From Octopus vulgaris (taxonomy: Eukaryota), in NCBI GenBank assembly GCA_951406725.2, contig OX597818.1:118420001-118484000 (forward strand): a DNA stretch of 64,000 bases, given 5' to 3'. Each line of letters opens with the position of its first letter. The stretch's first letter is position 1. Under the pieces are notes generated by a model. It did not search any database. It saw only the letters and a list, made by a program, of their open reading frames with translations, and had not been told where the DNA came from. Below, one piece after another: positions 1-64,000 of the stretch. The translations under genes and the position numbers were made by a program.

Positions 1-210
1 TATATATATATATATATATATATATACATACATACACACACACATACACATACACACATATATATATATGCATATATATATGTACATATATATATATATA
101 TATACACATATATACACATATATATATACATACATATATATGTAAACATATATATATACATATGTATACATATATATATATATACATACATACATATATA
201 CATATATACA

Positions 211-276
<66 letters not shown>

Positions 277-289
277 CATATATATATAC

Positions 290-338
<49 letters not shown>

Positions 339-792
339 CGCACACATGCACATGCACATATATGTAATTGTATATATACATATATTATCAGCTTTTGTTG
401 CTCTAAAAGGCAGTCATTTGTACTAAGATTTCATTCTTGTAGACTCATAATTTACCTGTTTAAATATGCACAAGTATAATGTTTTATTTATCTTTACATA
501 CACTCGTGTTCTGTAGACAAATCTCTTATTGTTTACTTGCCCATATTTTCGATATCTTTCACTACTTTTTCCACAATGGGATATTTTGACAGCATTTTAA
601 TTAGAAACTATCTCTTTATGAAATCTTTGAGAAAATTAACAAACAATAAAACAACATTTTCACCTTTAAAACCGAAAACAAGATTGGATAAACATAATTT
701 TTAAAAAAAATTTGTTTAAGATTTACTATATTTCACATCACATATTTGTCTTCAAACGTTCTTACGTACTTGCGTTAGTAACCACTTTCAAT

Positions 793-1115
793 GAGGGCGC
801 GTGGCTTAGTGGTTAGGGCATTCGGCTCATGATCGTAAGGTTGTGAGTTCGATTCCCGGCGACGCGTTGTGTCCTTGAGCAAGACACTTTATTTCACGTT
901 GCTCCAGTCCACTCAGCTGGCAAAAATGAGTTGTACTTGTATTTCAAAGTGTCAGCCTTGTCACTCTCTGTGTCACGCTGATTATCCCCGAGAACTACGT
1001 TAAGGGTACACGTGTCTGTGGAATGCTCAGCCATTTGCACGTTAATTACACGAGCAAGCTGTTCCGTTGATCGTATCAGCTGGGACCCTCGTCGTCGTAA
1101 CCGGCGGAGTCTTTT
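793..1115 (+). mobile_element. tRNA-derived SINE with CORE-like central domain
   Basis: A box (tggcttagtgg), B box (gttcgattcc), then tgtgtccttgagcaagacactt. The 3' tail is shared with 27155-27325; related heads occur at 24880-25025 and 55160-55305. Confidence 0.85.
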
Positions 1116-3373
1116 TTAAAAACCAGTTTCACCAACACAAGTGTAAATCATCTGCACATTCGTACGCTCAGACACTAAACTATTGTTTCTAAATTAGTTT
1201 TCTATAAGGAAGACTTTGTTGTATAATTATAAAATCAAACAGATTCATGTATACAATTACAATTGTTTGAACGAAGCTACTTTATATGGGTTTTTTGTAG
1301 CGTTTTATCGACTAACACGCTAATGTAGATTGTTGCACACAAGTCTTTACAAAATCCTCAAATTATATATTTGTTATAATTTAATGAAATACATTGTTTA
1401 TATCTGATATTATATGATATTTAAATTCAACCGCAATCCTATTTAAAATCTCCTCAACGATATTGACTTCAGTGTGAATAATATAATTATTTAGTACTCG
1501 ATTACTTAAGCTATAAACATTGATTTTCTCGTAATATATTTATATTCATTTATAAAAGACACTAACACCAAGAAGTTAGATATTTTTCTAAACTACGAAG
1601 CAATACCTCGATGCCAAACGGCTTGAATGTAGTCATGAAATGTAATATAGATCAAAAAATCTATGCGATCTAGATTTGTCGGGATCAAAAACCATCATCA
1701 GTTTATTTTCCTCAGGACAAGTGCATAGATTAGTCCATTGCAGATTATCTCTAAGCAGACAGAATATATCATTTGAAGCATCAATTTTATCAGTATCGTT
1801 GCTTAAATTTTGTTATGGAATGGCACATGCCGACATTTCCTAAATGTCATTTACAAACCATTTAGAAAAAAGTAGTTTAAATAAGTGAATTCGAGTTATT
1901 TTATTGCGCTTTTTTCTTTATTTATTTTCATTGCCAAAATAAATATTGACACAATATTTCTTAGCTAATGATGTTATTAAAACAATATTATGCTTCATAT
2001 TAAAGGGAGAAGTATACGTATTACTCTTTTACTATTTTACTTGTTTCTTTCATTTGACTGTGGCCATGCTGGGGCCACATTGATTGGTTGAAATTACCGA
2101 AATAGGACAACTTTAACGTGAAATAACTTCATCAATATAAGTTTTTCTTTAAAATGCTAAGAGTAATAGATGTTTTATATGACACATTCTACTAGTGTCC
2201 GAAGTTTGAAAGAGTTTAGTTATAAACAATTATATGTTAAATCTGTAGGTCAAGAGGTAAAAATTCGAACTCAGAAGAAACTTGAAGAAATACCGCTAAG
2301 CATTGTTCATCACAACAACGATTCTGCCAGCTTGCCACTTACTCCTTTGTATTATATCATCAAATTCTTTTTCATCGATCCGTAACACAAAATGTCGCTG
2401 TCAAATATCATACTATACTACGCACTTCAACTTCTTTAACTGTCATACATTCAGTTCGACTGTGTGGGCGTTATATATATGAGAGTTTCACTTTTCTCCC
2501 ATGAGGACATAATTTCTTTAAAAAATATTACATCAGGTCATTGATATCTTAATACTGGTGATTCTGGCTTTTTGCCAGTGCGACCTGTCAGAATAATCTG
2601 GAAAGAAACCAAGAAAAAAATCAGTTTGCTTTACAAGTACCTATTTACTTGTTGTAAGTTATAGCCACGAATTATACCATTGCAGAAGAGACTCAATTGA
2701 CAAGTGGATAAGATAACGAAGACGTGTGTTTTTATTACACTGTGTGTAACTTCATTGAGTGGCTTGTTACCGAAAGATCGATACGTGCTTCTTCATTCTG
2801 ACTGGTTTTTCAGTATTTCAGATGAATGCATATGAATGCTGGTGTTAATTCTTTTCTATCGGTGTGGTCGATTTTATAAACCTCTGTAATTCATTAATAG
2901 GTCAATTATCAGGCCTACAATATGAAACAGTTTTCGTCGATTCAAACATGAACTGAAATGGGCATATATATATAGTAGAAATATGTTACAAAATGAAAAT
3001 ATAAAATACACGTGGAAATGTAAGGGTAAAATATGAAAAATCAACGAAAATGCACATTGTAAATAAAAACAAGCTTTTTATGACAGGTAGCGACAAATAT
3101 GAACATTTAGATTGACTGAGGTAGTAATAAAAGTCATTATTATAAGATGATTATAAGATGATTATAAAATGATTATAAAGTCAGAAAACAAACGTACCAT
3201 GGTTTCTGCACGCTTTGAAAACACCGGCTAATATATATATATATTTTAACATTTTATTTTCAATTTCATTTTAACATTTTATTTTCAATTTACATGTATT
3301 AATTATATTTCCTTTATAAATGACAATATATATTTTAACCAAAGTTTCGATGTAAGGTTTTTTCCTCGAAGTT

Positions 3374-3416
<43 letters not shown>

Positions 3417-3548
3417 AGCTCATTTTTGTGTATCGCTCGAAAATTGACCGTTATTTGTAAAGGACCAATCAAACAAGTCCATTTTTAAAGGTGTAGCGTT
3501 TATACTAGTCTGGATAGAATTGAAATATCGGTTTTATTCTCGCAAAAA

Positions 3549-3586
3549 CTGTCCGACGAACGGCAACGTGAAACTCAGTGTAACGG
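3549..3586 (+). ncRNA. Hammerhead-like motif, U4C core variant
   Basis: ctgt-CCGACGA-ACG gcaa CGT-GAAA-ctcagtg-TA-acgg. It lies in a repeat (about 3460-3620) that recurs at about 6990-7152. Confidence 0.55.
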
Positions 3587-3720
3587 GTTTTGTTGAATTG
3601 TCTGCTCGTTTAAATAAAGCATATTACTCTACCACTCGTATTTGAGTACTCTTTTTTCCACCTTGTCTCACATTTATGTGTTTACTCCGGTATATATATA
3701 AAATATATATATATATAAAT

Positions 3721-3753
<33 letters not shown>

Positions 3754-3876
3754 AATATATATATATATAAATATATATATATATAAATATGTATATATAT
3801 ATATATATATATAAACAATTGTAGCGTGGAAGGTGTTGATAAGCCATTTGAGAAACACTTCAACATTTAAATTTAA

Positions 3877-3927
3877 TTTGTCAAAATATTTTCGTCGCTT
3901 TGAGACCGCGACCTGTTCACTGACAAA
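3877..3927 (-). ncRNA. Minimal type I hammerhead ribozyme, G3-C8 swapped core
   Basis: Minus strand TTTGTCA-GTGAACA-G-GTCGC ggtctcaaa GCGAC-GAAA-ATAT-TT/TGACAAA: 7-bp stem I, 5-bp stem II, palindromic AATATT stem III. About 65 nt from a (TA)n tract. Confidence 0.75.
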
Positions 3928-4470
3928 ACTTCGTGCAGCAAGATGGTTCATCTTGTATCATTTGAACAAATTTGTCCAGATTCCGTTTAAAGGTGATGCG
4001 ATCATTTTCCTTCTTTAATTTGTTAAATAGGACAATGTTTAATAGGGCAGGGCCTGTTGCGGGAAAGAAAGTGTGTTGCTGTGTATTCAGGTGTTATGAT
4101 CATGAATTGGGTAGGTCCAAGTCTTGGTCGAATTTTTAAACTAATGTGGAGGTTGTTTGGGCAATGCTGGTGGTGCATACATCGTTTAAATGATATATCG
4201 TGCACGGCGGGACTGGAAAGTAGTTTCAAAGCATACATAGGCACAAACATTAATTGTGTGGAGTTTGATTCAGCAAAAATCGTAGATGTGGACACCAACA
4301 ACAAATACCCTCATTCACAAAATGCTGCATTTCAGGGTAGGTTTAGTGAAAGTGAGGCAGAGGTAAAAATCGATTCTCCAGCATGGCCGCAACTCTCGAG
4401 CTGAATCTAGTAAACATATTTATTATATGTGGTTCGCAAGATTCCTTATGTGAATGATTCTTCCTAGACG

Positions 4471-4527
<57 letters not shown>

Positions 4528-4575
4528 AATATACATATATATATATATATACATATATATACACACATATATACA

Positions 4576-4641
<66 letters not shown>

Positions 4642-5586
4642 TCTGTGTGTATGTGTGTACAAATACGCACATAGATTCCTATCTACATAACAAGAGAGAA
4701 AGAGATAGAGAAAGACAGATAAACAACAAGAAACACGGAGAATGAGTGTCAGAGAGAGAGAGAGACAGACAGACATATTCTATGGAGACTGACACGCCTA
4801 CATTACGTCTATGTTTGTATGTACTGTTTCCTTGTTTAGAGGAAATTCACATGTACTTCCACACGATAATATAGAAACGCGTAGAATAACATAGAGACTC
4901 GTAGTCGCTCATATTTGCAAATATCTGTGTATCACTATATAATATGTTTGTATGCTTCAATAAACCTATTAATTTTTCCGTCGTTCTTCTGTTAATTGAG
5001 ATTAATTATCTCCCCACAGTTTCTACTTTAGTGGTTGTCTTAAACGAATTGCACTCTACTGGTACTTGCTGAACAGAATACTGCGCATGATTCTCATACG
5101 TAATACACAGTTCAAGCAGTCATAGAAATGAATATTCATGGACTTGTGTCTGTTATTTCGATGACGGAAGGACAGAAAAAGAAGAAGATAAATGTGTGGG
5201 AAGATACGGAAGAATTTTGCGACAATTATGATTAACCTTGTCAATTTTTGTTAGGATATAATGAAGGGAAGATTATGAAAGGAGCTAAGTTTCTGGCTTT
5301 GAAGCAGGAGTAAATAAACTGCTAGAACTGTGCATGGAATTTAGCTTGTACCTAACTACCAATCTACACACCTACTTAGTTACCTACCTAGATAAGTAGG
5401 TAGGTACGTAGGTAGATAGGTAGGTACAAAGTAATACGGAGGGACAACCTCATACACACACACACGCACACACTGGGAAGCAGAGATAAACACGTAAACA
5501 CACACACATACCTATATATATACAAACACACAACAAGTGACCACATACATACACAAACACATGAATATGCAGACTACATACATAAA

Positions 5587-5624
<38 letters not shown>

Positions 5625-5629
<5 letters not shown>

Positions 5630-5990
5630 AAAGTTTACGCAAAAAACAAAAGACGAAGACAGGTGGTGTACAAAACAAACAGATGTATTAGTATAACGCT
5701 CAGGAATAGAAAAAGTATTTTACGTTTCGAGCCTACGCTCTTCTACAGAAAGGGACACAGAAAAAACAAGGAGAGAAACAAGATGAGAAACAAATGTGTG
5801 TAGTGGCTAGCGATCTATCACCGCGTGTGTCTTCTTTGGACGTTTCTATATTTCTGACGAAGAGCTTGGCTCGAAACGTTAAAACCTCTGTCTTTTCTTT
5901 ACTTTCCTGAGCGTCCAATAACACTGTATTTATTCCATGTACTCGCATTGCTTGTTTTCCTTGCTTGTTCATGCTTGGATTAACTATATA
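5625..5990. mobile_element. Pair of diverging PLE pLTR-like fragments between microsatellites
   Basis: Minus-strand HHR-like motif at about 5718-5751 and plus-strand HHR at 5851-5883. The left part recurs at 13815-13935 and inverted at 57421-57535. Confidence 0.6.
5851..5883 (+). ncRNA. Minimal type I hammerhead ribozyme
   Basis: TTT-CTGACGA-A-GAGC ttg GCTC-GAAA-CG-TT/AAA, with palindromic AACGTT stem III and a weak 3-bp stem I. Confidence 0.7.
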
Positions 5991-6389
5991 TATAAAGATA
6001 CATACACACATACATACATGCATGCATACATACATATATGCATACATACATACATACATACATACATACATACATACATACATACATACATTTATACATA
6101 CATACATACATACATACATAAAGAAGCACTCGCGCATGCTAACACACACACACACGCATGCATGCAACAGAATCTCAAGCAAACAAACGCGACTTCCATA
6201 ATGCCAGTAGACATTTAGAAAGTTGAAAGAAGACACGAAAGGGCTTCATCGAACAAAACAAATAAGATATTTAATTAAGGAGTGGAACTGAACAAGTGTT
6301 TGTGTTAATAACTCTAACTGGACACAACAAAATTTGTTGCAGCACTCGAAATCACATAAAGCATCTTGCTAACGAGATATAAAAATGAA

Positions 6390-6420
<31 letters not shown>

Positions 6421-7084
6421 AATGAAGTATATATATATACATACATATGCATATATGGGTGTGTGTTTGTGTAAGACGTGGTTTTGACACCCAAGGAGAT
6501 ATTAAACTTTTCAAAATTTTGTAATTTTTTCTGATATTTGATATGATGAGATTAATTATAGAAACCGGTAATATTCTCTTTATATAATTTTGAAATCATT
6601 TTATTAAATTCTTTCTTCAATGGAAATATCTTACGTCTGTGCTACATTCTCCTACATCATTTATACGTAAAAAATTTGAGTATGTATTTATGTCATATAC
6701 GTATGTCTAAATATATATATATCTATGTACATGCATTTGTGTATTTTGGTGTATATATGTATATTATAGATGGTCTAGTATGCGTACATACTGGTAAAAC
6801 ATATTTATGTAATATAGCGGGAAATTTTAAATTTTAATTTTAATGTATTAATTGACTTATATTTCGTATATGATTATTTACCATACGTACTTGGAATCTC
6901 TCCTTCGATTTAAGGTTTCCTTCGATTTTACAATAGGATGAATTTATATTAAATTTATTTTGTTCACTGTTTACTTAAAACCATCAGTTGAAAGGACCAA
7001 TGAAAAATAAACCATTTTGAAAGGTGCATCCTTTAAACTATTTCTTTTTTATTATATCGTTATTTAGATTCCATTCTAACAAAA

Positions 7085-7122
7085 TTGTCCGATGATCGGG
7101 AACGTGAAACTCTGAGTAACCG
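7085..7122 (+). ncRNA. Hammerhead-like motif, U4C variant, degenerate second copy
   Basis: gt-CCGATGA-TCG ggaa CGT-GAAA-ctctgag-TA-ac, followed about 30 nt later by (TA)n. Confidence 0.45.
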
Positions 7123-7153
7123 TTTTTGTGATGTCTGCTGCTTTTAAATAAAG

Positions 7154-7211
<58 letters not shown>

Positions 7212-7212
7212 C

Positions 7213-7333
<121 letters not shown>

Positions 7334-7734
7334 AAAGAATTTGATTCAGTCTCCGTGCTACTTCAAATTCCACACGCCATTATCGATGTCTGTCTTTTTC
7401 AGGCTTCTGTAATGAAGATGTCCAGGAAGTTCAAGAAGGCTACCGGAAGATAGACTGCCATAGGTCAAGGAGGGTGACATGATTTTACAGCGAATAATAT
7501 CATTTGGTACTAGTGTGTATATATGTGTGTTTCTGCGTGGGTGTGTGTGTATGTATACTCACGTACATATGCATATACGAGGAGTGTGCATAAGTGAATG
7601 TGGATATGTTATTTAGATTTGGATATGCGTGTGTATGTATGCATATATTTGTGTTTGCGCGTGTATTAGTTGCTGCTTGCTGGGTGTTGGCTGTTAGTAT
7701 ACTGGTTGGCCTTGTGTTGATATATCTTCTTTTC

Positions 7735-8284
7735 TACTCAAGGAACAAGGTCCTACATTTTTGGGAAAGGTGCCAGTCAATCAGATCGACACCAGTACGC
7801 AACTGGTACTTAATTTATCGACTCCGAAAGGATGAAAGGCAAAGTTCATCTCGGTGTAATTTGAACTCAGAACATAAAGACAGACGAAATACCGCTAAGC
7901 ATTTCGCCCGGCGTGCTAACTCTTCTTATTTCTTTATTGTCTACAATGGGAAGGACAGAAAAATGGATTAAGTCGATTACATCGACCCCAGTGCGTATCT
8001 GATACTTAATTTATCGACCCCGAAAGGATGAAAGGCAAAGTCGACATCGGTAGAATGTGAAATCAGAAAGTAACGGCAGAGGAAATACCTATTTCTTTAC
8101 TACCCACAAGGGGCTAAACACAGCGGAGACAAACAAGAACAGACAGACAGATTAAGTCGATTACATCGGCCCCAGTGGGTAACTGAGACTTAATTTATCG
8201 ACACCGAAAGCGGAATTTGAACTCAGAAGGTAAAGACAGGCGAAATACCTATTTCTTTATTACCCACAATGGGCTAAACACAGA

Positions 8285-8285
<1 letters not shown>
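7735..8285 (-). mobile_element. Nin/Deu-domain tRNA SINE, tandem partial units
   Basis: Repeated ttaatttatcgaccccgaaaggatgaaaggcaaagtcgac, the reverse complement of the Nin-like domain. Confidence 0.85.
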
Positions 8286-8324
<39 letters not shown>

Positions 8325-8388
8325 CGTGTGTGTGTGTGTGTGTGTATGCATATATGGATACGTACATGTACATACATACATTTATACG

Positions 8389-8463
<75 letters not shown>

Positions 8464-10444
8464 AATGAATTAAAGGTAATGCTATGCTACTTCGTGATAA
8501 TCATTGTTATACACACGCACACACATACACACGCACATACATACATACGCACACATACACACGCACACACATACACACGCACACACCCACACAGACACAC
8601 CAACAAATGACTAAGGGTGCAAATTAGCACCATCATTGTTAGAAAGAAGAGCATCTCTTAGCCACGCGTAAACAGATATTTATTGACAGACATCTGCACC
8701 AAGCGAGGAGTTTCAAATCACTGATGATATTGGATTAAGTTAATCCTCATAAGTGACCAAATAATTTCTATGGTATTTTCCACAAGGAGAATTCCATTCA
8801 ACCCTGGGTAACGAAATAGGTGTCATTGATGAAGATTAACTCATTCTGAAATCATCGATGATATGGTCAAATTTAAACATATACCGAAGACATATACGTA
8901 CATAGATATATACATACAAGTTAAAAATTTAACATTTACGGAATGCGCTTGTTTCTAATAGTATACCGATAAAGTATTTTCACTGCAGGCGCCATCCACG
9001 GTAATTGCACAATCGTCGCTGGATCTATCTCAGGAATTGCTCAGCGTACGTTGAATATAACAGAAGCGATCGAAACGGTAAATGGATCCATTTTTTGTCT
9101 TCATCGTATGTGTTCCACACACACACATGAATGGATGTATTCCATATCATCCACATGATATTTTCAGTATCGTCATCACGAAACATACATCTAGATATAT
9201 GTATGATCATAAAGAACGATAACCATTGATGCCCCATTAATGTCCCAACGTGTAGCTTAAAAATATGAAAAATATATATTAGGGAATGAATACATTTTGC
9301 AAATATTATGTATATACACACATAAACACGTACACGAATATATTTATTCATATATAATGAAATTGTAGAAATAGTACAAAGGCCAAATACATTGTAACAA
9401 GCAAAAAATCGATTGGTATAAAACAAAAGTTATTAGAGAAATAACCTGAAAAGAGTGATTCGAATAAATGCGAAATGAAGGTTGCATATAGAATAACAGA
9501 AAATGAATAGTTCGATATGCTTAGAAACTTGGATGACAAATATATCGAATTTAGACAAAGAATAAATTATACAAAATAAACGTGATTTGACACAATATAC
9601 ACTAAAAATTTGGCATTAACACACGGTTGCAATTGAATTTAAAGGAACATTGTTACACTTTAACTATTTGGAATTCTTGGCACATTAATGCGAGTTAAGA
9701 ATTGAAACTAGTTGGCACATTTATATACATTAGGAACTGAATTTACCCTGTAATTAAATTCTCTAGCCAATAGTGTATAGTCATAAAATATATTTTTGTT
9801 TTACTGGTGATGTGACAAGGACCCTTTGCATCTTATATATCTGATATGTGTTTCCTATTGTAATCGATTGTAATATTTCCAGTACCCTGATTTAGAACCA
9901 TCCCCAGCCCCACCTCCCAAAAAACGATTTTTTTTTCGTTCAGTAAATCTACAAAATCAGCAATCTACAAAATTTAAATTGAACATCGGGTACTTCAAGT
10001 AATTTTTACCTGTATATTGTTTGAATCAATCACATATTCTAGGACCAGTATGTAGACATAAATGCTAGCAAAACAGAGAAGCAAATAAGGTTAGTTGCAC
10101 TTAAGATACAGGGAGGAAAATATTTCCTATGCAGAACTAAATAAAACTGAAATGCATCTTCACTAGATATTTGAAAAGTTAAATAGTTTGGAAAAAGAAG
10201 GTAGGTCGAAACATCAACAAAGAGTGTCATTTGTATATTTTTCTTTAGTGAGAAGGCTCAGAATGTCCATTCACTGACTATTAGAATAACAACAGAGCGT
10301 CTACATCACTGAACTCTGGTTGAAAAATATTTTGTATTTTCTGTGTATAAGCCCGTCATCTGAAGACCAAAAGATAACACAGAATACGCCACACTGTACA
10401 TACCTGCATATATGTATACGTGTGTGTGTGTGTGTGTGTGTGTC

Positions 10445-11145
10445 TAGGATTGTGGAATAATTCATGAGCGTTTTTTATTAAATCTAAAAATCGACGCATA
10501 AGTAAAATGCATTGGCAAAATATTTTATGTTACTTAAAAGAGAGAGTTTTGGTCTATATAATAGTGTGTTTTGATTTTTTAAGTTTATTGATGTTTGTGT
10601 ATTTTCAGATCATGAAAATGGAATTTTAACAGAGCATTTTCGACACCATTTACTTTTTGCATTTATTCGAAGTGTTAAGCGCGCCTAAGTTGCTCGGGAA
10701 ATGTGTGCTGTGTATGGAGAAAGATCAATGCATCAACGAACCGCCCGCCGTTGAGAATTTTGACCTCAAGGCCGGATCACACACCTCTCGACCATTTGAG
10801 TTCGAAGAAGAGCAATTCTATCAACTTCTTCATGATAATCCACGTGAAACGACCAGGGAATGGGCGGAGCAGACGGACTGTGACTTAAAAAAATGACACT
10901 GTGGTGAACCGCCAGCACTCACAGGGCAAATGTCAAAAACACATCGCTTGGGTGCCACGCATTTCGAGCAAAAACAACTAAAATCAACGCTTTACAATCG
11001 CTGCCAGTTTACTCGCTCAACAACGCTCGTTCCCATGGTCACAAAAAGCGTTTTCTTTATCTCATTGTTAATGGCGGTAAAATAGTGTGCATTTACTTCT
11101 ATACCAAGCGGCGAAAAGGATGGCTCAGCCTCGACAATCAATGAT
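10445..11145 (+). mobile_element. Degenerate mariner transposon (5' end and N-terminal half of transposase)
   Basis: Translation from about 10618 across frameshifts and stops: EHFRHHLLFAF..VAREMCAVYGE, ENFDLK..SRP, NPRETTRE, AWVPRIS (WVPHEL motif), FLYLIVNGGK, RRKGWLS. Confidence 0.85.
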
Positions 11146-12084
11146 CCCGTGAAGGTTTGAAATCAGAACATACGGACAGACGAAACGCCAGTAAGCATGT
11201 TGCCCCGCATGTTAATTGTTCTGTCATATCGCCGCCTTGCATTTGAGGAAAACATTAATATACATTATCGTAGTAGAGTGATTTGTGCAAACAATCAGAA
11301 ATTTCACGAGGAAATTTTAGTCGCGAACCGTAATAGCATAGATAAAACTATGTGGAAGATATTTTTGTGTATCCTTCAAGAAAAAAATAACAGCAATTAT
11401 TTTAACAGTTTTAAAAGTTAAGAGAGAAAAACTTGACATGAATGGGTGACATTAGAATATTTAAATGAGAAACAGTAAATTTTATTGCATAGCAGCATGT
11501 ATCGTGAACAAACTTTCTTTCGTAAAAGGGTACGTTGTACAATACTTGTGTGATAAAGCAGTGATAAGTTGTTGAGTGGTATTGTTCTTGCCCACATGCT
11601 ATTCCATTGAAAAATGTAATAAGAGAAAACAAATGTTCTCACATTCCCTGTTTTTATCAGTTCGCTAAATGAAAGTGAATATAAATGAACTACCTAATTT
11701 ATGCATTGGATTTTCTGTAACTATACCCACATTAGCAGAAATTTAATTATACTAATCATTCTTCGAACTGCTGGAAAACATAAATGGAAGAATTGCACAT
11801 CCTGTCTCAAACTGACTCCAATCACAAATGAGTGTATTCGCTTGAACAAAAGTCCACATTGCAATGTTTATTAATACATAAGAACAGCCTATAAAATACT
11901 CTGACGCTCAATCCATTCCGATTTAATTTCGTTTTAATGTGTGCTAAAATTATGTCACAGAGATAACAGAAATTTAGCAAATCGTATACGTATATAACAT
12001 ACATTAGGAATAGACATATATAATAACAGTCCCTTCGTTGATATAGTAAGGTAAACCAACGATAAATTTACTTACCTGCTCACT

Positions 12085-13100
12085 GATAGATACTTATTTT
12101 GTAAATAGCACTTAAGAAGGCAGGATATAAATATGCAATTAAGTATAACAAATACGACAACACTAGTATAAATCATATTAAACATAATTTGAAAAATGAT
12201 AAAGTTAACATTAATGTATCTAATACATATAATGAAATAGTATATCCTAATAAACAAAAAATGAAAGCTACCTATAATAGTAATCAACAGTAAACACGAC
12301 CATCCTCATTATAATAACAATACAAAACAACTAAAGAATTACGAGCAGCACAACAGAAATAAAACTCACAAAAAGAATATAAATCTTAATAATAGCCACC
12401 TTCGTAACTACACTAATGTAAACAAACCTAAAAATACTGCCAACCTTAACGTAACTGTACAATTAAAGGTAAAAATAGAAACATTCAGGCAACAAACAGA
12501 AGAAAAAAAAACAGGAATAATCAAAATATGACGATTTACTATAATGATATGAATAGCAATAATACGAATAGGAACAACATAGTAAAGAAGAAATCTATAC
12601 CGTGTATGAGAAAAACTGACTCTCCGAATACAATCCAATTCTTTACCAAAGCAGACCAACGAGAAAACCATTTGAATAATAATTCCCTTTGCAAAACACC
12701 TAAAAGCGAACTTCATTAGATCCATCACAATGATTATTATTAAAAACTTCAAAAGCACTAAATGCGCCAAAATATTTAATAATAAACGTAATTAGATTTA
12801 GATTTTCGGTTCCTCCAAAAAGTTTTAGGATGATATTTCCATTTAACCATAAGAAACTAGATCAATTCTATCAAAGCAAAATTACTAAAACTGAACCTAA
12901 AACTCTAATATTATTTAAAAAATCGAATAATCCTGCAATTAAAATATCAATACTAGTACTTATAGCACTACTACACCACCCAAGAATACAACTTGCAATT
13001 GCAGAGACCCTAATGTAAATTAGAAAGAAATTGTAAAAAGAAATACAGTGTGTACCAGGCAACAATTATAATGCAGGACTCACAGATATATAGAAGATAC

Positions 13101-13152
<52 letters not shown>

Positions 13153-13780
13153 GTAGCTTCTAAGTCCTCTAGCTACACCTAGGAAATAAAAGACAAAATA
13201 AATCAACTATACTTTAGAATGGCATATTCTAGCAGAAAACTTCGTCTTAAACCATTAACAATAAGCGCTGTGAGCTTTGTATAACAGAAAAACTACTAAT
13301 TTTAATGGCCAAATCACCTCTACTCAATAAAAGTTATGAAAAGGATTTATTTTGTTTGCATAAAGGCTAATTCGTATTCTCTAAGTTTCGTTAAAACCAC
13401 TCATTCCTGTATACACCACTGTCTCCTAGCTTAAATGTTATTAGCAGACCTACTTATCAGTATATTACCTCCCCTAAACCTTCCCTAACCTAATTAGCTT
13501 ACGCATATCCAACCCACATTATCAATATATATTAATAAGACTAATCTACTTTCTACGCTAGTCTACTTCTTTCATATTATTCTTTTCAGTCGAGAACTAC
13601 TTACTCTCTTCCCACGTTATATTACCCCTCTTCTATCTTTTTTCTGCTCTTATACTCTTTCTTGTAATATTAATGAATACGTGTGTGTAACACATAATTA
13701 CTACATGTGCATGTACTTTTCAAATACTTTCTAATACTTTTGAATAAATAGACATATTGGAATGTCTACCAGCTGATGTA
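12085..13780 (+). mobile_element. Degenerate Penelope-like element, Naiad/Chlamys-type
   Basis: ALKKAGYKY (about 12108), Asn-rich linker, KIFNN, TCNCRDPN..CKLERNCKKKYSVYQATI (about 12990-13067), and YTLEWHIL..KRCELCITEKLLILM..LLNK..FCLHK (13205-13365). Contains stops and frameshifts; interrupted by (TA)n at 13103-13150. Confidence 0.8.
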
Positions 13781-14039
13781 TATACGTATATATATATATA
13801 TAATATATGTAGTTGAAATTTGCACAAAAACAAAAGACGAAGACAGGTGTGTAAGCAACAAACAGGTGTATTAGTTTAGCCTTCGGGAATGTGAGAAAGT
13901 CTTTTACGTTTCGAGCTTATGCTCTTAAACAGAAAGGAACACGTAGAAATAGCGTGAGAATAACAAACTTTCGGAGATAGCTGTCAATCATGGTGGCTAC
14001 ACACACACACACGCACACCCACACAAATATATACATATG

Positions 14040-14096
<57 letters not shown>

Positions 14097-14119
14097 ATAT
14101 GCATGTATATATTCTTTTT

Positions 14120-14515
14120 CTTCTTTCAGTTAACCGATGTGGGCATTCTGGAGCTCCACTTTGACGCGTTTTAGACGAACAAATCGACCGCAGGCCCTAT
14201 TTTTTAAGATTGGTACTAATTCTGACAGTGTTTTTTTGCTGAATCGCTAAGTTACGGGGATGTGTACACACAAACATCGCTTGTCAAGCGGTGACGGGGG
14301 AAACAAACACAGTCAAAGACACAGAGCCAAAGATATTTACATATACGTATTCGACAGTCATTTTTCAGTTTCCTTCTACCAAATCCAGTCACAAGGCAAT
14401 GGCTGACCCGAATCTATAGTAGAAAAAACTTAACCTAGGTTCCACGCAGTGTGGTTGGACTTGGAACCATAAGGCTGGGAACAATCTTCTTACCACACAG
14501 CTACGTCTGCGCCTA
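14120..14515 (-). mobile_element. tRNA SINE of the family at 49657-50062 (diverged)
   Basis: Collinear with 49657-50062 (gctaagttacgggga, taccaaatcc, taccacacagc). Confidence 0.75.
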
Positions 14516-14524
14516 TATACATAC

Positions 14525-14815
14525 TTCAACAGGCCGTGCCCTTTTTAACATTGCTCCGAAAGAGATCAAAGAGGAAAATGATCCCATCACCTTTAAATGG
14601 AGTGTGGACAGATTTCTTCAAGGAATACCGGATAAGCCACCCATACTTGGATGCAACTACTCAACAAGAACTCACTACTTGGACGAACCATACACAAAAC
14701 TTGACTTAAAAAGGATTTAGATAATCCTATCACGTGGTGCTATTAAGTTAGACAAGATCTGAAACCAATCTTTGGTCGAAACATATCTAAGTTTATCTGA
14801 GTTTAAGTCTAAGTT
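14525..14815 (+). mobile_element. 3' end of CR1-like LINE
   Basis: GRALFNIAPKEIKEENDPITFKWSVDRFLQGIPDKP, homologous to 23418-23620. Ends in short ctaagttta-like tail repeats. Confidence 0.75.
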
Positions 14816-14892
14816 TATATATATATATATGTATGTATGTTTGTATGTATGTATGTTTGTATGTATGTATGTATGTATGTGTGTTTGTGTAT

Positions 14893-14949
<57 letters not shown>

Positions 14950-15319
14950 CGTATAGTAATAGAAATATATCTCTCCATATATAACCATTTAGGGTACAAG
15001 AAAATCATATGAAATAGGTCTGAAGTCAAAATTTAAATAATCCTTGCTCAAAATGAATATGTGAAACCATCCTTCATTATGTTATGCGATCAGAATGGCA
15101 GTTAATAAATCATGTTGACCAACGATTACATACTTGTTTAAGTGGAATGCTTTCCATTTATGTTCTTAATCTCTTCCCATTATTATTGCATGGTTTCTTC
15201 CTTGACAAGATGTTCTGTAATATGTCAAACTGATTGTTAGAGTTAATTACCTACACGACATACGCCGATAATTTGTTACTTGTAATACAATTACGTTGTC
15301 TACATAACTATTGTCGTTA

Positions 15320-15602
<283 letters not shown>

Positions 15603-15603
<1 letters not shown>

Positions 15604-16185
15604 ACCAGACAGTGGCTCTCATGGCTCCTGATCTTAACCGATTGGAAGATGCCCTGATGCAGTACCAGACATGGCTTTCATGGCTGCTGATCTTAACTAA
15701 TTAGAAGGGTCATCATGTAATTGTTTTGTCTTGGTATAAAAGATGGACTACAGCAAATATTCTGCTCAATACCACAGATTTGCTTGTCAGTTCCTTGACC
15801 TTAACCAGTTGACCATGTCCCTTAGTGGATGACGATATGTGCATCTCTGATCATGAACAGAAGTAGTGGGAGGGCATCGTAGCCGTGTGTTGAAAGGAAT
15901 GTTTGGTGGTTTGGATAATTCACCTTTTGAAACATAGGTGGTTCGTTCAACATCCTTAAACAGTCCTTATTCAGGGACCATTTGAGCGGGATGGGCTACT
16001 CGACCAGAAGAAAATTCTAACTGGACCCCACCTGCAAGGTGATATAAGATCACCATGTCGCGCACATATGGTTGTGATGCATGTGCCTGGTGTACCCTTA
16101 TCAGACGGGTAGGCATGATGGGTATAATGGGCTTCGTATATTTTACACCAGTGTCACTTTGATGTCATGCACTGCTCTCTCGCTC
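15603..16185 (+). mobile_element. About 550-bp (AAT)n-associated non-coding interspersed repeat, copy 1
   Basis: Collinear with 16259-16787 and 42856-43411, flanked by (AAT)n. The first ~45 nt are duplicated. Confidence 0.85.
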
Positions 16186-16258
<73 letters not shown>

Positions 16259-16787
16259 TGTCCTGATGCAGTACAAGGCAGTGGTTCTCATGGCTTCTTA
16301 TCTTAATTGATTGGAGGTGTTATCATTTGCCCTTTTTTGTTTTTGTTGAAAAGATGGGCTACAACAAATATTCTGCTCAATACCACAGATTTGCTTGTCA
16401 GTTGTTTGACCGTAACCAGTTGAGCATGTCCCTTAGTGGCTGACGATATGCGGATCTCTAACCACGAGCAGAGTAGTGGGGGAGAATCATAGCCATGTGT
16501 TGAGAGGGATTCTTGGGGGTTTGAATAATTCACCTTTGGAAACATGGGTCTTTAGTACAACATCCTTCAGCAACCCTTATTTAGGGACCTTTTAAGCGTG
16601 ATGGGCTACTCGACCTGAAGAAAATTCTAACTGGGCCCCACCTGCAATGTCATATGAGATCACTATGTCGTGCACATATGGGTGTGATGCATGTGCACTT
16701 ATTAGACGGGTAGTCCTGATGGGTACACTGGCCTTCCTATATTTTGCCCCAGCGTCCCTTTGATGGCATGCACTTTTTTCTCCCTCG
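16259..16787 (+). mobile_element. (AAT)n-associated repeat, copy 2 (tandem to copy 1)
   Basis: cctgatgcagtac...caaatattctgctcaataccacagatttgcttgtcagtt...ctttgatggcatgcac, between (AAT)n tracts. Confidence 0.85.
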
Positions 16788-16804
16788 ATAATAATAATAA
16801 TAAC

Positions 16805-16884
<80 letters not shown>

Positions 16885-16904
16885 TAATAATAAAAATAAT
16901 AATA

Positions 16905-17125
16905 TTCCGAACTGGAAAAGAAAAAGGCAAGACCGTATGGAATGCGAGAGGGTAATGTAAAAGTGATACTAGTAGTGATCGGAGCAAGATTGATGTCTTG
17001 CAAAAAGCAGCCTTATTGGGTTCAACGCACATCATAAAGAAAGATTGTTTCTGTTTGATATCTTTGTTGTGACTTGACAGATGACTAAAGAGTCCGGTGC
17101 ATTTTTACCTACGCTGTGTGACGAA
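16905..17125 (+). mobile_element. 3' fragment of R4/Dong-type RLE LINE
   Basis: VKVILVVIGA..IDVLQKAALLGSTHII matches the C-terminus of R4/Dong ORFs, and lies next to (AAT)n, the known Dong target. Confidence 0.65.
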
Positions 17126-17127
17126 GA

Positions 17128-17270
17128 AATGTTTGTTCCTTCTCGAGCCACACCTGGCTCATAAGGGCCGGTTTCTCGGTTTCCTTGGCGTATAGGTTTC
17201 CCAACTTGACGGGATGCCAGTAAGTCGCAGATGAACTCCAAGATGCAGGAGGAAAGAGTGAGAGAAAGTT
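17128..17270 (-). mobile_element. SINE 3' portion with V-domain-like segment
   Basis: Minus strand aactttctctcactctt linker followed by ctgcgacttactggcatcccgtcaag. Confidence 0.55.
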
Positions 17271-17417
17271 ACTTATAATTGATTTAAACCAGTGGCTAGC
17301 ATACTTGAAGATGCCAGATGACTATGAATTATATTAGATATATAAATATAAATAAGAGCAATAGCGATTTGGCGTCTTCTTCTAGCATATCACGAACCCA
17401 ACTTGTTGGCTATTCCA

Positions 17418-17482
<65 letters not shown>

Positions 17483-18624
17483 GTATGTATATTTGTATAC
17501 AGACATGCATATATGCTTATGTGTGTGCACCCGTTTGTAATTATATTGCATAGGTTTAATTTTATATGTAAATGCTTGTTCACAATTAATTAATATTCGT
17601 GCCCTTTATACAATAGACTGAATCAATAGCAAAGATACGTTATTGATATAAACTTATTATTATTATTGATTCTGTGTCTCAACTGCAAACACACGAATTG
17701 TCGACTTATAAGAATCCATATATCAAACACTTTGATTCACACGTGATATCAAGGAGAATATATTTCCTCATCTTATCACTTAAGAATATTTGACGCGTCC
17801 GTTTCACAATTTATTTTTCCTTTTCTGTCCAAGCATATTTTTTTTTTGCTTTGTGCGTTCAAGTATAAGCAAAATATTTCAGGCATATATAAATATACTT
17901 ATTTTAAATTATGTATAAGAATGCTTATAAGTTTTTTTTATATCGAAGCATATATGTGATATTTGCAGCCCCATTGGATAATTCTCTATACCAATTCGAA
18001 AATTCTATACAAGTGTGATAGTATGAATATGAGATCCAACTTGGAAGAAATCACTTCATATATCTTGGATGCCGTTCATTTATTAGAGTATTCATGAAAT
18101 AATCAGTCACAGCTACGATAACAAAATTCATATCAATTTTGTCTCTCCCCCTTCTTTATTTCCATTGGTGTATTAGTTCTAACCTCTATTATCACTTTAT
18201 CGATTCGTTCAGATACGTATATGTTCCCCAAAATACGACTACAAACTTATTAAACTAGTCGGTTTACACTCATACCAACGCAAACGCTATTACATATGCG
18301 GTGCGTGTGATTTTATGAGTACGTGTTCATATATGGAAAATGTCCACATATCAAAGGTTTTGTATAAGATATCTACGAAACATCGTAAAACATATTCCTA
18401 GTCGGTAATAAGTACGATTTTGACTCGAAAGTCAGTAATGGTTACGCGTATTTCATTCACGAATGTAGACACCAGGGTATGAAATGTGGAGCGGCACATA
18501 AAGCTAAATATGCGCCAAAACATCAACAGCATACAAACACACAAGTACACCCACAGAGACGCTCAAGTTTTGCAAGTGTTTGTAAAACTGCATATTTATG
18601 CATACACACACACACACATATATA

Positions 18625-19000
18625 AAATATTAGGGAGAATGACTCCAAACTTACAGGGGGAAATTCAATTTAGTATTAAATCAAATTTCACAATATAAAT
18701 ATATAAAATATAAATTAGAGATAAAACCATTATTATGCAAGTGAAACAGTGATAGACATAAACCAAAACATAAGCAACAAATATTATATATTCTTATAAA
18801 ACATATAGGTAGATCTCAAAAAGTATAAAAATGAATGATCAATATATAATAAGTAAAAATACTATGTACGTTTCATAACTACAATTAAATTCGAAATAAA
18901 ATTAAGTTTCAATTCAACTGAAATAAAGTCGATTTAAAATTATAGTCAATCTTCAGGTTAACGATAATAGTTAAATAAATAAGCAAATAGAGTTAAATCA
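18625..19000 (-). mobile_element. PLE pLTR-like remnant with long-stem-II hammerhead relic
   Basis: End homologous to 47335-47460. Minus strand 18862-18958 reads CTGAAGA-T-TGACTATAATT...AATTGTAGTTA-T-GAAACGTAC. Confidence 0.45.
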
Positions 19001-21467
19001 TTTCTCGTATACAAAAAACTCCATTAACTAAGTTTGAAAACTAAAATATTAGATTATTTCCTACAACACATTTATTATGTTAAATATTTAATATTTAAGG
19101 TAAAAAAAACAATAGATAGAAATATGTGTTTATCTCACCGGTAAAATTTCCAATTATTTCTTATTTTCATTTTCCTAAAATTTTTGTTGACTCTTGCAAC
19201 CTTTTTAATAGTCTTAACTCTCTTCTTCGCCTACAACAAATTCCTGAGCTGCTAAAGTCGTGCCTTAAAAACATTTTATTCCCATATGACCTCTGTTCAC
19301 TTTGAAAAATTAGGCATGAAAAAGAGAGTGAAGAATATTGAAAAGGTTGCAAGATGCAACGAAAAATTTTAGGAAAATAAAAATAAGAAATAAGTGGAAA
19401 TTTTACCGGTGAGTGTGTTAAATCATAAGCCACAAAAAGAAAATGACTCTCCCCAGAGATAACAAAATATGCTTCAACACACGAACTCATATAAAGAATC
19501 TTGCAAACCAAATCCAAAAAGAAAACTTAATATAATGGCTTGCAGGTTATTGCTTATTGCTTAGTCTATACCTTTAATTTGCTAACGACAGTAACATTCA
19601 GGAAGCTACTGGAGAGCTTTCAAGTTTTGTTATGGATGGTTTTAAACAATGTAAAAAACATTGTTACGTCGCTATCACTATATTTCTTCCTCGCAAAGTG
19701 TCATCCTTTTCTATAAGATTTTATAACGTTAGCAATTCCGATATAAATATCATTCTCTCTAGAAAATTCTTTCACTATTTTGAGAATTCGTTTTCGGCTC
19801 AGTGGAAAGCGTGACGTATAATTCAATAGACAATTGATCATGATGTGTTTAGTAGGAATTTCAACCGTGTTTCGTGGTCTGCTACCACAACAGCTCCTTT
19901 ATAGGATCCAGTTAGCCCAAGACATCATCAGGAGGAACTACGTCCGCTTTCGGCCCCTACTCCTCTACCGTTTTGAAATGGCGCCCCCCCCCCATTCGGA
20001 GGTGTCTTCAGCTCTGGTGTTTGGTGCATGTCTTCTTCTTTCTTCGGTTCTCTGGCCTCTTCGATGTAGCATCAACGAGTGTCAGATCATGATGTGCTAT
20101 CTATAATTAAACGAGATTATAACAATATTGTCGGCATAAAGTACTGCCTTACTCGACAACCAGTATTGAGGAAAGGAGTTGTTGATAGTTTTGCATATTA
20201 AGAAAATACAAAAAGTAGTATAAACGTTTTATAAAGGTAATCAGAATCACACTGTAAAAGAATAAGGTGGATATTCATCTTAGTATGAGGAATGCTTTAG
20301 TAAGTACCCTACAGCTTCCGACACACAGATGTATTCCCAGCCGGAAACTCAGATCATTAGTGTTAATTTCACAAAATTTGTAATCAACGACATATCATTC
20401 TTCACTAATTACGTTCTAATACACGTAAGCTATCACCTTATTATAGAATCATACTCATCAGTTTACTAAAAAAATATATATATATGGCTCTGGAATTGTA
20501 GTTTTCATAGAGCATTCAATTGTTATCAAGTTTTAATTATCTTAGCAATAAGATAGCTTGAGCTGGATTTAATTATCCAACTGCAATTATCATATTGCTA
20601 AGATACACAGAGCTGCATAAATACAATCATCGATTAAAGTCAGATTATCGTTGATAAATAATGTAGGTTAATCGCACTTTCACAAATTACGCACAAATGA
20701 GCCTACTTAGAAAACTACTTCACATTTTATTCCACCAGAGATACACACTATAGATTTTTAAAAACACGTTTTAACCATTTAGACCAATAATACTTGTTAA
20801 CCCGAACAATAATATAATAATGACTCACCTCCTTCTGTTATTTATTCAAGTAAATTACTTCTTCATGGCTAATTTCTGAAAGTGAACAGAGGTGATATGA
20901 GAATAAAATGGTGTTAAGGCACAATTTTGCCAGCTCAGGGATTTGTTTTTGTACGCGAAGAAAGGATTTCTTCAAGTTTTATGAAATATATTATTATTTT
21001 GAAGTAATCCTGTTCAGCTCTTTCTCTAATATTTCGATGTAGCTGAGATTGATATAGACCAGCAAGCACCGCTTATTTCGTAAATGTGCGTGGTACTTGA
21101 GAGACAACGATGTGAGTAAGCTATTAAATTTGAACAATGTATCCAGTTATCCATTTGGTCTCCCTCTTGTCAGTAATGATGGTAGGATGAGGTGGATGCT
21201 GTTCACTAGAGGTGTAGTTAGCAAGAGTTGATGTTAAGGGAGTTAAGATTATCTTGGTGTATCAAGCGAATGGTGTTAATGAAGACACATGGAGTGATAG
21301 AATTTACAACAAAAATGAAGAACAGCAATCTCATGTACACAACAGTTTGTGGAAAGGAAGATTAATAGCCACCTTCGCAGGTACTTGCAGATGTCTTCAA
21401 TAAGATGTCAAGTTATAATCCGATATTCATCATGTACCTCAGTAAGCAAACGACACGAAACCTACTC

Positions 21468-21600
21468 GGAGGAAAGAATACAGAGTGGTAGGAATACAGA
21501 GGGGGAGGAGTACAGAGAGTGAAGAATACAGAGAGGGAGGAATAGAGAGAGGGAGGAATACACGGAGAGAGGAAGGAATACACGGAGAGAGGAAGGAAGA
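21468..21600. repeat. Purine-rich degenerate minisatellite (16-20 bp units, gaggaaggaatacacgga-like)
   Basis: About 7 imperfect units read directly. Confidence 0.75.
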
Positions 21601-22224
21601 CAATGAATATTAAAAATTAATACAAAAGAAATAACAATTATAGTTTTCGTCGCTGCAAACACAGTGAGTGAAGCTAATGAAGACGAGGAAGAATTGTCTA
21701 ATTACACCAATCACTCTATTCGACATTTCCTTGATAATATAATTCCATACATTGACAACTCAATGCATAATGAAGTTAAACTATATTATCAAGATTTAGG
21801 TGTTTTTTCGGAAACACAATAAGCAATATCATCAAGAACTAAGCTTCTGTAATTTGACTTACTCCGTGAGTTGGGCTCTGCAGTAAATCTTAGGCTTACT
21901 CATGTTATTGATGATCCAGCTGCTGTTGACTGAATTCAACAAACATCATTCTACTCATTCTATTTTATGATGAAAATGTGACGTACGCTACAGGCGCATA
22001 ACATATATACAAAATTATAGTAACAATTTATCAACTTGACTTCTGCGGCGATGGCCCCAAATATAACCGTTAAATGAAACTATTCGTCAGCTACTACACG
22101 TAGATGAAATCAACGATATACATTTTCCCATTGCAATTCCTACACACTGTAAACTTCAAAATATATAATTTAATACAGCGTTCTACACAGAATTTCATAA
22201 TAAATATAAATTCGTCTTCGATGA

Positions 22225-23620
22225 TGCCCTTAAAGCCTTGGAATCTGGCTGGTTCAAAATCTGAAGTCATATATCTTGACTTCAGTAAAGCATTCGACAG
22301 AGTCGACTATAGCAATCTACTGTCAAAATTGTCAAATGATGGAATCCGTGGAAAACTATTAAACTGGGTTGAGTATTTCCTGGAGAATAGAACAAGACAT
22401 ATTGTGATCGGTGGAATCCACTCAAGCCCAGCAAAGACCACCAGAACTCTCTTGGGCCCGCTTCTCCTAATAGTTTATATAAACGACCTTTCCAGAGTCA
22501 TAAAATACAGTAACATGAAAATATTCGCCGATGATTCTAAGCTCTAGAAAATTATGAATGAATGAGAAGACCAAGTTGAATCCCTAGCTGATTTACATGG
22601 TGTGAGTCAATGGGCAGACAAAAACAAAATGCAACTAAACGAGGGAAAATTTGAGCCGATGCATTTTCGAAGGAAGTCTATGCTAAAACGGCCATACACT
22701 CTTCCTTCAGGGGCAGAGCATCTCATAATATCATAGACCTAGGAGAAATTGTTGAAAACAATCTTACCTGGAGTGTCCATATCAACAAAAGTGTCGATAT
22801 AGCTCGTAAAATGAGATCCTGGATCCTAAGAGACTTCCGGTTCAAAGAACAAGATGCCATCACTTCTCTTTTCTCTTCTTTTGTACAGCCACACCTCGAA
22901 TACTGCTGCCCCCTGTGGTCTCCCCATACAAAACAAAACATTTCGAAAATTGGATCATCTCAGATGTCATTCACTAAAAGCATTAATGGCATAACTGATC
23001 TCAATTATTGTGACCACCTTAAAACACTATTCTCTCCGGCGCCACAGTGAGCGATATATCATTTGTACAATGTAGAGAATATACAACCAGCATTACCCGA
23101 ACGACCTCAACATTAGTTTCAAAGTTCACCCAAGGCTAAGACAACAGGTCATACGGCCTCTGCCCAATTCAGGATCACAGCACTTAACTATATACTGCAA
23201 CACAATTTCTTTTCCTTGACAAGCCCTGTAGTATATCATCGGAGCATAAATTTACACACGTATATAAACCAGCTGTGACTGCAAAAGAATGACCTGAAAC
23301 TAAAAGAACAGAAACATGAGGACATAGGAAAGCAATGTACTAGTATGACGCTAGGAGAAAGAAGAAAGCAGTTGCTTTAAGTTTCGAGCATAGCTCGTCT
23401 TCGGATAGGAAAAAAGATCAAAGTTGAAGAGGATCCCAACACCTTTAAAAGGAACCTGGACAAATTTCTTGACGGAATACAACAAGAACTCCCTACTGGA
23501 ATGGAGCATGATGCCACAAAGCTAGAGTTAAAAAGGATGTAGCTAATCCTATCAGGTGGTGCTACTATGCTAGACATGGCCTGGATCAGTGTTTGGTCGA
23601 AACATATCCAAGTTATCTAC
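22225..23620 (+). mobile_element. 5'-truncated, degenerate CR1-clade LINE (RT and 3' end)
   Basis: IYLDFSKAFDRVD, LLGPLLLIVYINDL, FADDSKL, FVQPHLEYCCPLWSPH. Contains stops and frameshifts; interrupted at about 23232-23417. Confidence 0.9.
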
Positions 23621-23657
23621 GTTATATATAAACCTATAAATAAACACTCATATATAC

Positions 23658-23691
<34 letters not shown>

Positions 23692-23742
23692 CTTTATCTT
23701 TATCTAGTTTCAGCTCACGATCTGTGGCCATGCTGGGGCACC

Positions 23743-23796
<54 letters not shown>

Positions 23797-24410
23797 GCAA
23801 TTTTGTTACTGTCTATCATTCAAAGCAAATGGTATGTTTCCAGTATCGTATTTAAATGACATGTATGCATGTATCTGTATCGAATATGTGTGGTTTTCAA
23901 GAAAACTAACGAACGAAATTGAATTAGTGAGATAAAAGTAGGAAAGGAGGGTTATGCATTAAAATGAAAATAAATTATTAATTTTGAGATCAGTCGAATG
24001 TTAAATTTATAGTCATTTCAAAAAGTAAATAGATATGTGTCTGTGTATATACAAACGCACACATGCATATACCACAAGCATACACACACATGCACACACA
24101 AACACATGCACATAGGTAACACAAACACACACACACATCACAAACGCACACACACAGTTATCTCCACAGACACAGATGGTACCACTCACACAAAAACACC
24201 ACGCACACTTACACAGAAACACACACGCCACCACACATACACACGCTACCACACACACACACACACAGACGCTACCATACCATCTTCACACTCCCCATTC
24301 TCAGAAAGCACTCTTTCTTCATTCCTGCTAATTCCAGTCACTTCAGAAATGTAACCTCACGTGGTCTGTTGGCGATTGCTTCTTCCTTCTTCTTTTCCCT
24401 TGCACTTTCC

Positions 24411-24525
24411 TCTTTTTTCCTATCCGAAGACGAGCTATGCTCGAAACTTAAAGCAACTGCTTTCTTCTTTCTCCTAGCGTCATACTAATACATTGCTTTC
24501 CTACGTCTTCATGTTTCTGTTTTTT
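24411..24525 (+). mobile_element. pLTR-like fragment with degenerate HHR; inverted near-identical copy at 23305-23417
   Basis: CCGAAGA-C-GAGC tat GCTC-GAAAC; the reverse complement matches 23305-23417. Confidence 0.6.
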
Positions 24526-24605
24526 TTTTATTTTCCACTTTGTTTTTCTATAATTAAATACATACACACACACCCACGCCCACACACACACACATATAGA
24601 TACAG

Positions 24606-24637
<32 letters not shown>

Positions 24638-24655
24638 GTACAGTTATATATACAA

Positions 24656-24708
<53 letters not shown>

Positions 24709-24709
24709 C

Positions 24710-25028
24710 AGGTATGACCATGGGATTGCACCTAGAAAGTTACCTTCCTAGATACAAGTCCGGGCAAGGTTGTTTATGGAAGGCCAGCAGTCGCCCATGC
24801 ATACCAGCCTCCCCTCTCCACGCCACCAGTGTTATCCAAGGGAAAGACAAAGGTCGATACAGCTTGGCACCAGTGACGTCGCAACTCATTTCTACAGCTG
24901 AGTGAACTGGAGCAACGTGAAATAAAGTGCCTTGCTCGAGAACACAACACGCAGCCCGGTCTGGGATTCGAGCTCACAACCTCACGTACGTAAGCTCGAC
25001 GCTCTAACCACTGGGCCATGCGCCTTCA
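24710..25028 (-). mobile_element. tRNA/CORE-like SINE with alternative 3' tail
   Basis: Head ggcgcatggcccagtggttagagcg...gctcgaatcccagacc and the CORE-like segment as in 793-1115, but a different tail. Flanked by (TA)n. Confidence 0.8.
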
Positions 25029-25029
25029 C

Positions 25030-25122
<93 letters not shown>

Positions 25123-25409
25123 TAGATATATATATATATAGATAGATAGATAGATGGTACAAAGAGATATCATCATAAGAGTAAAGACATCTCATTACCC
25201 ACAAATGCACAATCTTAATAAGCAGACAAGGGAAGCAAACCTCCCTATGGTTGCAGACACAGCTATATCACCAGTGATTTCGAGTTTTGATGCTGAACAT
25301 CATAATTCTCATTGTAGAAAAACGCCAGTACCACTTGGTACCTTCTACCACTTTAGTGACGTTTATATATTTGCTAATAAACCACCCATATTATTCATAA
25401 ATATGTGTT

Positions 25410-25440
<31 letters not shown>

Positions 25441-25511
25441 TCATGCGAGTTAACATGGTATACTTTGACGACAATCTCAGCTTCAGTTGATTAAGGTAAC
25501 TTTTGCCCGAC

Positions 25512-26195
25512 GAGTGAGAGGAAGTTGTGGTGAAAGAGTACAGCGAGGTTCACCCCCCACTCCCGCCGGAGCTTCGTGGAGCTTGGGTGTTTTTGCTGAA
25601 TAAACGCTCACAATGCCTGGTCTGAGAATCGAAACCGCGTTCTTACAACCGCGAGTCCACTGCCCTAACCACTGGGCCATTGCGCCTCCACTGTGGTCGA
25701 TGTAATCAACTAGCCCCACCCGGACCTTACTTGTTTTGTGCCATAATTTAAAGCCAATATTAATATGAAACCGTGAAGGAGTCCAAATTCCGCCTAGGTA
25801 TATTTTACCTATTTCTTTACTACCCACAAGGGGCTAAACACTGAGAGGACAAACAAGGACAGACAAACGGATTAAGTCGATTATATCGACCCCAGTGCGT
25901 AACTGGTATTTATTTAAACCACCCCGAAAGGATGAAAGGCAAAGTCGATCTCGGCGGAATTTGAACATAGCGGCAAACAAAATACTGCGAAGCATTTCGC
26001 CCGGCGTGCTAACGTTTCTGCCAGCTCGCCGCCTTTTAAGAGTACAGTGGGGTTCACCACCCTACCCCGTTGGAGCCTCGTGAAGCTCATGTGTTTTTGC
26101 CCAATAAACACTCGCAAAGCCTGGTCTGGGAATCGAAACCGCGTTTTACGACCGCGAGTCCGCTGCCCTAAGCCCTGGGCCATTGCGCCTCCACT
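25512..26195 (-). mobile_element. SINE cluster: two tRNA heads (25512-25692, 26040-26193) around a Nin-type SINE (25805-26035)
   Basis: gtggaggcgcaatggcccag heads and the Nin domain. Flanks 25693-25810 and 26196-26313 are also duplicated. Confidence 0.8.
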
Positions 26196-27154
26196 CTGGT
26201 CGATATAATCGACTAAACCCACCTCGACCTTGCTTGTTTCGTGCCAAAATTTAAAGCCAATATTAATATGAAACCGTAGAGGAGTTCAAATACCGCCGAG
26301 TTTTATTTTACCTTTCTACCTCTCGATATTCATAAACGAAGTACCTGTTGAACACAGGTGTCGACGTAATCAACGTATCTCTACCTGGGATTGCCGGTCT
26401 GGTGCCAAAATTTGAAACCGATATTTCCTGTTAATATGTACCTTTGAAGGTTTACCATTGATCTCATAATAGATCACAAGTTCTGTGAGACAGGGGATTA
26501 GGCATATTCACGCATCCTTCTTCCTGTTTATATATTTAAGTAAATATTAGTGAAAATTCCATTGATATTTTAATTAGATATACGGTGATCCAAGTGAGCA
26601 GTTCTGTCGAGTATATGATATATGATGTGATTGTCAAACATTCTCAAGAAGAGCACAAAGCAAATATTGTAAGTTCTGTCAATAAAATCGAATATTGTTG
26701 GTTTCCTATAATAAACAGTTATAAGTTATTGAAATACTTTCCACTAACTGATGTTTAAAGGTAATGTATGTCTGTATACGACTATAGTGTAGCGCGCAAT
26801 GTAGTTAGGTTCACTTGTACCTTCGGTTACGGCGGATTCTTATCGTCTTATTTACATAGCTTAACGAGAGGTCAATATACATGAACCTCTAAATCTTTCT
26901 GTATCTGCTAGTGGTGAGTGGTTAATAAAATATATCTGGTTCTGTAAGGGAATGTAGTGAGCGCTTATAACTACTTAAGCGCTTAAAAACACACACAAGC
27001 ACACACGCACACACATTCATATCTGCATACACAACTATATCTATATGTAGTTATATACACATGCGTATATGTTAACAACATGTTCATTAAGAAGTTTGTA
27101 CATTTGAATTCATGTATACATATAAAGAGATATATTCAAACACGTGTTGAAGCA

Positions 27155-27530
27155 CTCCGTCGGTTACGACGACGAGGGTTCCGGTTGATCCGATCAACGG
27201 AACAGCCTGCTCGTGAAATTAACGTGTAAGTAGCTGAGCACTCCACAGACACGTGTACCCTTAACGTAGTTCTCGGGGATATTCAGCGTAACACAGAGAG
27301 TGACAAGGCCGGCCCTTTGAAATACAGGTACAACAGAAACAGGAAGTAAGAGTGAGAGAAAGTTGTGGTGAAAGAGTACAGCAGGGATCACCCCCCCCCC
27401 TGCCGGAGCCTCGTGGAGCTTTTAGGTGTTTTCGCTCAATAAACACTCACAACGCCCGGTCTGGGAATCGAAACCGCGATCCTACGACCGCGAGTCCGCT
27501 GCCCTACCCACTGGGCCATTGCGCCTCCAC
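27155..27530 (-). mobile_element. Full-length tRNA SINE
   Basis: Head gtggaggcgcaatggcccagtgg; tail shared with 793-1115. attcaaacacgt occurs on both sides (27134-27145 and 27531-27542), a probable TSD. Confidence 0.9.
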
Positions 27531-27754
27531 ATTCAAACACGTATACACAGTGGTACACAAGTTTCCTTTTTGAAGTAACTGTAATTTAGCATTCGACTGA
27601 TCTCAAAATTAATAATTTGTTCTCTTTTTCATACATATTTCTCATTCTCCATTTCCATTCCACATAAACGAGTTCACGCGTTACTTATAAAAACAGTGCT
27701 CCACAATGCGGCACACATGCCCAATATAATTTCAATACACTCATTCGTTTCTCA

Positions 27755-27895
27755 TTTCTTTATTGCCCACAAGGGGTTAAATATAGAGGGGACAAAGAAG
27801 GACAGACAAAGGGATTAAGTCGATTACAACGACCCCAGTTCTACTCTAGGCACAAGGACTGAAATTTTGGGGAAGGGGCAAGTCGGTTACATCCA
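27755..27895 (-). mobile_element. Nin-type SINE 3' fragment
   Basis: tttctttattgcccacaagggg...gattaagtcgattac, as at 63097. Confidence 0.75.
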
Positions 27896-28049
27896 GATTC
27901 AGTCTCACTGCGTAGCAATTCGGACAAATCTTTCCCACTATACCCCCGGGCCTACCAATGGAAATTGAAAGAAACCCGTTTTACTCACACACAAACATAC
28001 ACTATATACATATATATATAGAGATATATTTAATATTTTAGTCGGTTAT

Positions 28050-28266
28050 ATGTTTCAGTCGCTTCACAGCGGCCACGCTGGAGTACCGCCTTTAGTCGAA
28101 GAAATCGACTCCAAGAATTATTCTTTGTAAGCGTGGTACTATTTCTACTAATTTTTGCCGAAACCCTAGTTTCAGGGACATAAACACATCAAGTGATAGT
28201 GTGGGTGGGTAGGTGGGGGAAAACAGACAGAGACGTACACATATAAATACACAAGCACACACGTAC

Positions 28267-28304
<38 letters not shown>

Positions 28305-28532
28305 CGGTTTGTGTCTGGTTCTCCCCACCCACCCGCACAATCACTTGACAACCGGTGTTGGTGTGTTTATGTTCCTGAAACTTACATATGTATGCACACA
28401 CAGAGCACTTTCTTCATTTTCCATCTTTGCTAGGCCCGAGTCTATTGTAAAAGAAATTTACCGAAGGTGCCACGCAGACTGAACCCGGAACCGTGTGGTT
28501 TGGAAGCAAGTTCCTTACCACATCACCACGCC

Positions 28533-28563
<31 letters not shown>

Positions 28564-28760
28564 CTGTGTCTGTGTCTGTGAGTATGTTTCAGTCAGCTTT
28601 TGACCTCTCCACTGCCTGCGAACCGTCGTCGGTGTGTTTGCGTTCCCGTAAAAGAAAAATAAATTGCACTGCGGTCGATTTGCTGGACTAAAATAAATCC
28701 CTAGGGCGGTACCGCAGGGTGGTCGCATTCTAACGACTGACACCAGAATTAAATAAAGAA
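28050..28760. mobile_element. Fragments of the 49657-50062 SINE family in both orientations
   Basis: gtttcagtc...ggccacgctggagtaccgcc (minus strand) and its inverse at 28600-28745. Confidence 0.65.
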
Positions 28761-31700
28761 AAATTAAAAGATACATAAACACACACTATTAACCAGTTAC
28801 AAAAATACAATATTAGACACACGGACACACACACACACATACAGACACACATACACACACACATACATACATACATACATACATACATACATACATACAT
28901 ACATACATACATACATACATACCTATATAAATACATACATACATATATACATACACGCATGCACGCAAGCAGCAACGCACACACGTACGCACGCACAAGG
29001 AGTTTGACAATCCAAAGCCATGCAATAGAATCATTAAAATTCAAAGCAGCAGCTGATATAATTAATACTTGTGTGTGAGCTGTCATAGGGGAACACCCAC
29101 ATGTTTCCCAACCTGTTTTCTTTTATTTTTCCTTAATACTTTAGAAAGCTCGACTTAGTCAATATTTGTTTATGGAGTAGCTTCTGCCGAAATTCTCTGC
29201 CACTGTTGCAGCTAGCTTCTGCTACTGCTGCTGCTACTACTACTACTATCACAAATACTACTACTACTCGTACTACCTGAACGCCGATTTCATTCATATT
29301 AATATGAATTTACGTTCGTTAGCCACACCTACTACGTCCATTCTTTAACTCACGTTTATCTTCATTCAATTCAAGCGAAGCTCCTAATACCTTATGTGTA
29401 ACTTGTATACGCCTTATTATTGCCACCACTGCTACCAGCTTCAAACATAGTAATGATAAAAACTACCTATACCATAAATGGTGCCATCTCATACTCACCT
29501 ACCGCTTCTCTCTTTCCTCCTATTCTTTCACAAGTCCATGCTACATTTTTCACTGATTCTGTGAGCCAATAGCAGCTCTTCAAGTGTCCTGTAAACAGCT
29601 CACGTGTTAGCACCGCTACGTCTTGCAACAATATGCACACATACATATACATACATACATGCACACAGACAAGCACTCACACACATACACATTTATATAT
29701 ATACAGACACACGCTCGTTCTACGAGGAACACTCTAACCGCGCCCACCAGCACAGACAAAGCCACCCACGCATTCAACAGCATTGTCAACATCATCATCG
29801 CGGCAGTCGTCATTACAGTAATCGTAATCAATACCAACAGCAAGTAACACATTTGTCTTTGTTATCTGTACCGGAGACAACATCACTAAATTCTTCAGAC
29901 AAGTACCACCTTTTGGAAAACTCTGCGTGTAGTACACGTGACTTCACTACGCAGCCAATCATAACCTCGTGTAAATATGATAATTCACAAAATAAATCAC
30001 GTGCACAAACAGCTGCAATTCAATCGGAACCATCAACCATAGTTCTGTTCCCCAATAAATTCAGTAGCTGCCACGAAATTACGATCAAATCTATTGACAG
30101 AAAATTCTGTTCAACTTGTAATTTTTAAAAATTTTATCTCGGTTTCACGCGTGCTCAATAAACTATACTCATTCATACAGCTAAATTTACCTGGAAAATA
30201 CCACCAGAATTTTAAAACATAGTCCTAGATTGATTGATATAGGAATTGAAGTCTAGGCAAAAATTTTAACAATGTCCTTGAAAAATACTATCATTGCCAC
30301 TATATATCAGCCGCAGCACCAGCAATACCCGCACAACAACTAACACACAATTTAGAAGTGTCTGTCTTTAATACGACTAAACATGTCAGTAATACGAACA
30401 CCACTAAACTGATCATATCTAATTTACCAGCAGTGTCTTTATAGTCGTGATACGGACTTTGAAGGCACGAACAAAGCAAACGTGGTCTAACAACTCCAGC
30501 CAGCCATTACCTGATTATAGCACGGCAACATGAATGGACTCTGCTTGTAATAATTACTTTAGATAGTTATGTTGTCAGAAGATGATATAAACAGCCCTGT
30601 AGTTGTTACTAACATTCGCACACAGGTACATCTAGGATGATAGCTGAAGGAAGACAGAGCTGCATCAGTATTTACAATTGCATAGACCGAAGTAACAGGA
30701 AATGAAGTTCATTTCTCAAGGACATGAAGCAAGCCCACCTGTTTCCGCCATTCAACTCACGTCATTATATTCATTAGGTGAAAACCCTAGCTTTCATAAA
30801 GTTTAATAGCAAAAACTTGAGTGATACTAGTACTGTCTTTACAAAGACCGTCGATTTTAGCGCGTATTCTACTAGCAGTATATCTGAGCCTATTGCAATA
30901 CCATACCATATCACGCAATGCATCGGACTAATATCATTAAAGCATTGTCTCTATCAAGACTGGCTCTAGCGTATTGAGCTGGGAATTTTTTTTTCACGAT
31001 GTACAAAATGCTTAACGGGAGTTTCTCCAACTTATTACTTTCTGATATCAAATACCACCGGGTCACCTTTGTCTTTTATAATCTCGGAGTCGATAAAATA
31101 AGGTGGATTCTAGTACTTTGGTCGATTCAATAGACTAATCACTCACCTGAAATTACTGGTCTTATGCTAAAATTTGAAACCGGTATTATGACAGGCACAA
31201 TCAATACAGCCACAAGTGTGGAAGCAACCACAATCAAGCGGTTACGAAGGTCGCTAATCTCTACAGATTATTCAGTTTCACATAGCAAAAATTTCGAGAA
31301 ATCTTTCAACTATTGCTTTCTGTCAATCAAAAGTCTAAGAGCGAAATTTGATGGATGAAAACTATTTTGAGAGAACCCCTTTTGTGCATGTGACTAACTG
31401 AGCCTACAAGTTCCATGATGCTCTCATCAAGTAACCCTTTGGTTTTTCTACTGTAGTTCGCTGTGCTATATACCTCCAGACCAGTCTTTCTGGTTGAGTA
31501 TAACTAGGAAAAGGACTGGTTTTCTCAAAACCGGTCATAGGGACACTCCTTCCCGTTCTGTGATAGAGTTTTAATAAAATGATGTACCTCAATTCGTTAT
31601 AATCATCTTCAAATTAATTTGGGCTATTAACAAATATTACAAACATTTACAGCCACAAACTTACTCAAGCCAAAGCAATTGACACTATTACTCGAAATGA

Positions 31701-31762
31701 TATCTCTTTTTGCTACGATCACTACAAATATAACTAAGCCTCATATCAGCATTTATTTAGCG

Positions 31763-32137
31763 CTAACAGTATCGCCCGGCGTTGCTCGGGTTTGTTTGGA
31801 CCCTTTAGAATTGGAATTTTTGAAAAGTAAAATTCTGCATTATGTAGCTTGTTATTCTCTTTAAGTGAACATTTTTCTGGTTGAAATACACCGAAACATG
31901 GCGACAGAGCAGTCAAAAAGTCGTAAAAAATAGTGATTTTCATAGAAAAAAAAGCACCTTTTTGATGTAAATAATTTTTGGTGTTAACATGGTCAGATTT
32001 GAATTTATCTTCTATGGAATGAAGAGCAATCCTTCTTCTATCATACTCTTAATTTTGGTCAACTTGCGCCGTAGGGTCTCGGAGGAGATAGTGATAATTG
32101 AAGGCTGCCAAACCTGAAACACACAGAACTTCAGCTT

Positions 32138-32199
<62 letters not shown>
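31763..32199 (-). mobile_element. Non-autonomous Helitron
   Basis: Minus strand starts A|TC in a TA tract and ends with the hairpin cccgagcaacgccggg then cgatactgTTAG; same 3' end as 39368. Confidence 0.75.
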
Positions 32200-32869
32200 T
32201 TATACCAAATTCGGCCAAAACATTTATTATGCGAATCAACTATGAGTAATTTCTACACTCTGGTCGCTTTCGGTCTATGAATATTTCTATAGAGAGTAAT
32301 ACGATGGTTATATAGACATAACAATATTCTACTAAAAATAGTTCTTTTAATTTTAGTTCTTGTCTTGTTAATTTCAATAATTCATTTCTTTTATTCTTGC
32401 TTTCTGTTTCAATTTTTATTTCGCTTAAATTTATTCGATTTATGGTCTGTTTGCTCAAATGTACGGTGTATTCTGTACAACATATAATGTATGTCACATT
32501 ATCCTATTGGAGATTTGATTTATGAGAACAAATTTCCACAACGCCCACTGGCAGCAGTAATGTCCCATACCTGATATAATTATTGTTATATATTGACCAT
32601 TATTTAATACTAGAAGCCGTCCCCATAGTGTTCCTGATAATGCTACATTTTTCTCCAGAACCACCACCGCCACTATGACTACGGCTTGCTACAAATATCA
32701 TTGTTACTAACACGGATGTAACACTTACGCTGTCGAGAGCATTATTTTTGTTTTATATCAGAAAAATTATTACTTTTAAGACATATTTCTGACAGCAGAC
32801 TAAAGCAATACAAATAAAACAAAAGACTACTGCAGTTACAATTATACAACCACCACTACCACCGCCAAA

Positions 32870-33104
32870 ACCACTACTGCTACTACTACTTATACTACTA
32901 CTAATGCTGCTGCTACTAATGCTACTACTACTGCTACTGCTTCTACTACTACTACTACTACTACTGCTACTACTACTACTAATGCTGCTTCTACTACTAC
33001 TACTAATGCTGCTTCTACTACTACTACTACTACTGCTTCTACTACTACTACAACTACTACTAATGCTGCTTCTACTACTACTACAACTACTACTACTTCT
33101 TCTT

Positions 33105-33137
<33 letters not shown>
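32870..33137. repeat. Imperfect (CTA/CTG)n trinucleotide tract
   Basis: Read directly; source of the poly-S/poly-L ORFs. Confidence 0.9.
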
Positions 33138-33644
33138 AGTGATATTTGCCAAATTGTAAGTGCCAACTTAAAATTCTATCACCAAAATCACCACATTCAT
33201 CAACATATTTAGTTAAATTCTATTAGCTGCAATACTTGCTAACTGCCAGCCACCTTATACACGTTGCCTGCTGCCTTTGCTAAAGATGCGGTTGTTAAAT
33301 GTGCTATCAAGACCATTAACCCACCCCACTGCTACTAATAACCGCTGTATTCCTTCTCTTGTTCTCTCACATACGTCAGTTCTCCCAATTATGAAGTCAA
33401 CCCAACAGGTATCAGAGCAATTATCACCAACGAACGAGTTTCATTCACCCTGATTAATCGAGAGTCTACTAAATTCTCTCAGTCGCACCTTAAAGTGCGA
33501 GAAGTAAAACCAATTAATTGAGTAAGAGTTCCTGAGTTCTCTACACGAAGAAGAAAGGATATATATATAGTGGTTGTTTGAGTACTTTATTCATAGGACT
33601 AAAGGATTAAGCATCAACTACTGTTAAACTACAAGGAAAAGAAT

Positions 33645-33742
33645 ACCAATATTGCGAATTCAATTCCAGGTCTTTGTTTAATAATAATAATAATAATAAT
33701 ATTGATAATAATAATAATAATGATAATAATAATAATAATAAC

Positions 33743-33815
<73 letters not shown>

Positions 33816-33935
33816 GCAAGAAAAATAACTTAGGAACTTGGGTTCAGATTTCTACCAGGATATCTAACAAGATGAGGACACATATATTTTCAATCTAAAT
33901 AATGCAAATAAGATACAGAATTCTACATCTCTAAA
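33645..33935 (+). mobile_element. tRNA-(AAT)n-hammerhead element, degenerate copy lacking the HHR
   Basis: ccaatattgcgaattcaattccagg (B-box remnant), (AAT)n, ttaggaac..ggttc, aacaagatgaggaca..aataatgcaaataa; collinear with 42271-42764. Confidence 0.6.
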
Positions 33936-34135
33936 TATATATATATATATATATATAAGGGCTTAGTAAAATAAATTACTTTGCCACATACTGAACTCAT
34001 TAGAAATAGCAGCTAAAGAAATTTCCTCAGCTATTTCTAATACTTAAAGAAGATCTCTCTCAGATAGTGCTTGCCTAAACCAACTCACAAAGGTATGGGG
34101 GAAAAAACATTAAAAAATCAAGTGCAAAGGTTATT

Positions 34136-34187
34136 TGAGAACGTACGTTTCTAGATTAGTCAATTCGACATTTCTTTCGTCAGCTCA
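34136..34187 (-). ncRNA. Type I hammerhead ribozyme with canonical core
   Basis: TGAG-CTGACGA-[imperfect stem II]-GAAA-CGTACG-TT/CTCA, with palindromic ACGTACGT. Lies in a 370-bp segment bounded by (TA)n on both sides. Confidence 0.65.
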
Positions 34188-34323
34188 GAATTCCTTGAAT
34201 CGGATTTGGGAACACTGATTTGGGAATAATGTAATATTTTGAATTCGCCTAAAATGGTCCCTTTACATACTGAATACTTGGTGAAATTGATTAATAATTA
34301 ATTAATTTTACCCTCAATTGTTG

Positions 34324-34399
<76 letters not shown>

Positions 34400-34440
34400 T
34401 AAATATGTTTCGACCAAAGATTGGTCCAGGTCATGTCTAA

Positions 34441-34483
<43 letters not shown>

Positions 34484-34589
34484 AAATTAACGCATGATAG
34501 CCAGTCAGGTAACCCACTTGAAAACTTGAACGTCGTTTGCGATAAAGTATAGTAGGGAGAAAACAAAAAGAGTTTAAAATCTGTTTCTA

Positions 34590-34775
34590 TACGCCGGGCG
34601 AAATGCTTAACAGTATTTCGTACGTCTTCATGTTTTGAGTTCAAATTCCGCCGAGATCGACTTTATCTTTGATGTTTTCGGGGCCGACAAAATACGTAGC
34701 AGTTGAACACTGAAGTCGCTATCATCGACTTCCCTCCTCCCCCGAAATTACTGCTTCGAGTCAAAATTTGATACA
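34590..34775 (+). mobile_element. Nin-type SINE fragment
   Basis: acgccgggcgaaatgctta...gagttcaaattccgccgagatcgacttt. Confidence 0.75.
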
Positions 34776-35627
34776 ATTAATTATATTTTTTACGCAGTTA
34801 TGGTTAATTTGTGTCTAAATAGCAACATCTATTAAAACACCGTGCATTTTCAGAGCTGAGAGCTAATATATGAATTATCACACTCTGTTAAACATATCAG
34901 CCAGGGGAGAAAAAATTAAGAATTAATTACAAAATTATTTTAATAGCAATTATACAAATAGAAATGACAGCAAATACCTCGATGAAAACCGGGACAGGAT
35001 TCAAGCAATAATATTCACTACGTTTGTTCACAAAATAAAAAAAAACATACAACAAAAATATCTTTATATGGAACATACTGAAACAGTACCGGAATAGGTG
35101 GTCGTAATATTAGTCGCAATCAATACAAAAAATAATTAAATTTTAATTTTTTGTAGTTAAGGAACTAAAAAAATTATTGTTTGCATCATCGCTAGCTTTA
35201 CACCATTATGTGGCACAAAAATCCCCAACGAATAGTCCACCATCTCGGTACGCATCAGCAATTGTTTGTTACAGCAGTGAACTCCAAAATAAGCAGTGTT
35301 TGTCATTATATGTACAAAACCCACAAATATCCAGAAATGCACAATAAATTAAAAAGAAAATTCTAAAATCTGATTGAAAGTGATATCCATCTTCCTAAGT
35401 TTATGCAATCACTCAAATAACAGTAATATTAATAAATTTATTAATCTAAAGAACAATTCTATTTATGAATATTGAGAGGAAACAAACTGGCTCTATAATG
35501 TCACATTCTCGACAACATCAGTTCTTGCAGCAAAAACTTTTTTCTTCATTGAGTACAAATACAGAAAACTTACCCATTCGTGTGGGTTTTGAAAAGTCAA
35601 ACATCAGCATATTTATTTACAAGAAAC

Positions 35628-36035
35628 GGATCTTTTCGGTTTGAACGGCAGTTTTCAACATAATTTCTAGGTAACTAAAAAATTATAAACTTCGATTACT
35701 GGTAGAATGTCTATATAAAACATCTTTTCCTCTAGGCCTTATTGAGAAAATTCTATAGTTTGTAAGATATTTGTTGTTTTTTCTTCAATTTCTGCAATTT
35801 CAACCAATCAATGACCTCCATTGAGGTAAACAACATTCTGTGCCCTATGAATATGTCCGTCGTTTAAGAAACAGATTGGGTTGAATTAAATTTGTGAAGA
35901 AAAAAGATACCCTTCCCCCCACCCCTAACCCTAACATAGATTGAAATGCAATAGATCGATACCAGGGTCATAATTATGGGTGACAATTTCATATGACACC
36001 GCTAGAAAAAACTGCCGTTCAAACCGAAAAGATCC
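35628..36035. mobile_element. MITE / non-autonomous DNA transposon with 28-bp TIRs and 8-bp TSD (Merlin-like)
   Basis: Perfect TIR ggatcttttcggtttgaacggcagtttt / aaaactgccgttcaaaccgaaaagatcc. TSD caagaaac at 35620-35627 and 36036-36043. Confidence 0.9.
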
Positions 36036-36410
36036 CAAGAAACTACTTCATTTTATTCTGATGGACGCTTTTACAGAATGTCGGCTTCATCTTTCCTTAC
36101 CAACATGAATTTCTAAGGTATAATTAACAGCGGATAGGGACGCCTTCTAATTTTTCTGTCGAGGGTTATTTCTTTAGTCATTCAACGGTGATCGCCACAA
36201 GCTTTAAGCTTATATAAAATATACCATTATTATTATTTACAGGATTGTAAAAATACGGCAACGTATAACAAAACTATTCGCACCGAAAGCATAACATGTT
36301 TATAGCCAAAATGAAATATTCAATAATTATAGCTTTAACTAAAGAAGGTATAAAATACTGTTCGCTCTCATATTGGAAGTACTTGGGAACATGTTGGTTT
36401 TCTTTGTATA

Positions 36411-37035
36411 CAGGGGTGGTACAAAAGTAGGTTTACAGTTTTATAGTTGTATATTTAATTTTTTATTAAAAATAAACATTGTAGAATGTTAGTCCCGTAA
36501 ATGCTCAAAATATCTCTCCTGCGCATTCTTTTCTTCTCTAGGCACAAGGCCTGAAATTTGGGGAACGGGGCTCCGATACGCAACTGGTACTTATCTGGTA
36601 GATCAACCCCAATACACAATTGGTACTTAATTTATCGACCCCAAAACTATGAAACGCAAAGTTGACCTCGCTGGAATTTGAACTCAGAACGTAAAAAGAG
36701 ACAAAATACCGCTAAGTATTTTACCCAGCGTGCTAATGTTTCTACCAGCTCGCCGCCTTATGTCTGTCCTGGGCATTCACACATACTTGGCGTCTATCAG
36801 CCACATTCCAACACAGGTTCAGAGCAGTGTTGATTTCCAGGCAGGCCTCTTTAATTAACCTACATAGTTGAGGCAGAGTGCGTGGTTTTCTCCGGAGTAT
36901 CTTCTCTTTTACAACAGCCCAAACAAAAAATCCAAGGGCGTCTAATCCACTTCCCTGGGAAGGTTTCACAGAGGAAATTGCGCATATGAATTGCATAATA
37001 ATGTGGTGCCCCATCCTGTTGGAATAACACATATG
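36411..37035 (-). mobile_element. Tc1/mariner rosa (DD41D)-like transposase relic, split by a Nin SINE at about 36527-36760
   Basis: FQQDGAPHYY..FPGKWIR, GFFVWAVVKEKI..KPRTLPQL..CVNAQ, YFEHL; terminal TA|caggggtggtacaaaagtagg. Confidence 0.8.
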
Positions 37036-37047
37036 TAAAGAAATAAG

Positions 37048-37250
37048 AAACGTTAGCACACCGGTCGAAATGCTTAGCAATATTTCGTCTGTCTTTACGT
37101 CTTGAGTTCAAATTCCGCCGAAGTCGACTTTGCCTTTCACCCTTCCGGTGACCCTAAATTAAGTACCAGTTTCGCATTGGCGTCAATCTAATGGATTGTT
37201 ACTCTCCCCGCCAAAAAAATTTCGAGCCTTGTTCCTAGAGTAGAAAAGTA
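37048..37250 (+). mobile_element. Nin-type SINE
   Basis: gaaacgttagcacaccgg...gtcgactttgcctttca. Confidence 0.8.
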
Positions 37251-38579
37251 TATTCTAAGGTTTGTATGATTATAATGTCTGGTTTGCAATTTTCGTATTT
37301 GAGAGCAAATTATGCTCGGCTTTCATAGAATCGAAAAATATTGCTCCGTGAAGGTATACGAAACATTCTATTAGAAGACACGTATCTCCTGAAATTTACC
37401 CAACGTTCGCATCAATTTATCCTGCTAATTTACCCGGCAATTTGTTATCTGTGAACAGGCCTGATCTTTAGTCAATAATAGCAATTCAGTAATAGATACT
37501 TGATATTTGTAAGATTGATGTAATTGAGTAAATTAAATTTAGTTAACATATTAACACGTAAGAATAATTTAATGGCTAACTACTATTAGTTGTTTGGCAG
37601 GTCTATAGACTGGAAGAAAGGCCTGACGTTTCTGCCGGGTAAATCATTATACAGGTTATTGACACTTATGTAATGGGAATTATTGTCAAGCATGTAATTA
37701 AATGATGAACGGAAGATAAAGGAAAACAAATGGGAGTTCAAAAGTAATTGAATTGGGAGAAGGAAATCTAACGGAGCATTCGAATATACAACTATCTCGT
37801 TATGCGTTCCATATGGGACAATATATAGTACATGATTAAACGCTAGATAATTTGCTTAGCGGAATTTCTTATGTTTTGAGATGAAATGCATTCTGCTTTG
37901 ACATTCAAAATTCCAGAGTTGATAAAATACACACACACACACAAATATATATATATATAGTTATGCACAGATGGTGTAATTTATGGGAAGGTGTAATTTT
38001 CGTGATAGAATTAGGTATACAAAAATTTTAAAGGTTCGTAGATGTAAGAGATTAAGGATATATAAAAGGCTTGGCAGTGGAGCTGACCAGAATATTATAT
38101 TAAAACGCGCTGTAGCATATACCTTATGAGATATTTTATGGCATATAAAAATAATTTAGAAATAATTGAGCTGAATGAAAGAAATTTGGGTAATTTAAGA
38201 ATTAAGATAGCTATACTCATACACAGATTAGAGCCCTAAATTAACCACAGGCTGGAGGTTGGTAATCAATATATTATTTAGCTACGTCTGGATGCGTGTA
38301 GGTTCCTTTTTGATCACATGCTTATATATTGTTCATAACAAAAAAAGGGGGAAAGTGAAGGAGAAAGAAAAAAATGGAAGCTGCACGTATAACATTTCAC
38401 TTAGAAGCAACGATAAGGCTGTGCCAGCACACATGAGATTGAGGCATAGCCGAACTCACGCACTTCTCATGAGGAATTTCGGAAGGAGCTTCATGAGACC
38501 ACTGCTGAGACGCTTCCTTAAAAACAAAGAAAAGCTGTTGGAAAACCGATTATAGCAGCGACTCCATCAATTCCTAGGA

Positions 38580-38616
38580 ATATCTGAAGAAGGAATTTTA
38601 TTCCGAAATATCATAT
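38580..38616 (+). ncRNA. Minimal type I hammerhead ribozyme
   Basis: ATAT-CTGAAGA-A-GGAAT ttt ATTCC-GAAA-TA-TC/ATAT, with palindromic ATAT stem III and AUC cleavage triplet. Confidence 0.7.
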
Positions 38617-39367
38617 CAAACTATGGATGATTAAATTACAACAGTTTTTATAGTCCATTGTTGTTATTCTAGTGCACTGTTGTGTCATTCAAAATATTTT
38701 ATTCGTTACAAAGAATACACAATGCTTCAAACGAACTACAATACTCTCCTATTTAGAAATAATATTTGTTTCTACTCCAACATGGCTATTCCGTACGGAA
38801 CAAAGTTAATATTATTTTTTAACACCAGCAGAAGAAATCTTCTCCAGCTGGCTAACGACAAGATTTAGAAAAAAATGTATCATGTAAAAGCCTTATGTAT
38901 GTGTCTCTATAGCAAATCTTTTACCATAATGCTGCAATCTGTGCAATCACAGTCGTATTTCTAATAAAATGATACAGGATAGACATCCTCTGACATAGAA
39001 AAGAAAAATCTGGGAATGGGTTAAGAAATGCATCATCAAAAAAATATGTTGTCCTTACCTTCGAACGCAGACTAGATGAAACAGAGGCAATTGAAGAAGG
39101 GGAATAGTCTTTATGTTGTATGTCTCGTTTCTCTGGTTTCTTTTTTCGCTCTTTGAAAAAAAGTTCGTTTCCATGTTTTTGTTTTTATGTTTTCGTTTCT
39201 CAGTGTGTTCTACATTATTTTTTGATGCCCTGTACTCATATATGCATGGATATATACATACGTATGTAGGTATGTAAATATATGTATGTATATATTGTTT
39301 ATATTATTAAAAAATATAGCATTTACATTTAGTATTCAGTTGTGTCTTACTTCATTTTTATAATACA

Positions 39368-39760
39368 CTAGCAGTATCGCCCGGCGTTGCTCGGGTTTGT
39401 AAGGGAAATAACTATATAAGCATTTTTAGAGATGTAAAGTATAATAGCCATCTCAATATGGCTAACCACAAAGGGGGGTGTTACTGTAGCTTTTTACGTT
39501 CTGAGATTTAATAATAAATTTTTAGAGTTACTTCCCTTATATATGCCAAAAATGCATTAAAAATGGGAAAAATTGATGGTAATTTTTTTTTGGAATCGTA
39601 GACTCATCGTAGACGCGCGCTAATACCCAGAAGGGCTCGATATGAATCACGACTATAAGATACACGGTTTTGGTTAAAGTGCACCGCAAAATGTGGAAGT
39701 AGTTAGGAATCTAAATCGTAGGAGACAGACAGCACACAACCTTACTTTTATATATAAAGA
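39368..39760 (-). mobile_element. Non-autonomous Helitron, intact termini
   Basis: Minus strand A|TCtttatata...cccgagcaacgccggg hairpin...CTAG|T: canonical termini and AT target. Confidence 0.9.
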
Positions 39761-40330
39761 TATATAGGTGCAGGTATGATTATGTGGTTGTCCAACTCGC
39801 TTTGCAGTCACCTAGATTAGAAGTCGTTCGTACTGCGCGGTTCTAATGGCAGGAGTTTTCTGCTGTAGCTCCAGGTCATCCAGTGCCATGTGAATGAATT
39901 TTGTAGACGGAAACTACTGGGAAAACTGTCGAGAGTATTAATACTTGTGTGTGTGTATGTGTGTGTGTGCGTGCGCACGCGCGTGTGTGTGAATGTGTGG
40001 ATGTGTGTGTATATGTATGTGTGTGTGACAGAGAGAGATAGAGAGAGAGTGAGTGAGTATGTGCGTGTCTGCATACGTATGTGTGATTGTGCGCGCACGT
40101 GTGTTTTTAAACGTACTGTCATCATTCTCGAGTATATTTTATCAGCATAAATACAGGTTTTTGCACGATCGAACCATTATCTGACACCAGTTTCAGTCGT
40201 TAGACCGCGGTCATGCTGGAGCACCACCGCGAACAATTTATAGTCGCATGAATCGACCCCCTGTTTTTTTTTGGTGGGAATTGTTCAACACACCAAGGCA
40301 CATTACGCTCAACATTTATAGAAGTAAGAA

Positions 40331-40700
40331 GGCGGCTAGCTGGCAGAAACGTTAGCGCGCCGGACGAAATGCTTAGCGGTATTTCGTCTGCCGCTACGTT
40401 CTGAGTTCAAATTCTGCCGAGGTTGACTTTGCCTTTCATCCTTTCGGGGTCGATAAATTAAGTACCAGTTACGCACTGGGGTCGATATAATCGACTTAAT
40501 CCATTTGTCTGTCCTTGTTTGACCTCTCTGTGTTTAGCCCCTTGTGGGAAGTAAAGAAATAGGTATGTCGCCTGCCGCTACGTTCTGAGTTCGAATTTCG
40601 CTGAATTAGATTTTATCTTTCATCCTTTCGGTGCCGAAAAATTAAGTACCAGCTGCGTACTCCACTCAAATTTCGTGCCTTGTGCCTACAGCAGAAAATA
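40331..40700 (+). mobile_element. Nin/Deu-domain tRNA SINE with internal duplication
   Basis: ggcggctagctggcagaaacgttagc...gactttgcctttcatcctttcggggtcgataaattaagtaccag, with the body repeated. Confidence 0.9.
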
Positions 40701-41477
40701 ATATTATAGAAGTAATACATCCTTATACTCTTACAACTACGTTTAACGTTATGATATGTGACATCACGCCATTATATCATACAAAGGAAAACATTGTAGT
40801 TTTATTCAGGTTGTCATAAAATCAACAGCATATTACACATATTTCTTTTTATTTATTTAAATATATTTTAGCTGGCAAATATATGATTCAAAACCGTTTT
40901 ACTGGATTATGGTATTGCTATATTTAGAAGCTAAAACATATTTCGAGTAAAAGGCAAAATAAAACAGCATTCAAGTATAATATAAGCGTTTTATTACTAT
41001 TTTTTATACTTTTACGCAAATGCATGCAGATTGCATATCCAAGCGAAAATAAATTTACATAGCTTTGGAAATTACAGAGATCAATATAAATAAAACTGGA
41101 TGTCAACTATAATAAACATAAATGGAGAGTAATATTAATTCATACTAACATATGCATTGAATTCAAGAAAAACAGTGCAAACAAATTGATCGATCTCTGT
41201 TCGAAAGTGTAATGAAAAAAGAAAGCAGATGTTGACGGAATTTGTATTCAAAATATTGGCGTACAAAAATGTCGCATACAAATATTATACAGCATACTAC
41301 TGTTTCAGTGGTGGCTGGAGCGGCGTCGGCGGTGGTGGCGGTGGCGGCAGTGGTGGTTTCGGCAGCCGTGGTGGTTTCGGAGGCCGTGGTGGTTTCGGCG
41401 TTCGTGAGGTCGATGGATGCATTGATGGTGATGTCGGTGATGATGATCAAAATAATCATGATCATGATTATATTTAT

Positions 41478-41629
41478 ATTATTTACATTATTTACATCAT
41501 TTTCATTTGACGGATATTTGTCTTCATCTTGGTTTTTACACAATGTTTCGGCTGATATACCCTCCTGCCTTTGTCATTTGTCTTGGGGAAGTTTCGAACC
41601 TGGGTTCTCATTCCTAAGATATCTTTCGA

Positions 41630-41662
<33 letters not shown>

Positions 41663-41668
41663 CATTAC

Positions 41669-41742
<74 letters not shown>

Positions 41743-41858
41743 TCACTTCCGGGAATCGAACTCCGACTCTTGGGGTTAGTAGCCCGCGCTCTTAACCACT
41801 ACGCCATATGCCCATATGCCCGTAGTACATAATTCCGTATTTCTGAAATATAGAACTG
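41478..41858 (-). mobile_element. tRNA-(AAT)n-hammerhead element, copy with full head and inverted 3'-end fragment
   Basis: Head tggcgtagtggttaagagcgcgggctactaacccc...gttcgattcccgg (41739-41812), (AAT)n, degenerate HHR (about 41537-41582). 41825-41858 is the family's 3' terminus in the opposite orientation. Confidence 0.8.
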
Positions 41859-42270
41859 CATCATGATAGTGTTGTATTAAAATTAATCTGTATACGTATA
41901 GATCACAGCAAGTACATCTTGCAGAATTAGTTCCATACTAATAGAACTGCATAAATTTCATGTTACGTATCTCTAGGGATGTGACAAAGTTACGGCCCAG
42001 AAACAGCTGTGTAAAATCTCCAAGTATTTCGGAGCATTCGTGCAGCAGATTTTGACACTCAGTTTTGCTAAACTTCATAACCTGTACAAAACTAGATATT
42101 TTAATGCTCATGCTGATGGAAAATTTATCACTTTTTGATTTCATTTGGTGAATTCTATTCATAAGCATTTAAATTAAGAGTATTTCTTAAGCCATTAGCC
42201 TCACATTTCAACAGCTTAAGTGTTGTACTAATCTCATGATAATTTTCAAAAATAGTACAACATTTTTTAC

Positions 42271-42594
42271 ACAGTTCTATATTTAAGATATGAGGAATTA
42301 TGTACATTATTTATATTATTTACATTTGACGGATATTTGCCTTCATCTTGTTTGTTGTTAACACAACGTTTCGGCTGATATAACCTTCAGCCTTCATCAG
42401 GTGTCTTGGGGAAATTTCGAACCTGGGTTCTCATTCCTAAGGTATTTTTCGTTGATCTTCTTGTTCTTGTTCTTGTTCTTCTTCTTCTTCTTCTTCTTCT
42501 TCTTCTTCTTCTTCTTCTTCTTCTTCTTCTTCTTCTTCTTCTTCTTCTTCTTGTTTTTCTTCTTGTTTTTCTTCTTCTTGTTCCTTTTCTTCTT

Positions 42595-42656
<62 letters not shown>

Positions 42657-42657
42657 G

Positions 42658-42709
<52 letters not shown>

Positions 42710-42795
42710 TCGCGGCCTGGAATCGAACTCTGAATCTTGGAGTTAATAGCGCACACTACTAACCCCAATATTCTGAGTTCGATTCCAGGCCGCGA

Positions 42796-42800
<5 letters not shown>
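42271..42800 (-). mobile_element. tRNA-(AAT)n/(AAG)n-hammerhead element with head-to-head inverted partial copy
   Basis: Head 42706-42764, microsatellite spacer, intact HHR 42360-42405, tail to 42271. Plus-strand head copy at 42756-42800 followed by (AAT)n. Confidence 0.85.
42360..42405 (-). ncRNA. Minimal type I hammerhead ribozyme, intact canonical core
   Basis: GACAC-CTGATGA-A-GGCTGA aggttata TCAGCC-GAAA-CG-TT/GTGTT: 5-bp stem I, 6-bp stem II, palindromic AACGTT. Confidence 0.85.
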
Positions 42801-42847
<47 letters not shown>

Positions 42848-42855
42848 CATAATAA

Positions 42856-43411
42856 ATGCTCTGATGCAGTACCAAACAGTGGCTCTCATGGCTTCTGATC
42901 TTAACTGATTGGAGGTGTTATCATTTGCCCTCTTTTGTTTTTGTTGAAAAGATGGGCTACAACAAATATTCTGCTCAATACCACAGATTTGCTTGTCAGT
43001 TGTTTGACTTTAACCAGTTGAGCATGTCCCTTAATGGCTGACGATATATGCATCTCTGATCATGAGCAGAAGTAGTGGGGGAGCATCATAGCCGTGTGTT
43101 GAAAGGAATTCTTTGAAGTTTGGATAATTCACCTTTGGAAACATGGGTGGTTCGTTCAACATTCTTAAACAATTCTTATCCAGGGATCTTTTGAGTGAGA
43201 TGGGCTACTCGACCAGAAGAAAATTCTAACTGGACCCCATCTGCAAGGTCATGCGCTGTTTATCTTGATATGAGATCACCATGTGGCGCACATATGGTTG
43301 TGATGCACGACCTAGTGTACCCTTATCAGACGGGTAGTCATGATGGGTATACTGGACTTCGTATATTTGTACCCCAGTGTCACTTTGATGGAATGCACAT
43401 TTATCTAACTC
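42856..43411 (+). mobile_element. (AAT)n-associated repeat, copy 3
   Basis: Collinear with 15650-16185 and flanked by AAT repeats. Confidence 0.85.
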
Positions 43412-43948
43412 AATAATAATATTAATACTTATGGTGTAGGTATATATCTACCATAATTCTTACCAACCAACATGACATATTGCACATGGATAATAGAATA
43501 GAATTTATACACCATTAAAAAAGCTTTCTGTTCATAGCACAATATAGCGTGTAATATATTTGTAATAACGAGTTGACATACTGAAAAGACTTAGATACCG
43601 TCATTTAATTTGAACGGATGTTTTTTTTCAAGTTAAGTCATATCACATTCTAAAATCCATGGATGTTGCGAGTAAAAGGTTTCGACATGAAATTCATTAG
43701 AAATATCTGCGTATAGAAATATAAATAAATTTGCCTTCGGGGTAATGACAACAGGGATGTTGAAAATAGAGAATATTTGTGGAGTTAGTCAACTGCATAC
43801 AAATCTAATAAATTCACTGAACAGGTGACATGCATTGGCATGCTATGGAACATCTCACATAACGTTTCAATAATATCGATAAATATGTAATTTTGTGTTA
43901 GTACTATCCTAATGCATGAGATTATCTATCTGTCTATCTGTTTGTTTC

Positions 43949-44006
<58 letters not shown>

Positions 44007-44259
44007 AATATATCTGTTTATTTCTCTGTCTGTCTGTCTATCTATCTATCAGTTTATTTCTGTCTGATTGTCTATCTATCTATTTATCTGTCTATCTATC
44101 TATCTATCTATCTATCTGTGTATCTATCTATCTATCTGTCTGTCTGTGTGTCTGTCAATCTATTTATCTATCGATAAGTGTGTTTGCAAGTGTTTTACCC
44201 TGAATAAACCTGTATATTTCAAATACTAAAGATTAATAATAATAATAAAAATACTAAAG

Positions 44260-44353
<94 letters not shown>

Positions 44354-44700
44354 TATATATATATATTCGTAGAGATTTTTTCGTTGCAGAATTTTTGCAT
44401 TTGTGAAAATCACGGTGTAATGTGGATTGGGGTAATGGCAAATATATTTCCCCTGATATGCATGCTGTTTGTATTCTCTCTAAAATAGCATTCGCGTTAC
44501 GAATCTTCAATTATTAGCATTCCACAATGAGAACGACACGACTTCTATAATACACGTTGGTAAGTATAAATGCATCATATGTGTGCGTATGTATGAGTGC
44601 GTGTTTTTGTATCTTTGTGTGTGTGCGTTTGTGTGTGTGTTTGTATGTGTATGTCTGTGTGTATGTACATACAGGGACAGAGAGATGGAGAGAAAGAGAA

Positions 44701-44748
<48 letters not shown>

Positions 44749-45944
44749 TTTAGTCCCCTATGAAAATCTAATCGTGATATCCTGATATCATTTCACCTAA
44801 GGCAAATTTGTTTACATTTCTATACTGAGATATCTCTATCTGTGAGAGGAAGACTCAGTAATATTCCCCATTTTCCCGTGGCCTACGTAAAGCTCTATGC
44901 TATAAATATTTATAATACTTAAAATAGCTGAATTTAATATTCAATCAGGAAATTATATTCTGAAATACTTGTGGAAATTGCCTACATTCAAATATTAAAT
45001 TACGTACCTGGAAAAACTGTTCTTCAATCTCAAAATCTTTCTATCTCCCCTATTTCATAAAACAACTTGCTGGATATTGATAAAAATATGTAATATAAAT
45101 TTTGATTGAGTAACAGTAAAATTTTATAAGAATACTACATCAGGTTCGCCGGAACAGACAACATGCATGCCGAGCAAAATGAATAGTCGTATTTCCTCCG
45201 TATTTATATTCCGAGTTCAAATTGTGTCGAGGTTGACTTTGCCTTTAGGAGTCAATAAAATAAGCACTACTTGAGGCCTGAGGTCGATAGCAAGTAGAAA
45301 GAAAGATAGCTGATGGTCACGCGGAAGCACTCTATAGATCTTTTTACTCTTTGGTATTTCTCCCTTTTATCTCATTCTTTTACCTCCTCTTTTCCCACTA
45401 TTCTATCCTATTACTCTATCACCCTCTCTAACTCTCTCCTCCCACTTGCACACGCGGCTCCCACCTGACCATCCGCTATCTTTCTTTCTCTCCGTTGTAG
45501 CTGGAACAAGGAAGACGTGTTCTTGTTTATCTCATGTCCAACTTGAATTACGCGTTCACCACTACAACCTCATTTAGGTTAAGCAGCCCTTGCTGCCTGT
45601 TTTCCCTGTCCTTTTTGTGTTACCTATTTTGACACTCCGCAAAATCCCAAATTTTATTTAATTTGCTTTGCGGGAGCAACTGTTTTATCGAAAGCTTATC
45701 TTGTTGCTAAATGCTTCGTACCTGGTTATATGTGTATTGATAAATGTGGTCATTTGCACGTGTAGTCATTTATCTTGACATGTGCATCATTATATCTGCA
45801 GATATTTCCCACTCTAACGTCTCTACGTTCTCTAATACACACAGCAACAAACACATGCACGCACACGCATACATACGTATATGAATATATTTTATCTTTC
45901 ATATCTTACTGGTTTCAGGTAAAGACTAGGGTCATGCTGGAGCA

Positions 45945-46792
45945 CTACCTATCAGTATGGTTGGATTTCCTTTCTGTATTGTTTTTGGAGAAGTAGCGAG
46001 TTGGACAGAGATGCTCTCCTTTGTGCTCCCCGATGGAATGTGGATTTTTCTGATATTTGAGATAAACATTTGTCTATATGATCCTTTAAGACCCCCACTT
46101 CGACACTGGTTGTTTTGCTGAATGTTGAGTAATAGGGTCCTCTGAAACTCAAGCTGTTACAGTACTAGATCTTTACTCGAGATGACGAAGAGAGGAACTT
46201 TTGTATCATGCATTGCTATCCAGTTCGATGGTTGGTGTAGCTTTCAGTTCCAAAGTTAGGAAGTAGTACTTCCAGATATCCCATATGTATATCACTGCAT
46301 ATACGTCACGCGTTTTCTATAAGGAGTGGCGTTTTAATTCCTTTATCCCCCACCCCGAGACTTCATCTGCTTCACTGAGTCAATCTTCACTGTGTAGCGG
46401 AGCTAGATTGCTTCAAATTCCGCCACCAGTATGATGCTCTTAGGTGACCAGAGTTGGGATCTAATCCAGGCGACTGAGAACGAAAGTTCCCTATAAGAGC
46501 AGCATGATATATTTTTTCCTGATTCTGAATGACCTCAAAATCAATCAAGCTACTCTCGACACAACGTTGCCAACTTGGTAATTGGCACATGGGACGCTTA
46601 GCATTTTGCATGTCAGTTATTTTGCAGTTTCAATATGTCGACAGATTCCTAGATCGCCTCTGATATTGCCGTATCGTCAGCATAGCAGATGTGAGTGGAT
46701 GCCTTTATGATTGAGGGCATATCTGAGAGAGCCACCATAAACAGTAACCCTCCCGGTGCAGTTCCTTGAGGAAGTCCGCAGCCCATTGATAT

Positions 46793-46829
<37 letters not shown>

Positions 46830-47170
46830 CATACCATTTGATACAACTGCCTAACATCTGTCTTTCGAAATGTATCCAAGCACACTTCGTGTTTTCCAGT
46901 GATTCCAAGGTTACACAGCTTGTAATACATCCTCCCTTGACCAACATTGTTAAAGGCCTTGACAAAAGCGAGATAACCCAATTTCCAATTCGGGCGTTTG
47001 AGCGTCTGTTTCAGTATCGCGTCGTGATGCTGTAGTAGCTGTGTGAGGCAGCACCTGCTCGGGCGAAAACCATGTTGTGTGCTTGTGAGCAAGTCACTCT
47101 CTTCTAGGAAAGTGATAACTCTCCTCCTGACAAATGTTCCATGACCTTGCTAACATGTGAAGTCACAGAG
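45945..47170 (-). mobile_element. Degenerate CR1-clade LINE RT fragment (second family)
   Basis: QHGFRPSRCCLTQLL, YLAFVKAFNNV, GLPQGT, CYADDTAI, SFRGPYYS..KDHIDKCLSQISE. Confidence 0.85.
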
Positions 47171-47301
47171 AGAGTTTGGATGTAGTAAACGAGTTATTGG
47201 TGTAACATATTCACACATGTGCAACACAAATCCATTGTAACTTCTCTCTCTTCTCTCCCCGCAGAATACATCTAGTGGACGGAAACAGAACGAATCCCAT
47301 C

Positions 47302-47337
<36 letters not shown>

Positions 47338-47417
47338 AATATTAGGGAATAAATCCAAATTTACAAGGAAAAATCAGATTTAGGATTGAATCCAATTTTA
47401 TAGCAAAATATTATATA

Positions 47418-47599
47418 ATATTAATTAGAGACAAAACCACTATTTTGCAAATCAAACAAAGAAAGACTTAATCCAATACATAAAAAAATTTAATATAAAT
47501 TAAATAAAATTTTATTTTATTTAATTTATATTAAATTTTTTTATGTATTGTATTAAGTCTTTCTTTGTTTGATTTGCAAAATAGTGGTTTTGTCTCTAA

Positions 47600-47606
<7 letters not shown>
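47418..47606. repeat. Near-perfect AT-rich palindrome (about 92-bp arms) in a (TA)n-flanked pLTR-like end
   Basis: atattaattagagacaaaacc... / ...ggttttgtctctaattaatat, centre about 47512. Confidence 0.9.
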
Positions 47607-47663
<57 letters not shown>

Positions 47664-47745
47664 CGTGTGTGTGTGTTCTTTTATTGTTTTGGTGGAGCAA
47701 CACCTTGAGAATATATAATTAATATAGGCAGTATGTACCAAAATA

Positions 47746-47964
47746 TGTACAAAAAATCAGAAAATGGAGAAGACCACAGATTAACCAACACACTGACTGG
47801 ACCACATTTATAGATTATTTTTTAATACAGAGCATGAAGTAACAAATATATTTGTTTCATCACCTATTTGTTACGTCATGCTTTGTATTAAAAAGTAAGT
47901 TATAAATGTGGTCGAATCGATGTTTGTTAACCTGAGGTTTTCTCCATTTTCTGCTTATTTGTAC
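47746..47964. repeat. Diverged fold-back (about 100-bp arms)
   Basis: gtacaaa..cagaaaatggagaa..gcatgaagtaacaaata / tatttgttacgtcatgc..ttctccattttctg..tttgtac. Confidence 0.75.
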
Positions 47965-49321
47965 TTGCTTCCTGATAAACACTTATTTATCCTGTTGTTA
48001 CCTGTATTCTACGTGCATAGTGTGCCTGCACAGCAATGCCCGGATACCGATAGTACATACGGATATCTTATCCCCTAGTCGGTTATCATAACCACTAACT
48101 CTGTTTACACTATATAAATATATATATATATATATAATAAATGAAAGACAGACGATGGAATATACGAGAATGTAATATTAATCACAACAATTGCTTCGAC
48201 ACATCTAGCATCAACTTCTTTTGTAGGACACACAAAATCTGGTTCAGGAGTATCTGGTGGTGTAGACGTATTTCGTCGGGTGATAAAAAAAAACTCTTTA
48301 AAATGACAGTTCCATAATGCAACTTTTTGTTTTGTAGAGAGAAAAACAGCCAGACGGAGGAAAATTCTTCATATATATAGAAAATCCAAAGATAAAATTG
48401 CAGAAGATAAAAAGAGAAACGAACACTTAATCGAGCGAGAAAAGTATTGAAAATAACCGTTAACAGATATGGATGTATAAACGCCCTCGGGCAAGCTGCA
48501 TGGCAGGAGTACACGCGCTCATACAAGCATTAGCATTAGCAAAAATGTGAGCATATGCACATGAGAGAGTAGTCGAACACATGATTACAAAGCGAGTTAA
48601 ATATTTAGTAGGTGTTTAGAAGAACGGGTTTAAAGTGAATTTAAGTCATCCATACCTTCAAATAAAATAAAATAAAATTACACTGAATTAACGTTTATCA
48701 GAATTCATTCTCACTGCTTTGTGCGAAAGTACATTTATATGCGTGTAGGTATCACGATAGCCTTTCAGAAATTCTATTAAGCATCGTTCCGTTAGTCCAT
48801 AGAATAGAGAGGGATTCCTCGGAGCAGAGACGGCACCTCCTGGAAATTGCACTGTATGTTTTTGCATGTCTAACTATGGACTAAGTAATGTAGTATTTCG
48901 TGTTAGCCTCCATCAGTCGCCAAATAAATATATACCAATTCTGAAGTGCTGCTACACATGAAACATATGTAGCCTGGATTTTATCAACTCTGTTCCTTGA
49001 ATTTGGAATTTTTTTGGCGCATACATGGCAACTGAATTTCTTATGCATGAACAATAAAATATCTTTTTTTACCTTATCGAAATTCGATATGGAGAAGATT
49101 TACAACCTTTTACGTCAATAAAAAACTATCGATCCTGAAAAATTGTTCTTTTATACCTTTCATGGATTGCTCCGAGCTTAGTAAGTTTCTCGACCTCCAT
49201 CGTTGGATCTTACCTTTACATTGTGTATATATCCGAGTGGGTGTAAATATATATATATATATATATATATATACATGAGTGTACGTGTGTATGCACGTAT
49301 GTATGCACGCATGTATGCACG

Positions 49322-49362
<41 letters not shown>

Positions 49363-49364
<2 letters not shown>

Positions 49365-49469
49365 ACTAGCTTCGGTAGTACATATACTAATATTGAAGCG
49401 ATGCAGAGTAGATTAGCATGGCCCCTGTGCAAGGATGACACGCAAATTCGTGAAGTGTTCCATATTCTT
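49363..49469 (+). pseudogene. U6: Full-length U6 snRNA pseudogene
   Basis: gtactagcttcggtagtacatatactaa...gattagcatggcccctgtgcaaggatgacacgcaaattcgtgaagtgttccatatt. The ACAGAGA box is mutated to GCAGAGT, and the upstream sequence is microsatellite rather than PSE/TATA. Confidence 0.93.
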
Positions 49470-49471
49470 CT

Positions 49472-49637
49472 AGTCGCAGGAGTAGCTGTGTGGTAAGTAG
49501 CTTATTACCAACAACATAGTTCCGGTTTCAGTCCCATTAAACGGTACCTTGGTAAAGTGTCTTCTACTATAGCCTCGGGCCGACCAAATCTTTCTAAGTA
49601 GATTTGGTAAACGTAAAATGAAAGAAACCCGTCGTAG
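49472..49637 (+). mobile_element. SINE 5' half immediately downstream of U6
   Basis: agtcgcaggagtagctgtgtggtaagtagc..., the inverse of 49905-50062. Confidence 0.8.
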
Positions 49638-49656
49638 ATATATATATATATATATA

Positions 49657-50059
49657 TCTTTACTCTCTCTTTTACTTGTTTCAGTCATTTGACTGCGGCC
49701 ATGCTGGAGCACCGCGTTTAATCGAGCAACTCGACCCCGGGACTTATTCTTTGTAAGCCCAGTACTTATTCTATCGGTCTCTTTTTTTGCCGAACCGCTA
49801 AGTGACGGGGACGTAAACACACCAGCATCGGTTGTCAAGCAATGCTAGGGGAACAAACACAGACACACAAACAAACACATATATATATATACATATATAC
49901 GACAGGCTTCTTTCAGTTTCCGTCTACCAAATACACTCACAAGGCATTGGTCGGCCCGGGGCTATAGAAGAAGACACTTGCCCAAGATGCCACGCAGTGG
50001 ACTGAACCCGGAACCATGTGGTTAGTTAGCAAGCTACTTACCACACAGCCACTCCTGCG

Positions 50060-50062
<3 letters not shown>
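49657..50062 (-). mobile_element. Full-length tRNA/CORE-like SINE between (TA)n tracts
   Basis: Head aggcgcaggagtggctgtgtggtaag...gggttcagtcc, then cttgggcaagtgtctt, and tail ccagcatggccgcagtcaaatgactgaaacaagtaaaaga. Confidence 0.9.
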
Positions 50063-50104
<42 letters not shown>

Positions 50105-50144
50105 CAATCTTACTTAGAAAGGGATGCATGTGTTCTGTCATATA

Positions 50145-50677
50145 ATAAATTAATAAATAAATAAAACATATGCATATATACATACATATATGTACGTACC
50201 TACCTCTACATGTATATATACATGCATATATGGGTACAGGACACCCAAAAAAACGTCGAACACAATGAAAAACGAAAACATAAACACAAAACCAAGGACA
50301 TGGTAATTTTTTTAAAACAACGAAAAAATAGAGTACAGGACATACAAAACAAGGAAAATTCCCCCTTCTTCAGTCGCCTTAATTTCATCTACTCCACGTT
50401 TCGAAGGTCAAGGCGATGACCATTGAAACGTGGAGTAGATGAAATTAAGGCGACTGAAGAAGGGGAATTTTCCTTGTTTTGTATGTCCTGTACTCTATTT
50501 TTTCGTTGTTTTAAAAAAATGACCATGTCCTTGGTTTTGTGTTTATGTTTTCGTTTCTCATTGTTTTCGACATTTTTTGGGGTGTCCTGTACCATATATG
50601 CATGTATATATACATGTAGAGGTAGGTACGTACATATATGTATGTTTATATGCATATGTTTTATTTATTTATTAATT

Positions 50678-50680
<3 letters not shown>
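50145..50680. repeat. Near-perfect ~535-bp fold-back of a pLTR-like sequence
   Basis: Arms of about 260 bp with centre about 50412; a diverged single arm lies at about 39055-39300. Confidence 0.92.
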
Positions 50681-50708
<28 letters not shown>

Positions 50709-50729
50709 ATGATATCTGTATTTATATGC

Positions 50730-50885
50730 TTGACAACCGATGCTGGTGTGTTTAAGACCCGTGACAGCGGTTTGGCAAAATACACCGATAGAATAAAGTA
50801 CTAGGCTTACAAAGTCCTGGGTGTGATTTGCTCGACTAAAGGCGGTGCTACAGCATGGCCGCAGTCAAATCTGAAACAAATAAAA
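50730..50885 (+). mobile_element. SINE 3' half (49657-50062 family)
   Basis: cttgacaaccgatgctggtgtg...cagcatggccgcagtcaaat. Confidence 0.8.
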
Positions 50886-50923
50886 AAATTAAAGAACAAA
50901 AAGTATATATATATACATGCATA

Positions 50924-50954
<31 letters not shown>

Positions 50955-50984
50955 TGCACATATATACATATACACTGACACACA

Positions 50985-51053
<69 letters not shown>

Positions 51054-51815
51054 ATGTATAAATTTAATATGAGCAAAATTTGCAATATTTCGCCTTAAAA
51101 GGGAATTATGATTGTCACAAAATGTGACTGGGGTGTTAAAAACACCTACATTAGTAATGAGAATTAAAATGAGAATTAAATTGCTTTAATGCTGTAGTCA
51201 ATGCAAATAAATATAACTTTTTCGTCCGAAAAATGCCGATCGACAATTCTTAATACTGACGTCAATTCCGGCAATTTCCGTTGCCTCATCAGTTAAGGCT
51301 GGCTCAAACTTCGTCGCTTTCCAGATCCGACACTCTATTAGTGTATACGTTTTCGTCATTCAATTCAATGGATGATTTAGCGATTCGATAACGTGTATTC
51401 ATAAATTCATAAAATTAATATAAACAGCAGTTTATGAAATTTTTCACCAAATAAAGAGTATTATAATTGTCACTAAATGTAACTAGGGAGGTAGAATTAC
51501 ATAAACTGCTAGGAATAAGAGCTAAGATTCTCTAAAGCTGTAGTCAACGCTCATAAATATAAACAGAAACACTATACAAACGTAGAATACACACACATAC
51601 ACACTTAGAAATTGTAGCGTAAGGTTGCCGAACTTCAAAGATTTAAATGCGTATACAGTTTGCTTTTGAAAGTTATTAGTTGTTTCCTTGCAATGTGCTA
51701 AAAAATCTAAAATGGTTGCTACTAAATATCAAAATGTATGTTAACTCATATAACCACGCATACACGCATCCATCCATCCATCCATAAATACATACATACA
51801 CAAACTTACTTATGC

Positions 51816-51873
<58 letters not shown>

Positions 51874-51884
51874 GTGTGTGTATA

Positions 51885-52184
51885 TCGCCGCGATCATCGT
51901 GACCGACCAGGTTAAAGATGTTGCTACACATCGCTGGTCACAATGCGCTTCGCATTGTTTTAGCCTTCAAATGACGCCATCCCGCTGGCTAAGCGCACAG
52001 GCCAACAGAAGAAAGAGTGAGAAAAAGTTGTGGCGAAAGAATACAGCAGGGATCGCCACCACCCCCCTGCCGGAGACTCGTGGAACTTTTTAGGTGTTTT
52101 TGCTTAATAAACACTCACAACGCCCGGTCTGGTAATTGAAACCGCGAGTCCGCTGCCCTAACCATTGGGCCATTGCGCGTCCAC
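51885..52184 (-). mobile_element. tRNA SINE, same head as 27155-27530 but a different tail
   Basis: Head gtggacgcgcaatggcccaatggttagggcagcggactc; the sequence at 51885-52005 is unrelated to the 27155 tail. Confidence 0.8.
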
Positions 52185-52214
52185 ATATATGTATATATGT
52201 ATATACGTATATAC

Positions 52215-52310
<96 letters not shown>

Positions 52311-52317
52311 ATGTATG

Positions 52318-52386
<69 letters not shown>

Positions 52387-52453
52387 GGCTTTTACATGCC
52401 GAAATCTACTTGGTGTAATTGATAATTATTCCAAATTAATTAATTTCACCCTT

Positions 52454-52492
<39 letters not shown>

Positions 52493-53238
52493 TATATACA
52501 TGAGAACGTGCAATTATTTGTAATGGTGATGAATCTCTTTTATGTGTGTCCATTTGTGTAGGTAGTTTCATATGTAAAGATATCAAATACGTAACATATT
52601 CATGTAAAACGAGACTGCTATATTATTTTCCATATTCTGCGTAACTTTTGGCATATGGAGATATATCAGAGAAAAGTAATAAGGAGACGTAGTAACCACG
52701 TACGAAACAAAGATGAAAAGAGAAAAAACGAAATCTAACACAATGTTTGATAAGGAATACTTTTTCACTTCTATTTGTGAAACTGAACTTTTCCCATGTT
52801 TTTTTCTTCTTTTATGGGAACGCTCTAGATTCTAGGTCTCTTTAATTTTTTTCTCTTTAGAACATTTAGCTTTGTCTCACATAAGAATGGTTGATTTTTA
52901 AAACTGGTGGTATGTATATATAAACATCTATGTTATTACTACCTTGTGTTTCTCTTTATATAAGTGGACCTATACATCTGTATGTACATATGAAACGTTA
53001 GTGTGTATATACATCGCCTGTTTTCTATTTATCTTCAACATACGATGACATAAAACTTATGTTCAGGAAGTTTATCACGAGACAAAAATTCTTGGCTAAA
53101 ATAGCACCTGCTCTATTATATATTATCGGATGATTTGGCATGTCTCTCTCGTTTTATCTATAAGCAGATTTGTACGAATGTATGTATGTTTGTAAGCATT
53201 TGTGTACGTGTCTCACTAGTCTTTGGTAAATATATTAT

Positions 53239-53337
<99 letters not shown>

Positions 53338-53577
53338 TGTATATATATATATATATACACATATATATACACGTACATATATGTATTTATATATATGAAT
53401 ATATATATATATATATAAGTATTTATATATATGTATATATATATATATATACGTATCTATGTATGTTTGTATGTATGTATTATACGCAGACGGATAAGCA
53501 CTCATGGATATGTTACGTAACTATAAGTAGAAATGCGCTTAAGCACTTGTTTAGCGCCCTCATACACAAGCACCGTC

Positions 53578-53608
<31 letters not shown>

Positions 53609-53750
53609 TGTATGCATACATACACATACACACACATTATATATATACACCCTGAACTAAATATATGTCCATGTAACACGTTTATATACTTTTAATATGC
53701 ACAAACAAGCACACAATCTCGTATATTATGTGTGCGTATATACTTATCGG

Positions 53751-53871
<121 letters not shown>

Positions 53872-54522
53872 GTATATATATATATATATATCTGTGTATG
53901 TATGTATAGAGAGATAGATAAATGGATGAATGGATAGATAGATAGATAAATAGATAGAAAAATAAATACACTAATAAATAAATACATACATACACACATA
54001 CATACATACATGCATGCATATGCACCCGTATGCCCATATGGACGCATATACACATACGCACACTTCATACTTTGTTTTTGGGAGCGGGTCTTTGCATGTG
54101 TTTTACGTACGCCCAGCCGTATGGTTTTTGCGTGAGTATTTGTAGATCTTCCGTCTTCACAAACAATAAACATCCGGTGTGAACATGTTACAATATCCGT
54201 GTCAAAATGCGAAGTGGCATAGAGGAATCTTGCAAAAAAAAAGGGAGAATGTTCTACTCAAAATTCTGTTTCCTATGAAACGGCCGCTGCAACACCATCC
54301 CACTTAAAGCGCTAGCATCTTTAATACATTCAAGTATTCGTATTATTACACTCAAAATCTTCCAGTCTTGAAGGATGTATGTTCCGATGTGTTGGAGAAA
54401 TTGAAATATACCAGACTACCATCATGAAAATATACATTTCTATGTCATTTTTGAAGACCTTAAAATATAGTTAAGTGAAGAGATTACACACGCCAGCGCG
54501 CATACATGCGCACATATGCCTA

Positions 54523-54578
<56 letters not shown>

Positions 54579-54580
54579 AA

Positions 54581-54988
54581 GGCGGTGAACTGGCAGAATG
54601 GTTAGCACGCCGGGCGAAATGCTTAGCGGTATTTCATCTGCCGTTACGTCCTCAGTTCAAATTCCGCCGAGGTTGACTTTGCCTTTCATCCTTTCGAGGT
54701 AGATTAAATAAGTACCAGTTACGCACTGGAGTCGATATAATCGTCTTAATCCATCTCTCTGTCCTTGTATGTCTGCTCTGTGTTTAGCCCTTTGTGGGCA
54801 GTAAAGGTATTTCGTCTGCCGCTACGTTCTGTGTTCAAATTCCGCCGATGTCGACTTTGCCTTTCATCCTTACGGGGTCTATATATTAAATACCAGTTAC
54901 GCACTCCGGTCGATGTAATCGACTTAATCCTTTTGTCCTTGTTTGTCCCCACTATGTTTAGTCCCTTGAGGGCAATAAAGAAATAAGA
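54581..54988 (+). mobile_element. Nin/Deu-domain tRNA SINE with duplicated body
   Basis: ggcggtgaactggcagaatggttagcacgccgggcg..., Nin domain present twice. Confidence 0.9.
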
Positions 54989-55159
54989 TACACACACAAG
55001 CAGGCACTCAAGCACATACACACAAGCACACGCACACACAATCACACACACATACACAAGCACGCACAAACACACACACACACTCGCACATGGACAGACA
55101 CATTCACAGACAAGCACACGCATATACATACATACACACAAGCACAGTCCATTGCAGCG

Positions 55160-55308
55160 TTACCCATTTTTGCCAGCTGAGTGGACTGGAGCAACGTGAA
55201 ATGAAGTCTTTTGCTCAAGAAGACAACGCGTCGCCAGGTCCAGGAATCGAAACCACAATCTTACGATCATGATGCTGGCACCCTAACCACTAAGCTACGT
55301 GCTTCCAC
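55160..55308 (-). mobile_element. tRNA/CORE-like SINE 5' part (793-1115 family)
   Basis: Reverse complement of about 795-930. Confidence 0.8.
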
Positions 55309-56828
55309 GCATTCCTGTGCTATCACATGTATTTCATATCCCTCAAAGTAAGTGAGAATACATATGCGAGTGTGTGTGTGCTCTACAGGTTTCCTAGGTT
55401 TTGTCGCTTCTCATTTGATTAGATAAGAAAAATATTTGAAGCGATTGTGGGAGATGTGTAATTTATAAAAAAAAATTTCCACCTGATAAACAATTAAGTT
55501 AAATTGGATGGAGATGGCGAAAACCATTTTAGTGCTGTTTCCAAGTGAATATTTAAAAATCATCAACAAATGGCAATAATTCACTGCTGTAATTCTTTTG
55601 TTCTCAAGTTAATATATTATTCGTCAACAGCAGTATTAGTCTTCAAACAATTTTTACGACTGCTTCCACAGAACCGTCATAAGCAGACTAGAATTTCACA
55701 TGTTTCATGAAAATAAATTAGATGAAAAATGAAATGAAATGATGAAAATGATTTATTAGCAATTTGGTAATTTTATGCTTTATTTTAAACTTCTATGAAC
55801 AACATTTCTGAATATTTAAATGGAATAGATTAGAAAGAAACTAAATGAAACGGGATTTACGGACAAGTTAAAGTGTCCGTAAATTTTATTATAAAGAAAT
55901 AATGATATTTAATGCATTCGTTGGATTATCTATAGCAATCACTTCAAGCGTAATTGACACCCTTTTTCTTGAATAGAGAAGAAAAAAACCTCTTGTCTGG
56001 ATTCATGTAATTATGTGCTGAACCACAGTCATTAAGCTCAGCTCGGCATGATAGACGACACTTGTCCATTTTACTATACTCGCAGTTGTGCAAATGTTCA
56101 TTGCTTAGTACAATATAGAACATCAAATGACTGGATCACAGAGGCAGCTTGTAGGAAACGGAAATTATAACACAAGGTATGATGATATATTTAAGAAACT
56201 TCGCTTTGTTGCGAAAATAATGCACCATGGTTCAAACACGATTATCTCAGAATTTAACGTTTGTATCAACTTTTATGAAAGCCATTCTCAGTTATCTCTT
56301 ATACAAACGACCGGCATATTTTCAATTAATCATTAATCATTAATCATTCAACAATAAAATTAAAGATGATATATTTCTTTCCATTTCTAGTGTAATTTTC
56401 GTAATGGCTGTAGTTATTTTCATTCAATTTAATTTAAATTGATTAATTATTATTTTCTACCAACCACAAATTTTAAACGAAATGAGTTATTCTGTCACTG
56501 TGCGATGTCTCCTTTGAGCTAGAAAATATATGAACTAATCTGATATATTAGGCATAATTTGCGTCGCTTTAAAGAAGAGTATAATAAATACATCGCACAT
56601 TCCATTCATCCATAGCTATAAGGAAATTTCTAATATGCATTCGGCACCGCGATCTCCATGTTATTGCATGACATGCAAATTCTTGTGAAATGCAAAGTAC
56701 GTTTTCTTTTTATGAGAAACAACCCCTCAAACAATAGCATCTCAACAATTACTGTTTTTTTTGCTATACCTATCATAATTATACATTTTAATGTTTTATT
56801 TTTAATGAATTACTGAAAAATGAGACTT

Positions 56829-56874
<46 letters not shown>

Positions 56875-56900
56875 AAGGGTGGAAAGGAACACACGAGTTG

Positions 56901-57355
56901 ATATATATGAAAAAACAAGTCAAAAATAGAAAATGCTAAGATAATTTTATAGTGAATCTTTCAGTACCGGTTTCGGTCATTTTGAGACCTTTTCAACTGT
57001 AACGATTAAATAATTAAATTTAGAAAAATTAGAAGAAAAGTTTTTTTAAAAGAATATTTCTATAGTAGTGTTCAGATATAAGTGGCATTCTGCCTTTCTC
57101 TGACTCCTTGTTTGCACTTGTGTGTTCGAGATCGACCTCGAACACACAAGTGCAAACAAGGGAGTCAGAGAAAAGCAGAATGCCACTTATATCTGAACAC
57201 TACTATAGGAATATTCTTTTAAAAAAACTTTTCTTCTAATTTTTTAAAATTTAATTATTTAATCGTTACAGTTGAAAAGGTCTCAAAATGACCGAAACCG
57301 GTACTGAAAGATTGACTATAAAATTATCTTAGCATTTTCTATTTTTGACTTGTTT

Positions 57356-57368
<13 letters not shown>
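56901..57368. repeat. Near-perfect ~465-bp fold-back with one hammerhead per arm, (TA)n-flanked
   Basis: Centre cgag-atcgac-ctcg at about 57133; arms differ at only a few positions. Confidence 0.95.
57269..57306 (+). ncRNA. Minimal hammerhead ribozyme, U3-A8 variant (mirror copy 56962-56999, minus strand)
   Basis: CAG-TTGAAAA-GGTC tcaaaat GACC-GAAA-CCGG-TA/CTG, with palindromic ACCGGT. Confidence 0.75.
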
Positions 57369-57420
<52 letters not shown>

Positions 57421-57674
57421 GCGTAGGCTCGAAACGTAAAATATTTTTTTTCTATTCCCGAGCATTATACTAATACATCTGTTTGTTTTGTACACCACCT
57501 GTCTTCGTCTTTTGTTTTTTTCGTAAACTCTCTCTATATATGGGTGGGGTGTATGCGTTTGTATGTGCATGTGTACTCAAGATATAATGAAGAATAGAGA
57601 AGAATTATATCTCTTCAACATTGACACGTGTTTCTGCTAGATAAGTGGCCTTTTGTGACCTTTACTGTAGCAGT

Positions 57675-57818
57675 TATGTGCATTTAGTTGATTTATACAT
57701 TATTTACATTAGTTATATTTGATGCACATTTCTCCCCATCTTAATTGTTGTTAACACAACATTTCGACTGATATACTCGCCAGCCTTCATCAGGTGTCTT
57801 GGGGAAGTTTCAAACCTG
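57675..57818 (-). mobile_element. 5'-truncated copy of the tRNA-hammerhead element; HHR at 57753-57798
   Basis: GACAC-CTGATGA-A-GGCTG gcgagtatat CAGTC-GAAA-TG-TT/GTGTT, plus the family tail. Confidence 0.8.
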
Positions 57819-57899
57819 ATGATTTGGCCACCCCACGCGTCTCTCTCCGTGACACATGCGTCTCTTTAGCGCTCACCCCTCCTACGCAACGCCCTCATT

Positions 57900-58540
57900 C
57901 CGTGTTGGAAAAGTAGAGCAGGCTCTCGTCAGAGAAGACTATTGACCTTCATTGTTGATGCCGCCAATGTCGGTGCTGTGTAGTCCACTGTAGACGCGCC
58001 TGACTGAGAAGAATGATGAGGACATGCCTGGGCGATATCACCCGGGCGCGCCTAATGCGCCCTCGGCCTGCAGTGCTGTTGGTAAAGGTGATTAGGTGAT
58101 GGTTTAGGGCTTAGAGGCGGGAGGCCCCTGACCTTGCTAAAAAAAAAGAAACTTTAATCCTCTTGTAGTCGAGGGCTCTTCATTGACGCCCGACACCACT
58201 GAGAGGTGGCCCTCGAAGTCGCTGGAAATGGAGATCTCCAGGTCCAAATACTTGAACGGCTGCTGTTAGAGGTGTAACGCTGTTGCACACAATAGATGGG
58301 GCTGACAGGGACATTGTAAGCTTTCCTGCTTGCAATCGGCCGAAAGCTTGTCCTCTCTGCGCTGCTGGCAATCAGGCCATTCCTGATGCGTCCCAATTAC
58401 GAATGCCAGGAACGCTGTTCAAGTTGATTTCTATAGCCATAACCTCTACGAGGTGCGCCTGCATTTCCGTTTCCATGGCAATTGCTTGCAACTGCCACCC
58501 ACGGCAGTCAACGCAGCTGCGTTTTGGCGTCTCATTTCAA
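57900..58540 (-). mobile_element. GC-rich degenerate non-LTR RT fragment (possibly R2/RLE type)
   Basis: GC shift; minus-strand PFKYLDLEIS (FKYLG-like RT motif) at about 58230-58260, preceded by GLIASSAERTSFR. Heavily frameshifted. Confidence 0.4.
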
Positions 58541-59738
58541 GGAATGTTGAAAGGTTATCTGCAATTTAGGTTTCCGCCATAAACCGGCATGTCTTGGAAT
58601 ATTTACACTTACTTCACCGAAATACATTTCCATAATTTACCGTATGAAAATGACATTTGAAAAAAATTGCGTTTCTTTTGCGGCGGCTCAGTGTAGTTGA
58701 GCCATATTATAAACATTCAAATCCTGGATGTTATCTTTATCATCTCTAATCGCATGTATCGTCATGTTTGATATTTCGTAGCTGATATTTTCATTAGCAT
58801 CGTAATTTTCTCGTTACTAAAAGAGAGTATTATAAATTACCATCCTTAAGTGGAATGGTATTGTACACTTTGAGTGTTTAACTAAAACTACATGAAATTT
58901 AAACAGTTCTTAATGAACACTTGTATACAAAATAAGTTTCTTTAAAATAGCCAACACTATTTAAAGACATTTATAGAAATTTGGTTACTATGGTATCAGG
59001 TATATATCTGTGGAATATAACAATACTTACGGCTGTTGAAATACATGTGTACCTGATGATAATTTATGCTCCACGAACACTTCAAGTGATTGAAGTATTC
59101 CTATCGAAAGTTTAATGTGTACATATGGCCTCAGTAAATTTATTAATCTTTGAAAGTCAAGTGTTTTTTTGTTTTTTCTTTCTACTTGCAGTGTTCGTCT
59201 TTTTGATTGGCTCACATTCCTTTGTTTATATTCGGTCTCAACTTTATTTCGGTCGTCCCTAGTGAGGTCTGCAATTGTGTTGTTGAACTTGTCATTCATA
59301 ATCGTGATTTATTGCTTCCCAAGTAGATTTGAAGATGGGAATATACTATCCTGCTTACACGAATCTGAAGAAAAAAAAATATATATTATATAGAGAGAGC
59401 GAGAGCAAATACAAACACTTACACAGACAAAGACACAAACGTACACATGCAAACACACACACACATATACTTATAATTTTTCATTGAACTCAAAGCCAGT
59501 TCTTCGATTCTGTTCGATAAAATGTTACAATGCTTCTAATTTAGTAATGACTCTATTCTCTCGGGAGAAAATATGAGAGCGATTGTCTGTCTTTTATTTC
59601 AGTAATGCTTAAGCCGCTAACCGTCAAACACACGTCATCTCGGATGACTTCGAAAGGATATAAATAAATGTAGTTACCATCACATGAATACTGATACAGA
59701 CATGTTAGATACAGACACAGACAAACAAATACATATAC

Positions 59739-59821
<83 letters not shown>

Positions 59822-59838
59822 AAGATAGATAGACAGAC

Positions 59839-59887
<49 letters not shown>

Positions 59888-59955
59888 TATATATAGATAG
59901 ATATATAGATAGATAGACAGACATATAGATAAATAGATAGTTAGATAGATAGTAG

Positions 59956-60001
<46 letters not shown>

Positions 60002-60138
60002 GTGGATAGATAGGTAGATAGGTAGACATATAGGTGTGTACATGTGTACAAATACATATTTGTGTATGTATGTTTGTATGTAAGAATATACATAGACAAA
60101 CCGACCCACATACAGAGATATGTATGTGTGTATGTATG

Positions 60139-60178
<40 letters not shown>

Positions 60179-60523
60179 TAAGAAAGTTTGTTTGGTAAAG
60201 CACGTGGGTGAATATATAAGAAAATAGTAAAGAGTGAAAAAACGACAGAAGGCTTAAATGTTAAAAAATATATATATTTGCGTCAAAATGTCTGGAGAAT
60301 ATTGGAAAAATTTTTTTCCCTCCTTAAAATGACATAATTTTATAATTTTTAAAGAAATACCGGTTTCGCAGTTAGCTCTTCAAATTTCTTGTGACTTAAT
60401 GTTTATTTTTAATAACGTAATCCTTGTATTTTTGCTACGGAGAGTTCTAAATAAGGGAAAGTAGTGAGTGATTTCTTCCGGTGTAAGGGAGATAATCGCT
60501 TAAAATTTTTTTTTCCTTTAGTG

Positions 60524-61888
60524 TCAATTTCTCTGTATTATTGAGTTCGGATAGTTGAGTCTGGGTTTGTACTTTTCAATGAAGAATGTTTCCTTATTTA
60601 GTCTAATTTGTGATGATGATCCGAAAGCACATTGGTAAAATGGAAAGATTAAAAATTGTGGTTGTAGTTGCTTTGCGCATTTCTCAATGTGTTCACTAAA
60701 AGGTATCATTCTATATTCTGGGAATGCAATCTGTTGTCGATGCAGTGTGCATCTACGTCTGAGTGATAGTCCCGTGGACCCCACGTAGTCTTGGTGGCAG
60801 CCCGAGCATTTAATGACGTAAATTATGTTTTCAGAGGCACAAGTAAAGTTAGATTTGATCTTGAATTTCTGTCCCTCTTTAAAGAAGAATTCTGATCCTT
60901 CTAATAGGTTAGGACATGTTGCACAGTTCGATCTACCACATTTTTTTACTTTTGCATCCGTAATTTTAGAAGACAATTTTGCCATTGTGAGAATCTTTTT
61001 AAGTGATTTAGGCTGTTTGTAGCTTTTAATGATTTGGTGTATGTTTAGAATTTCCTTTAATTTGGGGTTTTTATGAAGTATTGGTAAATTCTGGGTGATG
61101 ATGGTGAAAGCTTCTTTGTTTCTGGGGTTGTATGTAAATATGTAAGGTAGTATTTTCGGGGAAGGTGTGTTGTTGTGTTGAACTTTTCTTAAAGTTTCTA
61201 TGTTGATTTCTGTTGCACGTCTGATCCCATCCTCTATGAGTTGAGTTGGGTAATGTCTGTCAATTAAGGTGTTTTTGAGTTCTTGCAGTCTGAAGTTCCT
61301 GGTGTTTTGTTCTGGCACTATTGTGCATATCCTTCTTGCAAGGTTGAAGGGGATGTTTGTTTTAGTGTGTCTTGGGTGGCATGAACTAAAAAGAAGGTAT
61401 TGTTTGGCGTCTGTGGCTTTGTAGAAAATGTCTGTTTCTATTTTAAGGTTAATTTTTTAAATTAGTATATCCAAGAACGGAAGTTCCTTTTGGTTGTATT
61501 CCATTGTGAACTGTATATTTGGGTTTATGCTGTTCAATAGGTTTTTAAATTTTAAGAGTTTATCTGTGTTTTCATTCCAGAGAATAAAACAATCGTCCAA
61601 GAATCGTTTCCAGTTCTCTTTTATGTATTGAGAGAGGGGGTTTCCAAAGATTGATAAGGATTCCTGGTAAAAGGTTATTTCCATGGATCCCATTGTTAAG
61701 TTTGCAATGACTGGTGCTGCCCTTGTACCCATAGCAATTCCGGATTTTTGACGGTAAAATGTATTGTCAAACATGAAGTGGTTATTGTGTAGGATGAATT
61801 CAATTGATTTAGTAATGAATTCTTTACTGATCCTTTTTGGTATTTCTTCCGGAAATTGGTTTAACCAGAACTGAATTGCTTCCAGTCC
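60524..61888 (-). pseudogene. PLE reverse transcriptase (partial) + GIY-YIG endonuclease ORF, one in-frame TAA at 61457-61459
   Basis: GLEAIQFWL, QKSGIAMGTRAAPVIANL, WKRFLDDCF, LPFLD, YKATD..SSCHP, CGRSNCATC, NIIYVIKCSGCHQDYVGST..LRRR..HR, ETFFI..LN. ORFs 61457-61774 and 60524-61318 share a frame. Confidence 0.95.
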
Positions 61889-62235
61889 AGAAATTCAAGA
61901 TCAAATCTAACTTTACTTGTGCCTCTGAAAACATAACTTATGTCATTAAATGCTCGGGCTGCCACCAAGACTACGTGGGGTCCACGGGACTATCACTCAG
62001 ACGTAGATGCACACTGCATCGACAACAGATTGCATTCCCAGAATATAGAATGATACCTTTTAGTGAACACATTGAGAAAAGCGCAAAGCAACTACAACCA
62101 CAATTTTTAATCTTTCCATTTTACCAATGTGCTTTCGGATCATCATCACAAATTAGACTAAATAAGGAAACATTCTTCATTGAAAAGTACAAACCCAGAC
62201 TCAACTATCCGAACTCAATAATACAGAGAAATTGA
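61888..62235 (+). pseudogene. Inverted duplicate of the GIY-YIG domain
   Basis: Same peptide as the minus-strand copy except I>T and C>S; no real start. Confidence 0.92.
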
Positions 62236-62368
62236 CACTAAAGGAAAAAAAAATTTTAAGCGATTATCTCCCTTACACCGGAAGAAATCACTCACTACTT
62301 TCCCTTATTTAGAACTCTCCGTAGCAAAAATACAAGGATTACGTTATTAAAAATAAACATTAAGTCAC

Positions 62369-62407
62369 AAGAAATTTGAAGAGCTAACTGCGAAACCGGT
62401 ATTTCTT
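62369..62407 (+). ncRNA. Hammerhead-like motif in the PLE 3' UTR/pLTR (mirror copy 60352-60390, minus strand)
   Basis: AAGAAA-t-TTGAAGA-GC taact GC-GAAA-CCGG-TA/TTTCTT: U3.G8, 2-bp stem II, palindromic ACCGGT, about 135 nt after the stop codon. Confidence 0.65.
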
Positions 62408-62540
62408 TAAAAATTATAAAATTATGTCATTTTAAGGAGGGAAAAAATTTTTCCAATATTCTCCAGACATTTTGACGCAAATATATATATTTTTTAACAT
62501 TTAAGCCTTCTGTCGTTTTTTTTTCACTCTTTACTATTTT

Positions 62541-62583
<43 letters not shown>

Positions 62584-63096
62584 ATCTATATCTATCTATC
62601 TATATCCACATCTATCTATCTATATATGTATATATATATTTATATATATATAGACATAGATCCATATTGTGTAAATACATCTACTTTCATAATATACTCC
62701 GTATGAAATCTCGCGATGCACTGATTATATAGGTCATGTCTCTCGTGTCCGGATACTTACGTTGGTAATTTTTTCATCGGAGTTCGTATAATTGATTCAC
62801 GGACAGTCAGTTGAGTTACCCGTAAAGTACGCTTAGCCTCCTATAGAAATTTGTCAACGGATAGATACAAGGTGCCCCAAATTTAACTATTTCAGTGTCA
62901 TCGGGCATGTTTTTTAAACCCCACTTTATATTTTAAAAGGGTATAAATTTCTAATTTTATTTCACAATCTTATAAGTTTTATAAATTCTTATAATTTTAT
63001 TTTCGTCCCTCTTGGATTTCACTTATTAGTCCACGATAGGTTTTTTCAAAAAGTTTGGTTCCAATTATTTTCTCTACTTCCATAGTATTTAAATAT

Positions 63097-63502
63097 ATTT
63101 CTTTATTGCCCACAAGGGGCTAAACATAGAGAGGACAAACAGCGACAGACAAAGGGATTAAGTCGATTACATCGACATCAGTGCGAAACTGGTACTTTTA
63201 TTTATCGACCCCGAAAGGATGAAAGGCAAAGTCGACCACGGCGGAATTTGAACTCAGAACGTAACGACAGACGAAATAGCCATTTCTTTACTATCCACAA
63301 GGGGCTAAACACAGAGTGAAGAAACAAGTACAGGCAAACGGATTAAGTCGATTACATCGACTCCAGTGCGTAATTGGTACTTAATTTATCGACCCCGAAA
63401 GGATGAAAGGCAAAGTCGACCTCGGCGGAATTTGAACTCAGAACGTAGCAGCAGACGAAATACCGCTAAGCATTTCGCCCGGCGCGCTAATGTGTCTACC
63501 AG
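63097..63502 (-). mobile_element. Nin/Deu-domain tRNA SINE with duplicated body
   Basis: Two units of gattaagtcgattacatcgac...ccccgaaaggatgaaaggcaaagtcgac. Confidence 0.9.
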
Positions 63503-63519
63503 TATTTAAATAGGTTAGC

Positions 63520-63925
63520 TTGAAGCCACCGCACTGAACACTCATTGTGAACAAATAAAATACTCTATACGATATATGGATTACAAATGAATCAACGGAA
63601 AAGGTAAGAAATATCGTGAAATTTGGATAATCTGACTCGTCTATACCAACATAATTTGGCTAGAAAATAGTCTAGCTAAATTTTTTAAATTAAATCAGTT
63701 AGCTTTGCAGGCGATAATACCTGAAATGCTTCAAAATGTGTTACACAATGCTAAGGATAGATTTGAAATTTGCATAAATACAGAAGGAGTACGTATTGAA
63801 GAATTTCAAGTTCTGACGAAAGCTTTACAAATCTATGTCTTGGTATTATAAAATTCGGTCAGTTTTTTTTTTTTAATTTGCACAATTCCATTAAAATATA
63901 TAATTAATTCTGGGTCACCCTGTAT
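63520..63925 (+). mobile_element. rosa/DD41D-like transposon 3' relic
   Basis: AIIPEMLQNVLHNAKDRFEICINTEGVRIEEF; terminal gggtcaccctg|TA. Confidence 0.6.
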
Positions 63926-64000
63926 TTCCCGTAATTATTTTAACTCTTTCCCTTCTCTTCCTTGGTTCGTCTATTGTTTCGCACGTTCTCTCTCATTTTA

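What the first reader, a model, noticed from the sequence alone, without database searches (positions are those of the whole stretch)
41825..41858. The element's own 3' terminus is re-attached in inverted orientation at its 5' end
Seen: gtacataattccgtatttctgaaatatagaactg, just past the tRNA head, matches the reverse complement of the tail at 42272-42305. Known: an inverted partial 3' copy at the 5' end is typical of Penelope insertions, and the autonomous PLE at 60212-62549 shows the same geometry. Inference: independent mechanistic evidence that this tRNA-headed element is inserted by PLE machinery.
Basis: partly seen in the sequence, partly recalled or inferred. Interest (0 to 1): 0.75.

Follow-up and report, generated by a model that had tools for sequence, protein, structure and literature searches.

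The report
Penelope tail at inverted insertion end
This 34-base stretch is the one-ended 'tail' of a back-to-back insertion of the end repeat of a Penelope-type jumping gene, a known footprint of that class; the unusual part is that the repeat begins with a tRNA-derived segment that likely acts as its promoter.

Summary
The 34-nt inverted match is real (30/34), but 42272-42305 belongs to the neighbouring copy. The 'tRNA-headed element' runs on the minus strand and is not a separate SINE: it is the pseudo-LTR of a Penelope/Poseidon-type family, whose RT + GIY-YIG ORF starts inside it and ends just before it. The 34-mer is the PLE 'tail' (ORF codons 41-51). In 90 heads chosen without regard to flanks, 61 carry an inverted 3'-anchored arm upstream (3 direct; 0 of 71 downstream). 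The tail sits on exactly one end in 43 of 47 two-armed copies (p=3.7e-8), and 12-14-bp TSDs span both arms (27 of 43; 0.7% in shuffles). PLE insertion is therefore supported, but the predicted absence of TSDs is wrong, and the PLE at 60.2-62.6 kb is a different family. The geometry is published (Adineta Pen2a, Anolis Poseidon). What is unusual: the pLTR starts with a tRNA-Arg-like A/B-box head, where most copies begin, and the ORF has no conserved TTTT, hinting at RNA polymerase III transcription (untested). The scan reached this reading before on other DNA (e1-8669850).

The parts
41825..41858 (+). 34-nt PLE 'tail' forming the whole inverted arm of copy 1 (ORF codons 41-51 of the partner PLE)
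   Evidence: inverted match; one-ended tail; in frame in full-length copies
41814..41824 (-). 5' junction of copy 1: 8-nt duplication of the head start plus half of the native short palindrome that precedes the head
   Evidence: sequence; native context in ORF-linked copies
41740..41813 (-). tRNA-derived head of copy 1 with A-box and B-box motifs; start of the pLTR
   Evidence: family head closest to a genomic tRNA-Arg(TCG), 47 identities over 73 nt, z 8.2; not called by ARAGORN or Rfam
41633..41739 (-). (AAT)n spacer of copy 1
41478..41632 (-). body of copy 1: ORF start (ATG at 41611), decayed hammerhead, tail-less 3' end near 41478
41859..41870 (+). possible decayed TSD of copy 1 (partner just beyond the tail-less end near 41465-41475); 9 of 12, inconclusive for this copy
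   Evidence: 6% of shuffled pairs reach 9/12
42272..42305 (-). tail of copy 2, on its forward arm
42360..42405 (-). minimal type I hammerhead motif of copy 2 (5-bp stem I, 6-bp stem II, loop-less palindromic stem III, predicted cut between 42365 and 42364)
   Evidence: sequence; stem II; only N7 of the core varies across copies; architecture as in PMC4209133
42306..42454 (-). body of copy 2 including ORF start (ATG at 42434)
42455..42764 (-). microsatellite spacer and 5'-truncated head of copy 2
42742..42850 (+). inverted arm of copy 2 (3' part of head plus (AAT)n), followed by an unrelated 580-nt repeat
60178..62549 (-). comparison element: 5'-truncated young PLE of another family with inverted 3' arm and its own one-ended extension (about 60178-60211); not the partner

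Best explanation
The 34-mer is the one-ended 'tail' of a two-armed, TSD-flanked insertion of the pseudo-LTR of a protein-coding Penelope/Poseidon-type retroelement, likely made when the element's enzyme primes reverse transcription from both target strands at two fixed internal RNA sites 34 nt apart. Shown: full-length copies read head-(AAT)n-ATG-hammerhead-tail-ORF (RT, GIY-YIG)-stop-head; short copies are the head-to-tail part alone; inverted arms always end at one of the two fixed 3' sites and have variable inner ends; one TSD spans both arms. Inferred: the GIY-YIG domain makes staggered nicks 12-14 nt apart; one cDNA starts at the tail-less site and the other at the tailed site; the longer cDNA runs to the RNA 5' end at the tRNA-derived head, the shorter stops early (here after only 34 nt), and the two are joined through microhomology, sometimes after a short snap-back at the head palindrome. 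Further inferred, less firmly: the head marks the transcription start, and internal priming in the 5' pLTR turns head-started RNA into SINE-sized copies.
For: Inverted body or tail within 620 nt upstream in 61 of 90 heads; direct in 3 of 90; inverted downstream in 0 of 71 loci with at least 500 nt of flank. Tail on one end only in 43 of 47 two-armed copies with a near-complete 3' end (29 inverted arm, 14 forward arm, 2 both, 2 neither; Fisher p=3.7e-8). TSD of at least 10/12 in 27 of the 43 one-tailed copies against 0.7% of shuffled pairs; exact repeats peak at 12-14 nt. Arm lengths run from 27 to 537 nt. 9 of 90 heads continue upstream into a GIY-YIG-type ORF end; 27 of 30 loci picked by that ORF end carry the head right after the stop. 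RVT_1 above cut-off in 2 of 4 ORF stretches; Atlas look-alikes carry HTH_animal and, in 13-14% of members, GIY-YIG. 8 of 30 loci picked by the ORF 5' part have body and tail running into the ORF, in frame from an ATG in the 4 of 7 where the start motif was found; 49 exact tail-to-ORF junctions exist, 22 of 30 examined have an inverted arm. RNA reads show loose ends at the same two 3' sites and fold-back at the head. Published parallels: PMC3846280 (passages), PMC8557442 (passages), PMC11167929 (main text and part of methods).
Against: The TSD of the focal copy itself is weak (9/12; 6% of shuffles) and 16 of 43 copies fall below 10/12. No empty-site allele was examined. Pfam GIY-YIG was not hit for the partner's C-terminal stretch; its identity rests on motifs read by eye and on the Atlas. 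The 90 heads are the first 90 of 470 exact matches, on three contigs, so they favour well-preserved copies. The priming order and the two-cDNA model are inferred from structure and from an in vitro study of another species. No discrete RNA start or end was seen in three unstranded libraries.
Confidence: 0.88

Rival explanations
1. A separate tRNA-headed SINE that borrows a PLE's enzyme in trans. [quoted passage not shown]
For: 81 of 90 heads have no ORF upstream and 59 of those 81 begin 12-27 nt upstream of the anchor, that is at the head; A box intact or with one change in most; 54 of 61 forward units lack TTTT; internal priming would tolerate read-through 3' ends (PMC11167929).
Against: Every part of the unit is also part of the autonomous element, in the same order, so no separate master is needed. 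No diagnostic short-only subfamily was tested. No Pol III transcript was seen (uninformative libraries).
Confidence: 0.35
2. The pile-up of 5' ends at the head is a reverse-transcription stall at the native hairpin and tRNA-like fold; the tRNA segment is a passive insertion and a polymerase II promoter elsewhere in the pLTR drives the element.
For: A native imperfect palindrome sits exactly there; 8 of 81 short copies show a fold-back of 14 bp or more; palindromes at pLTR 5' ends and TATA/Inr-like motifs are described for Adineta PLEs (PMC3846280). G runs are also scarce in the ORF, so T-run scarcity may be compositional.
Against: No upstream pLTR extends beyond the head into ORF 3' sequence (0 of 8, 0 of 30, though few reach the head start); A and B boxes are kept; no conserved TTTT in the ORF, against 4.8 per kb in the other PLE family.
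Confidence: 0.4
3. A miniature DNA transposon with 34-bp terminal inverted repeats and TA target duplication that carries a tRNA-like insert.
For: The end reads like a Tc1/mariner terminus (recalled), and TA follows it in most copies.
Against: The 34-mer is at both ends in only 2 of 47 copies; duplications are 12-14 bp; the following TA(T) is the element's own ORF sequence; the family encodes RT.
Confidence: 0.01
4. Two independent insertions landed back to back, or a perfect head-to-head dimer decayed afterwards by hairpin deletion.
For: The family is abundant (four pieces in this window); junctions show microhomology, which deletion also gives.
Against: Strong strand and side bias (61 against 3 and 0) and one TSD around both arms exclude independent insertion; a fold-back dimer would carry identical ends, whereas the tail is one-ended. 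Later deletion may still have shortened some arms.
Confidence: 0.08

Closest known systems
Pen2a_Av and relatives, Adineta vaga Penelope elements (PMC3846280; passages read)
   Same: ORF between two pLTRs, adjacent inverted pLTR, optional 31-bp tail on one of the inverted pLTRs, pLTR plus tail covers the first codons of the ORF, 8-10-bp TSD around the whole unit, palindromes at the pLTR 5' end, solo pLTRs.
   Different: Its pLTR has TATA/Inr-like motifs and the word tRNA does not occur in the text; here the pLTR begins with a tRNA-derived A/B-box head and an (AAT)n spacer, TSDs are 12-14 bp, and ORF-less inverted pLTR pairs dominate.
Poseidon_Ac of Anolis carolinensis (PMC11167929; main text and part of methods read)
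   Same: ORF starts at the hammerhead; tail lies about 110-155 nt into the ORF; two internal RT start sites explain the optional tail; both target strands are cut and extended in vitro.
   Different: No tRNA-derived head reported in the parts read; here ATG lies upstream of the hammerhead core; no enzyme data for this family.
Sm-alpha SINE-like elements of Schistosoma (described in review PMC6765202; passages read)
   Same: Polymerase III-type promoter followed by a hammerhead in a short repeat.
   Different: Described as tandem non-autonomous repeats with no named PLE ORF; here the unit is the pLTR of an autonomous PLE and inserts as inverted pairs.
TRIMp3 elements Cassandra, Helenus, Ajax (PMC10886601; passages read)
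   Same: Small-RNA-derived polymerase III promoter inside a terminal repeat of a retroelement.
   Different: Those are non-autonomous LTR elements, and that paper argues autonomous partners must use polymerase II; here the tRNA segment sits in the repeat of the protein-coding element itself.
Animal non-LTR retrozymes (10.64898/2026.07.22.740005; abstract, introduction and part of methods read)
   Same: Non-coding hammerhead repeats related to PLE pLTRs.
   Different: Retrozymes are tandem arrays; these are dispersed inverted pairs or monomers with a tRNA head (one short tandem of heads in 90, L111).

Membership tests
EN+ Penelope-like element (C-terminal endonuclease type) | Single ORF with RT followed by a C-terminal GIY-YIG endonuclease | tested here: met
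   RVT_1 above cut-off; GIY-YIG-type motifs by eye at the C-terminus; Atlas clusters with HTH_animal and GIY-YIG. Pfam GIY-YIG itself not hit. All copies read are decayed.
EN+ Penelope-like element (C-terminal endonuclease type) | pLTR-ORF-pLTR organisation with the ORF start inside the pLTR | tested here: met
EN+ Penelope-like element (C-terminal endonuclease type) | Inverted 5'-truncated copy at the 5' end | tested here: met
   61 of 90 heads; 22 of 30 ORF-start loci
EN+ Penelope-like element (C-terminal endonuclease type) | Optional 30-40-bp tail on one end | tested here: met
   43 of 47, p=3.7e-8
EN+ Penelope-like element (C-terminal endonuclease type) | Minimal type I hammerhead motif in the pLTR | tested here: met
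   motif and conservation pattern against PMC4209133; Rfam gives no hit; cleavage not tested
Penelope/Poseidon clade specifically | RT phylogeny groups with Penelope/Poseidon rather than Neptune or Nematis | not tested
   no tree built; assignment rests on domain order, ORF-in-pLTR layout and recalled motif resemblance
SINE2 (tRNA-derived SINE) | tRNA-derived head with A and B boxes | tested here: met
   best of 25 distinct tRNA sequences: Arg(TCG), 47/73; A box. Isotype is tentative: Ala and another Arg score close
SINE2 (tRNA-derived SINE) | Non-autonomous unit distinct from its partner, sharing only the 3' end | tested here: not met
   the whole unit, head included, is part of the autonomous element
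SINE2 (tRNA-derived SINE) | Transcribed by RNA polymerase III | tested here: inconclusive
   indirect signs only; unstranded cDNA reads show no discrete start
SINE2 (tRNA-derived SINE) | LINE-type 3' end (poly(A) or simple repeat) and single orientation | tested here: not met
   two fixed 3' ends inside an ORF and inverted arms
MITE / Tc1-mariner derivative | Same terminal inverted repeat at both ends and TA duplication | tested here: not met
Non-LTR retrozyme | Tandem array of hammerhead units | tested here: not met
   dispersed monomers and inverted pairs; circular RNA not testable here

The most novel reading that the evidence does not exclude
An autonomous Penelope-like retrotransposon has adopted a tRNA-Arg-derived internal promoter and is transcribed full length (about 3 kb) by RNA polymerase III, its ORF purged of oligo-T terminators; internal priming in the 5' pLTR spins off SINE-sized copies that keep both promoter and priming site and can re-amplify. 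This would be a protein-coding retroelement and its 'SINE' in one sequence.
Probability: 0.3. Interest if true: 0.8.

Novelty: new variant of a known kind. Interest (0 to 1): 0.5.

Why it matters
The inverted tail itself is textbook PLE geometry, but here it can be counted in hundreds of copies and supports, in vivo, the two-start-site, two-strand priming seen in vitro for Poseidon. It also shows that a repeat that looks like a tRNA SINE is really a PLE pLTR, which matters for repeat annotation in this genome. If the tRNA head is the working promoter, it would give a route from an autonomous element to a SINE-like family and a rare case of polymerase III serving a protein-coding retroelement, which is directly testable.

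Tried and rejected
The PLE at 60.2-62.6 kb as partner: rejected (no shared terminal DNA, about 30% protein identity, none of 14 further copies matches head, body, tail or ORF queries). MITE reading and chance adjacency: rejected. I first took the second repeat family in the window (40329-40661 and others) to be inverted too; mapping showed direct partial tandems. ARAGORN found no tRNA in the window or in 60 of the 90 head loci; Rfam found neither tRNA nor hammerhead in two copies and only U6 in the window. Folding single strands gave no significant z-scores. The run search listed no holder on record as RNA; three raw RNA runs of one study were laid, were unstranded, and showed no place where many molecules begin or end, which says nothing for or against a polymerase III transcript. 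The first 5'-end histogram used a reference with a mutated A box and was redone; its ungapped extension under-reads ORF-linked copies. A codon-aware control for T-run scarcity was not done, so that point rests on base-level shuffles. No RT tree and no short-versus-long subfamily tree were built. Paper searches listed no title or abstract describing a tRNA-derived promoter in a PLE pLTR; most listed papers were seen as listings only, subscription papers (including the 1994 octopus SINE paper cited in PMC10886601) and Repbase/Dfam were not available, and no supplements were read, so this family may already be deposited under a SINE or Penelope name.

Full report
Observation. The inverted pair 41825-41858 / 42272-42305 is real: 34 nt, 88% complementary. 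The element reads on the minus strand. Copy 1 runs head 41813->41740, (AAT)n, body ->41478 and lacks the last 34 nt; copy 2 runs head 42764->42705, microsatellite, body, and ends with those 34 nt at 42272. Copy 2 has its own inverted arm (42742-42850). The PLE at about 60.2-62.6 kb is real and shows the same layout, with a 764-nt inverted repeat and about 35 extra nt on one arm, but it is a different, younger family (98-99% between the 40 best copies) with no shared terminal DNA and about 30% protein identity to the true partner.

Is the geometry general? A head-internal 41-nt pattern has 470 exact matches in the genome (control 0); I examined the first 90 listed (contigs C1-C3). An inverted body or tail lies within 620 nt upstream in 61 of 90; a direct one in 3 of 90; an inverted one after the 3' end in 0 of 71 loci with enough flank. 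Arms are anchored at the 3' end and range from 27 to 537 nt, with short microhomologies at many junctions (by eye). An unrelated SINE-like family in the same loci has an inverted neighbour in 3 of 42 heads, none abutting; I did not establish whether it is a Nin or CORE SINE.

What the 34-mer is. Among 47 two-armed copies with a near-complete forward 3' end (14 of the 61 were left out for a truncated forward end), the 34-mer is on the inverted arm only in 29, on the forward arm only in 14, on both in 2 and on neither in 2 (Fisher p=3.7e-8). One duplication encloses both arms, so each pair is one event. For copy 1 itself the duplication is weak (9/12, reached by 6% of shuffles).

The element is a pLTR. 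Nine of the 90 heads continue upstream into the end of a GIY-YIG-type ORF whose stop lies about 30 nt before the head; 27 of 30 loci found with that ORF end carry the head next (one is the query's own locus). Upstream the ORF holds RT (RVT_1 above cut-off in 2 of 4 stretches; Atlas look-alikes with HTH_animal and some GIY-YIG; Pfam GIY-YIG not hit). At the other end, 8 of 30 loci found with the ORF 5' part show body and tail running straight into the ORF, in frame from an ATG just after the (AAT)n in the 4 of 7 copies where the start motif was found; the tail is codons 41-51. There are 49 exact tail-to-ORF junctions; 22 of the 30 examined have an inverted arm, and many are internally deleted. 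The body carries a minimal type I hammerhead whose only variable core position is N7 (75% against 90-98%), matching the description in PMC4209133 (first part read). This is the layout of Adineta Pen2a (PMC3846280, passages) and Anolis Poseidon (PMC11167929, main text), where the tail is the stretch between two internal RT start sites and both target strands are extended.

Mechanism. Shown: two fixed 3' ends, one per arm; variable inner ends; one TSD. Inferred: staggered nicks 12-14 nt apart, two cDNAs primed from opposite strands at the two sites, joined by microhomology; in copy 1 the tailed cDNA stopped after 34 nt. Some copies show a snap-back at the palindrome before the head (8 of 81 with 14 bp or more). 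RNA reads from three runs of one study show loose ends at both 3' sites and the fold-back, as expected from read-through of genomic copies.

What is unusual. The pLTR starts with a tRNA-derived segment: best match among 25 distinct genomic tRNA sequences is tRNA-Arg(TCG), 47 of 73 (z 8.2; Ala and another Arg close), with A and B box motifs, though neither ARAGORN nor Rfam calls it. Of 81 ORF-less copies, 59 begin at the head, 19 inside it and 3 a little upstream, whereas most copies that pass it run hundreds of bases into the ORF. No upstream pLTR extends past the head (0 of 8; 0 of 30), but only a handful reach the head start, so this is weak. Across 35 ORF alignments (50 kb, not independent) there are 25 TTTT runs, none shared by more than 2 copies, against 69-102 expected; per master this is zero against 3-5 expected (Poisson 0.01-0.05, my hand estimate), while the other PLE family has 4.8 per kb against 2.4 expected (14 loci). 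G runs are scarce too, and no codon-aware control was done. These signs fit a polymerase III promoter at the head; a stall at the native hairpin fits the 5' pile-up as well. The reads were unstranded and showed no discrete start.

Novelty and verdict. The tRNA-headed pLTR was not in any title, abstract or passage I saw, with Repbase, Dfam, subscription papers and supplements unseen. Nearest concepts are Sm-alpha (PMC6765202, passages) and TRIMp3 (PMC10886601, passages). That the host is an octopus is my recollection from its repeats and comes from no call; two octopus repeat papers (PMC13282606, PMC8967140, passages) did not describe this family in the passages shown. New variant of a known kind, interest 0.5.

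Noticed in passing
window 40329-40661, 54579-54985, 63096-63502, 7775-8289, 25810-26035: A second abundant SINE-like family forms direct partial tandems with a recurring breakpoint near unit position 50, unlike the inverted pairs of the focal family; its class and mechanism were not worked out.
   Followed up: partly
window 15646-16859 and 42851-43427: A roughly 580-nt repeat inserted in (AAT)n runs, in tandem at 15.6-16.9 kb; one copy follows the inverted arm of copy 2.
   Followed up: no
window 60178-62549: Young PLE family (98-99% between copies, one 775-codon open stretch in L252) in (TA)n, with its own one-ended extension and a variant minimal hammerhead-like core in the 3' UTR.
   Followed up: partly
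window 49363-49469: U6 snRNA gene or pseudogene, 95.9 bits.
   Followed up: no
window 33794-33939 and 57696-57818: Two more decayed fragments of the focal family.
   Followed up: partly
L185-L214: Many copies are pLTR + 35-460 nt of ORF start + jump into a second pLTR, suggesting frequent template switching or internal deletion.
   Followed up: no
L043, about 60-25 nt upstream of the head: A short piece resembling the ORF 5' region is caught in the junction between the two arms (by eye).
   Followed up: no
L111: Tandem of four heads with short body pieces downstream of the ORF end.
   Followed up: no
window 46649-47149 (minus): LINE-type reverse transcriptase remnant, by eye.
   Followed up: no
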